Part shown: piece by piece, positions 1 through 64,000 of the stretch | Numbering within the stretch: position 1 is the first letter of the stretch | How the letters are laid out: every line of letters starts with the position of its first letter | NCBI GenBank assembly: GCA_963665095.1 | Contig: OY762069.1 | Span: 2,912,001-2,976,000 of the forward strand | DNA length: 64,000 nt | Source of the DNA: an uncultured Desulfobacter sp. | Lineage (GTDB): Bacteria > Desulfobacterota > Desulfobacteria > Desulfobacterales > Desulfobacteraceae | Direction of reading: 5' to 3' | Program-made: the position numbers and the translations under genes | The notes under the pieces: model-generated | The model's database searches: none | The model's input: the letters and a program-made list of their open reading frames with translations, nothing else | Told to the model about the DNA's origin: nothing

Positions 1-528
1 GCATATAAACACCTTTTGCCCCAGGTTCACGAATCTGTTTTTATCGCACCTTCCGCCCTGATCATTGGGGATGTCCATATGGCAAAAAATTCTTCGGTCT
101 GGTTTCAAACAGTGATCCGGGGGGATCTTGCCAGAATCAGCATCGGGAAAGAGACAAATATCCAGGATCTTTGCATGTGCCATGTAGATGAAAATACCCC
201 TTTAACAGTGGGCAACGGTGTGACCATTGGCCACAAGTGCTGCATCCATGGCTGTACCATTGAAGACAACTGTCTGATCGGCATGGGGGCCATTGTGATG
301 GACCGGGCGGTGATCGGAGAGGGCGCCATTATTGCTGCCGGTGCGGTGGTGCTGGAAAAAACCGTTATCCCGCCCTACTCTCTTGTCACCGGATCTCCGG
401 GCAGGGTCAAAAAAACCTATGCGGATCGCGAAAAAATTGACCACATGATGAAACATGCCTCGGATCACTATATGGGAAGAGCCAGGACTTATGCTTCCCG
501 TGACCTTTTTTATGAAATTCCGCGGTGA
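1..528 (+). CDS. Gamma carbonic anhydrase family / hexapeptide-repeat protein (5' end outside window)
   Basis: Hexapeptide repeats with IRGD, NIQD, H-V-D and TIGH..CIHGC motifs; frame is open back to position 1. Confidence 0.9.
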   Translation, partial: AYKHLLPQVHESVFIAPSALIIGDVHMAKNSSVWFQTVIRGDLARISIGKETNIQDLCMCHVDENTPLTVGNGVTIGHKCCIHGCTIEDNCLIGMGAIVMDRAVIGEGAIIAAGAVVLEKTVIPPYSLVTGSPGRVKKTYADREKIDHMMKHASDHYMGRARTYASRDLFYEIPR

Positions 529-555
529 GATTTTCTTTAAGTATTAAAGGGTGTG

Positions 556-909
556 TTACCTCAAGGTTTTTTTAATAATTGCATCACCGGCAATGCTTGG
601 GGGATCGGGAATCTGTAATTTATTTACGAATGATAGGCCCTCTTCATCAACGCCAATGGCCACCTTCAAGTCTTTCAGGTGCAACGTGAAGTAAACAAGG
701 GGGATGCCGACCGACACTTTCGGCGAAAGGGCCGGGTAGTGATCAATCTGCCTTAAAAGATTCAGATTGAAACCCACCTGGCGTCCCTTAAGGAACCTTT
801 CTTTGAAGTTCGGGGCAAGCCAGAGAATATTTTGCTGTTCGTCATAGGCCACCCTGCGGGCCTTGAAGTGTTGGGTGATAAAATAAAGTTTCATATCTTC
901 GGGGTCCAT
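556..909 (-). CDS. Hypothetical protein
   Basis: 117-aa ATG ORF filling the gap between genes; no motif recognised. Confidence 0.6.
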   Translation of the reverse strand: MDPEDMKLYFITQHFKARRVAYDEQQNILWLAPNFKERFLKGRQVGFNLNLLRQIDHYPALSPKVSVGIPLVYFTLHLKDLKVAIGVDEEGLSFVNKLQIPDPPSIAGDAIIKKTLR

Positions 910-1121
910 TGTTCAATTCATTTTGAGTAATCTTCTATCACTTACCACAATTTCCAGTTTATGCAATTTTTTTAAATAACGCTCTGAAATCCATTCAGAA
1001 GCCAAGATTCCTGTCCGGTTTAAATTCTCTTGATTTTGGTCAGTAAAACTTATTTCCCGCATTGAATTAACAACAAAAGGTTCTGTAAATAATTGTTCTT
1101 CACAGTTTCTTCATAAACCAG

Positions 1122-1976
1122 GTGTTACATTCCCTGCATATGATAGCACCACCAGTTCATAAAAAGATGGGAAACGTGGAAAACAGCATACGACATTATA
1201 CAAGAGAAAGCGCATGTCCTGACCAGGCGCTTTTCGTCTCAAATCTATTCCGGGGTTGCCAAACACCGGGGGGATGGATGGTGATTTTTCCTGCAATGAT
1301 TATTGCCGGGGCCGTTATACTTGAATACAGCGGGCTGGATTTGTGGTGGGAATCGCTTTTCTTTGACAGCCTGTCGCATTCCTGGCTCTGGCGGGAAAAC
1401 TGGTTATTCCAGGGACTGCTCCATAAAGGGGGACGTTTTTTTGATCTTCTTGCCGCAGGTACCTGGTGTCTGCTTTTTGCTGCCACAATCCTGGATAAGA
1501 ACATACAAAAATACCGAAAACCCCTTTTATATTTTTTATGTGCCGCAATCTCAGGGCCGTTTTTTGTCGGTATTCTTAAACACATAACACATATTTACAC
1601 GCCATGGGATATTATCCCTTTTTCCGGTCCACTTCCATACATTCACCTGTTTGACGCCGTGCCTGAGGGATTGCCGGTGGGGGAGGCTTTTCCAGCGGGA
1701 CATGCCTCAGGCGGCTATGCTTTTGTAAGCCTGTACTTTTTTTTGCACCAGCTCGGCGTTTCAAAAGAAAAATATGGTCTTGCTGCGGGGGTGTTCCTGG
1801 GAGCGATATTCGGATTTGCCCAACAGGCCAGAGGCGCACATTTCCCCAGTCATGACCTGTTTACCATGGCCATCTGCTGGTATGGCGCTTTTTTTATCTA
1901 TTTTCTTTTTTATCCCAAGCAATGGAAAGCATTATTCAATGATCGACACAATTTTAAGGATCCTATAACTCTATGA
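1122..1976 (+). CDS. PAP2 family membrane phosphatase (true start may be downstream)
   Basis: K....TPW, FPAGHASGG and QQARGAHFPSHD motifs; several TM segments. Confidence 0.85.
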   Translation: MLHSLHMIAPPVHKKMGNVENSIRHYTRESACPDQALFVSNLFRGCQTPGGWMVIFPAMIIAGAVILEYSGLDLWWESLFFDSLSHSWLWRENWLFQGLLHKGGRFFDLLAAGTWCLLFAATILDKNIQKYRKPLLYFLCAAISGPFFVGILKHITHIYTPWDIIPFSGPLPYIHLFDAVPEGLPVGEAFPAGHASGGYAFVSLYFFLHQLGVSKEKYGLAAGVFLGAIFGFAQQARGAHFPSHDLFTMAICWYGAFFIYFLFYPKQWKALFNDRHNFKDPITL

Positions 1977-4003
1977 AACAGCGTCATTATTTAACGCCTA
2001 TAGTTAAGTTTATTCTACTGGCTGTGGTTTTTCTGTCTGCTTCCCGACTTTGTTTAGCGATATGGCAGTGGCAGCGCCTGCATGGGGTTCATGACTGGAC
2101 CCGGCTTTTCTGGGGGGGATTCAGGGTTGATATTTCAACGCTGTGTTATCTTCTGATTTTACCCGCCTTTCTTTATTCCATATTCGCCGGGTCCCATCTC
2201 GCGGGTAAAATCTGGCAGTATATTTTCAGAATATGGCTGACTGCCGGCGGGTGGTTACTGGTGTATATGGAAGTTGCCACGGTGCCCTATATTCAGGAGT
2301 ATGATCTGAGACCCAATCGTATTTTTGTTGAATATCTAATTTACCCCAAAGAGGTTTTATCCATGCTCTGGGCAGGTTATAAGCCGGAGCTTTTCATCGG
2401 CCTGACCGCTTCCGTGTTAACATGCATATATCTGTGGAAGGCAACGGGCCGATGGTTCAGCAACCTCTCCTATCCGAAATGGCGGTATCGTCCGGCCATT
2501 GCCGTGGCTCTGGTGGCAATGGGCATCCTTGGAGCAAGAAACAGCCTTGAACACAGGCCCATGAACCCGGCCATGGTCTCTTTTTCAACCGATCCGCTGG
2601 TCAATGACCTGGTATTAAACTCATCCTATTCTGTTATTTTTGCAATAACCCAGATGGAGAACGAAGCCAGTGCCGTAAAAATGTATCCGCCTATGGACAG
2701 GTCAAAGGTGATTAACACCATTCGGTCTCAAAGTGAGCTGGCTTCTGATGCATTTTTTACGGATCAATATCCAACGCTTGCTTATCATCAGGCCACGGGA
2801 ACAAAGAGGAAAAATATTGTCATTCTTCTTCTGGAAAGCCATGGTGCGCAGTTTGTGAAGTCCTTGGGCGGAAAAGATTTGTCTCCGAATATGGATACAC
2901 TGATTCATGAAGGTTGGGCCTTCACAAACTTATACGCCACCGGGACCCGTTCAGTTCGCGGTATTGAAGCGCTGACGGCCGGGTTTCCGCCCACACCGGC
3001 CCGTTCAACAGTAAAGCTTGGCAAAAGTCAGACCCGTTTTTTTACCATTGCGGACCTATTAAAAAAGCAGGGGTATGTCACCCAGTTTATCTATGGCGGA
3101 GAAAGCCATTTTGACAACATGAAGCACTTTTTCTTAGGGAACGGTTTCACCGATATCCAGGACAGGCCGACATTTTCAAATCCGGAATATGTTGGATCCT
3201 GGGGCGTCAGTGATGAAGATCTGTTAAAAAAAGCGGATGAGCAGTACACCGGGTTCACAAAGGCAAACAAACCATTCTTCAGCCTGGTTTTTACCAGTTC
3301 AAACCACTCCCCGTTTGAATATCCAGAGGGCAGAATAACCCCTGCCAACCAACCGGCTGCAACGCGCGAAAATGCCGTAAAGTATGCTGATTATGCCATT
3401 GGCCGCTTTTTTGAAAAGGCCCGAAAATCAACGTACTGGGACAATACGATTTTCCTGGTGATTGCAGACCATGACGACCGTACCTACGGCAATCAGATGG
3501 TTCCAGTGGCCCACTTTCATATTCCGGCCATCATCACCGGCAAAGACATTGCGCCAAGACTGGATGACCGTCTTGCCAGCCAGCTTGACATGCCTGTAAC
3601 ACTGCTCTCACTGGCCGGCATCAGCGCATATACCCCCATGATCGGACACGATATGACACAGGATATTCCTGTGTCTAAACAGCGGGCAGTGATGCAGCGG
3701 GGCCGGACATTCGCATGGATGGACGCAAACCATGATGTCGTGGTCTTCCAGCCGCATAAACCCGCGCAGACATTTCACTTTGATGGCCGGACCAGCACCT
3801 TGCAGAAAGCGGATTTGCCAGGGAATATCGTCAAAACCGCGTTGGCCTTCTCTTTGTGGGGGAGCATCGCCTATCAGGACAGTTTTTATTCTCAATTGGC
3901 AGATTATCAGGAAAAACCTGCACCCGAGCGGTTTGCAGAGAAATACTACAGCCCTGCTCTGGAAATAATTCCAGGCGGGCCCATGGAGCGTGTTATAAAA
4001 TGA
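1973..4003 (+). CDS. LTA synthase (LtaS/MdoB-like) sulfatase family protein
   Basis: Five N-terminal TM helices; LLLESH, ATGTRSVRG (catalytic Thr), SSNHSPF, IADH; ATGA overlap with the upstream gene. Confidence 0.9.
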   Translation: MKQRHYLTPIVKFILLAVVFLSASRLCLAIWQWQRLHGVHDWTRLFWGGFRVDISTLCYLLILPAFLYSIFAGSHLAGKIWQYIFRIWLTAGGWLLVYMEVATVPYIQEYDLRPNRIFVEYLIYPKEVLSMLWAGYKPELFIGLTASVLTCIYLWKATGRWFSNLSYPKWRYRPAIAVALVAMGILGARNSLEHRPMNPAMVSFSTDPLVNDLVLNSSYSVIFAITQMENEASAVKMYPPMDRSKVINTIRSQSELASDAFFTDQYPTLAYHQATGTKRKNIVILLLESHGAQFVKSLGGKDLSPNMDTLIHEGWAFTNLYATGTRSVRGIEALTAGFPPTPARSTVKLGKSQTRFFTIADLLKKQGYVTQFIYGGESHFDNMKHFFLGNGFTDIQDRPTFSNPEYVGSWGVSDEDLLKKADEQYTGFTKANKPFFSLVFTSSNHSPFEYPEGRITPANQPAATRENAVKYADYAIGRFFEKARKSTYWDNTIFLVIADHDDRTYGNQMVPVAHFHIPAIITGKDIAPRLDDRLASQLDMPVTLLSLAGISAYTPMIGHDMTQDIPVSKQRAVMQRGRTFAWMDANHDVVVFQPHKPAQTFHFDGRTSTLQKADLPGNIVKTALAFSLWGSIAYQDSFYSQLADYQEKPAPERFAEKYYSPALEIIPGGPMERVIK

Positions 4004-5988
4004 TCCGAAAAATTTTCACCCAGCCAACCACCCGGTTTGATCTGATTCTCCAGCTTTCGATTATTGCGCTGGCAGGATTTGCACTGACCCGGTGCGTATT
4101 TCTGGTCCGGTCATGGCCTTTCATCGATCATATAAGTCTTGAGTGGATCTATATCTTTGGTATGGGACTTGTCTATGACATGGCCTTTATCAGCTATTTT
4201 TCCATTCCTTTTATTCTGTTTTTTTGGGCCATGCCCAATAAATGGCTGCACAGCACCCCGGGCAAAGCCCTGATACAGGCCGGATCCTTTCTGATCCTCT
4301 ACGGACTTGGCTTCACCATGGTGGCGGAGTGGTTTTTCTGGAGCGAATTCGGGGTCAGGTTTAATTTTATTTCCGTGGACTACCTGGTTTACAGACAGGA
4401 GGTCACTCAAAATATTGTACAGTCCTATCCGGTCTTTTATATCCTTCCGGTTATTCTGATTCTTACAGGCGGGGTTTTTTACTTCATTCGCCCTGCAATG
4501 GCCAGAGCCCTTTATGTAACAGAATCATTTAAAAAAAGGTCCACGAGGGCCGGCATGCTGCTGATACTGCCCCTGCTGGCGTTTTTTCTTATAAATCAGT
4601 CCGGACGAAATCTCTCCAGCAACAACTATGTCAATGAACTGGCCTCCAACGGCCCGTACCAGCTGTTTGCAGCATTCAGAAATAATCGGCTGGATTACCG
4701 GCAGTTTTATGCCACAGGAGAAGATCGGGATTTGTCCGCCAGACTGAAGAAACAGGTGGTGGACAATACCGGGGAACCCGGAAGCGGCACCTATGATATT
4801 GGCCGGTATGTCACAGCCAAGGACCCTTTAAACAAACTCAATGTCATCCTGATTACCGTGGAAAGCTTAAGCGCCGAGTATCTCACCCGGTTTGGCCAGG
4901 AAAGCGACATCACCCCGTTCATGGACCAGTGGTTTAAACAGGGCCTGCTTTTTACCAATTTTTACGCCACAGGCACAAGGACCACCCGGGGGCTGGAAGC
5001 CATTACCCTTTCCATTCCGCCCACACCGGGGCGCTCCATTGTCAAACGGCCGGACAACAGCCATATGTACAGCCTGGGACGGGTTTTCAAGAGTTTGGGG
5101 TACGATACCGCCTTTTTCTACGGCGGCAGGGGATTTTTCGATAACATGAACGCCTTTTTTTCAGGGAACGGTTACAGGATTGTGGACCAGTCAACGCTTT
5201 CCAGTGACGAAGTCACCTTTAAAAACGCCTGGGGCGTATGTGATGAAGACATCTTCAACCGGACCATCCGGGAGGCCAACCAGACATATGACGCACATCA
5301 ACCGTTTTTCTTTCACATCATGACAACGAGCAACCATCGCCCCTATACCTATCCCGAAGGCAAAATTGACCTGCCGCCGGGCAAAGGGGGACATGGCGGC
5401 TCCGGCCGGGCCGGCGGTGTAAAATACACGGATTACGCGCTGTCAAGGCTGATGGGCCAGGCAAAAGAGCAGCCCTGGTTTAATGACACCGTGTTTGTGG
5501 TGGTGGCCGATCATTGCGCAAACAGTGCCGGACGGGTAGGCCTGCCCGTTTCCAGATATCATATCCCCATGTTTATCTTTGCACCCAATTACATTCCGGC
5601 GAAGGAGGTTTCAACCCTGGCCAGCCAGATGGATATAGCGCCAACCCTATTAGCGCTTCTCAACGTCTCCTATGAAAGTTTCTTTTTCGGAAAAAATATT
5701 TTGTCCACGGATTTCAAGGGCAGAGCGCTCATTGCCAACTATCAGAAGCTGGGCCTTTTGACGGAAAACGAGCTTTTGCTGCTCTCTCCGGGCAAACAGA
5801 TCGACCGTGTTCTTCTGGACCGGGATGAGGTCCGGCTTGATAAGGTGGGAAAGGAATACCCCGGCGTTAAACGCCTGATGGCCTATTACCAGGGAGCCGA
5901 TTATGTATTCACCCACCGGATGAACCGGTGGGATCTCCACTCAGGAAGCATTGCCCAGAGTAAAACCGACTCCCGAGATCATTTATAA
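4000..5988 (+). CDS. LTA synthase (LtaS/MdoB-like) sulfatase family protein, second paralog
   Basis: ATG at 4000 overlaps the previous TGA; ITVESLS, ATGTRTTRG, TSNHRPY, VADH. Confidence 0.9.
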   Translation: MIRKIFTQPTTRFDLILQLSIIALAGFALTRCVFLVRSWPFIDHISLEWIYIFGMGLVYDMAFISYFSIPFILFFWAMPNKWLHSTPGKALIQAGSFLILYGLGFTMVAEWFFWSEFGVRFNFISVDYLVYRQEVTQNIVQSYPVFYILPVILILTGGVFYFIRPAMARALYVTESFKKRSTRAGMLLILPLLAFFLINQSGRNLSSNNYVNELASNGPYQLFAAFRNNRLDYRQFYATGEDRDLSARLKKQVVDNTGEPGSGTYDIGRYVTAKDPLNKLNVILITVESLSAEYLTRFGQESDITPFMDQWFKQGLLFTNFYATGTRTTRGLEAITLSIPPTPGRSIVKRPDNSHMYSLGRVFKSLGYDTAFFYGGRGFFDNMNAFFSGNGYRIVDQSTLSSDEVTFKNAWGVCDEDIFNRTIREANQTYDAHQPFFFHIMTTSNHRPYTYPEGKIDLPPGKGGHGGSGRAGGVKYTDYALSRLMGQAKEQPWFNDTVFVVVADHCANSAGRVGLPVSRYHIPMFIFAPNYIPAKEVSTLASQMDIAPTLLALLNVSYESFFFGKNILSTDFKGRALIANYQKLGLLTENELLLLSPGKQIDRVLLDRDEVRLDKVGKEYPGVKRLMAYYQGADYVFTHRMNRWDLHSGSIAQSKTDSRDHL

Positions 5989-6080
5989 AAAAGGCCTCCG
6001 GCATTCGCTGGAAAAAATTTGTTATTTAAATCATATCCAGGTATCTTCAGGAAAAGGTTTCGCAATTGGAACATCTTATT

Positions 6081-6758
6081 ATGAATATTTTAGTGGTTGA
6101 AGATGACAAAGGTCTTCTGGACCAGTTGGAGACCACCCTGAAAAGAAAGCAGTACCGGGTGGATGTCGCCGACAATGGTGAAAAGGCCCTGGATAAAATT
6201 TTTGATATCCCCTATGACCTTGTTCTGCTGGATATTATGCTTCCCCGCCTGGACGGACTCAGTGTTCTTAAAGAGGTCCGAAAGGCGGGACTGGACATGC
6301 CGATCCTTATGCTTACGGCAAGAAGCGATGTCCAGGACCGGGTCAAAGGGCTGGATTATGGTGCCGATGATTACCTTGCCAAACCCTTTTCCATGGCTGA
6401 ACTCATGGCCCGGATCCGGGCAATGCTCCGGCGGAAAGGGAACCGGAACCCGTTGCTTGAGGCAGGCGGGATCTGCCTGGATACCGTAACGCGCGCCGTA
6501 ACACTTAACGGCCTTGCCGTGCACCTGACCGTAAAGGAATTTTCAATCCTGGAATTTCTTTTGCACAACAAGGGCAGTGCAGTTTCCCGGTTCAGCCTGG
6601 CCGAACACGTATGGGGAGATGAGTTTGACCCGTTTTCCATGTCCAACTATGTGGATGTTCATATCAAAAATTTAAGAAAAAAACTGACCACCCGGGAAGA
6701 TGATCCTGTCATTAAAACCATCCGGGGCATCGGGTTTATTATCGAAGAGCAGGCATGA
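6081..6758 (+). CDS. OmpR family response regulator
   Basis: Receiver (VVEDD, LLDIMLP, GADDYLAKPF) plus winged helix (VDVHIKNLRKK, TIRGIGF). Confidence 0.95.
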   Translation: MNILVVEDDKGLLDQLETTLKRKQYRVDVADNGEKALDKIFDIPYDLVLLDIMLPRLDGLSVLKEVRKAGLDMPILMLTARSDVQDRVKGLDYGADDYLAKPFSMAELMARIRAMLRRKGNRNPLLEAGGICLDTVTRAVTLNGLAVHLTVKEFSILEFLLHNKGSAVSRFSLAEHVWGDEFDPFSMSNYVDVHIKNLRKKLTTREDDPVIKTIRGIGFIIEEQA

Positions 6759-8146
6759 AAATTCGCAAAAAGATCACCCTGTGGATTTCAGGTGCCGCCC
6801 TTTTATCCACCATTGCCTTTTCATCCATTATTTTCTGGGAGATGACCGAAGAGCCCTTCAAGCTCATTGACAAAGAGCTACAGCACATGGCATCGGCCCT
6901 GGCGGAGAGGATCAAAACGGCACAAAGTTCAGACACCCGGCTTGATCCGGGCGGTATGCCCTATAATCCCGACCATTACTGGATCACGGCCAGGGACGAC
7001 ACAGGAAAGGTCCTGTACCAGTCTAAGCTGACCGAATTTACAGATCTAACCGTTTCTTCCGGAAAACCCGTCTATGTAATTGAAAAACATATCCCAAGAT
7101 CAAAAATTTGGTTAAAGCAGGATGCTGCGGACGACGTAATGTTCCGGGTCATGGTGGTCCACGGGCAGATCAACGGCCGGAAACTTGAAATCCGTATTGC
7201 CAAACCCATTGAAGACCTTGAAGAGGAGTTGATCTCCCTTATTGTCCGGGTTGCAGCCTCTCTTCTGCTTTGTGCACTGGTGATTGTTATCCTGAGCTAT
7301 GTCCTGGCAGGCAGAATTTTAAGGCCAGTTTCAGCCATTATCCACCAGTCCCGGGAGATCAGTGAAAAGTCCCTGGATAAGCGAATTCCCCTGGGAAAGA
7401 ACAGGGACGAGCTCTATGAACTCTCTGTGGCCCTGAACAAAATGTTTGACAGAATCCAGCACTCCTTTAACAGACAAAGGGAGTTCATCGGCAACGCCTC
7501 CCATGAGTTAAAAAGTCCCATCACACTGTTAATGCTGGCCCAGGAGGATCTGCTCATGACCGGGAACCTGTCAACGGAGGCGGAAGAAGGACTGATCAGA
7601 CAGCTTGAAACCAGCCGGCGCATGAGTCACCTGGTGAAAAACCTGCTGGATCTCTCCAGGATGGAGCAGCAGGAGACCCTGTATACCGACCAGGTGGTAC
7701 TGGACGATCTCATTAACCGGGTGCTTGATGATTATGAAGATGTAATTGCGGAAAAACAGATTCAGGTTTTCTCTCGCATGGATGAATCCTGCCTGATACA
7801 GGGCGATCATGAAAAACTGTTCCGGCTCTTTGTGAATCTCATTGACAATGCCATCCGATATAATCTGCCTGCCCGGGGCACCATTAACATCAACATGAAA
7901 AGGGCAAAAGAGCAGGTCCGGATTACCATCCTGAATTCAGGGGCGCAGATCCCGGGGCAGGATATTCCCCACCTGTTTGAACAATTCTACCGGGTTGAAA
8001 AATCCCGGTCCCAGGCCCTTGGCGGGTCAGGTCTGGGCCTTGCCATTGCAAAAAAAATCGTCACCCTTCATAACGGCACCATTGAAATCTCCAATGCACC
8101 GGATCAGATGATCCGGACAACACTTGTTCTGCCGATAACCAACTGA
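6755..8146 (+). CDS. HAMP sensor histidine kinase
   Basis: Two TM, HAMP, ASHELKSP H-box, NLIDNAIRY, GSGLGLAI. Confidence 0.95.
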   Translation: MKIRKKITLWISGAALLSTIAFSSIIFWEMTEEPFKLIDKELQHMASALAERIKTAQSSDTRLDPGGMPYNPDHYWITARDDTGKVLYQSKLTEFTDLTVSSGKPVYVIEKHIPRSKIWLKQDAADDVMFRVMVVHGQINGRKLEIRIAKPIEDLEEELISLIVRVAASLLLCALVIVILSYVLAGRILRPVSAIIHQSREISEKSLDKRIPLGKNRDELYELSVALNKMFDRIQHSFNRQREFIGNASHELKSPITLLMLAQEDLLMTGNLSTEAEEGLIRQLETSRRMSHLVKNLLDLSRMEQQETLYTDQVVLDDLINRVLDDYEDVIAEKQIQVFSRMDESCLIQGDHEKLFRLFVNLIDNAIRYNLPARGTININMKRAKEQVRITILNSGAQIPGQDIPHLFEQFYRVEKSRSQALGGSGLGLAIAKKIVTLHNGTIEISNAPDQMIRTTLVLPITN

Positions 8147-8578
8147 CGATAAGGGTAATACAGGGACTGGCGGACTCCAAACGGTCATATCCCATGTCGT
8201 TGTTTTGTTAATGTAAATAACCATATTGTCACAGCCTGTAAAACGCCCGGTTCATCCATGGCGCCAACCATCCGTTCCAGGGATTTTCCCGCGGCAGATC
8301 TTGGAAAATATGTTTATTTTGATATTTTGGGTGTGGGCTATCACTCTTATTAAAACGAATCATTCTAAATTTTCAAAGGTCATAAGCCCCCTGACAGGGT
8401 CTATATAGTCATTTATTAGCAGGCAGAATCGAGCAGACTGTATATTCACAGGGCGAAACAATGCAGATACTGTTTGTTCCAAAGGCGACTTCCCTGCCGG
8501 CATCGTACCGTCGTGTTGTTTTTGAATTTGGCAGGAGGAACATGTTCGTTTCAAACGGTTTTTTATTAAGGAGGCAGA

Positions 8579-10140
8579 ATGAAATCTTTTTTTAATACGG
8601 ACAGACGCCTGATCCTCCCCTTTGCGTTAATCATCCTTGTTTTTCTTATCTGCATCTACCTGGTGGTTAACTCTTATCATACCGCACCGGATGATTTTGA
8701 AAAATTGAAAACAGCCCAAGCCCGGCTGGATGAGATCCAAAAGTCCACCACCGGCCGGAATCAGGCAGCCAGATCCCGAATTGAGGGTCTGAACGCTGCC
8801 ATAGCCAGCGTCATGGAAGAACTGGACAAAATTGCCTCAGGCATGGAGAAAATACAAGCCACCCATTCACAAATGGCTGACAATGCCGTTACCACCCGCC
8901 AGAAACCCAAAAGGCCATCTCTGATTTAATAGATTTAAACCCGCTTATCAAAGATTTGGCCGATCAGTTTCCAGCGCCGACCCCGGGCCAACCCGGTCAG
9001 GCGAATTCTGTTTCATCAGCAATGGCATCGGCCCGGCAGCAACTGTTCCAGATCCGGACGCGGTTAACGCAATCAGGCAAACCAGATAGTTGTTCTGACG
9101 GTGTGCTGGTATGCCTGGGCATCACACTTCTTTGCTTTTTATTTATCTGTCTCAAACTGCCAAAAGCCACGGCACAAACAATGGCCCAAAGGCCAGATTC
9201 GGAAGGATTTCGGACATCACCGGCCACAGAAATCGTAACCCAGTTGGACTTCCTGGGAAATAATATCGTTCAGATGCCGGAAATACTGACGAAACTCCAT
9301 GGTATTTCCAAAGAGAATGAAGACCAGTCCAGGGGAATTTTTGATTCAGCCGGAATCGTTCACGGGAATATCAAACGGGTGGCAGATGCCATGGAGCAGG
9401 CATCCGGGAATCTTATGCTCATCTCATCGGCCGCGGAAGGCATTACAGGTGCCATCAACGAAATTGTTAAAAACAGTGAAAATGCCAGAACCGTAACCCA
9501 GGAGGCTGTTGCGGAGACACGAAGTACCGCCGCAAAGGTGGCGGAACTGGAAGAGGCGGCGAACAGCATTGATTCTGTTTCAAATACAATCAATGAAATT
9601 TCAGAACAGACCAACCTGCTGGCGCTGAACGCCACCATCGAAGCCGCCCGGGCCGGGGAGGCGGGTAAAGGTTTTGCCGTGGTGGCCCACGAGGTCAAGG
9701 TGCTGGCCGGACAGACGGCGGATGCCACAGAGGACATACGTCGAAAGGTGGAACATATTAACACCATCACTAAAGAGATGGTGGCACAGATCGAACAGAT
9801 ATCCGATACCATTCACAACAGCAATGAAATGGTGAGCTCCATCGCCCTGGCGGTTGAAAATCAGTCGGGCTCCACCCGGGAAATCGCCGATAATGTGGCC
9901 CAGGCATCCAAAGGTCTGTCAGAAGTCAGCGGGAAGGTGAGTGCCAACCTTGAATTTGTATCTGGAATTCTGGATAACATTAAAACGGTGGAGAAGCGGT
10001 CTGAAACACTATCCGGAGAAGCTGACGAAGCCATACGCGCCAGCCGGGATCAGGTGGTGCTGTCAGAGGCACTGGTGCGGCTGATGGCAGATCTGTCAGC
10101 AGACGGCCAGGGGGAAAACAGAAGCCAGGTAAAGCGTTAA
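8579..10140 (+). pseudogene. Methyl-accepting chemotaxis protein split by a frameshift near 8890-8900
   Basis: ORF 8579-8929 has RBS and TM1; the other frame is open from ~8900 ([23 protein letters not shown]) into TM2 and [28 protein letters not shown]. Confidence 0.75.
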
Positions 10141-10287
10141 AATATTGATCCGGACAACACTTTTTCTACTGAAAACCAGCTTCCGAGGAGCGTCTCGCAA
10201 TGGACTGACATGTTGAACAAATGCAGCCGTACTTTTCAGGCCTGCTGTAAAACCGCCGGCCTGAACTGGTCTATCCTGTCATGCCTG

Positions 10288-11457
10288 CTACCTGGAGGGC
10301 ACAATGATATCATCAAATATTTCATCTGCCACACTTAATGCATCCATGGACGGCTCATAACCAATGATCTTTGCCGTTTTCATGTTAATGGCGATTTTGG
10401 ACGGCGCCTCAAACAGCTGGCCAAGATCCCTGGGTTTTGCACCGTTAAAGATCTTGGCCATGGTATCGGCGTAAAATTTGCCCACATATTGAAAGTTGGC
10501 CCGGGATATACTCATGAGAAATCCATATTTCACCTGCTCGGAATGGGACTGGGCAAAGGTGGGAATCCGGTATTTGTTGGCGATTTTCACAAGATCGGGA
10601 ATGCTGGTGGCATGAATCCCGTTCTGGGCGGTGACATAGATGGCATCAGAGGTCTGACACAAAGTTTCAAAGCACTTTTTCACACTCTCTTCGTCCTGTT
10701 TAACATCAGGGCTCTCATCGGTTGTAAAGCATGGGACAATCTCAAATCCCTCTTCGGCTGCCACCTTTTTCACGCTGTCCAGCGCGGCATAGCTTCGTCC
10801 CCGCTCCGTATCCAGGTAGGCAATGCCCAGTTTGTGAAACTTAATGAAATGATAAAAAACACGAATCTGGCGGTCATGGCGATAGGGATCCACCCGGGCA
10901 TGAACATGGTCAAAACCGGAATCTCCCACACTTTTAATGATACCTGCAGCCAGGGGATCTGTGGTTGAGATGACAAGGGTGGGCACATGGTGATCGTTTG
11001 TGGCAAGTTTCAGTCCGGCCCGGGTACCGGCGGCGATAATCAGATCAATATCCTTAGTGTTGTTCAGCCGGGAAACAATTTGGGGAACCATCTTTTCTAT
11101 CAGGGCTTTATCCCAGTTTCCGGTATAATGCGCGTCTTTGACAAACTCGATATAGTTGCTGCGAATGTTGGCCCCAAGCCACTGCCACAAACCGGCTGTC
11201 TGTTCCCCGGCCTGTGCCGGGATCGGTATTTTCTCAATCCATCCTGAGTCCATCAGCGCTTTGACAATTGCCATGAAATTGAGCTGATAGTTAATATATT
11301 CTCCCCCCTCAAAATACCCGATGCGCCACTTTTTCCCGTTATGGGTGACTGGTTTGGTTGAGAAATTTCCCTTGTCCGTGGCCTGGACGACACCCCCCCA
11401 TACAACAAGAACGCAAAAAATCAAAGCCGTACAGGCGATTTTCCTGATCCTATCCAT
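10288..11457 (-). CDS. ABC-type substrate-binding protein (orphan, ABC_sub_bind-like)
   Basis: Signal peptide; C-terminal KIFNGAKPRDL...IAINMKTAKIIG typical of the family; GGAG RBS. Confidence 0.8.
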   Translation of the reverse strand: MDRIRKIACTALIFCVLVVWGGVVQATDKGNFSTKPVTHNGKKWRIGYFEGGEYINYQLNFMAIVKALMDSGWIEKIPIPAQAGEQTAGLWQWLGANIRSNYIEFVKDAHYTGNWDKALIEKMVPQIVSRLNNTKDIDLIIAAGTRAGLKLATNDHHVPTLVISTTDPLAAGIIKSVGDSGFDHVHARVDPYRHDRQIRVFYHFIKFHKLGIAYLDTERGRSYAALDSVKKVAAEEGFEIVPCFTTDESPDVKQDEESVKKCFETLCQTSDAIYVTAQNGIHATSIPDLVKIANKYRIPTFAQSHSEQVKYGFLMSISRANFQYVGKFYADTMAKIFNGAKPRDLGQLFEAPSKIAINMKTAKIIGYEPSMDALSVADEIFDDIIVPSR

Positions 11458-11660
11458 CAGCGATATCTCCTCACTAAATGGTTTTCGTAAAAATGCTGTA
11501 ATGTGTATCGAGATGATTCTTAATACTACTGGATATTTACAGGATAATCAAATCCAGATTACAAAAATATATTGCAGGTCTGTTAATTATACTCTTGCTA
11601 TGCGACCTGGCGTCAGTTTCTTATATTTGATAATTACCGGATAGTACCGGAATCTTTTTA

Positions 11661-11686
11661 TGTTCGAATTCAGCGCCTGGTTATGC
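11661..11686 (-). repeat. Truncated attC (left half only), distal end of cassette array
   Basis: GCATAAC-CAGGCGCTGAA just after the MBL gene stop; no matching right half. Confidence 0.5.
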
Positions 11687-11698
11687 TTGATTAAACCC

Positions 11699-12305
11699 TT
11701 AAAGCTTATAAGTGGCTCCGGCTTTGAGTATTGTGGTCTCAGAGGTGAGTTCACTCTTAAATCTGTCTAAAGCATGATTGCATGTATCATGTGCTGAAAG
11801 GAAGACATACTTGGGGCTTAACGCATTTAAGTTAGCTATGGTCTGCGTCACCAATCTCCTGCGGCAGGGTGACTTTATTTTTCCGCGCGGCTTTTAATCC
11901 CCCCATATGGTCTGGATGAAGATGTGAGATCACCAGGGCATCCACTTGATCCATCCTGAATCCCAATTTTTTTGCATTATGGGTGAACACCTGGTTATCA
12001 GGCCCAAAACCTAAATCAAACAGCAAAGAGCCCAGGTTGGTTTTAATCAAATAGGAAACACCAGGCGCACCCCAAAAACCATTATCAACTTTTTGTTCTA
12101 CAAGGACAGTTAACTCAAAACTTTCAAGCTGAGGTATTTCCAACGGCTGGGCACGTTCCATCCGTGCGTTGTTTATTCTGTGTGATTTAATGATATTCTT
12201 TTTATAGCGGCCGTTTTTTATAAAAAGCATAGGCAGAAGCACAGGAGAAGACAACGCGATAACCGGCCACCAGACAGGAGAAATGCGATATGACATTTGA
12301 ATCAT
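11699..12305 (-). pseudogene. MBL-fold metallo-hydrolase with an internal deletion and frameshift
   Basis: N-part has LLFDLG and SHLHPDHMGG; a C-terminal piece in another frame (TIANLNALSPKYVFLSAHDTC...KAGATYKL*) ends at 11699. Confidence 0.7.
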
Positions 12306-12313
12306 CCTTTTAT

Positions 12314-13318
12314 TTACATGCCAAAATCTGACGGAAGGCTGCGAGTCGGTGTATCGCCATTGACAACAGCCTTTCGTGTATTCTCCATATATGACAATCC
12401 CATTTCAATACGTTTTGCAATGGGGTCACTCTCCACAGTATCCTGATTCACCACAGTTGATTTCAAACTCTCTTTCCATTTCTTAACAAGATCTTGGTTA
12501 GACCTGAGATCAATTGGTAAAAGCTTAATGTGAGCTTGATTCCATCCCATCCCGACACCCAGCTGAATAGCATATTCTTTTCCAGCCGCCAGTTCAGCCT
12601 CTACGATTGAATAGCGCTCGGACAGTGCGATGAATACATGATGTCCGAGTTTTAATTTTACGGAGAAATATGACCCGCCTCTGGTGCTGCCAAGGTAACA
12701 GTTCTGATTCCAGACATCGAATGCGCAATTTGCGATTAACTTGCCAGGGCGATAAAACCTTACCACCGCATGATTTTCATCAGCGGTTATCTATTCTGAA
12801 GATTCAATCATAATGGGATAGGCCAAATAACCCGGATTCAGCAGCTGATTATCATATGCGTCATTATTTTTTTTGTTTTGGAGAGGCTCAACAGCTTTAG
12901 TTTTCATAACAACCGTTTGCCCCAAATCTTTTTCAATAAATTCAGCCAATTTTGCAGGATCAGCGCTATTATAATTGACCATTGCATAGAGCGTGGCTCC
13001 CGGCTGGTTATCAATCGCCAAATAACCAAAGCCCGCTTTAGCCTGGACAAAATTAAGCGTGTTTACGCCTGCGTCCAATTCAAGATATACGTGGCTGCTG
13101 TTTGGAAGATCCGCGACTACAGAATCGTTTAATGCTACCCATAAACCACGACCGCTACCCTTAAAACTACTTCCCCGAATTACAAAGAGACCCGTTTTAT
13201 CAGCTGATACTTCCGGTTCATGGAATTGTTTAATAATATCATGATCAACTTTATACGTTGTTGCACATCCAGTTAAAAACAAACAAGCTGCGACCAAAAA
13301 AACAATGGTTTTTTTCAT
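12314..13318 (-). pseudogene. Lipoprotein (DUF2846-like tandem domains) interrupted by an in-frame TAG at 12791-12793
   Basis: Lipobox LTGC; ORFs 12791-13336 and 12314-12766 are in the same frame and read ...IESSE*ITADENHAVVRFYRPG. Confidence 0.7.
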
Positions 13319-13532
13319 AACAACCTCCATAGACATAATAAATTTTGTATACTGCGTTCGTTCCTCTGCAGGTGTGCCTTATCTTCGATATTCTTGAATG
13401 CGGTACCACAAGAAATACCAACGGTTATTCCGATCCCAGGCCATAATATTGCAAATATGTGGGACTCCGACTTCTTTTCAGAAACGCTTGATTTTTTTTA
13501 TTTGTATCATGTGTTTCCCCTTATTTTCTGCA

Positions 13533-13662
13533 ACCGAACGTGGAGTTGAGGGGCCAGGCTTTTTAAACCCCAAAACTACCGATAAAAAGTTAAATCTTCC
13601 CGAACCAGGGACTTCCGAAAGCCGCTCTGTCGGCCTGGCCCCTCTCCACTGCTTTGTTCTGC
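13533..13662 (-). repeat. Integron attC site (130 bp)
   Basis: R'' GCAGAAC 8 nt after the hydrolase stop; arms AGGGGCCAGGC/GCCTGGCCCCT; R' GTTCGGT. Confidence 0.85.
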
Positions 13663-13670
13663 GCTAATCC

Positions 13671-14525
13671 TTACGAGTTTATATATTCAAGCACCATAGG
13701 CCATATTTCCTTTTTTGAATTTTGACTGGCTATAAGCCTAGGGTGATTATAATCTTCCGAATAGCCTGTAGCCTTTGAACACAAAACGTATTTTTTCTGG
13801 GTGCTGCCTAATGATTTAAATATTTGTTGGCATCCCTTCGGAGGCGCAATTAAATCGCGTTCCCCTGAAATCAAAAGCGTCGGTATACGAATATTTTTTA
13901 TAGCCTTGTAATAATCAAAGCCATCTTTGCCAAACCAGTTCCCAGAGCGATTCCATTGACACCATTGATTTAAAAAACCTGATATTTCATCTTCTGGCCC
14001 CAACCCAAGCAATGGTCCGGGAATTTTTCCCCAAATTTTAATAACTAAAGGGACAATCCTTGTGCTTAGCTTGCCGGTCCAGGTTTTGCCAGCGCCAGTT
14101 GTTTGTGAACCGATTCCAACAAGCGTTGCGATTTCATGTTGTTTGTTAAGATTTCTTGCCATATATATGAGCGGTAAAAAACCGCCGCCACTATGAGCAA
14201 CCCAAATGCAGGAAGTTTTATTTGTCTTTGCCAAGATAGTTTGAATTACCGCTGGAACATCATGCAGCGCAAAATCTTCGGCATCAGGATACAACTCGCC
14301 GTATTCACTAAGCCCATGCCCAACCCATTCATAAATCCAGCACTCAAATCCATTACGGTTCAAAAACGTGGCCAGATTTGAACAAATTTTTGCGTTGGAG
14401 AAAGTGCCATGCGTCAATATCACTGGAGGAAAAGAACTTGATGGCTTTGAATATCGATATAGTGCAATTAGGCTACTGCGTTTCCCTTTAATAAAAATAG
14501 GTTGTGGTAAAAAGTTTTTAAGCAT
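13671..14525 (-). CDS. Alpha/beta fold hydrolase (gene cassette)
   Basis: LTHGTFS, AHSGGG nucleophile elbow, GERDLIAP, DYNH; AT-rich; followed by attC. Confidence 0.85.
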   Translation of the reverse strand: MLKNFLPQPIFIKGKRSSLIALYRYSKPSSSFPPVILTHGTFSNAKICSNLATFLNRNGFECWIYEWVGHGLSEYGELYPDAEDFALHDVPAVIQTILAKTNKTSCIWVAHSGGGFLPLIYMARNLNKQHEIATLVGIGSQTTGAGKTWTGKLSTRIVPLVIKIWGKIPGPLLGLGPEDEISGFLNQWCQWNRSGNWFGKDGFDYYKAIKNIRIPTLLISGERDLIAPPKGCQQIFKSLGSTQKKYVLCSKATGYSEDYNHPRLIASQNSKKEIWPMVLEYINS

Positions 14526-14567
14526 TGCTATTTAATCGATTATTTATACAGTTGTTTATTTTTGAAA

Positions 14568-15565
14568 ATCGGGTAGCCGGGGGTAGTTATCTACCCCAGG
14601 CCCCCTCAGAACCGTACGTGACAGTTTCCCGTCATACGGCTCAAGCATTTCTAAGACTAAGCCTTGCGGGGCCGCCCGGTTGTTTCAGCAATAATGAAAT
14701 TTACAGTTAATTCATAGCATATGTCCTTGAGCATTCTCTCGGAAAGTACTGTTCTTTTTCCGAGTCAAAAGAAAATGCATCCTTTTGAAAGAACCTCTGG
14801 CGTATATCCCGTGTGCTACTTTAACAACCTTTGCGATACGTATCTACAGTCTTTTAACAGCGTAAAGCTGCTAATGGGCGCACCAGCCATTGCCGTCATT
14901 TGCTTTCCCATCCTCAAAGATTCTCCAAACTCTCTCACAAAGAAACACCTGCCCGGGTGTGTCTGTAGTCACACCCGCCGGACGTCAGCTCCCTTTCGGG
15001 CCGGGTAATGTTGGGGATATACGCCTCAATCCGTATCCATCTCATTACAAGACGGCATTCGCTTTTTCCTGCATCTTACGCCCGCACCTCCATCAGTGTG
15101 CCTTACGGTTTCACCTGCCGAATACTCCCGGCGAAGATACGGGGTTTCCACGTTCCGCATTATTGCCAATTTATGGATGACTTAGGTCTGCCCTTAAGCA
15201 CCGGCGGCGCAACATCTCCGTGCAGGCAGTTCCGAAACCTGCAACCTGACCGCTCACCTTTTGGTCCAAGCTTACCAGCCTCTTTAGCTTGTTCTCCCTG
15301 ACGGTACTTACGGAACATTCAATTAATTTGACCATATCATCCAAACCCTTGCCCTCACCCGGATTGAGGCTTCCAGGAGGGTATCCGCCTCACGGCTTTT
15401 ACCCCTTCCGCAGTTGCGGAATTCGGTACTTTGTCGGTTGGGCTTCACACCGTTGCCGGATGCACCGGCAACCGCATGCCACCTAGGGTACCGGCAGGAG
15501 AATGCCGGGTTTGGTCAGGACCGACCGGCCCGCCAAACAGCCAATAATGCGACCTCGTGTCGCAC
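14568..15565 (-). ncRNA. ORF-less group II intron (IIB/CL-like), 998 nt
   Basis: 5' GTGCGACACG; domain V GAGCCGTATGACGGGAAACTGTCACGTACGGTTC (14609-14642); domain VI with bulged A, ending CCCGAT; only short IEP remnants in domain IV. Confidence 0.9.
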
Positions 15566-15690
15566 AGAAACGGGGAGCTCAGCCGCCCGGAGCGAAAACC
15601 GAGAACTTCCCAAAAATTAAATTTTTCAAAAACCAAGGTCTTTCAAAAAGCCGCTATCTCTCCGGTTCGGCCTGCAGCGTTTTGTCCTAA
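15566..15690 (-). repeat. Integron attC site (~125 bp; R'' variant GAC; intron inserted after GTTTCT)
   Basis: TTAGGAC-AAAACGCTGCAGGCCGAACCGGA...TCCGGGCGGCTGAGCTCCCC-GTT; similar to the 16710 site. Confidence 0.8.
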
Positions 15691-15909
15691 TTATGATGAC
15701 CAAGTTAACGATGGCCTACGATTTGATTGAACACAATCTCGTAAATAGAGATTAATCAAATTTTGATAGGGAACGCCTGTTTCTTCCGCCAGTTCTTTAA
15801 AATATTCAATGATATCGACGCTCATCCGAATGGTAACCTGTTTTTTCAAGTGTTTCGCATAAGGATTTTTACGCCCTTTCATGTTTTCAAAATCATATTC
15901 TTTCCTCAT
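15691..15909 (-). CDS. brnA: BrnA/CopG-like antitoxin
   Basis: MRKEYDF...KKQVTIR...YFK..AEETGVPYQNLINLYL, directly downstream of brnT. Confidence 0.85.
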   Translation of the reverse strand: MRKEYDFENMKGRKNPYAKHLKKQVTIRMSVDIIEYFKELAEETGVPYQNLINLYLRDCVQSNRRPSLTWSS

Positions 15910-15913
15910 GATG

Positions 15914-16198
15914 TCACCTATAGTACGCTTTTTGTTCTTTTTTAGTTGCTTTCCTGGCTGAAATAATCCGTATTATGGATTCACTATCCCGATAACAATG
16001 GCATACAGCCAGGATTTTAAGGCTTTGGCTAAAACCTAAAAGCAAATATCTTTCTTCATCAAGGGAATAATCAGGGTCGTCAAATTCAATTGCATTATCA
16101 TCAAAGAAAATCGTTTGGGCGTCTTCAAAAGAGACCCCGTGTTTCTTTAAATTGTTTTTGTTTTTTGCATCATCCCATTCAAAAATCAACTTATTCAT
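15914..16198 (-). CDS. brnT: BrnT family ribonuclease toxin
   Basis: FEWDDAKNKNNLKKHGVSFEDA...EERY...IRIISARKAT. Confidence 0.92.
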   Translation of the reverse strand: MNKLIFEWDDAKNKNNLKKHGVSFEDAQTIFFDDNAIEFDDPDYSLDEERYLLLGFSQSLKILAVCHCYRDSESIIRIISARKATKKEQKAYYR

Positions 16199-16233
16199 AT
16201 TTACACTGTAAATATATCATAATGATGTGTCAA
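16197..16233 (-). promoter_or_regulatory. Sigma70 promoter of brnTA with palindromic operator; likely leaderless mRNA
   Basis: TTGACA-N17-TACAGT, then 6 nt to ATG; perfect inverted repeat ATATTTACA-N-TGTAAATAT at 16197-16215. Confidence 0.8.
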
Positions 16234-16249
16234 GGGCGTTTGTTTTAAA

Positions 16250-16307
16250 GGAAAACAATGGATTGAAAGCGACCTTGTCAGGTCGCATCAATCCTTATTG
16301 GTTAGCG
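16250..16307 (-). repeat. Integron attC site (58 bp, short type)
   Basis: CGCTAAC CAATAA GGATTGAT GCGACC TGACAA GGTCGC TTTCAATCCATT GTTTTCC. Confidence 0.85.
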
Positions 16308-16312
16308 CATTT

Positions 16313-16687
16313 TTAAAGTTTTTCGCTTAAGCTTGAATGAGCAGCAATCAGTTTATACTCTTTGCTACTCCTTTGTTGCCATACCCTTGTAAAATTGAGA
16401 ATCATTGTAGAACGAACATCCCCGAATAGCCCACAAATTTCAGATTTTACCGTCACGATTGCAACATTTTCAAAAATTTTTATCGTTTGATTTGACATAT
16501 TAATCAAATCAATTCTCACAAAGCCAGAATGATGAGCTTCAAGATCCATTTGTTTGGTGGTCTTTTGACCAATGTGATTTGTAAAAACGAGCTCATCATC
16601 TAACAATTTATCAAGCATCCCAACATCTGAATTCAGCATGGCGGTTTCAAGTTGCTTTTCAAGAGTTACGATGACATTTTTTTCCAT
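16313..16687 (-). CDS. NTF2-like / DUF4440 protein (gene cassette)
   Basis: AML.SDV..LDKLLDDELVFT...FTRVW...IAAHSS; GGAGG RBS; flanked by attC sites. Confidence 0.8.
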   Translation of the reverse strand: MEKNVIVTLEKQLETAMLNSDVGMLDKLLDDELVFTNHIGQKTTKQMDLEAHHSGFVRIDLINMSNQTIKIFENVAIVTVKSEICGLFGDVRSTMILNFTRVWQQRSSKEYKLIAAHSSLSEKL

Positions 16688-16709
16688 TTTGTAGGGCCTC
16701 CATTATGGG

Positions 16710-16841
16710 TGATAACGAGGAACTCAGCCGCCCGGGAGACGAATACCAAGCAGTTACCCGAAGTTAAATTTCTTTCAAAAAACAAGGACTTTCTTAGAAC
16801 CGCGAATCTTCCCGGGTCGGCCTTCCGAGCAGCGTTTTTGT
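16710..16841 (-). repeat. Integron attC site interrupted at R'' by a group IIC intron
   Basis: Bottom strand GATAACGAGGAACTCAGCCGCCCGGGAGA...TCTTCCCGGGTCGGCC..AGCGTTTTTGT|intron. Confidence 0.8.
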
Positions 16842-18243
16842 GTGTGCCGGGCACGGTACGTGTTCTTAAAAGTGAGTCAAACGTAAACGATTTCAATGCG
16901 TTTGGCAAGTCTTAGACCCAGCCGGATGGAGGCGAAGGGTGTAGTGGTAGTGCAACGGGGTACCGGTGAAGGTGCTTCGGGGGGAAGCCGCCTTGCTGAG
17001 GCAAGGTACCACGAAGGTACGGGATGACGTACAGGAATCGGATATAAGACGCACATACCGGGACGAGCCTGCACAACAAGGTGAAGTCCTCTATCCATTA
17101 CAGGGTATGTCCGTAAATCCGGCATTCACGTACTGAAAGACACGTGTTTACCCCGGGAGATCTCCCATGTGCCGGATTGGCTGAGGGCCGGGTAACTGGT
17201 CCTGACCGCATGGGAGAAGTCAGCAGAGGGCATAGTAGTCGGAGGAAACGAGCCCTGCAAACCAGGGAGGACTCACCCCGGTGAAGGCCTGAACGGTGTC
17301 CGGGCCGAATGGTCCGGGTAAATGATAACGACAAATAGGAGATGTGTACTTGTGAATAGATCACCACAGCAGTTGGAACTGTTTCCAGCGTCACAAATTG
17401 CCGAACGTATAGGAAACAATGCCCGGTTAATGGAGATAATTCTTGAACCTAACAACATTACCCTGGCATGGAAGCATGTCTGTGCAAACAAGGGTGCCCC
17501 AGGAGTGGATGGCATGAAAACCAGCCAGCTCGGCAGCTACCTTGCAAAGCACTGGCCTGAAATCAAACAAGACCTGCTGGAATGCAGGCACCAACCGCTG
17601 CCAGTTAAAAGGAAGGAAATCCCTAAACCGGATGAAAGGTAATATGCCAATATTTAAGAGCCGGCGTGATGGTCGCAGGCATCACTGTGACCACGGAAGA
17701 GGGAACTCCCCAGGGAGGTCCTCTTTCACCGTTGCTGTCCAATATTGTGCTTGATGAGTTGGACAAGTAATTGGAGAAACGAGGACATAAATTTGTCCGA
17801 TATGCCGATGACTTCAGGATTTACTGCAAAAGCCTGAAAGCAGCCCAGCGGGTTATGCAGAGTATCACTCGGTTTCTGACCGTGAAACTCAAGCTCAAGG
17901 TAAACCAGGATAAGAGTGCTGTAAGCAGACCGTGGATAGGTAAATTTTTAGGATTCACATATTTTCAAATGTGTGGTCAGTCCAAAATTCGGGTTCATGC
18001 CAAGAGCATGAAACGGTTCAAGGACAAGGTCCGGGAATTAACCTGCCGTAAACGGGGCAAAAGTCTGTGGCAAGTGATCCAGGACTTGAACCAGTATTTC
18101 CGAGAGTGGTGGGGATATTTCCGGCTCACGGAAACCCGCTATTTTCTGAAAGAACTCAAGGTCTGGATACTGCGACGGTTGAGAAGTCTTGTTTGGAAAC
18201 AATGGAAAAACCCTGGGACCAGGGTCCGTAACCTGGAAAAACT
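16842..18243 (+). mobile_element. Group IIC-attC intron, degenerate and 3'-truncated
   Basis: Begins GTGTGCCGGGCACGG right after TTGT of the attC bottom strand, antisense to cassettes; GAGAAGTCAGCAGAGGGCATAGTAG segment; domains V/VI absent. Confidence 0.85.
17322..18243 (+). pseudogene. ltrA: Group II intron reverse transcriptase/maturase pseudogene
   Basis: NKGAPGVDG, EIPKPD, then a deletion, GTPQGGPLSPLLSNI, in-frame TAA, RYADDF, domain X; truncated. Confidence 0.88.
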
Positions 18244-18365
18244 AATGACTCCGACATCTGAAAATATCGTATTGCCGTCAGGTTGTGCATGTGGATGTTC
18301 CGATGTCATCCCTAATAGCATTAAGCCGTTTCATACCCATCAAGTAATCGAACTGCCTGAAATTA
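18244..18365 (+). mobile_element. IS66-family transposase fragment (zinc-finger region)
   Basis: PSGCACGC...HTHQVIELPEIK resembles the IS66 TnpC N-terminal region. Confidence 0.5.
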
Positions 18366-18970
18366 AATAGTGTAAAATTCTTTCTGTAAAATTGAAAAAC
18401 ACCCGGTAGAAATGGATCTGCCCATATAGGGTTGAAAGTGCCGGGTCATGACTTAAAGTTCCTTTTTTTAACCCGCTAAAATCAAAGAAGGGAACAGCAT
18501 GACCCAGCTTGGACAAGATACAGCAATTGAAACGGTTTTTGAAATAATAAATGAGAATGGTTTAGACGGCTTGGCAGAAGCAGTGTCCATTTTAATAAAC
18601 GAAGCGATGAAAATAGAACGATCTGCGGCGTTAAATGCCCGGCCTTGGGAACGAACAGATTGTCGCCAAGGGTATGCCAATGGATTTAAAGACAGGACAG
18701 TGGCCTCCCGGTTGGGCAATCTGAGCCTAAAAGTTCCCCAGGTGCGTGGAGATGTTGAGTTTCAACCCTCTGCCATAGATAAAGGTCTTCGATCCGAGAG
18801 GGCTTTAAAAATAGCCATGGCAGAAATGTATATCCAGGGTGTGTCCACGAGGAAAGTCACGGCCATGCTTGAAAAGATGTGTGGTTTGGAAGTCAGCAGC
18901 ACCCAGGTCAGCAATGCCTCGAAGCAATTGGACGAAGAGTTTGATAAATGGCGAAATAGGCCACTTGGCA
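18366..18970 (+). mobile_element. IS256-family element, left end with truncated transposase (CDS from 18499)
   Basis: AGTGTAAAATTCTTTCTGTAAA IR-like end; GYANGFKDR, LKVPQVR, MYIQGVSTRKV, WRNRPL, then unrelated sequence. Confidence 0.85.
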
Positions 18971-19105
18971 ATAATGTCGGGCATAGCCTTTCCTCCCACC
19001 GGACAATCCCGGTTTGTTGTTTTTTTCCCGCAGTCATGCTGACGTAAAAGGCTTGGGGCAAACTTAACAACATTTATTTTTTCCAGGCCCTGAAAAGAAC
19101 AGATA

Positions 19106-19924
19106 TCACATTTGCACGGATTGTTCACCCTGTTTGCAGATGGGGAAAGCGTCAGAGCTGCAACGCTTGACAGGCAGGATGGAGACAAACCCGTCCTGTT
19201 CTTGAATACGGGCAGTTACACCATATACGGTTTTCATATTGCAGGAGGTAAAAACCTGCCGGGCATCTCCCTGGATGTGAACCTTTCCCTGGTGCAGCAT
19301 CACGATCCGGTCCGCATACCTTGCAGCCAGATTCAAGTCATGCAGGATCATGACAACTGAAATCTTTTGGGTACGGGAAAGGGAGTAAACCATATCCATG
19401 GTGTCCAGCTGGTGGGCTATATCAAGGGCGGATGTGGGCTCATCCAAAAGCAGGATCTCAGGTTCCTGGGCCAGTGCTCTGGCCATGAATACCCGCTGCC
19501 GCTGGCCCCCTGAAAGACAGTTGACCTTTTCTAAGGCAATTTGTGCAAGCCCCATTTGCTCCAGAATACCGGCCACCAGCTGAATGTCTTTCCTGCTGCT
19601 GTACCATGAGCTGTATGGACGTCTTCCCATGAGCACGGTGTCAAAAACTGTTTTTGAAAAGCAAGGGGCTTGTGTTTGCGCCATATAACCAACCTGTCTT
19701 GCATGGACTGCCGGAGTAAGCCTGCCGGCATCCACACCGTCAATGAGTACCCTGCCCGACTGAATTTTCAGCAAAGACCCCATGCATTTGATTAAGGTGC
19801 TTTTTCCACTGCCGTTGGGTCCTACAATACAGACAATCTCTCCGTAGGAAACATGGAAACTGATATCCTTTAAAACCGTTTTACTGGCATAGGAAAAATA
19901 TAATTTTTCAACATCAACCTTCAT
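19106..19924 (-). CDS. Iron-chelate/cobalamin ABC transporter ATP-binding protein
   Basis: GPNGSGKST, LSGGQRQRV, LLLDEPTSALD, LHDLNLA. Confidence 0.93.
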   Translation of the reverse strand: MKVDVEKLYFSYASKTVLKDISFHVSYGEIVCIVGPNGSGKSTLIKCMGSLLKIQSGRVLIDGVDAGRLTPAVHARQVGYMAQTQAPCFSKTVFDTVLMGRRPYSSWYSSRKDIQLVAGILEQMGLAQIALEKVNCLSGGQRQRVFMARALAQEPEILLLDEPTSALDIAHQLDTMDMVYSLSRTQKISVVMILHDLNLAARYADRIVMLHQGKVHIQGDARQVFTSCNMKTVYGVTARIQEQDGFVSILPVKRCSSDAFPICKQGEQSVQM

Positions 19925-20057
19925 TGTAGTGCCTTATTTTTATATAAGATCCAGGATTAAAAAAAACACCCGGATGCTTGCCTTTTAATTCGAATATTTA
20001 AAGTTCCAATACCCTTTCATCTTTTATTGTGTGCAGAAAGCCCGGCGGGTTGCTATG

Positions 20058-21137
20058 TCAGGTCAGCCCGCGGTTGTTGTAAATAATAAGGTAAACAAAC
20101 AAAGGCACACCCAGAAAAGCGGTAACCGTTCCCACCGGTAAAACAACCGGAGAGAGGATGGTTCGGGCACAGGTGTCGGACACGATCAGCAATATGGCAC
20201 CCAAAAGGCTGGATGCAGGTATCAGGACAGTATTGTCGTTGCCTGTAAAAAACCGGACCATATGCGGGGAGATCAGACCGATAAAACCTATGGTGCCGGC
20301 CAGGCTGACGATGCCTGCTACCATAACCGTTGAAACCACCATGGACAGAACGCGGACGCGCCCCACACGGATGCCCAGGCTTTTGGCTGTTTCATCCCCG
20401 TCATTGATCAGATTCAGGTTGCGGGCCTGAAACCAGAGATATGCCGTTCCACCCAAAACAAGGGGTGCCACAACGGCAATCTTGCCCCATTCGGCTTTTC
20501 CCAAATCCCCCACGGTCCAGAAAACTGCGGCCTTTACCGCATCAGGATCTCCAAAATATTGAAGAATCGTGGTCATTGCCTGGAAAAAGAACAGCAGTGC
20601 AATACCGATTAAAAGCATTGTCTGGGGCGCAGCGCCGTTTTTTGCGGAAATCATCAAAATAATCCCGGCAGACAACAAAGAAAACACAAAGGCGTTTCCA
20701 ATGACAAGATAGTGCCCAGCCATTATGCCAACCCCCGAGATAAGTGCCAGGGAGGCGCCAAAGCCTGCAGCGGCCGATATACCGCAAATATAGGGATCCG
20801 CAAGGGGGTTGCGCAAAATCACCTGCATGACCGCACCTGAAGCCCCCAATGCCATGCCTGTCAAAATCCCCATTGCGATGCGCGGCAACCGGAAATTCAG
20901 GATAATGATGCCGGTGCTGTTATCCAGCACCGGTGCATGTCCAAGGATGACCGGCCACAAAATCCCGCGGATTTCATCCAGTGAAATCTGTGCAGACCCT
21001 ATGGTAAGACTGCATAAAACCGATAATACCAGCAAAGGAAGCAGCAAAAGGCAAAACAGCCGTTTTCCCTTCCTGTATTTAATGTAAATTGTTTCAAGGC
21101 CTTTCGGCACACCTTGTTTTTCATTGTCCGAATACAT
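20058..21137 (-). CDS. FecCD/BtuC family ABC permease
   Basis: RLPR, LRNPLADP, GTIGFIGLISPH, LPVGTVTAFLGVP. Confidence 0.93.
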   Translation of the reverse strand: MYSDNEKQGVPKGLETIYIKYRKGKRLFCLLLLPLLVLSVLCSLTIGSAQISLDEIRGILWPVILGHAPVLDNSTGIIILNFRLPRIAMGILTGMALGASGAVMQVILRNPLADPYICGISAAAGFGASLALISGVGIMAGHYLVIGNAFVFSLLSAGIILMISAKNGAAPQTMLLIGIALLFFFQAMTTILQYFGDPDAVKAAVFWTVGDLGKAEWGKIAVVAPLVLGGTAYLWFQARNLNLINDGDETAKSLGIRVGRVRVLSMVVSTVMVAGIVSLAGTIGFIGLISPHMVRFFTGNDNTVLIPASSLLGAILLIVSDTCARTILSPVVLPVGTVTAFLGVPLFVYLIIYNNRGLT

Positions 21138-21147
21138 AATAAAATAC

Positions 21148-22323
21148 TTACGACCCTGATTTTTCCGGCTTTATAAGGCAATTATACGAAGGATAGATAA
21201 ATGCACCTTTTTTATCCAGGTTGTAATCAAGCCGGATGAATTGAGTAAGATAATGCTGATGAATTGCCCGGGGATCCATATCCCTGAAGTGTTCAGGATA
21301 GAAAAGTCTGGCCATGTAAGCTACACCGACAAACATTCGCGGCGTTCCGATCAAATCCCAGCAGATGGAATATACACGCCTGTTTTTTACGGCATCGGAC
21401 ATTCTGAACTCAGGTCTTGCAAGGCTGTCACGAACATGGGTTTTCATCCCGTCATAATTTTTTGCCCCATATCCGCTGGCATACCTGGAAGGGGTATGCA
21501 GAAGAATAATTTCAGGACTCTGGGAGACAAGCCACTCTTTATCCGTTTCAAACCATTCAAAGTCATGTCCAAGATCATTGCCCGCGATATTGATACCACC
21601 GGCGGCGGGTATCTGGTATCCAAACCCCATGCATTTGTCGTTAATCGTCCAGCCCGGGCCCATTGGTTCATAATAGACCCGGACCTTGTCCCGGTCCGGG
21701 ATGCCGGCCACCCGTTCCCGGATTTTTCCCAGGGTTTCCCGCTTAAACCGGTTGTATGCAAGGGCTCCTGCCTCATGGCCGGTGATCCGGCCCAAACAGG
21801 AGACCGTATCATATGTATCATTCAGCGTATTGGTGGACATGGCGATCACCTTGACAACCGGTTCCAGCCGTTTGACGGCCATGCGGTAACTGGGTTCACA
21901 CACATAGTGGCCGTTGACAATATACGCTTTGGCACCCGAATCAATAATGGCTTCAAAGTCCGGAGATTCATGCAATGCCCCGGTTGCGGGTTTCCTGCTC
22001 AGCACCGGATAAAAAATGGGCTCCCGGGTAACGTAAGTTGTGACCATCACAACACAATCCCGGGCTCCTATTCCCACCAGGTATTCACAGTTAAAACGGC
22101 TTCCGGCGGCAATTTTTTTAAGAGGCCGGTCAATGGTAATCTTTCTTCCAAAGGCATCCGTAAACGTTACAGGCTTAAAACAGGTTCCGGCCGTCCCCAG
22201 ATCCGTGCCGGTTTCCAGATCCGGGCCACTGTCCGGGGTTTGCCCGAAACACACGATTTCTGGCATGGACAGACAGCAGAATAAAGCCGATAAAATAATA
22301 AAGAAAGAAAACCGTTTTTCCAT
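21148..22323 (-). CDS. Class III (BtuF/FhuD-like) substrate-binding protein
   Basis: Signal peptide, VTFTDAFGRKITI, PDFEAII, AAGGINIA, AVKNRRVY. Confidence 0.88.
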   Translation of the reverse strand: MEKRFSFFIILSALFCCLSMPEIVCFGQTPDSGPDLETGTDLGTAGTCFKPVTFTDAFGRKITIDRPLKKIAAGSRFNCEYLVGIGARDCVVMVTTYVTREPIFYPVLSRKPATGALHESPDFEAIIDSGAKAYIVNGHYVCEPSYRMAVKRLEPVVKVIAMSTNTLNDTYDTVSCLGRITGHEAGALAYNRFKRETLGKIRERVAGIPDRDKVRVYYEPMGPGWTINDKCMGFGYQIPAAGGINIAGNDLGHDFEWFETDKEWLVSQSPEIILLHTPSRYASGYGAKNYDGMKTHVRDSLARPEFRMSDAVKNRRVYSICWDLIGTPRMFVGVAYMARLFYPEHFRDMDPRAIHQHYLTQFIRLDYNLDKKGAFIYPSYNCLIKPEKSGS

Positions 22324-22343
22324 GTTGCATCCTTCTTTTCCCA

Positions 22344-24386
22344 TCAAAACCGGATGGATGCTGTCAGGCCCATTGACCGGGGTTCGCCAACATAGTTTGA
22401 ATAGGATGATTTGTCTGTAAAATATTCTTCATCCGTTAGATTGTCCACGTAAAGATAAATGTCCCAGCGCCCGGTTTCATACCCGATTTTGGCGTTGAAC
22501 AACTCCAGGTGATCCCGCTGAATTGTATTGCCTGCATCATAATAAACTTTGCCGTACCCGTTCATTTCTCCCCGGAAATATATCCCGGATGAATGGCGGT
22601 ATTGAGCGCTTAAGAAAAACGTATAATCGGGCGTATACGTGGGCGTATTTCCCGTATAATCGCCGTACTCATCATATTCGGCCCTGATCCAGGAAAAAGA
22701 GCCGGCAAGATCCAGGCCCTGAAACGGCCGGGATTTAACCTCCAGCTCAATCCCCTGGCTATGGGCCTTTGCGGCATTGGTTGCCACCCAGATACCGGGT
22801 TGTGGCTGACTAAAGACATGCATGTCCTTCATATCCACATAAAACAGGGACGCGTTCATGACAAGCCGCTCATCCAGCCACGATGTTTTGGCCCCGATTT
22901 CATAGTTGACAGAAGTCTCCTCATCAAACTTTGCCGTGTCTTTATCATCGGTGCAATTGTTGAATCCGCCCGCCAGGTAACCCTGGGCCACACTGAAATA
23001 GAGCAGTGCATCAGAATTGACATTCCAAAAAAGAACGCCTTTGGGCAAAAAGGCGTCCCAGTCGTCTTCATCATCCCACTGTGTTTTTGACAATTGCGCA
23101 TCTGTATCCAGGCGGGTGGTTGTACCGGTATAATCTATTGATTTTTTATTATTTTCATACCGTAACCCGGCTGTAAAATTGACCGGTCCAAAAAGGGGAA
23201 CCGTGGCCTGGCCAAAAACGGCCATGGTATCTTCATCCTGGTCATATAAAAAATCAGTCTTCATATAATAGCCAAGACTGCTTTCCAGGTTATACATATT
23301 CCCGTATTCATTTGACCAGCTGTTCTCATAGGAATAATACAAACCGCCAACCCATTTTATGCCTGAATCGTTTTGCGGTGACTGCATGCGCAATTCCTGG
23401 GTAAAGGTATTGCCTTCCAGATCCGCAAGCCGTCCGGAACTGTCACTTACCGATCCCTCCCAAAAGTCTGTTTTCGCGTTACGGTAGGTTGTTGTTGAGT
23501 TAAAGTCGGCACATGAAGCTGAATAATTGATATGTAAAGCAGAATCGTAACCATCTGAGTTCAACCTGTCATCAAGATTTTTACAGGCATGATAGGTGAT
23601 TTCATCCGAAGAAATGGCTGGTCCGACACCTTTGCGGCTCTGATCCACCCCGGCTCTGAAATTAATGTTTAAGCGGTCCGAGGGAACCCACCGGAACTGT
23701 GCCTTGGCACTTGTATTCTGCTGATCGTCAAAGGTATCCTCCCCTGGCATGTCATTGGTCATATATCCGTCAATCCGGCTATATTTGGCAGACAGGGTCA
23801 TAAGCAGTTTATCGTTGATCAAAGGACAGTTTGTAACTCCTTTAAAGCCATAGGTGCCGTTTTGTCCATATGTTGCGCTGATCTTTCCTTGGGCAATATT
23901 ATCCGGTTCTTTGGAAATAATGTTGATGATACCGCCAATGGCATTTTTCCCATACAGGGTTCCCTGGGGCCCGCGTAGAAACTCCACCCGTTCAATATTT
24001 AACAGGTCCGGATTGTAATCTGTCCGACTGTCAAGGGGGATGCCGTCCACAAAGATCACAATGGGGTTCTTCCCGGTAAAGGCGCTTTTGCCAAGCCCCC
24101 TGTAGGTAACGTTGTACCAGCCTCTGACCTGGGTTTGCAGATTCAATCCCGGAATCATGTCAAACAGGTCCACAACACTTTCAGCATCTGCATCCTCAAG
24201 TTCGGTTCCGGTAAAGGCCGTAACAGCCGCAGGCACTTCCTGGATATTTTCCGACCGTTTGTCAGCTGTAACGGTTACTGGATCAAGTGTATATGAATCA
24301 TCCTGCCCAAAGGCAGGGCTGATACATATCAAAATCTGTAAAATGATAACTCCCGCATATTGCCGGCATGTTCTGGATAATGACAT
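22344..24386 (-). CDS. TonB-dependent receptor
   Basis: TonB-box-like LDPVTVTA, plug ERVEFLRGPQGTLYG, C-terminal Phe; alternative start at 24416. Confidence 0.93.
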   Translation of the reverse strand: MSLSRTCRQYAGVIILQILICISPAFGQDDSYTLDPVTVTADKRSENIQEVPAAVTAFTGTELEDADAESVVDLFDMIPGLNLQTQVRGWYNVTYRGLGKSAFTGKNPIVIFVDGIPLDSRTDYNPDLLNIERVEFLRGPQGTLYGKNAIGGIINIISKEPDNIAQGKISATYGQNGTYGFKGVTNCPLINDKLLMTLSAKYSRIDGYMTNDMPGEDTFDDQQNTSAKAQFRWVPSDRLNINFRAGVDQSRKGVGPAISSDEITYHACKNLDDRLNSDGYDSALHINYSASCADFNSTTTYRNAKTDFWEGSVSDSSGRLADLEGNTFTQELRMQSPQNDSGIKWVGGLYYSYENSWSNEYGNMYNLESSLGYYMKTDFLYDQDEDTMAVFGQATVPLFGPVNFTAGLRYENNKKSIDYTGTTTRLDTDAQLSKTQWDDEDDWDAFLPKGVLFWNVNSDALLYFSVAQGYLAGGFNNCTDDKDTAKFDEETSVNYEIGAKTSWLDERLVMNASLFYVDMKDMHVFSQPQPGIWVATNAAKAHSQGIELEVKSRPFQGLDLAGSFSWIRAEYDEYGDYTGNTPTYTPDYTFFLSAQYRHSSGIYFRGEMNGYGKVYYDAGNTIQRDHLELFNAKIGYETGRWDIYLYVDNLTDEEYFTDKSSYSNYVGEPRSMGLTASIRF

Positions 24387-24509
24387 CTTCTGATCTTCCT
24401 TTCCGCTCGTTTCCATTTGATACGTATAACTGCCACCGGCGCACAGTTGTGTTGCCGGTGAACACGTTGGTAAATGAAAGGAACTATACAGGGAAAAGCA
24501 GATCAGAAA

Positions 24510-24545
24510 TGGTAAAATTATCCGCTATTTTTGGTAAAATTATCC
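24510..24545. promoter_or_regulatory. Direct repeat TGGTAAAATTATCC x2 (22-bp period) upstream of the receptor gene
   Basis: Identical 14-mers starting at 24510 and 24532. Confidence 0.55.
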
Positions 24546-24569
24546 ATTTTTACAAAGGGAATGCTTATG

Positions 24570-26431
24570 AAGGGTGTTGAAACCATCCAAATTTTCATAA
24601 AGTTTATGGGTTGCCTATATTTTCGATGGCATTTTTCCAGCAGTCCTATTGCCTAAAATGGTCGTATTATGATCTGATTTTTGTTTTTAACCGTTTCAAA
24701 CAACGTTGAATCTGGTTCATTCTGTAATTCAGATTCACATAGACACATTCCTATCAATAGGCGTGAAAAAAATTCAACCTATCATTTTAAATTTTATCCG
24801 GTGGCCGCGAATAACTCCTTTTGTCCATCATCTTTTTTCTTCGGGTTATGCCTGGTTCCAGCCATTTCAATCAACAATGTGACGATCGTTGTAAATGCAG
24901 ATCGAACAACGACCCCATGCTGGCTTCTCACCCTTGTTTGTTCAAGTCCTTCTCTTTTCTTCATCAAATTGAAAGGACGTTCACAGTTCTTCCGAATGTC
25001 GATTGCTTTTTTGGAATGATAATGAAAAGTTGGCATTGGCTGAAAATGGCCGTTGTCAAAACCAATAATTCTTGATTTGGGACAAGTTGATTCAAATATG
25101 CATTCACCAGGATTGGCAGCACACCCGAACTCATGGCCTTCCGGTGTGGCACCTATAAATTCCATTGGAATTTCGCAAGAGTCATCACAGGTGACTCTCA
25201 ACGGAGAGTCCAAAACATTATCAGGAAGTTTTGCTTTTTCAGATGCCGGGGCCACAACATAAACACCGGTTTCCTTCAGGACAGAACCGTTACTGTCGTG
25301 ATAAGCCTGGTCGGCGGTTATTAATTTCATATCAATACCCAGTGCCTGTGCAAGCTTAATCAATGGTTTTAAAAACAGGCTGTCGTGATGATTTGCTGCG
25401 CCCACAACAGAGACCAAAGGAAAACTATGGCCCGTTTCGGGGTTTATTGCAGTTAAAGTGTGGAGTCTGTATCCGATAACATAAAATGACTTATCCCTTT
25501 TGTTTCTGCGTTTTCCACAGTCAGAATCCAGATCGGAATAAATGCGTATTTTCTTTCCCTTAACTTTGATTGTGCAAAGAGGATAATTGATTTCGGACGG
25601 CAACTCGGATGAATCAACACCATGAATAACAGTATTCTCCAGACAGCCTGATTTATAAAAATAATGGAGGAAATACACCAGGACATTCATCAACTGAACA
25701 AATCGCAGCCCATTCCGGAAATGACACAGTTCGGTATGATCAACCTGGTTTTTGGTGTTTAGAGCTAATCCTACAAAACGCCTGTTTTGTTTTCGTTCTC
25801 TGCCGAAATATTCATCACTGCAAAATTTTCTGTAGCTGATTTCAGGGTATTTGATGATTTTCAAAAGCTCCATCCGAAATAGCTGATAGGGTTGGATATC
25901 TCTGTGTGGAGCAGAATACCCTTCTGGGGCAATCAGGCTGTTGATAATTTGGTTATCTAAAAGCTGGTCAACAAACTGCAGTTCTTCATCCACAATTTCA
26001 GGATATGGTTTTCTTAGCCGGTCGAAATCAAACAGGTTATCAGAATGGAAGTTATCAATATACATAGCCATTTCCTGAAGATTGCGAATTCCCCCAGACG
26101 GGCTTTGATCTTCAATGCCCGTAAGCTTTTCGATGGGAAGACCCAATTCTTGGGAGTAATCATAATTATCCACAACCTCAATCATGATTTCTCTGGTCAG
26201 TTCTTTCTTGGACTTCCTGGTCATATTTTTCCAGTTCGGAAAATCTTTTTTCAATTGATTTGTAATGATTCGCCTGATATTTTTCTCGTGCATAATGCCT
26301 CTGTTTTTGTGTTTTGTTTTCTGAATTAAGCAGCTTAAAATAATACACTTAAACAGAGGTTTTTTCAATCTTTAACTGATTGAATTTTAAATAAATTTTG
26401 CTAATTTCTCGCTATCGATTTCAACACCCTT
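24570..26431 (-). mobile_element. Insertion sequence (IS5/IS1182-like DDE) with 13-bp terminal inverted repeats
   Basis: AAGGGTGTTGAAA at 24570-24582 and its reverse complement at 26419-26431 flank the transposase; no clear target duplication. Confidence 0.8.
24794..26368 (-). CDS. DDE transposase (true start possibly MHEKN, ~26293)
   Basis: HGVDSS, IGYRLH, TADQAY, RKNCERPFNLMK. Confidence 0.85.
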   Translation of the reverse strand: MKKPLFKCIILSCLIQKTKHKNRGIMHEKNIRRIITNQLKKDFPNWKNMTRKSKKELTREIMIEVVDNYDYSQELGLPIEKLTGIEDQSPSGGIRNLQEMAMYIDNFHSDNLFDFDRLRKPYPEIVDEELQFVDQLLDNQIINSLIAPEGYSAPHRDIQPYQLFRMELLKIIKYPEISYRKFCSDEYFGRERKQNRRFVGLALNTKNQVDHTELCHFRNGLRFVQLMNVLVYFLHYFYKSGCLENTVIHGVDSSELPSEINYPLCTIKVKGKKIRIYSDLDSDCGKRRNKRDKSFYVIGYRLHTLTAINPETGHSFPLVSVVGAANHHDSLFLKPLIKLAQALGIDMKLITADQAYHDSNGSVLKETGVYVVAPASEKAKLPDNVLDSPLRVTCDDSCEIPMEFIGATPEGHEFGCAANPGECIFESTCPKSRIIGFDNGHFQPMPTFHYHSKKAIDIRKNCERPFNLMKKREGLEQTRVRSQHGVVVRSAFTTIVTLLIEMAGTRHNPKKKDDGQKELFAATG

Positions 26432-26692
26432 TAACAGCATATTGCTTACGTAAAATGGACAATTTTGTATTTCCGGATCAATTCTCAACTGGAATTAACC
26501 ATTTCCGGTTGAAAAATTCAAAGTAAATTTAATAAGTAAAGAAAGTTTTCCGTTCAGAATTTTGTTATTCACTGTTTTTTAGATAAACACAGTTTCTTTG
26601 CCTGTTTTGAATAGGGGTTATGGGCCGGGACTGCAGGTTTTGAAATCACGGGCTGCCTGAAATCGACATACCTTTTCCGGGGCAATGTACCC

Positions 26693-28126
26693 TCACCGGA
26701 TAATCTGGGTAGACGAGATCGTGTTGATGCCGTACTTATCAATTTTAGCATGCAGGGTGGGCCGGGAAATATCCAAGAGACGTGCAGCCTGAGAACGGTT
26801 GCCGTTGGAGATTTTCAAGGCCTCTTCCACGGCCATGGCACAGATGGTGTCTGTGAAGAATTCAAAGCTGTGGTCGGTGTCAGGATCGTTCAGGCTTGAA
26901 TGGATCCATTGCCGGATGGCATCTTCCTGGCTCAACTCCCCGTTTGTGTCATTGATCTCCTGTTTATGGATAATCTGGCTTAAATCACTCACGGACAGGG
27001 GATTGCCCCGGTTGAAGATCAGGGCTTTATGAATCAGGTTGGCAAGTTCCCTGACATTGCCGGGCCATTCGTACCGGGCCAGAAGGGCTAAGGCCTCTTC
27101 CTTGATGCCGGGGTTGTCAATGTGCAGTTCGTGGGAGAACCGTTCCAGGTAATGGGCGGTCAGGGGCTGGATATCCCCTATGCGATCGCGCAGCGGTGGC
27201 AGTTCAATGGTGACCACCTTGAGTCGGAAATAGAGATCTTCCCTGAAAAGGCCCTGAGCGATGGCAGCCTTCAGGTCCCGGTTTGTGGCGGCAATGATGC
27301 GGACATCCACGGGGATGGTTTCCTCTCCGCCCAACCGTTCAATGCAGCGTTCCTGGAGCAGGCGCAGGATTTTGGCCTGGATGGAGATGGGCATATCCCC
27401 GATTTCATCTAAGAATACCGTGCCGCCGTCCGCCTGTTCAATCTTACCGATGTGCCGCCTGGCAGCCCCTGTGAACGCCCCTTTCTCAAACCCGAAGAGT
27501 TCACTTTCCAGAAGGTTTTCAGGAATGGCCACACAGTTGATAATGGAGAAATTCTTGTCTGACCGGATGCCATGCTGGTAAACAGCCCGGGCCACAAGCT
27601 CCTTGCCCGTGCCCGATTCACCCTGGATCAGGACCGTGGCATCGGTCTGGGCCACACGGCCAATGGTCTTATACACCTTTTGCATGCCAGGACTCTGGCC
27701 CACAATGGCATCCGGGGAGTAGGTGGCAGGCTCCGCATCCACGTGAACCGGGGTGCGCATGCAGTAGCCGGCATCAATGGCCTGGGTGATCAGGTTGAGC
27801 ATTTCAGGAATGTCAAAGGGTTTGAGCAGGTAGTCAAAGGCGCCGGCCTTGGTGGCTTCAATGGCTGTGTCTGTGGTGCCGAAGGCCGTGACAATAATGG
27901 CTGGAAGCGTTGCGTCAAACTTTTTGATCTCTTTGAAAGTTTCAAGCCCGTTCATGCCGGGCAGACGCACGTCAAGAATCACCAGGTCCAGTTTGGTGGT
28001 TTTAACAATCTCAATGCCTGCTTCGCCTGAGGCAGCTGTGACTACTTCATAGCCTTCCTCAGTCAGAAGCTTTGAAAAGCTGGTTCTCAGTTGGTCGTCG
28101 TCGTCAGTGATCAGTATCTTTGCCAT
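26693..28126 (-). CDS. NtrC-family sigma54-dependent response regulator
   Basis: Receiver, GESGTGKE, ESELFGFEKGAFTGA, FLDEIGD, WPGNVREL, Fis HTH. Confidence 0.96.
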   Translation of the reverse strand: MAKILITDDDDQLRTSFSKLLTEEGYEVVTAASGEAGIEIVKTTKLDLVILDVRLPGMNGLETFKEIKKFDATLPAIIVTAFGTTDTAIEATKAGAFDYLLKPFDIPEMLNLITQAIDAGYCMRTPVHVDAEPATYSPDAIVGQSPGMQKVYKTIGRVAQTDATVLIQGESGTGKELVARAVYQHGIRSDKNFSIINCVAIPENLLESELFGFEKGAFTGAARRHIGKIEQADGGTVFLDEIGDMPISIQAKILRLLQERCIERLGGEETIPVDVRIIAATNRDLKAAIAQGLFREDLYFRLKVVTIELPPLRDRIGDIQPLTAHYLERFSHELHIDNPGIKEEALALLARYEWPGNVRELANLIHKALIFNRGNPLSVSDLSQIIHKQEINDTNGELSQEDAIRQWIHSSLNDPDTDHSFEFFTDTICAMAVEEALKISNGNRSQAARLLDISRPTLHAKIDKYGINTISSTQIIR

Positions 28127-29582
28127 AGACCTCTTCTCCTGCAGGCAGCGTGATGGTGAAACACGCCCCGTGACCTTGCTGACTGTCCAGAACCAGACAG
28201 CCGCCGTGTTCGCTGATAATGTTGAAACAGATACTTAAACCAAGACCTGTGCCCTCGTCTTTGGTGGTGAAAAACGGGTTGAAAATTTCATCCTGAATGG
28301 ACGGCGGTACACCCGGACCTGTATCTTCAATCCGGATGACAGCGGTATCATTCTCCTTGTTGATACTGTCCATGGTCTCGGTGATGGTGATTCTCCCGCC
28401 TTTATCCATGGCTTCACAGGCGTTGATGATGATATTGGCCATGGTCTCCTTGAGCTGACCGGCATCCAGAAGAACAGGATCCAGGGGCTCACTGCGTACC
28501 AGTTGCACAGTAACACCATAAGACTTCAGGCGCTGCTCCAGAAGGCGCAGGGCATTGTCCACCACCTGGGAAGGACTCTGGAGTTTCATGGTCAGTTTGG
28601 GAGGCCTGGAAAATTCCAGGAAATTTTCCAGGATTTTATTGATCTGACCGATTTCCGTGGATATCACGCTGATGTTTTCCTGCTGGTCCGGCGACAACTG
28701 CCTGGATCGCCCCAGGGAAAACAACCGCATTTTTATGGAGGTCAGAGGGTTCCTGATGGAGTGGGCAGTGCCCGCAGCCAGCCGGCCTACCAGGGCCAGT
28801 TTTTCCGACTGCATCAGGGATTCCCGGCTTCGTAAAAGCTCGGCATGGGTTTGTTCGGCGTTTTCTATCAACCCGTGGACCCTGTGCTTCAGGGCTTTCA
28901 CTTCATTTCCGGATACCCTGTGAACGCCTAAGTGATCCGCTTCTTCAGCCAGTTTACGGATGGGCTCAAGGATGTGGCGGGTAAAAATATAGTTGATCAA
29001 AAGGCTGAGCAGCACCACCGTGACAATGGCTAAAAGCCCTATGTAACGAAGGTGCCTGGCATCGTTCCCAGAGTCGGCCACAGTTTCATCAATGGCCTGT
29101 TTGTGCTCAGTTTTAAATTTCTCACATAAATCAAAAATTCTGAAAAAATTGGCCCGGACTTCCCGGTGAAGGGCGGCTGCAGCACCTGGATCCCCTTTCT
29201 CATAGAGCATCAGAACCCGGTCCTTGGCCGCCACATAAGTAGTATACGTGCTTTCAATCTGGCAAAGGGTCTCTTTTTCCCAGGGGGCTGAGACCAGAGG
29301 CTTGACACTGGTCAGCTGATCCTTGAACTTCTGTGCAAAATCAGCCATCTGCCTGAGCCATTCCGGATTTTTGTCCATCAGATAATAGGAGAGATACCCT
29401 TTCTGATTAAGCAAAGAGGTCTCCAATGCCTCGGCTGCCTGGTACACAGGGATATGTCTGGCCACAATGCCGGTGAACAACCTTTCTGTCTTATAGGTAT
29501 ACCAGATCATGGCAATGGTCCCCATGACCGTTATACCCAGCAGCACGGCATTTGCAAGATACACCCGTTGTTTCAGGCTCAT
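28104..29582 (-). CDS. Sensor histidine kinase (4-helix periplasmic domain)
   Basis: Two TM, TAHSIRNPL, NIIINA, DTGPG, GTGLGLS. Confidence 0.93.
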   Translation of the reverse strand: MSLKQRVYLANAVLLGITVMGTIAMIWYTYKTERLFTGIVARHIPVYQAAEALETSLLNQKGYLSYYLMDKNPEWLRQMADFAQKFKDQLTSVKPLVSAPWEKETLCQIESTYTTYVAAKDRVLMLYEKGDPGAAAALHREVRANFFRIFDLCEKFKTEHKQAIDETVADSGNDARHLRYIGLLAIVTVVLLSLLINYIFTRHILEPIRKLAEEADHLGVHRVSGNEVKALKHRVHGLIENAEQTHAELLRSRESLMQSEKLALVGRLAAGTAHSIRNPLTSIKMRLFSLGRSRQLSPDQQENISVISTEIGQINKILENFLEFSRPPKLTMKLQSPSQVVDNALRLLEQRLKSYGVTVQLVRSEPLDPVLLDAGQLKETMANIIINACEAMDKGGRITITETMDSINKENDTAVIRIEDTGPGVPPSIQDEIFNPFFTTKDEGTGLGLSICFNIISEHGGCLVLDSQQGHGACFTITLPAGEEVYGKDTDH

Positions 29583-29694
29583 GGCCTTTTCTCCTTCATT
29601 TTTATCCTTTCGTCATATCATACAAAAATGGAAATGGCATTAAATCAGGGCAATTCATTCTTATAACTGGCGGTGTTAAAAAACACCAAAGACA

Positions 29695-30135
29695 TCAGAT
29701 ATCCCCGGATCTCCTGAGCAGCAGGCGTTGTTCGGCTTTACGGATCCGTTCTTCCTGTTCGTCTTTGCGGTTCCATGCATTGGCAAGTTTGGTGCTGATA
29801 TCATCAAAATCTGCAGGCTTCATCAGGTAATCAAAGGCACCGGCTTTCATGCCTTCCACAGCTGTTTCCGTGGAGCCGTGGCCTGTGAGAAGAATGACCT
29901 CCACCAGGGGGTAGGTGGCCTTGATCTCTTTTAAGGTCTGAATGCCGTCCATGCCGGGCATGCGGATATCTAAGATCACCACGTCAATGGGCGTTGTTTT
30001 TAAAAGGTCCAGGGCCTCCTGTCCTGAATAGGCCGCAGAAACTCTTTCCCCCTGGCGGGTCAGGCGCAGGGAAAACATCTCCACAAAATCTTTTTCATCA
30101 TCAACAATCAGGATTTTCACCGGTATTTTTACCAT
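29695..30135 (-). CDS. Stand-alone receiver-domain protein
   Basis: IVDDE, ILDIRMPGMDG, LTGHG, AFDYLMKP. Confidence 0.93.
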   Translation of the reverse strand: MVKIPVKILIVDDEKDFVEMFSLRLTRQGERVSAAYSGQEALDLLKTTPIDVVILDIRMPGMDGIQTLKEIKATYPLVEVILLTGHGSTETAVEGMKAGAFDYLMKPADFDDISTKLANAWNRKDEQEERIRKAEQRLLLRRSGDI

Positions 30136-30180
30136 GGGTTTTTCTCCTTAAAAAATTATATAAGAACTTGTCGTTTAAAT

Positions 30181-31350
30181 TTATTCAGAATGCCACTCGG
30201 GCAGGCAGAACGTGAAAGTTGCGCCTTGTCCCGGTTGTGAATCCACACGGATGCTGCCGGAAAGCCCGGACATGATCTTATGTACCACAAACAGCCCGAG
30301 TCCCGTGCCGGATTCGTTTTCCGACACATTGGGCTTTGTGGTGAAAAAGGGATCAAATATCTTTTCCATATTCTCCGGCGTAATGCCGGAGCCGTTGTCC
30401 CTGATCTCCATGCAGACCGACTGATCATTCCTGTGCAGAGAGAGACGGATCTTTCCATTGGTGTCCACGGCATCCACCGCGTTTTCCAAAAGGTTGATCA
30501 GTACCTGGCGCACTTGGAATGGATCGGTATGCATCAGCATCTGGTGTTCAGGTTCCGGGTCCCATTCCACAGAGACGTTTTTGGTCTGGGTTTTCTGTTT
30601 GATCAGCACCACTGTATCTTCGGTGAGCTGGCGGATATCCACCGGTGTCAGGTCCCGCCCGTGCTTGCGGACGTATCCGAGCAACTGGTGGGTGATCCGT
30701 CTGGCCCTGTCCACACTTTTTTCTATTTTTTCAAGACCCTTGAAAAGCATCTCTTTGTCCGGTGTTTCGCCCGGTTCTTCCAGGACCATGCGCATGAACC
30801 CGGCTGACTCCTTGATAATGGCCAAAGGGTTGTTGATCTCATGGGCAATGCCCGTGGACATGGTGCCAAGGGAGGCCAGGCGCTGGGTGTGGATCATGCG
30901 TTTTTCCAGGCGCCGCCGGAAAATTTTGTCCCGCTCCCGGGCCGCTTCCAGGCGCTTGAGTTCCCATGCCTGGCGGATTTTTCCTGCCAGGTGGTCTATT
31001 TCCACAGGCTTTGACAGATAATCAAAGGCGCCTGCCTTGACCCCTTCAACCCCTTCGGTTACAGCAGCATTGCCTGTCAGAAAAATTACCTGCAGGCCGG
31101 GATGGTATTTGCTGATGGCCTCAAAGGTTTCCATACCCGACATCCCGGGCATTTTCATATCCAGCACCACCACATCCACCTCGTTGGCACCCAGAAACTC
31201 CAGGCAGGAGGCCCCGTCCGGGGCCTGGCTGATGGCCATATTTCTACGTTCCAGGCGCCGGGCAATGGCGTGCCGGTAATTGTCCTCATCATCCACCAGC
31301 AGCACGCGGACAACTTTGCCGGTATCATTTTCAAGGGTATTGATTTCCAT
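30181..31350 (-). CDS. Receiver-histidine kinase hybrid (cytoplasmic)
   Basis: N-terminal receiver, then [21 protein letters not shown]. Confidence 0.93.
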   Translation of the reverse strand: MEINTLENDTGKVVRVLLVDDEDNYRHAIARRLERRNMAISQAPDGASCLEFLGANEVDVVVLDMKMPGMSGMETFEAISKYHPGLQVIFLTGNAAVTEGVEGVKAGAFDYLSKPVEIDHLAGKIRQAWELKRLEAARERDKIFRRRLEKRMIHTQRLASLGTMSTGIAHEINNPLAIIKESAGFMRMVLEEPGETPDKEMLFKGLEKIEKSVDRARRITHQLLGYVRKHGRDLTPVDIRQLTEDTVVLIKQKTQTKNVSVEWDPEPEHQMLMHTDPFQVRQVLINLLENAVDAVDTNGKIRLSLHRNDQSVCMEIRDNGSGITPENMEKIFDPFFTTKPNVSENESGTGLGLFVVHKIMSGLSGSIRVDSQPGQGATFTFCLPEWHSE

Positions 31351-31368
31351 GGGTGTAAAAAAATTCTC

Positions 31369-32943
31369 CTAAATTAAGCCCAGGACTTTCCACCAGGTAC
31401 AGACCACACCAATCAGTATTAACAATAGTGCCGGGGTGGTCACAAGCCCGAGCTTGGTCAGGTCCGAAGACTTGAAGTACTTATATGAATAGGCAATGGC
31501 ATTGGGCGGACACCCTATGACCAGCAGCATGGCAAAGGAGGTGGCCATACCAAGTCCTAACGCCAGGATGGTGGGGTCAACGCCTTCAAGCTGGGCCATG
31601 GGGATAACTATGGGCAGAATAAGGGCTGCTGCCGCCACATTGGCCATGGCATTGGTAACAAGTGCCCCGAACACGGCCACACCCACAAAAAGCACCAGCC
31701 AGCCTTTGCCCTGGATCAGCGGGAAGAACAGGTTGGCAAAATAATCTGCCGCACCTGAATATCCCATGGCAAGGCCTAGCGAGATGCCGCCGCCGAAGAT
31801 GAATAGTGCAGTGCCCCACTCCAGGTTGTCATTAATGTCACGCCATTTCAGCACGCCGGTGAGTACCAGACAGGCCACGCCCACCATGCCGGTGACGGAG
31901 TAGTGCAGTCCGTGCATGCCTTTGGTCAACCAGGAAATAAAGGAGATGGCAATGATAATCAGCGCTTTTTTCTCAACAGCGGTCATGGGGCCTAAATCCT
32001 CATCAAAATCGGGCAGCTTGAATTTGGGGTCCGGCCGGTAGACGAGATAGACAAGAAATACAGCGGCCGGTACACAGATGACAGCGGCAGGCATACAGTA
32101 TTTGATCCACTCAAAAAAGGTGATTTCAATCCCTGTGAACTCCTTTAAAAACGCGGCAGACACCATACACCGGCCGCCACCCACAAGGGTTCCCATACCA
32201 CCGCAGGAACAGGCAAATGGCAAAGAGAGCATCATGAACTTGGCTGTGCTGGTATTGGGCTCAATGCCCACGGCCCGCATCAGCGGCAGCATGGTGACGA
32301 TACCGATGGCACAGGCAGCTGCATCATGCATAAACGAAGACGCCAGCCCCAGCCCCACGGCAATGATAAAGGTGAACCGGGTCACGGAATTGCCCGCCTT
32401 TTTGATAATATAATACCCCAGGCGTTTTGTCAGCCCCACCTTATCAAGCGCAATGGCAAAGATCAGGCAGCACATGATAAAGATCACCACAGGGTGCATG
32501 TAGGGAGCCCATGCCCCTTTCACATCAGTAATGCCCAGCATAACAAGGGAGGCGCCAATAAGCACTGCTGTGATTTCAAGGGGGATGGGCTCCACTACAA
32601 ACAGGATGACCAGCACGGCCAGTACAGATAAAAACCGTTTGGCTTTAGGGCTCATGCCGTCCACATAATCTACATTTACTTCTGAAAGGCCTGATTTTTT
32701 TGCCTGCTCGGCCAAAAAGGATGCGTTTGCCTGCTCAGTCCCAGGCGCTTTGGCCGTCAGGATAACCGGTTTGCCAGGAGTAGTTTCCTGGGCGGTGAAA
32801 TATTGGGCAACCGCCGTGCTCAACTGGTCTGCACCGGTTCCGGAAAGCTTGAACTTGGTTCCTTCAGGCCTTGGCAGTACAAATACAATTACACCGATCA
32901 ACACTGCAGCTATTAGTTTAAATCCACTTGATTTGAATATCAT
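31369..32943 (-). CDS. SLC13/DASS family anion transporter
   Basis: Multiple TM; SFMHDAAA, CGGMGTLVGG, TNAMANVAAA, IGCPPNAIAY. Confidence 0.88.
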   Translation of the reverse strand: MIFKSSGFKLIAAVLIGVIVFVLPRPEGTKFKLSGTGADQLSTAVAQYFTAQETTPGKPVILTAKAPGTEQANASFLAEQAKKSGLSEVNVDYVDGMSPKAKRFLSVLAVLVILFVVEPIPLEITAVLIGASLVMLGITDVKGAWAPYMHPVVIFIMCCLIFAIALDKVGLTKRLGYYIIKKAGNSVTRFTFIIAVGLGLASSFMHDAAACAIGIVTMLPLMRAVGIEPNTSTAKFMMLSLPFACSCGGMGTLVGGGRCMVSAAFLKEFTGIEITFFEWIKYCMPAAVICVPAAVFLVYLVYRPDPKFKLPDFDEDLGPMTAVEKKALIIIAISFISWLTKGMHGLHYSVTGMVGVACLVLTGVLKWRDINDNLEWGTALFIFGGGISLGLAMGYSGAADYFANLFFPLIQGKGWLVLFVGVAVFGALVTNAMANVAAAALILPIVIPMAQLEGVDPTILALGLGMATSFAMLLVIGCPPNAIAYSYKYFKSSDLTKLGLVTTPALLLILIGVVCTWWKVLGLI

Positions 32944-33350
32944 TGGTGTTTCTCTCCGTTCAGTTTATTATGGGCCTGCCGTGCCAGGCTGATTTTTTCC
33001 ATTAATTCATTCAGTTCACAGGGTTTGGTCAGATAATCAAAGGCGCCTAAGGTCATGCCGTCCTCTGCAGCGGTTCTGGACCCATGTCCTGTCAGGATGA
33101 TCACCGGCAGTTCCGGGGCCATTTTCCTGACAATTTTCAACACCTCAATGCCGTCCAAATCCTGCATCTTCAGGTCCAGGACCATGACATCAAACTTCGC
33201 TTCACGAAGCGCCTGCAACGCCTCAGTGCCGGAATATGCCTTGACGGCCTGAATGCCCCGCCGGCCCAGCCGGTTGGTCAGCACATCCACAAATCCTTTT
33301 TCATCATCCACTAAAAGCAGACGGGTATGGGGTGCGGGGGTGTTTTTCAT
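32940..33350 (-). CDS. Stand-alone receiver-domain protein
   Basis: LVDDE, VLDLKM, LTGHG, AFDYLTKP; stop overlaps the transporter start. Confidence 0.93.
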   Translation of the reverse strand: MKNTPAPHTRLLLVDDEKGFVDVLTNRLGRRGIQAVKAYSGTEALQALREAKFDVMVLDLKMQDLDGIEVLKIVRKMAPELPVIILTGHGSRTAAEDGMTLGAFDYLTKPCELNELMEKISLARQAHNKLNGEKHQ

Positions 33351-33497
33351 TTTCCTATTTGCCTTTAAATTGAAGTCCTCATTAGTTCATGCCACCCGGA
33401 AACATCCATCCCGGCTAATTGCCGCCTCAATATAAATTCAGCGTTGCCATGGATATAAAACCTGCGTCCGAAGGACACGACACTACAACCAAGGGCC

Positions 33498-33624
33498 GTG
33501 TTTGGGTAAAAACTTGCCCAGATGCAAGGCGCAAGAGGTTTTGCAACCGGAGCAATCTTCAGGGTTGTGAGGATTGCAAAATCTCGCAGCAACGCCGCAG
33601 GTGGGTGAGTTTTTGCCCAAACAC
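33498..33624. repeat. 127-bp palindromic element (MITE/REP-like)
   Basis: Arms GTGTTTGGGTAAAAACTTGCCCA / TGGGTGAGTTTTTGCCCAAACAC, inner TTTTGCAA/TTGCAAAA; abuts the TAG stop of the upstream gene. Confidence 0.7.
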
Positions 33625-34046
33625 TAAATCATGCGGCCTGTTATTTCTTTTGCCCTGGCCTCCATAATCTTCTCTTCATGGCGCAGTTTTTTGGAAGCCG
33701 CCTCTTCAATCTTGGCAATAAGCTCCTCCAGGTTGCACGGCTTCATCAGATAATCAAACGCCCCGCGCTTCATCCCCTCAATGGCGTTTTCCACCGTGGC
33801 ATGGCCTGTGAGCATGATCACTTCCACCAGAGGATGATCCGCCTTGATAGCCCGAAGCGTTTCAAGTCCGTCCATACCCGGCATCTTCACATCAAGCACC
33901 ACCACATCAATGTTGGTGGCCTCAGCCATGAAGTTCACGGCGGACTGCCCGTCATAAACAGCCTCTGCCTTAAGCCCGCGTTTATCCAGCCGCTTGATCA
34001 GGGTGTCAAGAAATGCCTTCTCATCATCCACAAATAAAATTTTCAT
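33624..34046 (-). CDS. Stand-alone receiver-domain protein
   Basis: FVDDE, VLDVKMPGMDG, LTGHA, AFDYLMKP. Confidence 0.93.
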   Translation of the reverse strand: MKILFVDDEKAFLDTLIKRLDKRGLKAEAVYDGQSAVNFMAEATNIDVVVLDVKMPGMDGLETLRAIKADHPLVEVIMLTGHATVENAIEGMKRGAFDYLMKPCNLEELIAKIEEAASKKLRHEEKIMEARAKEITGRMI

Positions 34047-34070
34047 CTTTAAAGTCTCCCAAAAGTGGTT

Positions 34071-35807
34071 TTAAAGGTTGTTGTCCGTTTCAGCGTTAGT
34101 CGGTTTTGCCGTCTGGCGTATATTTATGGGCAGGTGGATGAAAAAACGGGTTCCCTGTCCCACCTGGCTTTCCACTTCAATGGTGCCTCCCATCTTCTGA
34201 ATAATGCCGTAGCAGATGGACAGACCTAGGCCGGTCCCTTTGCCCACGGCCTTTGTGGTGAAAAACGGGTCAAAAATCCGGTCCAGGTATTGGGTTGGAA
34301 TACCGGGCCCGTTATCATCCACAATGATTTCAAGCATATTGTCGTTACGGGGACTGACAGCGGTGGACACTTCCACCGTGCCCCCGTCTTTTCCCATGGC
34401 ATCAATGGCATTGTTGATCAGGTTGAGAATGACCTGCTGCAGTTCGGAAGGGGAAAAACGGATAAAAGGCAGGTCCTGTTGGAGATTGGTGGAGATGGCC
34501 ACATTATTATACCGGGCCATCTGGGCGGTGAGCCCTACGATCTCCTGGACGGTGTCGTTGATATCAATGTCAGCCACTGTGGCATCGCTTTTCCTTGCAA
34601 AGCTTAACAGCTTATGAGTGATGTCCTTGCAGCGCCGGCCCTGGGTGCTGATCTGCTCAATGGCCCGGTCAAATTCCGTGCGGCCGTCCGGGGTCATGCC
34701 GGTCTCTTCTTCTAACAGATCGCTCATCCAGCCGGCCTCTTCCACCATGATGGCCACAGGGTTGTTGATCTCATGGGCAATGCCTGCGGCAAGCTCCCCG
34801 ATGGAAGCCAGTTTCCCGCTTTCCACCACCTGTTGGTTCATGGCCTCGTTTTTCCGGTCTGCACTGGCGATGCGTTTGACAAGGTTTTCCGAGAGTGTAA
34901 AAGAAACTGACATGATCATCAGGCAGGAGAGCAGAAATACTATGAGGGTGAGCCCTTCAGCCTTCCACATATCCCACAATGCATCCCGGCTGTTCTGGCG
35001 GAACACCATACGCCAGTCCACAGTTTTAAAAAGTGCCAGGGCATACAGACAGGTGTCTCCGGTTTCATTTTTATGCTTCAGAATGCGGGTGTTTCCCCCG
35101 TTGAAAATGGATGGGTCTGAAATAAATGAAGGCACAATATCCAGGGTGCCGGCCCTGGGATGGGTTTGCAGCCGCCCCTCGGCATTGACAATGAATGCCG
35201 TGCCGGTTTTACCGATTTCAACATTCTCCACCAGGATATTAAAGGCTGTAAAGTTAATCGTGGATCTTAATATGTAGGTCTGGCCCTGGCTTTCAAGCTT
35301 AACTGCCAGGATAAAATGGGGATGCCCCCGAAGCCCTGCAAACACATCTGATATATAATAAGGACTGTTCATCGCCTTTAAAAACCAGGCTGCATTGCTG
35401 TAATGGGCATTCATCAGACGGAACGGTCCCTCATAGGCAAACTGGATACCATCTGAGTCCACAAGTCCGAGATCTGTGAAAACATCCCCGTATTCACTTT
35501 TAAGCTCAGCCAGTTGCGCGCTTAAAAACGCCTGGGCACTGTCGGCAGACCCCATGGATAACTGTCGGGCCAGATACCTGATATTACCCAGTTTTTCAGC
35601 AAGAAACGCATCAATATTCTGGGTATGTTTGAGCACCAGCTCACAGATATGTGCACTGACCTTTTCAGAATAGGCCAGATGAAACCGCCAGCACAGAATA
35701 CCTGAGGTGAGCATCATGGGGATAAGGGAAACCAAGAGGATTCTGATCCTGATTTTCCGGATCAGTGACTGGTAGAACTCTTTTCTATCAGCGTTGTGTT
35801 CCTGCAT
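34071..35807 (-). CDS. Cache-domain sensor histidine kinase
   Basis: Two [32 protein letters not shown]. Confidence 0.93.
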
Positions 35808-35867
35808 TATATCTTATGACTCCTGTGAGGCGGTTTCATCCGGCTTACGGATTCTGCACACACAGGT

Positions 35868-35883
35868 ATCAAGATATATGCCA
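35868..35883 (-). promoter_or_regulatory. Sigma54 (-24/-12) promoter
   Basis: TGGCATATATCTTGAT (one deviation at -12); IHF-like TTTCAATGTATTA at 35913-35925. Confidence 0.6.
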
Positions 35884-35964
35884 ATGACGGAAAAGAAGAG
35901 ACAGGCAGAGTTTAATACATTGAAATAACAGAAGAAATTATAGAATATTACAGACAATCAAAAA

Positions 35965-36004
35965 GACGTGACAGGTGGTCAAAAAGGCTGTCACCTGTCA
36001 CGTC
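35965..36004 (-). terminator. Inverted repeat after the ligase/GNAT gene (terminator, possibly also an enhancer site)
   Basis: GACGTGACAGGTG...CACCTGTCACGTC followed by TTTTT. Confidence 0.6.
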
Positions 36005-36007
36005 TTT

Positions 36008-38698
36008 TTACAGTGTGTAAACATCGAGATGTTCGATGTCAATATCGATCTCAACTTCACCGGAATGGGGCATTCCGGTTTTTTTAAAGCCAAGCTTATC
36101 AGCCAGGCGCAGCATCTGCCGGTTTTCCCGCAGCACAGTGCCGTACACCCGTTTCAGACCGTACCGCTTGGCAAAGGCCAGGCAGGATTTCAGTAATGCG
36201 GCACCAATGCCTTTGCCCTGCCAGGAATCAGCCAGCATAATGGCAAATTCCCCTTCTTCGTGGTTGCCGGTGAAAATGATCCTGGCGGTCCCGATAATGC
36301 GTTCCCCGGACTGGGGCGGAAAAATGGCAACCAGAGCCACTTCCCGGTCATAATCAATTTGAGTAAGGGCTAAAAGCATACGGTTGGACAGTTTTTTTAA
36401 CGGGGTGAAAAAGCGCAAATACACCGTCTGGGGGGACAGATTTTCAAAAAAGGTCATTATGGGGGCGGCGTCTTCAGGCTTAACCGGCCGGATCAGAACC
36501 TGTTCGCTCTCCTGGGTGGTAAGCAACTGCTCCTGCCAGGCCGGATAGGGGCTGATAATCAAATGTTCCGGGGCCGGAACCGCAGGTGCTGCCACCCGTA
36601 TCCGGGCATCCACCGCAATAATATGTCCGTTTGTAACAACCACCGGGTTGATGGTGACTTCGGTGATCTGGGAAAAATCAGTAACCAGACGGCTCAGGCG
36701 TATTAAAAGATTCTCGGCCTGAGTCATGTCAACGGCTTTGAACTGCCTGAATCCGTTCATGACTTTGGATATTTTGGTGGCATTGATGGTCTGGGCAGCC
36801 AGCATTGAATTCAAGGGAGGCAGGGCCAGGGCCGTATCCTGGTAAATGTCGGTCATGGCACCGCCAGTGCCAAATTCCAGGACCGGCCCGAACTGTTGAT
36901 CCAGCCTTGCCCCTGCAAAAAGTTCATAACAGCCGCTTTGAACCATGGACTGGACACTGACGCCCAGAATTTCTGCATCCGGAAAGGCTGCAGCACTGTG
37001 TGACATAATCCGATCAAACGCATCTTTTACAGCCTGGGCTGAGCAGAGATTCAGGCAGATACCGCCTGCATCTGATTTATGAATAATGTCCGGTGAGTTG
37101 ATTTTCAGGACCACCGGAAACCCCATCTCTTCTGCTTTCTGAACGGCTTCCTCTTTTGTCGGCGCCAGCTGTGTGCGGTTAACTGGAATGCCGTACGCCC
37201 CGAGTACAGCCTTGGCATCCATTTCATTTAAAATAGGTCGGCCCTCTTCAATATAGCTGTTAATAATGGTCCGCACCTGCTCGGGATGAACTTTCAGCCG
37301 GATGTCCCGCCGGACAGGAATCTGCTGGAGCATCTCCAGATTGCGGTGGTACCGGTTCATGCCCGCAAAGGCCCGGGCTGCTTTTTCCGGTGTGTCATAG
37401 GTCAGACCGCCATGTTCAGCAAGTATCTTTTGGGCTTTCACCATCCGGGGGCCGCCCAGCCATACGGTAATGACCGGGCAAGGCAGGGCAGTAATCTGCC
37501 CGGCCAGATCCCGGGCAAGGTCTGCAGGATCAAAAAGTCCCATGGGGGAGTGGATCATCAGAATCCCGTCAACCTCGGGGGCCTGGGCTGCCACAGTCAC
37601 GGCCCTGGCAATCTGGGCAGAGGATGCATCTGCCAGAACATCCACCGGGTTGCTCCGGCTCCAGGTTTTTTCAAGGGTGGTGTCCAGGGCTTCAATGGTC
37701 TGGGCGGCCAGGATGGCCGGCTCAAGGCCATTGGCCGCAAGGGCGTCCACAGCCATGACCCCGGGACCGCCGGCATTGGTAATGACAGCCAGACGTTTGC
37801 CTTTGGGCTGCTGCTGCCTGGCAAAAATACGGGTGTAGTCAAACAGCTCTTCAAAGGTATCCACACGCAGGATGCCTGCCCGGTCAAAGGCGGCATCATA
37901 AACAGCATCCTCTCCTGCCATTGCACCGGTATGCAGGGCTGCTGCCCGGGCACCGACCGATGTCCGCCCTGATTTCAGGCAGATAATGGGTTTGATCCGG
38001 GAAACAGCCCGGGCCGCACTCATAAATTTGCGGATATTTGTCATGGTTTCCATGTACATGATGATGCTGTCCACCTTTCTTGAGGTGCTCAGGTAATCAA
38101 GCATATCTGAAAAGTCCACGTCCAGCATATCACCCATGCTGATAATATGGCTGAATCCCAGATTTTCCTTTTGGGCCAGATCCTGCACCGAAGCGCAGAC
38201 AGCACCGGACTGGGACAGGAACGCAATGCGTCCTTTTTCGGGGGAGCCTGACATGAAACTGGCGTTCAGGCTGATGTCAGTGTTGGCAATACCAATGCTG
38301 TTAGGGCCCAGGATGCGGATGCCATGCTGCCGGGCGGCATGTTTGATCCGGGATTCAATAATACGTCCCTGTTCACCGGCTTCTTTCGCCCCGGCAGAAA
38401 TAACAACAGCCCCGGCCGCCCCGGCCTGGCCGCATGCCTCTATAATTTCAGGTACCTGGCCAATAGGGGTGGCCACCACCATAAGGTCCACTGGATTTTC
38501 TATCTCTTTGATGGAACTTTTTACCGGGATATCCATGACATAGGCGCAGTTGGGATTGACGGGATAGATATCCCCTTTGAAACCGCCGTCAATCAGGTTG
38601 CGCATCAATGCATATCCCACCTGGCCTTTCTTTTCGCTGGCCCCGATAATAGCCACGGATTCAGGACGGAACATTCTTGATAAGGTTTCTGTGTCCAT
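36008..38698 (-). CDS. Acetate-CoA ligase (NDP-forming) family / GNAT fusion (Pat/Pka-like lysine acetyltransferase)
   Basis: SVAIIGAS, SQSGA, HTGAMAG, ATP-grasp HKSDAGG, C-terminal GNAT (QIDYDRE, WQGKGIG). Confidence 0.92.
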   Translation of the reverse strand: MDTETLSRMFRPESVAIIGASEKKGQVGYALMRNLIDGGFKGDIYPVNPNCAYVMDIPVKSSIKEIENPVDLMVVATPIGQVPEIIEACGQAGAAGAVVISAGAKEAGEQGRIIESRIKHAARQHGIRILGPNSIGIANTDISLNASFMSGSPEKGRIAFLSQSGAVCASVQDLAQKENLGFSHIISMGDMLDVDFSDMLDYLSTSRKVDSIIMYMETMTNIRKFMSAARAVSRIKPIICLKSGRTSVGARAAALHTGAMAGEDAVYDAAFDRAGILRVDTFEELFDYTRIFARQQQPKGKRLAVITNAGGPGVMAVDALAANGLEPAILAAQTIEALDTTLEKTWSRSNPVDVLADASSAQIARAVTVAAQAPEVDGILMIHSPMGLFDPADLARDLAGQITALPCPVITVWLGGPRMVKAQKILAEHGGLTYDTPEKAARAFAGMNRYHRNLEMLQQIPVRRDIRLKVHPEQVRTIINSYIEEGRPILNEMDAKAVLGAYGIPVNRTQLAPTKEEAVQKAEEMGFPVVLKINSPDIIHKSDAGGICLNLCSAQAVKDAFDRIMSHSAAAFPDAEILGVSVQSMVQSGCYELFAGARLDQQFGPVLEFGTGGAMTDIYQDTALALPPLNSMLAAQTINATKISKVMNGFRQFKAVDMTQAENLLIRLSRLVTDFSQITEVTINPVVVTNGHIIAVDARIRVAAPAVPAPEHLIISPYPAWQEQLLTTQESEQVLIRPVKPEDAAPIMTFFENLSPQTVYLRFFTPLKKLSNRMLLALTQIDYDREVALVAIFPPQSGERIIGTARIIFTGNHEEGEFAIMLADSWQGKGIGAALLKSCLAFAKRYGLKRVYGTVLRENRQMLRLADKLGFKKTGMPHSGEVEIDIDIEHLDVYTL

Positions 38699-38849
38699 GA
38701 GCGGTTCCTTTTAAAAGGGTAAAGGATGTAACGCAGACTTAAATATTACTAAGAAATTTTCGGGCCGGTCTTCGATGGGATTGCATTACTGGGACCGGCC
38801 CCACGGCTGCTTTTTAATCGTTTATGTTCCAGATAACTATGTCAGGAGC

Positions 38850-39782
38850 TTAGGGAATCAGCCAGATGGTGAACTTCCTGGAACTGTAAATAATTTTTCT
38901 GGGGATTCGTCCGAGATCAAAATTTTCAACTTCCGAGAGTCCTTTTCTGCCCAGAACCAGGGTGTCGCATTCGGCCTGACGGGCCGTATCCAGGATCGTA
39001 GCGGCCCGGCTTTCAGCTCCCTGGATAATGCGGCTTTCGATTTTGTCTTCCGGGATACCTGCCTTTGTCAATGCCTCTTTGGCCGACACAATTGCCTTAT
39101 CCAGCCGGTTATAGGCTCTGACACACATATCAGCAAAAGGATCTTTACCTTCCTGAACGGAGTCCGGCACAGTATTACGCATGATGGCACACAAAAGAAT
39201 CCGGCACTCACATTTTCCCATCATGTCTGCAACAAATTCCACGGACCGCATGGAACCATCTGACCCGTCAACGGCAATGCACAGGTAGTTGTTCGCCTCC
39301 CGGGTCCCGGCAACAATCAAAGGAATCTTGTCTGCCTTCTCCACAACTTTGGCAGCGACGCCACCTAAAGTGACACCGAGAATGGAGTTGGCATTGCCTC
39401 TTCTTCTGATGACAAGCGCCTGATATTCACCACTCTGGGCTTCGCTGAGAATCCCTCTGGCAACTCCTTTTTCCCTGGTGGCCAGTTTGAACTGGACGCG
39501 GTCCTTGTCATAGCCGGCCGATACAAGTTTATTACGGGCATCTTTTAAAAACGCATTCATCATCTGCTTCTGGCCGGATTCCCAGGCCTTTACCTGGGAT
39601 ACGGCCATTTTGCTGAATGCATCCTGGCTCAAATCATAATAGGCCTCCGGAATGGGCGTGGTGATACTGAACAACACCAAATCTCTGTTTTTAAAAGGGG
39701 TAAATCTGCATAAATAATCAATGGTTCTTTCAGCGCGTTTTGATCCGTCAAGGGTGACCAGAATTTTTTTCTCTTCAGACAT
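38850..39782 (-). CDS. Universal stress protein (tandem USP domains)
   Basis: ILVTLDGS, CIAVDGS, LVLGRKG. Confidence 0.9.
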   Translation of the reverse strand: MSEEKKILVTLDGSKRAERTIDYLCRFTPFKNRDLVLFSITTPIPEAYYDLSQDAFSKMAVSQVKAWESGQKQMMNAFLKDARNKLVSAGYDKDRVQFKLATREKGVARGILSEAQSGEYQALVIRRRGNANSILGVTLGGVAAKVVEKADKIPLIVAGTREANNYLCIAVDGSDGSMRSVEFVADMMGKCECRILLCAIMRNTVPDSVQEGKDPFADMCVRAYNRLDKAIVSAKEALTKAGIPEDKIESRIIQGAESRAATILDTARQAECDTLVLGRKGLSEVENFDLGRIPRKIIYSSRKFTIWLIP

Positions 39783-39856
39783 GTGAACCTCCTTGGGAAA
39801 GGCCCCGGGACCGGATGATCCAACCGGCTCCCGGGGTATTTACCCTGAAAAATGGG

Positions 39857-40825
39857 TTAAATGCAGATGTCCGGGCTCAAACGCAGCACCGGGACCGGGC
39901 TGTGACGAAAAATCTTTTCAATGGTACTACCCAGGGCAAACTTGACTGAGCGACTGTGCCCCAGAGGACCTAAGACCAGGGCGTCAACCCGGAGATCCTT
40001 GGTGGCTGACAGTATCTGTTCACAAGGATCTCCAGAGGCAATGGTGATATTAATACCCTCCATATCACCAATGCCGGCGGCCTTTATCTGGTCCGCCAGA
40101 CGATCCCTGCGCCGCTGTTTGGCCTTGGGCAGAAATTCCTCCGCAGAAAAGGTGTTTTCCGGGATATAATGGGATTTAATCCAGGCAAGCTCCTTATGTC
40201 CGATGCAATGGAATACCTCAAGCTTTGCACCTGTCATTTTTGCCATCCATCCCGCCCGGGCCAGGATATGCTCGGTCCATGGAGAGAAGTCAACCGCTGC
40301 CATAATGGTGTGGATTTCTCCCTGCTCCGGCAGTTGGCTGCCTGAATACATCCGTTTAAAAATATGTTTGTCCCTGACGCTGAACAGCGCCTTCCGGCAG
40401 TGACGGAATACAAACTCCGCTGCACTGCCGAACATGAAGCTGGACAGGTTGGAACGCCCCTTGTTGGCCATGACCACGAGGTCTGGATTGACCTCGTCAA
40501 TCATGGTCAGGATCTCTTCGGCAGGATATCCCATCTTTATACGGATATCGGTTTTGCCTTCGAATTCAGGGTGATGTGTCCGGATCAGTTCCCTGATCTG
40601 GGCGACCCTGTTTTCCTTCAGCTCATCCAGATACTCCTGGGTATCCTCCCGGCAGGGATACATCATCCCGGCCATAAACACCGGGTTGACCTCCCTAAGG
40701 GGGACAATGGAACAAATGGTGACCTTGAGATCTGTCTTCCCGGCCAGACCCAGGGCATAGCCCAGGGTCATGGGGGAATAATCGGACAGATCAATACAGG
40801 CCATAATGTGGTTGAACTGGCTCAT
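39857..40825 (-). CDS. Universal stress protein (tandem USP domains)
   Basis: IMACIDLS, DLVVMANKG..FGSAAE, LGSTIEKIFRHSPVPVL. Confidence 0.9.
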   Translation of the reverse strand: MSQFNHIMACIDLSDYSPMTLGYALGLAGKTDLKVTICSIVPLREVNPVFMAGMMYPCREDTQEYLDELKENRVAQIRELIRTHHPEFEGKTDIRIKMGYPAEEILTMIDEVNPDLVVMANKGRSNLSSFMFGSAAEFVFRHCRKALFSVRDKHIFKRMYSGSQLPEQGEIHTIMAAVDFSPWTEHILARAGWMAKMTGAKLEVFHCIGHKELAWIKSHYIPENTFSAEEFLPKAKQRRRDRLADQIKAAGIGDMEGINITIASGDPCEQILSATKDLRVDALVLGPLGHSRSVKFALGSTIEKIFRHSPVPVLRLSPDICI

Positions 40826-41745
40826 CGTCTGCTCCTGAGTTTATCGGGGAGTATGCATTTCCCCATTTCAAAAAACAGGTCCTGCTCTCTGATAACACCT
40901 ACGGGTTGACCGTCCCGGGTGACAAGGAGACGGCGCTGCTCCTGATCCACCATATACCAGGCCGCCTCCATCAGAGTGGCGTTGGCATCAATGGACACAG
41001 GAACAGGGGACATGACATCGCTGATGGTCTCAGTGCGGACCTGCTTCACCGCCGTGGTAAACATGTTTCTCCAGAACATGGGTGAGTACTGGATGGCATC
41101 TGCCATGGCCGGTTTTGGCGACGTCAGGTAACCGGGCAGGATCAGTTCGAGAAGGTCCCGGATGGTAAGAATTCCTTTGATCTGCATTTTTTTGTCCATG
41201 ACCAGGACGGACCTGTGACCGGTTTCCATAATCTGGTCAGTGGCCGTCAGGGTAACAAAAGATGTTTTCAATTCATGAACAGCTTCCGCAATTGTAGCAC
41301 CTTCATCTATGGTTGTATAGGCACTTAAAGGAATCATTACTGCGCCAACCAGATCCTCTTCAATTTTTCCGCCATGGGCTTTATTCTGGCAGGCCTCTCT
41401 GATTTTATCTGAGAGCAGATCAATGTCACAGGGTTTGGACAGGTAGTCAAACGCCCCGAGCACCAGGGCCTGTTCCGCCGAGTCCTTGTCCCCGTGGCCC
41501 GTGAGCATGATCACGGGCAGATCCGGCTTTTCTTCCAACATTTTTTCCAACACTTCATGTCCGTCCATACCGGGCATCCGGATGTCCAGGATCACCACAT
41601 CCGGCGACTGGTTAAGGCTTTTCAGGGCGCTGGGGCCGTCCTCCGCAAGAATGGTGGCAAAACCGTTGCGCTCCAGAATCTTGCGAGTGGTTTCCCTGAA
41701 CCGTTCTTCATCGTCAACCATCAAAACTTTTATGGGTTCTGTCAT
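40822..41745 (-). CDS. Receiver domain + CBS-pair protein
   Basis: Receiver motifs, then GILTIRDL and PVGVIREQDL CBS repeats. Confidence 0.9.
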   Translation of the reverse strand: MTEPIKVLMVDDEERFRETTRKILERNGFATILAEDGPSALKSLNQSPDVVILDIRMPGMDGHEVLEKMLEEKPDLPVIMLTGHGDKDSAEQALVLGAFDYLSKPCDIDLLSDKIREACQNKAHGGKIEEDLVGAVMIPLSAYTTIDEGATIAEAVHELKTSFVTLTATDQIMETGHRSVLVMDKKMQIKGILTIRDLLELILPGYLTSPKPAMADAIQYSPMFWRNMFTTAVKQVRTETISDVMSPVPVSIDANATLMEAAWYMVDQEQRRLLVTRDGQPVGVIREQDLFFEMGKCILPDKLRSRR

Positions 41746-41776
41746 TTGATATTGCTCCTCTTCTTTTTAAAAATTT

Positions 41777-42310
41777 TTATACACGACCGGCGACTGCCGA
41801 TATGGCTGAATAAATCAGGCACCACTGCACGGGTACGGAAATAAGGATGATGGCGATGGCTTTGCCTTTTGACAGGCCACAGCTGTTTTTAAATCCAGTA
41901 TATACCAGCCAGTATTTCCAGGGTTCCGTAAACCAGAGCATGAAAGGCAGCCAGGAAATCAGCATGGTAATTCCCGAGGCATAGGCATAAAGCCCGAAGA
42001 CCAGGGAGAACTGACTTACCCTGCCGCACATCATTACCATGGTGCAGAACCCGGTAATTGAACCGATGGCCACCATCCCTGCAGCATTGGCAAAGTAAAT
42101 AAGTGCCATGGTAATTGGGGAGTGGGGGCCCGGGCCCGTGAGCAGGCCTGCTCCGGCATAAAATCCCGAAAACAGAAGGATAAAGCCCACGGCCCGGCCA
42201 AAGGTATGGCTGGCAGGCAGGTCTTTGAAAAACAGGACCGGTTCTATAAGCAGCCGGATCAGACCATGGCCGTAAAATTTCAGTGCATTAACTACCCCTG
42301 ATGTATTCAT
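41777..42310 (-). CDS. YIP1-family membrane protein
   Basis: LLIEPVLFF, several TM, AYASG; AAGGAG RBS before the ATG at 42310. Confidence 0.7.
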   Translation of the reverse strand: MNTSGVVNALKFYGHGLIRLLIEPVLFFKDLPASHTFGRAVGFILLFSGFYAGAGLLTGPGPHSPITMALIYFANAAGMVAIGSITGFCTMVMMCGRVSQFSLVFGLYAYASGITMLISWLPFMLWFTEPWKYWLVYTGFKNSCGLSKGKAIAIILISVPVQWCLIYSAISAVAGRV

Positions 42311-42369
42311 TCTTCTCTCCTTTGCGCAGACCCCCGTCGTTCGCATTATTTCGCTACAAGGATTCACGA

Positions 42370-42507
42370 TCAGACCAATCGGGCCACGATACCGGCCCCA
42401 AGCATAATCAGGGTCATGAAAAAGAAGATCCGCCGTTCGGTTTCCTTTGAAAAATAGATTTTTGAATCCATTCTTTTTACCGGTATTTTCAATGTTAACT
42501 TTTTCAT
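42370..42507 (-). CDS. Small 45-aa membrane protein (absent from the ORF track)
   Basis: AGGAG RBS; MKKLTLKIPVKRMDSKIYFSKETERRIFFFMTLIMLGAGIVARLV*. Confidence 0.65.
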   Translation of the reverse strand: MKKLTLKIPVKRMDSKIYFSKETERRIFFFMTLIMLGAGIVARLV

Positions 42508-42533
42508 GTGTTTATCTCCTTATATCACTTTGA

Positions 42534-44384
42534 TCAGAATCCGGGCAGGGTGCCGAATCCTCTGAAGGTCCAGTAGATGCCGGTGAGCAGCAGTAATACC
42601 ACATTGGCGAAAAAGAACAGAGGGATACCGGCTCTTAAGTAATCTTTGGGCTCCAGGTAACCGCTGGCATATACAATGGCGTTGGGCGGCGTACCGATGA
42701 TCAGGCAGTAGGCAAAAGAGGATGCAATTGCCGTTGCCATGGCCATAAAGGGCAGATAAGAGCTGCCCGGATGTACCATGCCGGCCATGTTCAGGGTGAT
42801 GGGACCTACGGATGCGGCTGCAGGACCATCTGCCATGAGGTTGGTCAGAATGGCGGTCAGGCCGTTGGATACGGCCATAAGGGGCAAGCCTGAGTCCATA
42901 CCGAAGTTGGCGAGGAACTCAATGGCGGTCCTGGCCAGCCAGTAGGCAGCACCGGTTGAATCCAGGGTCCGGCCGAAGATGATGGCACCGGCATAGAGCC
43001 AGACAACACCCCAGTCCACTCTGTCCTGATAGTCACGCCAGTTGACCACGCCAGCCATGATGTAGGCGATGGCACCGGCCACGGCAATGACGCCGATTCC
43101 CAGGCGGACAGGATAAATACCGATCTGGTAGAATGCTTTTTCCGTGAACCAGCCAAACACCATGACCAGAAAGATGATCAATGCCCAGATCTGCTGTTTG
43201 TTCCAGGAACCCATGCGGTCGATTTCATGGCGCAGATGATCCATGGCAGGGGCCAGGGTCACAGTTTTGGGTCGGAACCGCAGGTTAATGACGAACCAGG
43301 AGATCGGAATCATCACAATCAGGAAGGGGAAGCAGTAGGTAACCCACTGAAAATATCCGATATCCACACCGAACATGTCTGTCAGATAGGTCATCATGAT
43401 AACGTTTCGGGCACCGCCGGAAGGCGCACCAGGCCCGCCGATATTACACGCCATGGCAATGGAGATCATCAACAGCTTGGCAAGCTCCTTGTCTTCGGGG
43501 ACCTCATCTGTCAGGCTGTTCTGGTAGAGTAGCATACCGATGGGCAGGAACATGGCTGCCAGGGCATGGTCTGAGATAAAGGCGGCCAACGGTGTAATGA
43601 TTAAAAAGAAGATCAGGGTAATCCATTTGGGATTGGGCACTGCCAGGCGTTTGAACATCATCATGCAGACCCGCTTGTCCACCCCTGTTTTTACAAAGGC
43701 GGCCGCAAACATCAAGGAACCCATGATGAACCAGCAGGCATCACTCCAGTAGAGCATGGCCACCTCCTGGCGGCTGACCACCCCTGTGAACACCAGAATC
43801 AACCCGATACAGAAGGCCACAGCCGGTAAAGGGATACACTCGGTGAGGAAGCATAATACAACGAAAACGCCCATGGCGACGGAAACTTTGATCTTCCATG
43901 CCCCTTTGTCGGCGGACGCCCTGTCTTTTTCCTTAAGATCTTCATATTTCAGCCCGGTTTTTCTCAACTCCAGGGCCTGCTTCATCAGGGCCTGGAAGTC
44001 AGCATCGCTGACCTGGGCCTCAACATAACCCTGCGCCTTTTTCAGGTTGTCGGACTGGGTCGGAATTTTGTATTTTTTACACCATTTGGCATCCCGTTTC
44101 AGGAAACGCTCCTTGCTCAAAGCGCCGATCTGCATATTCTGTTCCATGATCTGGGCGCACAAAAGCTGCCACTGGTCCACCTCACTGCTTTTCTTTGAAA
44201 AAAGCTGGGTTGTGATGTATGAAACGACTTTATTCTGGGCAACCGTGTACTCCATGCCCACATCCTTCATGCCGTACGGGGTTGGCATGAAAAGAACCGC
44301 AAAAAACAGCACCACTGGAACAATGAAGATCTTCCAGTCTATATATTTGTCATACCCGGTGACTTTCTTTTTTTCTTGTTTCAT
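42534..44384 (-). CDS. SLC13/DASS family anion transporter
   Basis: FISDHALAA, NIGGPGAPSGGARN, TNLMADGPAAA, IGTPPNAIVY. Confidence 0.9.
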   Translation of the reverse strand: MKQEKKKVTGYDKYIDWKIFIVPVVLFFAVLFMPTPYGMKDVGMEYTVAQNKVVSYITTQLFSKKSSEVDQWQLLCAQIMEQNMQIGALSKERFLKRDAKWCKKYKIPTQSDNLKKAQGYVEAQVSDADFQALMKQALELRKTGLKYEDLKEKDRASADKGAWKIKVSVAMGVFVVLCFLTECIPLPAVAFCIGLILVFTGVVSRQEVAMLYWSDACWFIMGSLMFAAAFVKTGVDKRVCMMMFKRLAVPNPKWITLIFFLIITPLAAFISDHALAAMFLPIGMLLYQNSLTDEVPEDKELAKLLMISIAMACNIGGPGAPSGGARNVIMMTYLTDMFGVDIGYFQWVTYCFPFLIVMIPISWFVINLRFRPKTVTLAPAMDHLRHEIDRMGSWNKQQIWALIIFLVMVFGWFTEKAFYQIGIYPVRLGIGVIAVAGAIAYIMAGVVNWRDYQDRVDWGVVWLYAGAIIFGRTLDSTGAAYWLARTAIEFLANFGMDSGLPLMAVSNGLTAILTNLMADGPAAASVGPITLNMAGMVHPGSSYLPFMAMATAIASSFAYCLIIGTPPNAIVYASGYLEPKDYLRAGIPLFFFANVVLLLLTGIYWTFRGFGTLPGF

Positions 44385-44407
44385 TCAATCAGCTCCTTGT
44401 CTTCGAA

Positions 44408-44860
44408 TTATTCGCGACCCTCTTTGAGAATTTCCCTGGGGGATTTCATATACTGTTTGGCCTGGGCTGACCGGATTTTCTCCTCCTGGGTCAAGCGCTT
44501 TGCAAAGGCCTGTTCCGCTTTTTCAATAATGTCCTCCACATCGGCCGGTTTCATAAGATAGTCCCAGGCACCTGATTTAAGCCCGTCTATGGCGGAGTCC
44601 ACCGTGGCATGGCCCGTAAGCATGATCACTTCTGTTAAAGGATATAACTCCTTAATGTGTTTAAGTGTTTCATTTCCGTCCATGCCGGGCATCTTGACAT
44701 CCAGGACCACCACGTGGATGTTGTGGGCAGCCATTGTTTTAAGGGCTTCTTCGCCGTTGGGGGCTGTCCACACCTCGTATCCTTTTCTTTGAATCAGTTT
44801 GCCGGTGGTCTCAAGATAGCGAGGTTCGTCATCTACCAGTAACAGTTTCATTTTCTCCAT
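44408..44860 (-). CDS. Stand-alone receiver-domain protein
   Basis: LVDDE, VLDVKMPGMDG, LTGHA, AWDYLMKP. Confidence 0.93.
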   Translation of the reverse strand: MEKMKLLLVDDEPRYLETTGKLIQRKGYEVWTAPNGEEALKTMAAHNIHVVVLDVKMPGMDGNETLKHIKELYPLTEVIMLTGHATVDSAIDGLKSGAWDYLMKPADVEDIIEKAEQAFAKRLTQEEKIRSAQAKQYMKSPREILKEGRE

Positions 44861-44874
44861 TTACGTTGCCTCCT

Positions 44875-46596
44875 TTAAGACGTTAGGTTTTCATATGCCG
44901 CAAGTCGGATGGAAAACACCGTGCCAAGACCTGGCTGGCTGTCCACCGCCATGGTGCCGCCAAAGCTTTCGATAATGCCGAAACATACCGAAAGACCTAA
45001 GCCTGTTCCGCGACCAACGGCTTTTGTTGTAAAAAAGGGTGAAAAAATTTTATCCATATGCTCGGGTTTAATCCCGCAGCCATTATCTTTAACCCGGACC
45101 TCCACCATGGTCTGACCCTTGTCGTTCTGATCAGCCTGTGCAGTGATCTCTATTTTCCCTCCTTTGACGCCGTGCTGTTCTGTTACAGCATGCATGGCAT
45201 TGTTAATCAGGTTGAGCATGACCTGTTGAAACCTTCCCGGATCGCCTGTGAAATACGGTATGTTTTCTTCAATCCTGGTGACCATTTCAATTCCTGAGGC
45301 TTTTGCCGAATTTTCCACCAGTTTAAGAATGTCCGGAATAACGATAGCCGGATCCATAGGTGCCTGTTTGACCTCTTTTTTCCTGCCGAATTTTAAAATG
45401 GCTGAGGTAATTTCGTGGCAGCGTTCCACCTGGAAGTGGATCTGGTCCACACTCTCCTGGATATCAGCGAATGTATTCTCACTGGGCTCTTTTCCATCTT
45501 CTGGATAAAGTTCATCCAGAAGAATTTTGAGCATGGCATATTCGCTCTTGATAATTTGAAGGGGATTGTTGATCTCATGGGCAAATCCAGCGGCCATCTC
45601 ACCGATCTCCGCTAACTGTACGGCCCGGATCAACTGGCTGCCCAGTTGTTCTTTCTCTTCATCCAGGCGGTCCATGCGTTTAATAATGCCCTCTGAGGTG
45701 ACATAGGCCAGAATAACCAGCGCAGTGAGCCCGAACAGAGCAATAAAGATGCAGATTAAAACAGCTGAATATAAGGCCCTGTATGCATCGTGCCGTTCCT
45801 GACGCACCACGAGGTACCACGATTTGTTGGTCAGTTTGGATACGGCATATAAAAAAGGTTGGCCTTTGGGTGAGAGTTGGAAGGTCTGCTGACTGGCGGA
45901 AAGGAACTGTCGCATCCACCCAAAGGCCGGATCTTTATCAAGAAGGGCAATATCTCCGGAGCGCCTGGCTGTCTGGGCCACACCCTCATGGTTCAAAATA
46001 TAAGCTTCCCCGGTTTTTCCCATGCGTACACCTGAGACCATGGTGTCAAAGAACTTTGTGTCAATGGTGGCGCGAAGTACCCAGGTCTGGTTGTCTTCTG
46101 TTTTCTGGACCGCAACCACAAAATGGGGGATATTCCGGTAGCCCAGGAATACATCACTTATATAAAAGCCACGGGTCATGGTTTTCTGAAACCATGGCTC
46201 ATCTGTATAGCTTTTTCCGGCCAGTGCATAACTGCCCGAATATCTCAGGTGCTTGCCCGTATTATCAAAAAGGCCCAGATCAACAAAGGCCCGGGATCGT
46301 GCCTGCAGGCTTTGACAGATCTCTTCAATGGCACCATCACCCCTGATCTGCTCAAAGGAATACACCCGGGTGATCAGTTCAAGATCGGCCTTTCTTTCTA
46401 ACAGAAAGGATTCGATCATCTTGCGATGGTCTGTTAATGTCCTTTCCAGGCTGGCCTGGGTGGATTTATCCAGGGTTGAGGAGAAAAAGTAGAAACTGAT
46501 CCCTACAACAATGATAAAAGGAATCATGGGGAAAAACGTCATGTTCAGAAAAATTACTCTTTTCAGCCGCTGTCTGTTCTGTTTTAATTCGCCCAA
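44875..46596 (-). CDS. Cache-domain sensor histidine kinase (TTG start)
   Basis: Two TM, FYISDVFLGYRNIPHF, FAHEINNPL, GRGTGLGL; paralog of 34071-35807. Confidence 0.93.
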   Translation of the reverse strand: MGELKQNRQRLKRVIFLNMTFFPMIPFIIVVGISFYFFSSTLDKSTQASLERTLTDHRKMIESFLLERKADLELITRVYSFEQIRGDGAIEEICQSLQARSRAFVDLGLFDNTGKHLRYSGSYALAGKSYTDEPWFQKTMTRGFYISDVFLGYRNIPHFVVAVQKTEDNQTWVLRATIDTKFFDTMVSGVRMGKTGEAYILNHEGVAQTARRSGDIALLDKDPAFGWMRQFLSASQQTFQLSPKGQPFLYAVSKLTNKSWYLVVRQERHDAYRALYSAVLICIFIALFGLTALVILAYVTSEGIIKRMDRLDEEKEQLGSQLIRAVQLAEIGEMAAGFAHEINNPLQIIKSEYAMLKILLDELYPEDGKEPSENTFADIQESVDQIHFQVERCHEITSAILKFGRKKEVKQAPMDPAIVIPDILKLVENSAKASGIEMVTRIEENIPYFTGDPGRFQQVMLNLINNAMHAVTEQHGVKGGKIEITAQADQNDKGQTMVEVRVKDNGCGIKPEHMDKIFSPFFTTKAVGRGTGLGLSVCFGIIESFGGTMAVDSQPGLGTVFSIRLAAYENLTS

Positions 46597-46654
46597 GGTC
46601 TGCCCCTTTTAAACCGTGTTAAAATAAGGTGTTCTTCTATCTGAATATGGGTAG

Positions 46655-46670
46655 AGCAACTATGGTGCCG
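46655..46670 (-). promoter_or_regulatory. Sigma54 (-24/-12) promoter
   Basis: CGGCACCATAGTTGCT; IHF consensus TATCAAATAGTTA at 46698-46710. Confidence 0.75.
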
Positions 46671-46787
46671 AGCGAAAAATTACAGCATAAAATTATTTAA
46701 CTATTTGATATAAAAAGATATATATACATACCGGCAAAGCACTCTGATGGGGGGTTATTTTCTGTTTCTGTCCATTGGATTTGCGGG

Positions 46788-46806
46788 GTGTAAAAAAAAC
46801 TGACAC
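46788..46806. promoter_or_regulatory. Candidate enhancer-binding-protein site
   Basis: Imperfect palindrome GTGTAAAAAAAACTGACAC ~120 bp upstream of the sigma54 promoter. Confidence 0.5.
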
Positions 46807-46966
46807 AGGGAAAAGCCTGGCACCAGACCTCGTAAAAACCACTCCGGGAAAGGGATCAGGCTGTATGAACCCATGGAAACCAGCAGGCTGATAAAACTGG
46901 GCCTGATATAAAGGCATCAGGGTTTTCCCCGGCAGTGTCCTGACAATATATTTAGGAGCATCAAAT

Positions 46967-48154
46967 ATGGTCCAAGAATCCTTGCCCCATCCTTTATATT
47001 ATGGCTGCCAGAGTGTAGATGATGAGGATATCGCTGCCGTGACTTCCGTACTGAGATCTGATTTTCTGACCACAGGGCCGGTGGTGGAAGCCTTTGAGCA
47101 ACGGCTGTGCGAAATCACAGGGGCAAAGTATTGCATTGCCTGTGCCAATGGTACGGCGGCACTGCACCTGGCCTGTATGGCCGTTGGTGTGGGGCCGGGT
47201 GACCTGGGTTTAACATCCCCCCTCTCCTTTCTGGCCTCGGCCAACTGCATAGAGTACTGCCGCGGGAAAGCAGATTTCATTGATATTGACAGCCAAAGCC
47301 TTTGCCTTAGCCCTGAAGGTCTGGCGGAGTACTGCCGGGACCATGAACCGCCCAGGGTGGTTATCCCGGTTGATTTTGCAGGGATACCTGCGGATTTGCC
47401 AGCCCTGGCGGCTCTGTCAAAACAATACGGGTTTGCCCTGATCGAGGATGCGGCCCATTCCCTGGGATCTTTCTATAAATACTGCGGCCGGCAATATGCC
47501 TGCGGTGCATGCGTCCATACGGATCTGGCGGTTTTTTCATTTCATCCGGTAAAAACCATTACCACAGCGGAAGGCGGCGCCGTGATGACAAACAACGAAG
47601 AACTGGCAGCCCGGGTCAGAGGATTTCGCAACCATGGCATGCAGCGTACTAAGGGTTTGTTGACAGAGCATGGCGGCTGGTTTTATGAAATGCATGAGCC
47701 AGGATTTAATTACCGGCTTTCAGATCTCCAGTGCGCCCTGGGGATCAGCCAGCTGAACAGGCTGGACCGGTTCAGAAAACGACGGCGGGAGATCGTCTCC
47801 CACTACAACCAGGCCTTTCGCAGCCATGACAGCTTGATCCTGCCCCCAAAGGCTCTTGCCGAAACCGCTTGTCCACATCTTTATCCCATTCGTATTAAAG
47901 CTGGGAACGAGGCAAGAAGACAGGTGTATGAAGCGTTGAAGGAAAACAATATTTTTTGTCAGGTACACTACATTCCCATCCATCTGCAGCCCTACTATGC
48001 CAGAAAGTATGGCTACACCAGAGGGAAATGCCCCAAAGCGGAAAGGTATTACTCCCGGTGCTTAAGCCTGCCGTTATTTCCAGCCATGTCCGATGATGAT
48101 GTCCGATGGGTGATAGACTCTTTTCTTGCCGCCCTTAAAAATGCCGGGGCGTAA
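46967..48154 (+). CDS. pseC: DegT/DnrJ/PseC-type sugar aminotransferase
   Basis: YGCQSVDDEDI..V..VLRSDFLTTGP, IEDAAHSLG, FSFHPVKTITTAEGG, GFNYRLSD. Confidence 0.8.
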   Translation: MVQESLPHPLYYGCQSVDDEDIAAVTSVLRSDFLTTGPVVEAFEQRLCEITGAKYCIACANGTAALHLACMAVGVGPGDLGLTSPLSFLASANCIEYCRGKADFIDIDSQSLCLSPEGLAEYCRDHEPPRVVIPVDFAGIPADLPALAALSKQYGFALIEDAAHSLGSFYKYCGRQYACGACVHTDLAVFSFHPVKTITTAEGGAVMTNNEELAARVRGFRNHGMQRTKGLLTEHGGWFYEMHEPGFNYRLSDLQCALGISQLNRLDRFRKRRREIVSHYNQAFRSHDSLILPPKALAETACPHLYPIRIKAGNEARRQVYEALKENNIFCQVHYIPIHLQPYYARKYGYTRGKCPKAERYYSRCLSLPLFPAMSDDDVRWVIDSFLAALKNAGA

Positions 48155-48293
48155 AATAATTGCAGCGTTTAAAAAAAAATCCGTGTATTCTGGCAGTCGT
48201 CATATAGCTGCTTTACGGTGGTACTGACTTATATAAAGATGGCGTACAGCCTTGAATCATGCACCTTTAAAAATTAAGAGGGAAAAAATAGAA

Positions 48294-48632
48294 ATGACCA
48301 AAATGGAAATTAATGCTGGTATCTGTGGGTTTAAAACAATTGTGACTGTGGAGGATAAAGATGATTATATGGCCTGTTTTCAGCTGGACACCCAGTGTCC
48401 CAACTGGAAAAAGGTGAACGATATTCTGGGTGGGAAAGAGATCAGTGTCATGGGCGAACTTTTTAAAGGGGGAGACGGCAAGCTGCATTCAAAAGTACTG
48501 GACACTGCACTTAACACCATCCCCCATGTCTCCTGCCCCGTTATATCAGGCCTCTTAAAAGCCCTGGAAGTAGGCGTTGGCCTGGCACTGCCCCGGGATG
48601 CCCATATCTGCTTTATAAATGATAAGCCCTGA
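48294..48632 (+). CDS. Conserved hypothetical Cys-containing protein
   Basis: INAGICGFKT, TQCP, HVSCPV...LEVGVGLALP. Confidence 0.7.
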   Translation: MTKMEINAGICGFKTIVTVEDKDDYMACFQLDTQCPNWKKVNDILGGKEISVMGELFKGGDGKLHSKVLDTALNTIPHVSCPVISGLLKALEVGVGLALPRDAHICFINDKP

Positions 48633-48715
48633 TTCCCTTACCCCACTCTCCTGAAAGCCTGCTTTATTGTTGCCTCAACGTCGAGGTTATCCAGAAGTTA
48701 TCACCGGCAAATCTC

Positions 48716-48755
48716 CAGCCATGGAGGAGGGCTGTGGCGCCCTCCTCCATGGTTG
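48716..48755. terminator. Hairpin between convergent genes
   Basis: CAGCCATGGAGGAGGGC / GCCCTCCTCCATGGTTG. Confidence 0.65.
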
Positions 48756-48772
48756 TTTCAACGGCAATCGCT

Positions 48773-49135
48773 TCAGGCAAAAATATCGCTTGGCTTATAG
48801 GGATGGGTCCCCTCTATCACTTCCACGCCTGCCTTGGCTTTAATCTTTGCAATAATGGTGTCCTTGTGCGGACAGTGGTCTGTGATACAGGGGGCAATAT
48901 GCACCTTGGTCGGTTTCTCCTCCATGGGTTTATTCCACAGGTTCACCTGGGCCAGGCGGGTGACGATGGCAGATCCGGGACAGTCCCCGCAATTAAGCAG
49001 TCCCATCAGTTCCGCGTCCTGATCATAGCGTTCAAACTCGCCAGCCCGGCGATTAAACCCCACCATACAGCGTGAGCAGCCAATACAAACGTCATCCATG
49101 GTCCTCTTGCAGCCAACAATCAATAGTTTTTCCAT
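48773..49135 (-). CDS. CGGC domain protein
   Basis: IVGC, CIGCSRC, CGDCPG, HIAPC..HCP, EGTH. Confidence 0.85.
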   Translation of the reverse strand: MEKLLIVGCKRTMDDVCIGCSRCMVGFNRRAGEFERYDQDAELMGLLNCGDCPGSAIVTRLAQVNLWNKPMEEKPTKVHIAPCITDHCPHKDTIIAKIKAKAGVEVIEGTHPYKPSDIFA

Positions 49136-49423
49136 ATACCCTCCAAATTATTTAAAAGGAACTTCAAGGGGTCAATTTAAGACTATGACCCATAGCCGAA
49201 AATAAAAATTGAAAATCAAAGCTGGATGTTACCCTTCATACTGCAAACAGAAGATAACTTAAGTACCCTGGAAAGATCAACAAAAGAATTGGGCCGCAAA
49301 TTTTTCACGGCCCTTTGAAATTTCTCTAAATTTCAGCACAGTTCAGCTGCAACTACTGCCAATATAAAGCGCTATTTTCCCGGCCGGAAGACCTGCAGAA
49401 AATCCAGGGAAAAATTAAAACGG

Positions 49424-50170
49424 TCAGATGCCGATAGGATCACCGCAGGCAAACCCGGGCTCATGTAACGCAATCAGGATGTCTGCCTCTTTTTTGACCT
49501 CTTCCATGATGTCATAGGCTGAATATACATCCACATGGGTGCCGGGCGGGATAACCTCCATCTCCATGCCCCTGATCTCCGGCGGTGGATTTAAGTTTTC
49601 GGCAATAATGCAGAACCCTGTGATGGCAGCTTTGCCCTTAGGGGTGTCAATGAATACGGTCAGCCCCCCTTTGGTATGCACGGGCGTATGTTTAACGCTG
49701 ATGCCGTCAACAATGGGGCCGTCTTGTGTTACCACTAAGATCTGCCCGTTCGCTTCAACATCTTCGATATAATCCTCCAGGTACCGGTAATCCAGCGGAT
49801 GGGGGTTGTGAACGGATTCAAGTTCCTGTTCGTGGACATAAAATACGGCATTTTCACACTTGTAGTCATTTTCGCAATGGTCGTTGTGCAAATGGGTATG
49901 AATGACGATATCAATATCTTCGGGGGTCAGTCCGTGTTTTTCCAAGCCCTGTTCAAAGGTATAGATTTTTCCATTTATGGCGGCTTCCCGTTCCGGAGAC
50001 TGGATGGGGTTCATCTCCCCTGTGTCCACCAGGATATTTTTGTCTCCCCCTTTGATGATCCAGGTAAAAATGGGTATGGTATAAGTCATACCCTGGCCGT
50101 GCTGGTAGGTCATCATGCTCTTGTCAAATATTTTGGTGCCCATGGCAACGGGATGAATGGTGTAGGTCAT
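49424..50170 (-). CDS. MBL-fold hydrolase (N-acyl homoserine lactonase family)
   Basis: ILVDTG, HTHLHNDH, HTPVHTKG; GGAG RBS. Confidence 0.85.
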   Translation of the reverse strand: MTYTIHPVAMGTKIFDKSMMTYQHGQGMTYTIPIFTWIIKGGDKNILVDTGEMNPIQSPEREAAINGKIYTFEQGLEKHGLTPEDIDIVIHTHLHNDHCENDYKCENAVFYVHEQELESVHNPHPLDYRYLEDYIEDVEANGQILVVTQDGPIVDGISVKHTPVHTKGGLTVFIDTPKGKAAITGFCIIAENLNPPPEIRGMEMEVIPPGTHVDVYSAYDIMEEVKKEADILIALHEPGFACGDPIGI

Positions 50171-50307
50171 GATATCTCCCAAAGATCTCAATTATTGGTG
50201 GATTTCAGGATACGCCTTTTTCCAGGAAAAACAAATGGGCCGGCAACTAATTTTGTGCCTGATCGAAAACATCCTGTTTGGATTCGCCCCCTTGCGTGGA
50301 CGACTAT

Positions 50308-52500
50308 TTAAGATGGGCGCTTTGACCGTGAAATCTTGGCCTCGTCAAAGGAGGCCATCTCACTCATGATTTTGCAGGCCAGATCTGCCGCGTCAATGGC
50401 AAGCGCCGCGCCTGTGCCCTCCCCCACCCGCATGGAGAAATCCACCACAGGCTCAAGCCCCATGAAAGACAAGGCGGCGGCCTGGGCTCTTTCCACGGAT
50501 TTATGCCCTGCGATGAGAAACTCTTTGATATCCGGGTTGATCAGATAGGCAATGAGCCCTGCTGCCGTGGAGATGACCCCGTCAAGCACCACGGCACACC
50601 CTTTTGAGGCGGCGGCAAGGGCAGCCCCTGCCATGCCGGCGATTTCAAACCCGCCCAGTTTCTGAAGGATCTCCAGCCCATTGGCCGGATCCGGATTCTG
50701 GAATTGAAGCACTTTTTCCAGCACCTCAATTTTGTGGGTCAGCCCCTTGTTGTCCAGGCCGGTCCCTCTGCCTGCGGCATCCGCCGGAGCAAAGCCCGTG
50801 GCCGCGCAGATAATGGCGGCCGCCGAGGTGGTATTCCCGATGCCCACCTCGCCAAGCCCCAAAATATCAATGGGTCTGTCAATGGGGTCCGTATCCGGGG
50901 GCTCCGCATTCAGGGGGGCCGCATTCAGGTCAAAAAAGACCTTCATGGCGTTTTCCAGAGCCAAAACCATCTCCTGCCGGGTCATGGCCGCCTGAAGGGC
51001 AAAATTTTTCGTGCCTTTAGCCACCTTGGCCATGATAAGGTCCGGATGGGGGGAGAACTCCTTGATGACGCCTAAATCCACGATTTTCATCTCAATCTCG
51101 TGGTGGCGGCAGAAAACATTGATGGACGCCCCGCCGTTAAGGAAATTGTCCACCATCTGGCCGGTCACTTCCGTGGGGTAGGCGGAAATCCCCTCTTCGG
51201 TGATGCCGTGGTCCCCTGCAAACACCAGCATGGCTTTTCGCCGGATCTTTGGATGCAGCGTATTCTGGATCAGGCTCATGCGCACCCCAATATCTTCCAG
51301 CCGCCCCAAGGCCCCCAAAGGTTTGCTCTTATCATCCATTTTAGCCACGGCCCGGGAAAGAAGGGCCTGATCCAAGGGGGTAATCCCTGAGATGGTTTCA
51401 TGGCAAAGGGCAGACTCTGTCCGGGATACCGTCCGGCTGCTTTGTGGCCGAGGTGTTTTCTGGGCATCAGCTTCAGGAGATATGACATCCACCGATGCCA
51501 GGCCACCGTCCTTTTTACCGTGCAACTCTCCTGAAAAATCCAGAATGTATTTCAGGTGTTTGCCGGACAGCACATTGGCCATCAAAGCGGGGGCCGACCC
51601 AGGCGGTACAATATCCTCCACCAGCAGCCGCAACTGCTTTTCATGGGCCTCAATAAAGGGAATCGCCTTTTCCATATCGCTTTTTTTCATACCATAGGCG
51701 CCTGTGACCACCATCTCCTTGTAGTGGATCAGGTTGAGCAGGTTGGTCTCAATGTTTTCATTTTTGGAGATCCCTGAAAAAAAACAGATATGCCCGGCCT
51801 TGCCGGTCTTGACCAGGGTCTGGCAAAAGGCGATATAATCGGGGCAGGCATTGATGGCCACCTCAAACTCACTGTCATGGGAATCTTTTTCCACACAGAT
51901 GTCGCAGGCAGAAATAAAAGGTGCCACCCGGTTGATCTTATCTTCATGTTTCTCCAGAACCAGAGGGGCAAACCCCTTCCATTTGGCATACAGCGCACAG
52001 ATCAACCCCATGGTCCCGCCGCCGAAAATCAGCACCCGTTGCCCGGAGACATCCGGCAGTTTTTCAAAACAGTTGACCACACACCCCACGGGCTCTGAAA
52101 AACAGGCCGCCACAGGATCCATACCGTCGGGAAGGGGGATCAGGCTCTCTTTGGGGGCGATCATCTGATGGGCAAACCCGCCGTCATTGTGAAAACCTGT
52201 GATCTTCATCTCCTCGCATAAATTTTCCCGGCCGTTGCGGCAATAGGCGCAGGTGCCGCAGCTTTTCCCGGGCCACACGGTAAAATAGCGGCCTTGTCTG
52301 TCCCGCACCGCCACCTCATGGCCCGGCACCCGGGGCAGAATCAGGTCCCGCTGGCCCTGTTCCCACATCTTGGCATCGGTGCGGCAAATGGCACAAGCCA
52401 GCACATCGAGCAGCACTTCATCCGGTCCCGGAACCAGCGCGTTTTCCTTCATGGGTTCAATTTCCAGGGAGGAAAGACCGGTCAGCACCATGCGTATCAT
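50308..52500 (-). CDS. cobT: Fusion of a Zn-dependent medium-chain dehydrogenase and nicotinate-nucleotide--dimethylbenzimidazole phosphoribosyltransferase
   Basis: N-part AICRTD, PGHE, CGTCAYC....NLC, GGGTMG; C-part KPLGALGRLE, FAGDHG, GEVGIGNTT, GEGTGA. Confidence 0.9.
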   Translation of the reverse strand: MIRMVLTGLSSLEIEPMKENALVPGPDEVLLDVLACAICRTDAKMWEQGQRDLILPRVPGHEVAVRDRQGRYFTVWPGKSCGTCAYCRNGRENLCEEMKITGFHNDGGFAHQMIAPKESLIPLPDGMDPVAACFSEPVGCVVNCFEKLPDVSGQRVLIFGGGTMGLICALYAKWKGFAPLVLEKHEDKINRVAPFISACDICVEKDSHDSEFEVAINACPDYIAFCQTLVKTGKAGHICFFSGISKNENIETNLLNLIHYKEMVVTGAYGMKKSDMEKAIPFIEAHEKQLRLLVEDIVPPGSAPALMANVLSGKHLKYILDFSGELHGKKDGGLASVDVISPEADAQKTPRPQSSRTVSRTESALCHETISGITPLDQALLSRAVAKMDDKSKPLGALGRLEDIGVRMSLIQNTLHPKIRRKAMLVFAGDHGITEEGISAYPTEVTGQMVDNFLNGGASINVFCRHHEIEMKIVDLGVIKEFSPHPDLIMAKVAKGTKNFALQAAMTRQEMVLALENAMKVFFDLNAAPLNAEPPDTDPIDRPIDILGLGEVGIGNTTSAAAIICAATGFAPADAAGRGTGLDNKGLTHKIEVLEKVLQFQNPDPANGLEILQKLGGFEIAGMAGAALAAASKGCAVVLDGVISTAAGLIAYLINPDIKEFLIAGHKSVERAQAAALSFMGLEPVVDFSMRVGEGTGAALAIDAADLACKIMSEMASFDEAKISRSKRPS

Positions 52501-52733
52501 TGGACACCGCCCTGCATCTCTTCGGATGCACCATGGAAATCAACTTCAGTTAAAACCAGTTTTTTGATGCAGACATCTTTAAAATTCTGCGCCTTCAAAT
52601 CCGCTTCAAGGGCCAAAACCTTCCCAAGCTGGTCCATGGGGAACACACTGGCCTTGTCCAGCCCCACACAAAGGCAGCCTTCGGGTTTCACCCGGATATA
52701 TTCACCGCCGGTTTTTACGATCAGAAGTTCCAT
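52497..52733 (-). CDS. Small hypothetical protein
   Basis: 78 aa; stop overlaps the cobT-fusion start (ATGA). Confidence 0.7.
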   Translation of the reverse strand: MELLIVKTGGEYIRVKPEGCLCVGLDKASVFPMDQLGKVLALEADLKAQNFKDVCIKKLVLTEVDFHGASEEMQGGVQ

Positions 52734-52768
52734 ATCATGACCTTCCTGTTTTCATTATTTTATAAGCC

Positions 52769-53869
52769 TCATACAAGACGATGCAGTTTAGCCAGTCCCA
52801 GTGCAGGATCACTGGTCTGGGTGGTCACCCACTTTTCAAGGGTCTCAAAGGCAGATCCTTTTTCAAGGAGCATGGCAGCTTTTTGAATGCCGCCCTCAAT
52901 ATCAGATGCCTTGCCGGCAGCATAAAAGATCAGACCTGCATTCAAAATCGCAGCATCTTTTCTGGCGCTCTCTTCCTTTCCAGCCATGAGCGCTGCAAAC
53001 CGCCGGGATTCACTGTCCACATCTTTTTCCGGAGCAAGGTCCGCACAATCGTTGGTCTTGATCCCGAATTTGCCCGGATCAATGATGAACTCTTCAATGT
53101 CATCCTGCCCGGACACCCGGGCACAGAAGGTGGGACCGCACACAGAGGCTTCATCCATGCCCTTGTCGGAATCCTGGATGGTCCCGTGCAGAATCACCGC
53201 ACTTTTATACCCGATCTCCTGCATCACTTCTGCCACAGGCTTAATCATTGCTTTTGAGTAGACGCCCCTGACCCCAATAGAGGGCAGCGCCGGATTGGCA
53301 AGGGATGCGGCAATGTTCAGGGTGGAGCCAAAATAGATCCCGGACAGAATCCGGCCCAGGGCATTGGGATGGATATGGGGGCTCATGCCGTTGAACAGGC
53401 CGATACCCGCGGTTTCAATACTTTTTGCCACAACGCCTGCATGGCACTCCACATCGACACCTAGGGCCTCTGCCATATCCACGGTGCCGCACACCGATGT
53501 AATGGCCCTGGATCCATGACGCGCCATGGGGATGCCGCCGGCTGCCGCAATAATGGACGCCGCCGTACTGATGTTAAAGGTTTTGAATGTATCCATGCCT
53601 GTGCCGCTGTTCTCCACAGGGCTTAAGGATGAATCAAGATCCACCCGGGTGGTGTCAAGGTCGTAGATGGCCTGCCAGGCACCGGCAACTTCACCGGCCG
53701 TCTCTCCTTTAGCCGTAAGGGCGGCTAAAAAAGCGCCCTGCTGCATGGGGGTGGTGGCATTGTCAAGAATGGTGCAAAAGGCCTGATGGGCTTGTTCGCG
53801 GGTAAGGGTCTCTTTGTTGATCAGACGGGTAATCACTGCGCCAAAGGCTTTGTCTGTCTGGACGGACAT
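52769..53869 (-). CDS. Anthranilate phosphoribosyltransferase-like (TrpD paralog)
   Basis: GAFLAALTAKGET, SGTGMD, TFNISTA, HG.R, GMDE; AGGAG RBS before MSVQTD. Confidence 0.85.
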   Translation of the reverse strand: MSVQTDKAFGAVITRLINKETLTREQAHQAFCTILDNATTPMQQGAFLAALTAKGETAGEVAGAWQAIYDLDTTRVDLDSSLSPVENSGTGMDTFKTFNISTAASIIAAAGGIPMARHGSRAITSVCGTVDMAEALGVDVECHAGVVAKSIETAGIGLFNGMSPHIHPNALGRILSGIYFGSTLNIAASLANPALPSIGVRGVYSKAMIKPVAEVMQEIGYKSAVILHGTIQDSDKGMDEASVCGPTFCARVSGQDDIEEFIIDPGKFGIKTNDCADLAPEKDVDSESRRFAALMAGKEESARKDAAILNAGLIFYAAGKASDIEGGIQKAAMLLEKGSAFETLEKWVTTQTSDPALGLAKLHRLV

Positions 53870-53934
53870 ATAGGTATTCTCCTGGATAAAACTGTTTTCC
53901 AGGATTGTCCTTCCAGCAATCAATCCTTATAAAC

Positions 53935-54150
53935 TCGCAAGGCAGGCTTTCCGGCTGACGGATCATCCCTTTGGGTTTTGCGCCTTCCCCCTGCAGCCCG
54001 GTATTTCCAAACTGCAAAAGTGGCATCCTGCAAACCCTGGTCCCCGGTCACGGCAACGGCTGGCATGCAACGGATTCTCACCGTTTTTCCTATTATTCGC
54101 TCCTGAACCCCGATAATTTTCCGGTTTTAGAAGCAGACACCTTAACGAAG
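53935..54150 (-). promoter_or_regulatory. Cobalamin riboswitch
   Basis: AGGTG...AATAGGAAAAACGGTGAGAATCCG...GCCGTGA...GCCACT...GGGAAGG...AGCCGGAAAGCCTGCC. Confidence 0.9.
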
Positions 54151-54316
54151 CGGATTTAATATAAGAGGAGAAGATAAATTTGTCAACGAGCCGTTCAAAC
54201 ACCCAATACGGGATTTTCGCTCAGGCAATAGATATTCGGTGGTATCCATCCGTAACATATATTTTTGTCCAATTCCCACAGTGATTTAATATGACCGGGG
54301 GATATATAAGGTCGTC

Positions 54317-55762
54317 CTATATGTTTAACATATCCTTTACATTAATATCGATTCCAAGGACTCCGGCAAACCGATCTTATGCATTCAAAGGAACAGGCAC
54401 GGTAAAACAAAACGCCTTGGTTGCAGAGGACCGATAGACCTCTGAGATAAAGGTGCTGCCAGTTTTGGCAGGCGTGGTATACTAAACCTTTTCTCCCCAG
54501 TCTTTGCCATACCCCTGTTCAAGTCCCTGCTGATCCGCCAACACACGTGCATAGACATTGGAAGAGACCTGTTTGCCAGCAGCATCGGTGACATACCTAA
54601 GCTCGGCAAAGGGCATCCGCTCCAGCAACCGCGCCAACGCCTCATCCCGATCGTCTTTGGAACCTGCCAGAATTGAAGGTTCTCTGGAAGCCTCTTCAAC
54701 GGCTTGGCCTGCTTTCCGGTGGCCGGACAGATGAAACACGCCGCTGATAGGAGCCGTTTCGTCACAAACGGTATTCACCTGCTGCGCAATACCAAAAACG
54801 GTATCTGCATCCCTTACCTGATCCGCCAGGGCCGCTTCAATTTCAATGACATTTGCTGAAACCAGCCTGACATCTTCGGTTTGACGTTCTGCAGCCTCAT
54901 TGATTTCAGCCAGGCCTTCAGCAAGGGCACCAAAATGAGAACAGACATTATTTAAAGCGACATTGGCTTCATTGATCTGCTGCTCGCACGCAGTTACATT
55001 TTGGGCAACCTGCCCTGCGGCTTCAACGGTCCGCGCTATTTTTTCCTGTAGAACATTCAGACGGGTTTGAATATCCTGGGTGGCATTTTTCGACTGGTGG
55101 GCCAGATTTCCGACCTCCTCTGCAATTACTTTGAACCCGCGCCCGTCTTCCTGACCTCTTGCTGCTTCAATTCGGGCGTTTAAAGATAAGATATTGGTTT
55201 CATCAGAGATGCCGTTAATTACATCAATAATGGAACCAATGGAGTCAGAGTTTTCCTTGAGCACCTGAATGGCGTCCGACAGCTCGGTGACCTGCTTTTG
55301 AATATCAGAAAAACCCGCCATGGACAGATCCCCTTTATCAAGTGCATGGGTGACCTCTTTTTCAATCCCTGAAAATGTCTGTGTCAAATTCTGGGTTCGG
55401 CCTGATATTTTTTCTATTCCCTGGGAAATCCTTTGGTCTGCACTTGAAATTTCATTGGCTTTTTCGCTCTGCAGTCTGGCTTTACTTTTGAAATCACCAG
55501 ATATTCTGAACAGGTCCGGCCCCAGCGAGGCAAGGGCGACCACGCTTTTCATAATATTGGTCATTGTATGGTTTAATTTACCGAAAACCAGACCAAAAAT
55601 TGACTGCACCAGGGAATTAACCCCCAACTTACTGAAAAACTCGGGGTCAGCCAGATCCCAGGCCTGATCCAGTCGCGTTTTGAGTACAGCCATATTTGCA
55701 TCTTTTGATACCACCGTCCTATCTTTTAAGAATCCCAAAAATATGTTCCACTCCCTTTGCAT
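54317..55762 (-). pseudogene. Soluble methyl-accepting chemotaxis protein with a C-terminal PDC-like domain and two in-frame stops
   Basis: ETNILSLNARIEAAR; frame continues KV*YTTPAKTGSTFISEVYRSSATKAFCFTVPVPLNA*DRFAGVLGIDIN. Confidence 0.8.
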
Positions 55763-55969
55763 GAGTGTCAGCCCAATATCAGCAAGTCAATTTATACGCA
55801 AAAAAATGCCAGGTGGCACCTTTATTTCAACCCGTTGGAAATGCATCATATTTATTCATTTTCGTTAAAGACCGGTTTGCTCTTTCTTACAATTATCGCT
55901 ATATTTTTCTAGTAAAATTCCATAATCATCATTTTCATTCAGGAAGGAAGGAAAGTGAGAACGCCACAA

Positions 55970-56725
55970 CTACTGCATCCAGATAATGGCTGCTGAAAAG
56001 GCAACTCCCAGGGCGATGACAAAACTTTCTTTCCCGTTGGGGCGGAATTGGGGGGCTGTCCGGTTTTCGCTGTAGCACCGGGCCTGCATGGAAAGACTTA
56101 AGTTGTCTGCGGATTGAAAGGATTTTCTCAACAGGGGCCAGGTCCGGTTGATAAGGCGCTGCAGGGGATTTTTTCTTAAATTTCCACACCTGGCATTGAG
56201 CGCATGGGAAACCTCCCGGGCGTTGATAAGAATCAGGGGAAAAAATTTGAGCGCCAGCCCCATGATTACGGCCACCCGCTGTTCAGGAATAAAGGGCACA
56301 GGCTTGAAAAACCACTGAACAGCAGCCTTGATTTCCATGGGCCGGGTGGTGGTGGTCAATAACAATCCCAGCAGCATGACGTTTAAAAAGCCCAGGGCAA
56401 CCAGACAGCCATCGCAAAGTCCCTGGCGGGTTAGGCAGAATCCGTAGAGGGATACCATGGCATCGCCGGGCGTCGCAGCCAACCTGGATATAAGTATCAA
56501 TAGCAGGAAGAAAAGAAATCCTTTCAGCTGCAAGAAAAGGATAACCGGACCAATCCCCAGCCTCTTGAGTAAAATGATGGAAAGGCCCAGACAGATAACA
56601 TTCCCGGACACCCCTGCCTTGAGCACAGCCAGACTCATCAGGCATACCAGAAAAAGTTTGCTCCGGACATCCAGGGTGTGCAACAGGGTGCCACCGGGAT
56701 AATAGGAAAAGAGCGTCACAGGCAC
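55970..56725 (-). CDS. ECF transporter transmembrane component EcfT/BioN
   Basis: LHTLDVRSK, TTTRP, LNARC, MQARCY. Confidence 0.88.
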   Translation of the reverse strand: MPVTLFSYYPGGTLLHTLDVRSKLFLVCLMSLAVLKAGVSGNVICLGLSIILLKRLGIGPVILFLQLKGFLFFLLLILISRLAATPGDAMVSLYGFCLTRQGLCDGCLVALGFLNVMLLGLLLTTTTRPMEIKAAVQWFFKPVPFIPEQRVAVIMGLALKFFPLILINAREVSHALNARCGNLRKNPLQRLINRTWPLLRKSFQSADNLSLSMQARCYSENRTAPQFRPNGKESFVIALGVAFSAAIIWMQ

Positions 56726-57459
56726 TGTGCCTCTGTCATGGGGGTAAACGGATTTTTCACGCCAAAGGATTCAAGCCTGGGGGCAAGTGTCAAAGGGTCT
56801 CCCTCTTCCACAATCCGGCCTTTGTCCATGATCACCATTTTAGTGGCGAGCGTAATTACCGGTGCCACATCATGGGTGGTCATGACGATGGCGTGGCCGG
56901 CCTGGTGCAGTTCAAGGCAGAGCTTAACCAGGGCGAGCACCGAGGGGTAATCCAGGTTGGCAAAGGGCTCGTCAAAAATAATGAGTTCCGGTTCCATGAC
57001 CAGGATACCGGCAATGGCAAGCCGCCGCTTTTCCCCGCCGGACAGGGTGGCGGGATTTCTGCCCTGCAGATGTTTAAGGCCCAGACGGTCCAGGGTGCGG
57101 CACACTCTGTCGTTGATGTCGCCCCGGTCCATGTTCAGATTTTCCGGGCCAAAGGCGGTCTCCTCAAACACAGTATCCCCGATGATCTGGGTATCCGGGT
57201 CCTGGAACACCATGCCTATTTTTTTTCGGGCCAGCGTAAGATCTTTCCGGATATCCTCTCCGTTAAGCAGCACCCTGCCTGTATTCGGTGTCAAAAGACC
57301 GTTGAAATGGCGGATCAGGGTGGTTTTCCCGCACCCGTTTTTCCCGGCAAGAAGTATAAAATCATCCCGGGCCACGGTCATGGAGATGTTAAATATCCCT
57401 GTCTTTTTTAAATCAAAGGAGTGGCACACATTGTCTATTTCCAGAAACCTTGGATTCAT
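56716..57459 (-). CDS. ECF transporter ATPase EcfA/BioM
   Basis: GKNGCGKTT, VFQDPDTQ, LSGGEKRRLAIAG, FDEP. Confidence 0.92.
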   Translation of the reverse strand: MNPRFLEIDNVCHSFDLKKTGIFNISMTVARDDFILLAGKNGCGKTTLIRHFNGLLTPNTGRVLLNGEDIRKDLTLARKKIGMVFQDPDTQIIGDTVFEETAFGPENLNMDRGDINDRVCRTLDRLGLKHLQGRNPATLSGGEKRRLAIAGILVMEPELIIFDEPFANLDYPSVLALVKLCLELHQAGHAIVMTTHDVAPVITLATKMVIMDKGRIVEEGDPLTLAPRLESFGVKNPFTPMTEAQCL

Positions 57460-57464
57460 GGCCG

Positions 57465-58022
57465 CTACAACCGGATCATCGGACGAAGCTTTCTGGCAAT
57501 CACAACCGCTGCCGCCATTTTAATCACTGCGCCGATAAGAAAAGGATAAAGGCCCACTGTTAAGGTTTTTTCCCAGGAGAGCGCCAGCACATATTTGAGC
57601 CATGGCACCCCCAGCCCATAGATCACAGCCATGCCCGCAATAATGGCCGCAATATCCCGGACCAGGCGTTTACCGTCAGGGCCGGATATGACAGAAGAAA
57701 CAAATGCAGCAGGCAGGTAGGCCAGAAGATATCCGCCCGTGGGGCCGAACACCTTGCCAATACCTGAAGTGCCCCCGGCAAATACAGGCAGTCCTGCAAA
57801 CCCCATAAGCAGATAGACAGCCACGCATCCTGCGGCCCAGGCCGGCGGCAGGATTAAGCCTGCCAGCAGGACAAACATATTCTGAAGCACAATGGGGACA
57901 GGCCCCACTGGTATGGCGATAAAGGCACCCACACTGATCAGGGCAATAAACAGGGCTGAGTAGACAACGGGTCTGGCAGAAACATCCATGGATTTACCAG
58001 TGACTTCAAAATTTTCAGACAT
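57465..58022 (-). CDS. bioY: Biotin ECF S-component BioY
   Basis: PVPIVLQ, GLPVFAGG, GPTGGYL; ATG overlaps the birA stop. Confidence 0.92.
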   Translation of the reverse strand: MSENFEVTGKSMDVSARPVVYSALFIALISVGAFIAIPVGPVPIVLQNMFVLLAGLILPPAWAAGCVAVYLLMGFAGLPVFAGGTSGIGKVFGPTGGYLLAYLPAAFVSSVISGPDGKRLVRDIAAIIAGMAVIYGLGVPWLKYVLALSWEKTLTVGLYPFLIGAVIKMAAAVVIARKLRPMIRL

Positions 58023-58968
58023 GAAAACAATCCCCGTAAATAATTTTCCGGGTGGTACCGTCTTCGCCCCTGACCATAAGCGCGCCGGTGTCATCCACAT
58101 CCAGCGCGGTACCCTCATACACGCAGTCATAGGTCTGAACCTTTACCCTGGCACCAATGGTGGCCGTCCTTTCTTTCCACTGACGAATGATCCGGGCCGG
58201 ATCAATGTCCGTAATTCTGGATTCAAAAAGATCCAGGAACCGGGTCAGAATCTTACTTCTGGATACCGGTTTCCCCAGGGCACGTTTCAGGGAAACAGTC
58301 TGATACTGATCTGAGTCAGGTTCATTGTTTACATTAAGACCGATACCTAAAAGCAGAAACTCCACCATGTCGGCCCGGGTTTCCATCTCAGACAGCATGC
58401 CCGACAACTTTTTACCGTCCAGAAGCAGATCATTGGGCCATTTAACACGGACGTCGAGGTCAAACAGACGGGCCAGCACTTCAGACATGCAGGAGGAGGC
58501 GGCAAAATTCACAGTCCAGGCCAGAGGGGGCGGCAGATCCGGCTTAAGGATCAGGGTAAACCAGAGTCCACCCCGGGCTGAGTGCCATTCCCGGTTCAAC
58601 CGGCCCCTGGACTTTGTCTGCACCTCGGCAATGATACAACTGGCATGTACCGAACCTGAACGGGCCATCTCCCTGGCCTGATCCATGGTGGAGCCAAGTT
58701 CCGGAAAATGAAAAATCCGTTCCTGAAGATGATCGGGAAAGCAGAAAGGGTAAAGCAGATTATCGGGATCCTGAAGCATATACCCGTTTGGCAGCCCCTC
58801 AATATTAACCCCGGCCTGCTGCAGCGCCTTAATGTGTTTCCACACGGCCACCCGTGAGATCCCGGCAGTTTCACTGATAGTCACCCCGGAAACAGCTGTT
58901 CCGGCTGAATGGTACAGCGCCTCAAGAATCTTTTGTCTCTTATCCGGCAGTATTTGGTTAACTTTCAT
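58015..58968 (-). CDS. birA: Bifunctional biotin ligase/repressor
   Basis: N-terminal HTH (SRVAVWKHI), GSTMD, QTKSRGR, KWPNDL..GKKLSG. Confidence 0.95.
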   Translation of the reverse strand: MKVNQILPDKRQKILEALYHSAGTAVSGVTISETAGISRVAVWKHIKALQQAGVNIEGLPNGYMLQDPDNLLYPFCFPDHLQERIFHFPELGSTMDQAREMARSGSVHASCIIAEVQTKSRGRLNREWHSARGGLWFTLILKPDLPPPLAWTVNFAASSCMSEVLARLFDLDVRVKWPNDLLLDGKKLSGMLSEMETRADMVEFLLLGIGLNVNNEPDSDQYQTVSLKRALGKPVSRSKILTRFLDLFESRITDIDPARIIRQWKERTATIGARVKVQTYDCVYEGTALDVDDTGALMVRGEDGTTRKIIYGDCFHV

Positions 58969-58986
58969 AATGCGATATGGTTAACA
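58956..58986 (-). promoter_or_regulatory. BirA operator overlapping the birA start codon
   Basis: TGTTAACC-N15-AGTTAACC. Confidence 0.75.
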
Positions 58987-59158
58987 ACAAATACAGATAA
59001 TAGTCAAGCACAAAGTTTCAAGAAAGCTTTTGTCCCCCCGTGGAAATGCCTCAAATCAGGGAATGTTCAGAAGCAAAAAAAACAGCGCTTAAAGCTTTAC
59101 CGGCAGACCGTTTACAGGTACGTTACCATGGTGTGGCCGGCATCCTTTTTAGGAAAGA

Positions 59159-62100
59159 TCAAATTTCAAAGCCTACAGCAGAGACGTCATCACGGCGTTT
59201 AGCGGCTCCCTGGTAGTCTTTGAAGGTGTTATATATTGCATCGCCCTGTTGTGATACGGGCATATCTTGAACAGACTCAATAAGTTTCATGAAGTGTTTT
59301 TTACCAAAGCCTCTTTGCTTTGGGCCGCCGATCTGGTCAAAAATTCCGTCCGAGGACATGTAAAACCGCAATCCCGGTCTAACCTGCAATACGGTGTTGG
59401 TCCAGGTGGTATCCTGGGTAATGTACCGGTAGCCGATCCCTTTGCGATCTCCTTTAATTTTGCTGACACTGCTTCCGTCAACGCAAAATAATGGAAAACC
59501 TGCACCGGCAAAAATAAGTTTGTCTTTTTTATCAGGAATGAAAAGAACCCCCATTTCCAGACCGTCATCCGAGCAATGGTCATCGTCGCAGGCGCTGAGA
59601 TCCTGAACCAAAATCTGCTGTACAATTTTATGCATGGTGCTGATGAGCCCAGCGGTATCCCCAGGTTCAACGATCATGAGAGCCCTGTCCAAAGCGCCGG
59701 TTGCGATAAGGGTCATAAAAGCACCTGGCACACCGTGCCCTGTACAGTCCCCCAGCAACAGCAAACCGCCCTGCCCCCAGCGACGGCACCAGTAAATGTC
59801 TCCCCCTACCACATCCCTGGGTTCCCAGAGGACGAAATAGTTTCCCAGAATCTCTTGCATTGTCTGCCGGGTGGGAAGCACAGAGCGCTGGATGGTGCCG
59901 GCATAGTTGATGCTGGATTTGATCACCTGGAAGGCATCGTCCCTTTGCTCCCTGAGCTTCTTTCTCTCTGTGATGTCTTCGGACCAGGCGATTACACCGT
60001 TGACCTGGCCGTCCACGTCTTTCCAGGGCACCTTCAACATCCGCCGGAACCGATCCCCATCAGGTGTCTGGGTTACATATTCCGGAATTTCAACAGTTTT
60101 TCCCTGGTTGAGAACCTGATAGTCCAAATCCGTCATATCCGACTGGCTGCCGGCGGCCGGGGCGGCATCCTGGGTTGTACTTTCCTTTTGCAGTTTATTG
60201 ATCAGCCGGAACCTGCCTTCGGGATCCTTGACCGAAAGCCAGAAAGGAAGGCTGTTGATAATGTCTTCCATAAGCTTGTGGGACTTTCTTACCTCTTTTT
60301 CAGCTTTTTTCCTCTCCATGATCTCTTTGCCCAGCCGTCGGTTCCACACCATCACAAAACCGATAACAAGAAAGGCACTTGCGGCAAAAGGTGCCACCCA
60401 CAGAATTATGGTGCGCAGGTCAATACCATAGTTCACCTCAATTGCCATCCAGGCATTTTTTATGGCGCTGCGCTCCTTGTCGTCAATGGTGCCTAACGCC
60501 TTGTCCAGAATAGCCGCCAGTTGCGGCCAGTCCTTACGCACGCCAATGCACAGCTCGAACCGGTATTTTGTCGGTGCGGCTATTTTGATGTCATCCAGCT
60601 TATTGGATTCTATCTCATATGTAATGCTGCCCAAATTACCAACAAACGCGGCAATCTCTTTTCGGCCCAGTACGTTGAGGCCGTCGGCCACACTGTTGCA
60701 GTTAACCAGACTTAAGCCCGGGAAGTCTCTGGTCATAATTTCCCGGGTGATATCATCCGCCACCACACCAATTTTTTTACCCAGAAGATCGGTCAGGCTG
60801 TCAACAAAAGCCCCGTCTTTTCGAGTGGCAATGACAATGGGAAAGGAAATATAGGGCTGGGTAAAGTGAAGGATTTCTTTATGCGCCTCAGTTGGCGTCA
60901 CAGCCGGCAGCACATCCAAATCGCCTGTTTTTATTCCTTCAATGGTCTGTTTCCAGGTCAACCCGCTTATATACACAAAATCAACACCCAGGCGTTTGGA
61001 CAGTGCATCTGTGTACCCAGCAGCGATTCCTGTGAATTGATTATTTTCATCCAGAAATGTGAAGGGTCGCCTGACAAAATCGTCTCCCAGCCTCAGGGTT
61101 CTGTGTTCACTGAGCCAGCGGCGCTCCTTGGGTGTCAGCAGATCGTACAGTTTTCCCTGAAAGCCTTCTAAAAAAGGTAACCAGCGGCGGCGCATTTCCC
61201 GCAGCTCTTCACTGGTGAACGCATCAATCCCTTTTTGAAGGATGTCCCGAAGGACCACATTCTCTTTTAATACGGCCATATGCAGATCGGTCTCTTCCTT
61301 TGTATTCAGCAAGACCTCATCCATTATCCGAATATCAGGTATAACCCGGGTGTCCAGAATGTGGGAAATTACACCCATACTGCCGATAAAGGCATCAACA
61401 TGTTTCAAGGAGACCTCTTTAAGACCTTGCTCCACATTTTTAACAACCTGTTGTGTGATATCGGGGTACCGCTCCTTCATAACATCGGCGGTTGAAAAAT
61501 CGTCCACCACACCGACCGTCATCCCGCTGAGATCCGCCAGGGTTTTAATGTCGGTTCGGTCAGACCTGGCAACAACAACGCACGGATTTGTTGAATACGG
61601 CGATGTAAACGCCATGTATGTTTTCCGGTCCGATGTCATATAAACGGCAGGCAAAATGTCGATCTCTTTGGCTTTAAACTTATCAAGTAATTGCGACCAG
61701 GTATATCCGTTGACAAATTTTAGATCCAAACCCGTCTTCTTTGCCGCCAGACGGATCATATCAATACTCAGGCCTTTTGGCTGACCGTCAACCGCAAAGT
61801 CAAATGGGGGCCAGTCCAGTTCATTGGCAACCACCAGGGGGCGCTTCTTATTCGAAATCCATTTTTTTTCGTCGGAACTCAGGTTTGCCCCGGGTATAAT
61901 AACACTGGTTTCTCCCAGCCACTTTTTCCTGAGCAAAAGAAGTTTTTCCTCCGGGACAGCGGCCATGGCCTTTTCAAGTATTCCCGAAAGCGGGGCAACT
62001 TTCCGGCTTACACCGATATGCAGCGGAATGGGTGCCCCTTCACTGATGCCCAGGTATCCGCCCACCTTTATATTGGTGATCTGGAGCTGGTCCATAAGAT

Positions 62101-63481
62101 GATTGACCACCGGCATCAGGTCAAAAAAAGCATCTGCTCTACCGACGGAAACAGCATTGATGGCCTCGGTGGTATTCTTTACCTCTATGACTTTCACGTC
62201 CGGATAGTTTCTGAGTACTTCCTGCAGGTAAAACCCTTTGGGAACAGCAAAGCGTTTACCGGCCAGATCCCGGATGGAATTCACATGGGGGAAATCTTTA
62301 CGGGTATAAAGGCGCTGGACCATATGGACATAGGGCTGTGTGAACTCAAGAAACGTTTCCCGTTCAGGGGTTTTGGCAATATTGAGCATCACGTCAATGG
62401 CGCCTGATTTAGCCAGTTCCATGAATTCATCCCAGGAGGGCCCGTTAATAAACTGGACCTGTATCCCCAGTGTCTGGGCCAGTAAATTCATATAGTCGAT
62501 TGAAAAGCCTTTAGGCATTCCGCCTGCATTGAAATTAAACGGTGCCCAGTCAGATTCGTTATGGGCCAGAATCAGGGGGTGGCGGGCCAAAAAGTCTGCC
62601 TCGTCCTCTGTAAGCGCCACCCTGGACCGTGATCCGTCCTGACGGTCCTTTTCAGAAAAGGTTTTCATCAGGTCCGTATAGTCGGCGATACTTGTTCCCT
62701 TCTCCTGCCAGATCAGGTCAAAATCGGAATTTCGCCGCATCTGGCGTTTCACAAAAAGCTTGGCCGCCAGGATCAGGGTTTCGTTGTTTGTGTCGAATCC
62801 CCAGGCAAGCTGTTTGGCAGGCCCGACGGAAAAGGCGATACGCAGGTCTTTGGCACGACCTGCCAGTTCTTTAAATACGGTGGTGGCGTTGCAGAGGGTA
62901 AAATCGACCTGTTTTTTTGATACGGCGTCCCAGGCGTCATAGGTCTTCATAAATTCAATGGTCACGGGCTCCCGGGAGAAGTCGGCCTGATTCTGTTCAT
63001 CCAGCCAGGTGTGGTAAGAGGTATTTTTCATCACGGCGGCCGTATGGCCGCGCAAACTGTTCCGGCTCTGGAATTTATCCAGGTTGTCCTTGTGAACCAG
63101 GACCACGGTCCGGGTTTCGTAAAGAGGCACCAGGGTCATTTTGGTTTTACGCCAGTCATTGACGACCAGGTCATTGGGATAGCAGTCGCATTCCCCGGAG
63201 GCCAGCGGTTTGGGCGTATAGCTCTCTTCGCGTATCGTAACGCCGTCGTCGTTGTGAAACTGATGATCCCAGGAGGGTAAGGTTTGAACCGCGGCACGAA
63301 CATTGAGCCATTTGGCAAACACCCGGCCCATTTCTTCATAATAATCACTGGATGAACCAGCCGTACAGATCCTAAATTCCTGGGTTTTGTTAATTTCCGC
63401 CAGAGATCGGGCCATGGCGGCAGACGGGCTAAACAGGATCAGAACAGCAAGGGCAATCAGGGAAACGCGCAACTTTTCCAT
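59159..63481 (-). CDS. Membrane sensor: four family-3 substrate-binding domains, TM, PAS-like domain and SpoIIE/PP2C phosphatase
   Basis: Repeated DWAPF/DWPPF/RRPF...FT.PY; SINYAGTIQ, DVVGGDIY, GDCTGHGVPGA, SDG, RRDD. Confidence 0.9.
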   Translation of the reverse strand: MEKLRVSLIALAVLILFSPSAAMARSLAEINKTQEFRICTAGSSSDYYEEMGRVFAKWLNVRAAVQTLPSWDHQFHNDDGVTIREESYTPKPLASGECDCYPNDLVVNDWRKTKMTLVPLYETRTVVLVHKDNLDKFQSRNSLRGHTAAVMKNTSYHTWLDEQNQADFSREPVTIEFMKTYDAWDAVSKKQVDFTLCNATTVFKELAGRAKDLRIAFSVGPAKQLAWGFDTNNETLILAAKLFVKRQMRRNSDFDLIWQEKGTSIADYTDLMKTFSEKDRQDGSRSRVALTEDEADFLARHPLILAHNESDWAPFNFNAGGMPKGFSIDYMNLLAQTLGIQVQFINGPSWDEFMELAKSGAIDVMLNIAKTPERETFLEFTQPYVHMVQRLYTRKDFPHVNSIRDLAGKRFAVPKGFYLQEVLRNYPDVKVIEVKNTTEAINAVSVGRADAFFDLMPVVNHLMDQLQITNIKVGGYLGISEGAPIPLHIGVSRKVAPLSGILEKAMAAVPEEKLLLLRKKWLGETSVIIPGANLSSDEKKWISNKKRPLVVANELDWPPFDFAVDGQPKGLSIDMIRLAAKKTGLDLKFVNGYTWSQLLDKFKAKEIDILPAVYMTSDRKTYMAFTSPYSTNPCVVVARSDRTDIKTLADLSGMTVGVVDDFSTADVMKERYPDITQQVVKNVEQGLKEVSLKHVDAFIGSMGVISHILDTRVIPDIRIMDEVLLNTKEETDLHMAVLKENVVLRDILQKGIDAFTSEELREMRRRWLPFLEGFQGKLYDLLTPKERRWLSEHRTLRLGDDFVRRPFTFLDENNQFTGIAAGYTDALSKRLGVDFVYISGLTWKQTIEGIKTGDLDVLPAVTPTEAHKEILHFTQPYISFPIVIATRKDGAFVDSLTDLLGKKIGVVADDITREIMTRDFPGLSLVNCNSVADGLNVLGRKEIAAFVGNLGSITYEIESNKLDDIKIAAPTKYRFELCIGVRKDWPQLAAILDKALGTIDDKERSAIKNAWMAIEVNYGIDLRTIILWVAPFAASAFLVIGFVMVWNRRLGKEIMERKKAEKEVRKSHKLMEDIINSLPFWLSVKDPEGRFRLINKLQKESTTQDAAPAAGSQSDMTDLDYQVLNQGKTVEIPEYVTQTPDGDRFRRMLKVPWKDVDGQVNGVIAWSEDITERKKLREQRDDAFQVIKSSINYAGTIQRSVLPTRQTMQEILGNYFVLWEPRDVVGGDIYWCRRWGQGGLLLLGDCTGHGVPGAFMTLIATGALDRALMIVEPGDTAGLISTMHKIVQQILVQDLSACDDDHCSDDGLEMGVLFIPDKKDKLIFAGAGFPLFCVDGSSVSKIKGDRKGIGYRYITQDTTWTNTVLQVRPGLRFYMSSDGIFDQIGGPKQRGFGKKHFMKLIESVQDMPVSQQGDAIYNTFKDYQGAAKRRDDVSAVGFEI

Positions 63482-63652
63482 TTTATTCTCCACTCGGACT
63501 CATAGTATAGTTACGGACTATACTTTAGTTATTTTCCGACCGCAAGCACGGATATGGGTTAAAAAATCGGGTATGGAACAGCGCGTTAACCTTTTTGGAT
63601 AAAAAATTTTATTTGCCGGCAACATCAAAGTTTTTAAAAAAATACGAACCTT

Positions 63653-64000
63653 TTACACTTTTTTCGCCTGGCCGGACAGGTATTGGGAGATATCCACCTT
63701 GTCCAATTGTTCGGGTTTCAGGTTCCACTTGGCGTATTCTGCGTATACCCCGCTTGTGAGAAACAGATCAAAGAGTTCGGCATCAATATGCTGGTCATTT
63801 CGCATGAAACTTAAAATTTTCAAGGCCTGACTTAAAGTTTTCGCTTGTTTATACGGCCTGTCTGCAGCGGTCAATGCCTCAAATATATCTGCAATGGCCA
63901 GAATTTTGGCCTTTGTGGACATCTCATCGGCCGCTTTTTTCCTGGGGTAACCGGTGCCGATCATGGTTTCATGATGGCAGCCTGCAATACTCACCACCTG
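63653..64000 (-). CDS. HD-GYP phosphodiesterase, C-terminal part (5' end outside window)
   Basis: HHETMIGTGYP, ILAIADIFEALTAADRPYK. Confidence 0.9.
   Translation of the reverse strand, partial: QVVSIAGCHHETMIGTGYPRKKAADEMSTKAKILAIADIFEALTAADRPYKQAKTLSQALKILSFMRNDQHIDAELFDLFLTSGVYAEYAKWNLKPEQLDKVDISQYLSGQAKKV

Follow-up and report, generated by a model that had tools for sequence, protein, structure and literature searches.

A gene-less group IIB1 intron in a Desulfobacter cassette array and its clade at the R' core of integron recombination sites

The closest described relative of the intron reported here is UHB.I2, a sense-oriented IIB1/CL1 intron lying directly after an attC site and represented by one full-length metagenomic case (Sonbol and Siam 2021, PMC7923331). 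In the accessible parts of that paper its authors saw no conservation of the exons, found no EBS3 and speculated on a role for the hairpin; a IIC intron in the attC top strand is also cited there. The accessible parts of PMC4424553, PMC8876359 and PMC3001079 mention only IIC-attC introns for integrons. Besides UHB.I2 our literature search returned no non-IIC attC intron of this kind, and the search, which most subscription papers lay outside of, gave no description of the clade, the ORF-less family or the attI targeting presented below. A sense IIB1/CL1 intron after attC is thus not the first of its kind, there being, in the literature as accessible to us, this one prior published case (PMC7923331).

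We analysed a 64,000-nt stretch (the window) of the genome of an uncultured Desulfobacter sp. (G000). Its minus strand carries a GTGCG...CCCGAT intron of 998 nt (15565..14568), set into an attC R' box behind its sixth base and in the sense of the cassettes, with a 5' exon that ends GCTCCCC-GTTTCT and a 3' exon that begins TTTCAA. The site and the cassettes around it comprise the following elements.

15566..15688, minus strand: attC of the upstream BrnT/BrnA cassette, top strand, identified by inverted arm and attC profile; left end approximate
15566..15571, minus strand: IBS1 GTTTCT, the first six R' bases
15573..15578, minus strand: IBS2a (G, -13) and IBS2 (CTCCC, -12 to -8), in the L'/spacer part of attC
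13671..14525, minus strand: downstream cassette gene, an alpha/beta hydrolase of 284 aa, starting 42 nt past the intron
about 13537-13663: the hydrolase cassette's own attC
15691..16233, minus strand: upstream BrnT/BrnA cassette, with a sigma-70-like promoter at 16233-16205

The attC has the R''-L''...L'-R' architecture with complementary arms; its R' box GTTTCT reads from 15571 to 15566, and its R'' is degenerate, TTAGGAC instead of ...AAC (GAC for AAC). The 113 nt upstream of the intron contain an attC-type inverted arm (p = 0.02, 100 shuffles), and the site matches an attC profile, built including this same site, with E 3.6e-27. Exon sequences and inverted arm bear out the initial annotation, which had placed a sense insertion at the right end of an attC on the top strand, but its right limit of 15590 overshoots and takes in 25 nt of attC, the intron's own right limit being 15565. 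Empty alleles of other cassettes confirm the intron boundaries, exactly in one case (L042) and with slight R' differences in several others, and target duplication is absent in the exact case. An empty allele of the hydrolase cassette itself was not found: the gene is matched in 15 of 160 family genomes, and 12 homologous loci examined by eye have no attC or R' context in their flanks. This gene, a cassette here and without attC context at those 12 loci, is possibly a recent cassette recruit.

The array in the window has three attC sites and no intI nearby; the intact intI of the genome lies far off, at C1:910 kb. The promoter at 16233-16205 is the likely source of transcription into the intron, presumably by readthrough. 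We take the IntI crossover to fall between the G and TT of R'. The intron lies 3' of that point and so should travel with the downstream cassette, an expectation that agrees with the carriage proposed initially. Also in the window are an IIC-attC-type intron (16843-18370, plus strand), inserted antisense after TTTTGT in the array's first attC, with its RT in pieces and an IS256-family transposase fragment following at 18499, and a cobalamin riboswitch (53924-54127, minus strand; Rfam, 64.7 bits).

The window intron is a complete, canonical group IIB1 ribozyme, with a GUGYG start, the AGC triad of domain V, the bulged A of domain VI and an AY end.

14568..15565, minus strand: ORF-less group IIB1 intron, from Rfam, copies in G000 and relatives, and boundaries against empty alleles
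14568..14642, minus strand: domain V (AGC triad) and domain VI, bulged A at 14574
14642..14911, minus strand: domain IV remnant, in which the start and end of the parent RT ORF are joined by several deletions, out of frame
15497-15501 with 15215-15219, minus strand: alpha-alpha' tertiary pairing, both-side changes in 4/5 pairs
15366-15371 with 15277-15282, minus strand: beta-beta' tertiary pairing, both-side changes in 5/6 pairs
15229..15234, minus strand: EBS1 CGGAAC, from covariation, register shift and stem covariation
15294..15298, minus strand: EBS2 GGGAG, 5/5 Watson-Crick with IBS2, covarying at one register, at the EcI5-homologous position
15300, minus strand: EBS2a C, pairing G-13, by the rule of PMC8643678 as given in its accessible part
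15195, minus strand: probable EBS3 A, pairing IBS3 T at 14567, a weak assignment

Rfam matches on the intron strand cover domains V and VI (14644-14568, 69.8 bits) and D1-D4-7 (15509-15351, 98.9 bits), the RNA fold has a z of -6.3 against 20 shuffles, and none of the three sense frames stays open for more than 72 codons, all in keeping with the complete-looking ORF-less ribozyme first described. A terminator-like hairpin lies within the intron (14945-14960, minus strand) and could cut read-through were the intron unspliced. Across 30 aligned domain I sequences the 67 named pairs are paired in 96.6%, 45 of them with both-side changes, a level reached by none of 500 shuffles and compared with 35-43% in slid controls. 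The domain I layout is IIB1 and aligns with EcI5. Together with alpha-alpha', beta-beta', a 6-nt EBS1 and an EBS2 in a multibranch loop, this refines the IIB-like class of the initial annotation to IIB1 of the CL1 lineage; the CL1-type RT assignment concerns the parent protein only and was made by domain matches and comparison with EcI5. The top-strand, sense position at R', the presence of EBS2 and the 6-nt EBS1 set the intron apart from group IIC-attC, whose members lack EBS2, have an EBS1 of 3-4 bp and insert antisense into the bottom strand at R'' (TTGT/T).

Sixty-four distinct 5' junctions were gathered through matches to the intron or to its RT and independently of attC, of which 62 could be scored and two were left out for too little exon. 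GTT lies 5-7 nt upstream in 56/62 junctions, compared with 1/25 outgroup CL1 introns, and 36/62 exons have a significant inverted arm. The six junctions without GTT consist of two with GTC after GCTCCCC, one with ATT at a short degenerate attC, one tandem and two short fragments elsewhere. In a quick tree, built from 53 of the 62 RT sequences after nine partial or duplicate rows were dropped, the R'-type RT proteins (25, plus one with unknown exon) form one clade (SH-aLRT 97). This intron clade has an unusual target, the R' core of integron recombination sites. Two members, L018 and L019, each have a divergent intI-like ORF at a distance of about 110-130 nt, that of L018 passing the integron integrase cut-off, and occupy sites with no inverted arm that are putative attI; L022 shows attI-type pairing by eye, with no intI on its short contig.

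Other mobile elements sit at the left side of attC sites. A second CL1 lineage (SH-aLRT 100; G000:C1:115675-117800, minus strand, and L073-L075) is inserted in sense about 15 nt after an R''-like AAC and therefore within the left part of attC, and in L001 (6051-8215 and 11247-13200) elements with a tyrosine recombinase and an IS91-family transposase occupy attC left ends of the main array.

The exact position within the target can be read from the pairing. EBS1 CGGAAC, as initially annotated, occupies an 11-nt loop closed by a covarying stem, and five of its six bases pair with GTTTCT (four Watson-Crick and one wobble). In 44 junctions with full domain I (truncated, low-identity, one outgroup and one 10-nt-exon row were dropped), the three variable bases of EBS1 form 46 Watson-Crick pairs against 33.9 +/- 3.1 expected (28 unique combinations, p = 0.00015), in permutation tests that, like those below, ignore relatedness. 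Where the loop is of the ...AACG type, with AAC moved by one base, 8/8 introns insert one base earlier; the remaining 36 comprise 30 that insert at -6, five at -7 and one without GTT. EBS3-IBS3 is Watson-Crick in 11/18 (p = 0.04), a weak result from an ambiguous alignment.

For EBS2 the initial proposal of GGTGAGC (15252-15258) did not hold. Its 6/7 complementarity to the exon is present, but five of the seven bases lie within helices: GGT closes a small hairpin that EcI5 also has at the equivalent position, and GC starts the helix below the alpha' loop, with both-side changes in 5/5 pairs. It shows no covariation either (15 unique intron/exon combinations, p 0.41-0.50), and folding thus upheld the EBS1 position and not that of EBS2. 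An interim reading of the lineage as lacking EBS2 and reading the hairpin was dropped once the published rule was applied, which in the accessible part of PMC8643678 places EBS2 three bases after helix ID(iv) and EBS2a mid-three, then A. Applied to EcI5 as a control, the rule gave 5/5 pairing and recovered the published U-A at -14. In the window it gives EBS2a and EBS2, which pair 6/6 with G-CTCCC at -13 to -8. EBS2 covaries strongly (72 pairs against 44.3 +/- 5.0, 27 unique combinations of 43 junctions, 0/20000 shuffles) at only one of seven registers, and EBS2a pairs in 14/27 against 8.8 expected (p = 0.005). The match is perfect in 14/17 of the window intron's lineage, and the EBS2 variants of L018 and L019 pair 5/5 with two different site sequences. 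Several relatives pair poorly, with 1/5, 0/5 and 2/5 Watson-Crick pairs in L046, L091 and L001; in L023 an attI-type EBS2 faces a site that it matches poorly, and in L046 GGGAG faces a mismatched one, both of which would fit carriage by IntI with the cassette. The covariation of EBS1, EBS2 and EBS2a argues for the sequence-guided route envisaged at the outset.

Searches for copies in this genome and its relatives showed 5' exons that mostly carry the GTT core of R'. The host genome holds two further copies of the same element (C1:944709-952607 and C1:3907494-3914029), each interrupted by insertions, a differently deleted copy with an RT remnant (c4, 942207-943211), two intron fragments and, more distantly related, a full-length intron encoding a 497-aa RT (928454-930707). 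The near-identical copies with both ends lie at attC R' boxes in 4/4 cases, and all five introns with both ends (window, c2, c3, c4 and the full-length RT intron) lie 6-7 nt after the R' G. Separately, a 139-nt 5' fragment of this same intron (G000:C1:707643, minus strand) occupies an attC that is short and degenerate (R' ATTATG) and bears a IIC-type 5' end as well. Intron matches occur in 57/161 family genomes, many of them truncated copies, with full-length ORF-less copies at 93-95% identity in G022, G037, G098, G112 and G113. No viral contig matched the intron 5' pattern, and none of 661 matching plasmid records covers 80% of the intron.

The parent element is present in relatives. It is 2.3 kb long, 93% identical over the first 692 nt, and encodes an endonuclease-less RT of 528-547 aa with RVT_N, RVT_1 and GIIM domains, no HNH match and 50% identity to the EcI5 protein. 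Deletion breakpoints are identical in ten ORF-less copies from seven genomes, before nine different 3' exons, and a sister lineage of 934-943 nt has lost its ORF independently. The loss of the ORF with retention of the ribozyme supports the initial view of a non-autonomous intron. Intact parent ORFs stand alongside ORF-less copies in G098, G112 and G113. A search of G000 for an intact parent ORF returned only the c4 remnant, so that the cognate maturase expected elsewhere in the genome was not borne out; the nearest intact protein, the resident 497-aa RT, is 55% identical to the parent's, and its element shares the parent's sequence around the start codon, which makes service in trans plausible. 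G096 has two ORF-less copies of the sister lineage and no CL1-type protein above 34%. That genome also contains more than 20 near-identical 446-aa RT ORFs (G096:C1), 33% identical to the CL1 parent and of IIC-attC-like size, a large recent expansion. At L039 (G112:C1:4187788-4191082) a full-length intron is directly followed by an ORF-less copy minus its first three bases, which are found upstream, and one intron seems to have inserted in the other's 5' end.

Direct traces of splicing are sparse. Fourteen RNA-labelled runs had small shares of matches, three of which were looked at, as contigs, and depth is not evidence here. An RNA-library contig from a relative joins the intron 3' end to its 5' end via one extra base, C on the intron strand, resembling the intron circles with the first base of exon 2 described in the accessible part of PMC4770220. 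A 949-nt RNA-library contig, also from a relative, stops exactly at the intron 5' boundary; both of these contigs may derive from DNA, and no ligated-exon joint was seen in the contigs of the three runs. In a metagenome contig (L113, 1152, minus strand) the intron 3' end is directly joined to the 5' end, a tandem or a circle junction. With both RNA-library contigs coming from relatives, and with a tandem DNA junction on record in L113, the evidence for splicing is weak. One RNA-library contig of run X4 (place 15565) has a non-attC 5' exon, either an ectopic insertion or an RNA chimera.

We consider it probable that the intron, non-autonomous as it is, arose by deletion from an endonuclease-less CL1/IIB1 retroelement whose clade has specialised on the 3' core of integron recombination sites. 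Intron RNA bound by an RT supplied in trans would pair with the top strand via EBS2a, EBS2, EBS1 and EBS3 (13 positions, 12 of which pair here) and reverse splice after the sixth base of R', with EBS2 tuned to the host's attC spacer or, in a sister lineage, to attI. Retrohoming of this kind would presumably be primed at replication forks. The intron would end up as the 5'-most part of the downstream cassette, in an intergenic position and the transcribed orientation, from where it could be spliced from read-through RNA and moved by IntI along with that cassette.

How far pairing suffices is the first point on which other readings divide. Sites scoring at least 12/13 with wobble number 520 in G000, and 151 have at least 11 Watson-Crick pairs like the window site (the scoring left the intron in place at occupied sites, and IBS3 is misread there); pairing alone is therefore not the full explanation of the attC preference, and protein contacts, single-strandedness, hairpin or selection must add specificity. 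It is possible, if on balance doubtful, that pairing sets the exact position and that site choice further requires the hairpin of the attC top strand, or single-stranded DNA there, mirroring IIC-attC. The inverted arms in more than half of the scored exons agree with this, as does the 9-base core GCTCCC-N-GTT, which occurs 56 times in G000 and is occupied at 4/9 attC sites and 0/47 places elsewhere (Fisher p = 0.0003). With the spacer C fixed, however, the contrast shrinks to 4/9 against 0/7 (p = 0.09), and purifying selection, or protein contacts, in the L' box could account for the remainder. Relatives at putative attI pair perfectly without an arm, and a folded hairpin would be expected to hide IBS1 and IBS2. 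That the intron is a chance insertion or decayed relic with no target preference is extremely improbable: truncated copies are indeed many, but the GTT bias, the covariation and the single clade speak against it, and the target bias already refutes it.

A further reading is that the ORF-less form is immobile: full-length parents would have done the homing, recombination between copies would have passed on the deletion, and the cassettes would owe their movement to IntI and horizontal transfer. We regard this as unlikely. A tree of 5' halves has ORF-less and full-length copies intermixed, forcing at least three changes, and recombination has thus contributed to the spread of the deletion. The absence of an intact parent from G000 and G096, the insertions in two of three G000 copies and the presence of one cassette carrying the element in both G000 and G022 would also follow. 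Against immobility, the three G000 copies cluster (SH-aLRT 92) yet occupy three different cassettes, and DV, DVI, alpha, beta and the ORF-start region are intact. EBS1 CGGAAC is moreover confined to ORF-less copies, and 4/4 of those that have it lie at R' boxes whose fourth base is a pyrimidine, compared with 1/13 for other EBS1s, counts that are not independent. We accordingly retain the reading of a deletion derivative served in trans.

A more ambitious extension of that reading, which we think rather unlikely, is a second and fully base-pair-programmed integron intron system, in which one clade would retune EBS2 to each host's attC spacer or to attI and would repeatedly spawn gene-less passengers that move in trans. 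IBS2 and IBS1 lie on opposite sides of the IntI crossover, the former upstream and the latter downstream, and every reshuffling of cassettes would present the intron with a new partner to pair with. If the extension is right, splicing, and with it the expression of the cassette behind, would depend on the place in the array and on a maturase gene at another locus.

Introns that in nature recognise attI or the conserved GTT core of attC offer a ready model of how site-specific retroelements adjust to targets that are repeated yet variable, and the EBS/IBS assignments supply exact compensatory pairs. The intron could also affect cassette expression and shuffling. Group IIC-attC introns such as S.ma.I2 share the attC targets and even the same arrays, one starting at window 16843 (plus strand), but in the accessible parts of PMC3001079 and PMC7923331 they have IIC RNA without EBS2 and insert antisense into the bottom strand at R'', dependent on the hairpin. 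A separate IIB1 clade thus reaches attC on the opposite strand, through ordinary base pairing. EcI5 and other IIB1/CL1 introns share the domain I layout and homologous EBS2a/EBS2 positions, with a protein 50% identical to the parent's; EcI5 homes to one unrelated site, in contrast to the repeated, variable recombination core here (Monachello et al. 2021, PMC8643678), and the accessible part of that paper lists a few cases with IBS2a at -13, as here. The ORF-less introns served in trans in Thermosynechococcus elongatus and Trichodesmium are likewise non-autonomous IIB-type ribozymes beside RT-bearing relatives (PMC8643678, PMC12584367, PMC4424553); in the accessible parts of these sources they are not described as integron-targeting, and in the present case the host genome lacks the cognate RT. 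UHB.I2 comes closest, with IIB1 RNA, an endonuclease-less CL1 protein and a sense position immediately after attC (PMC7923331), and the small hairpin recurs, by eye, in its printed 5' 400 nt, together with an EBS1 loop that is 11 nt long and of the ...AACG type; the comparison covers its description and printed sequence. Relative to the accessible account of UHB.I2, the present locus adds an ORF-less multi-copy family, a clade-wide target, covariation of EBS1, EBS2 and EBS2a and relatives matched to attI, and answers the question left open there in favour of pairing, though not of pairing alone.
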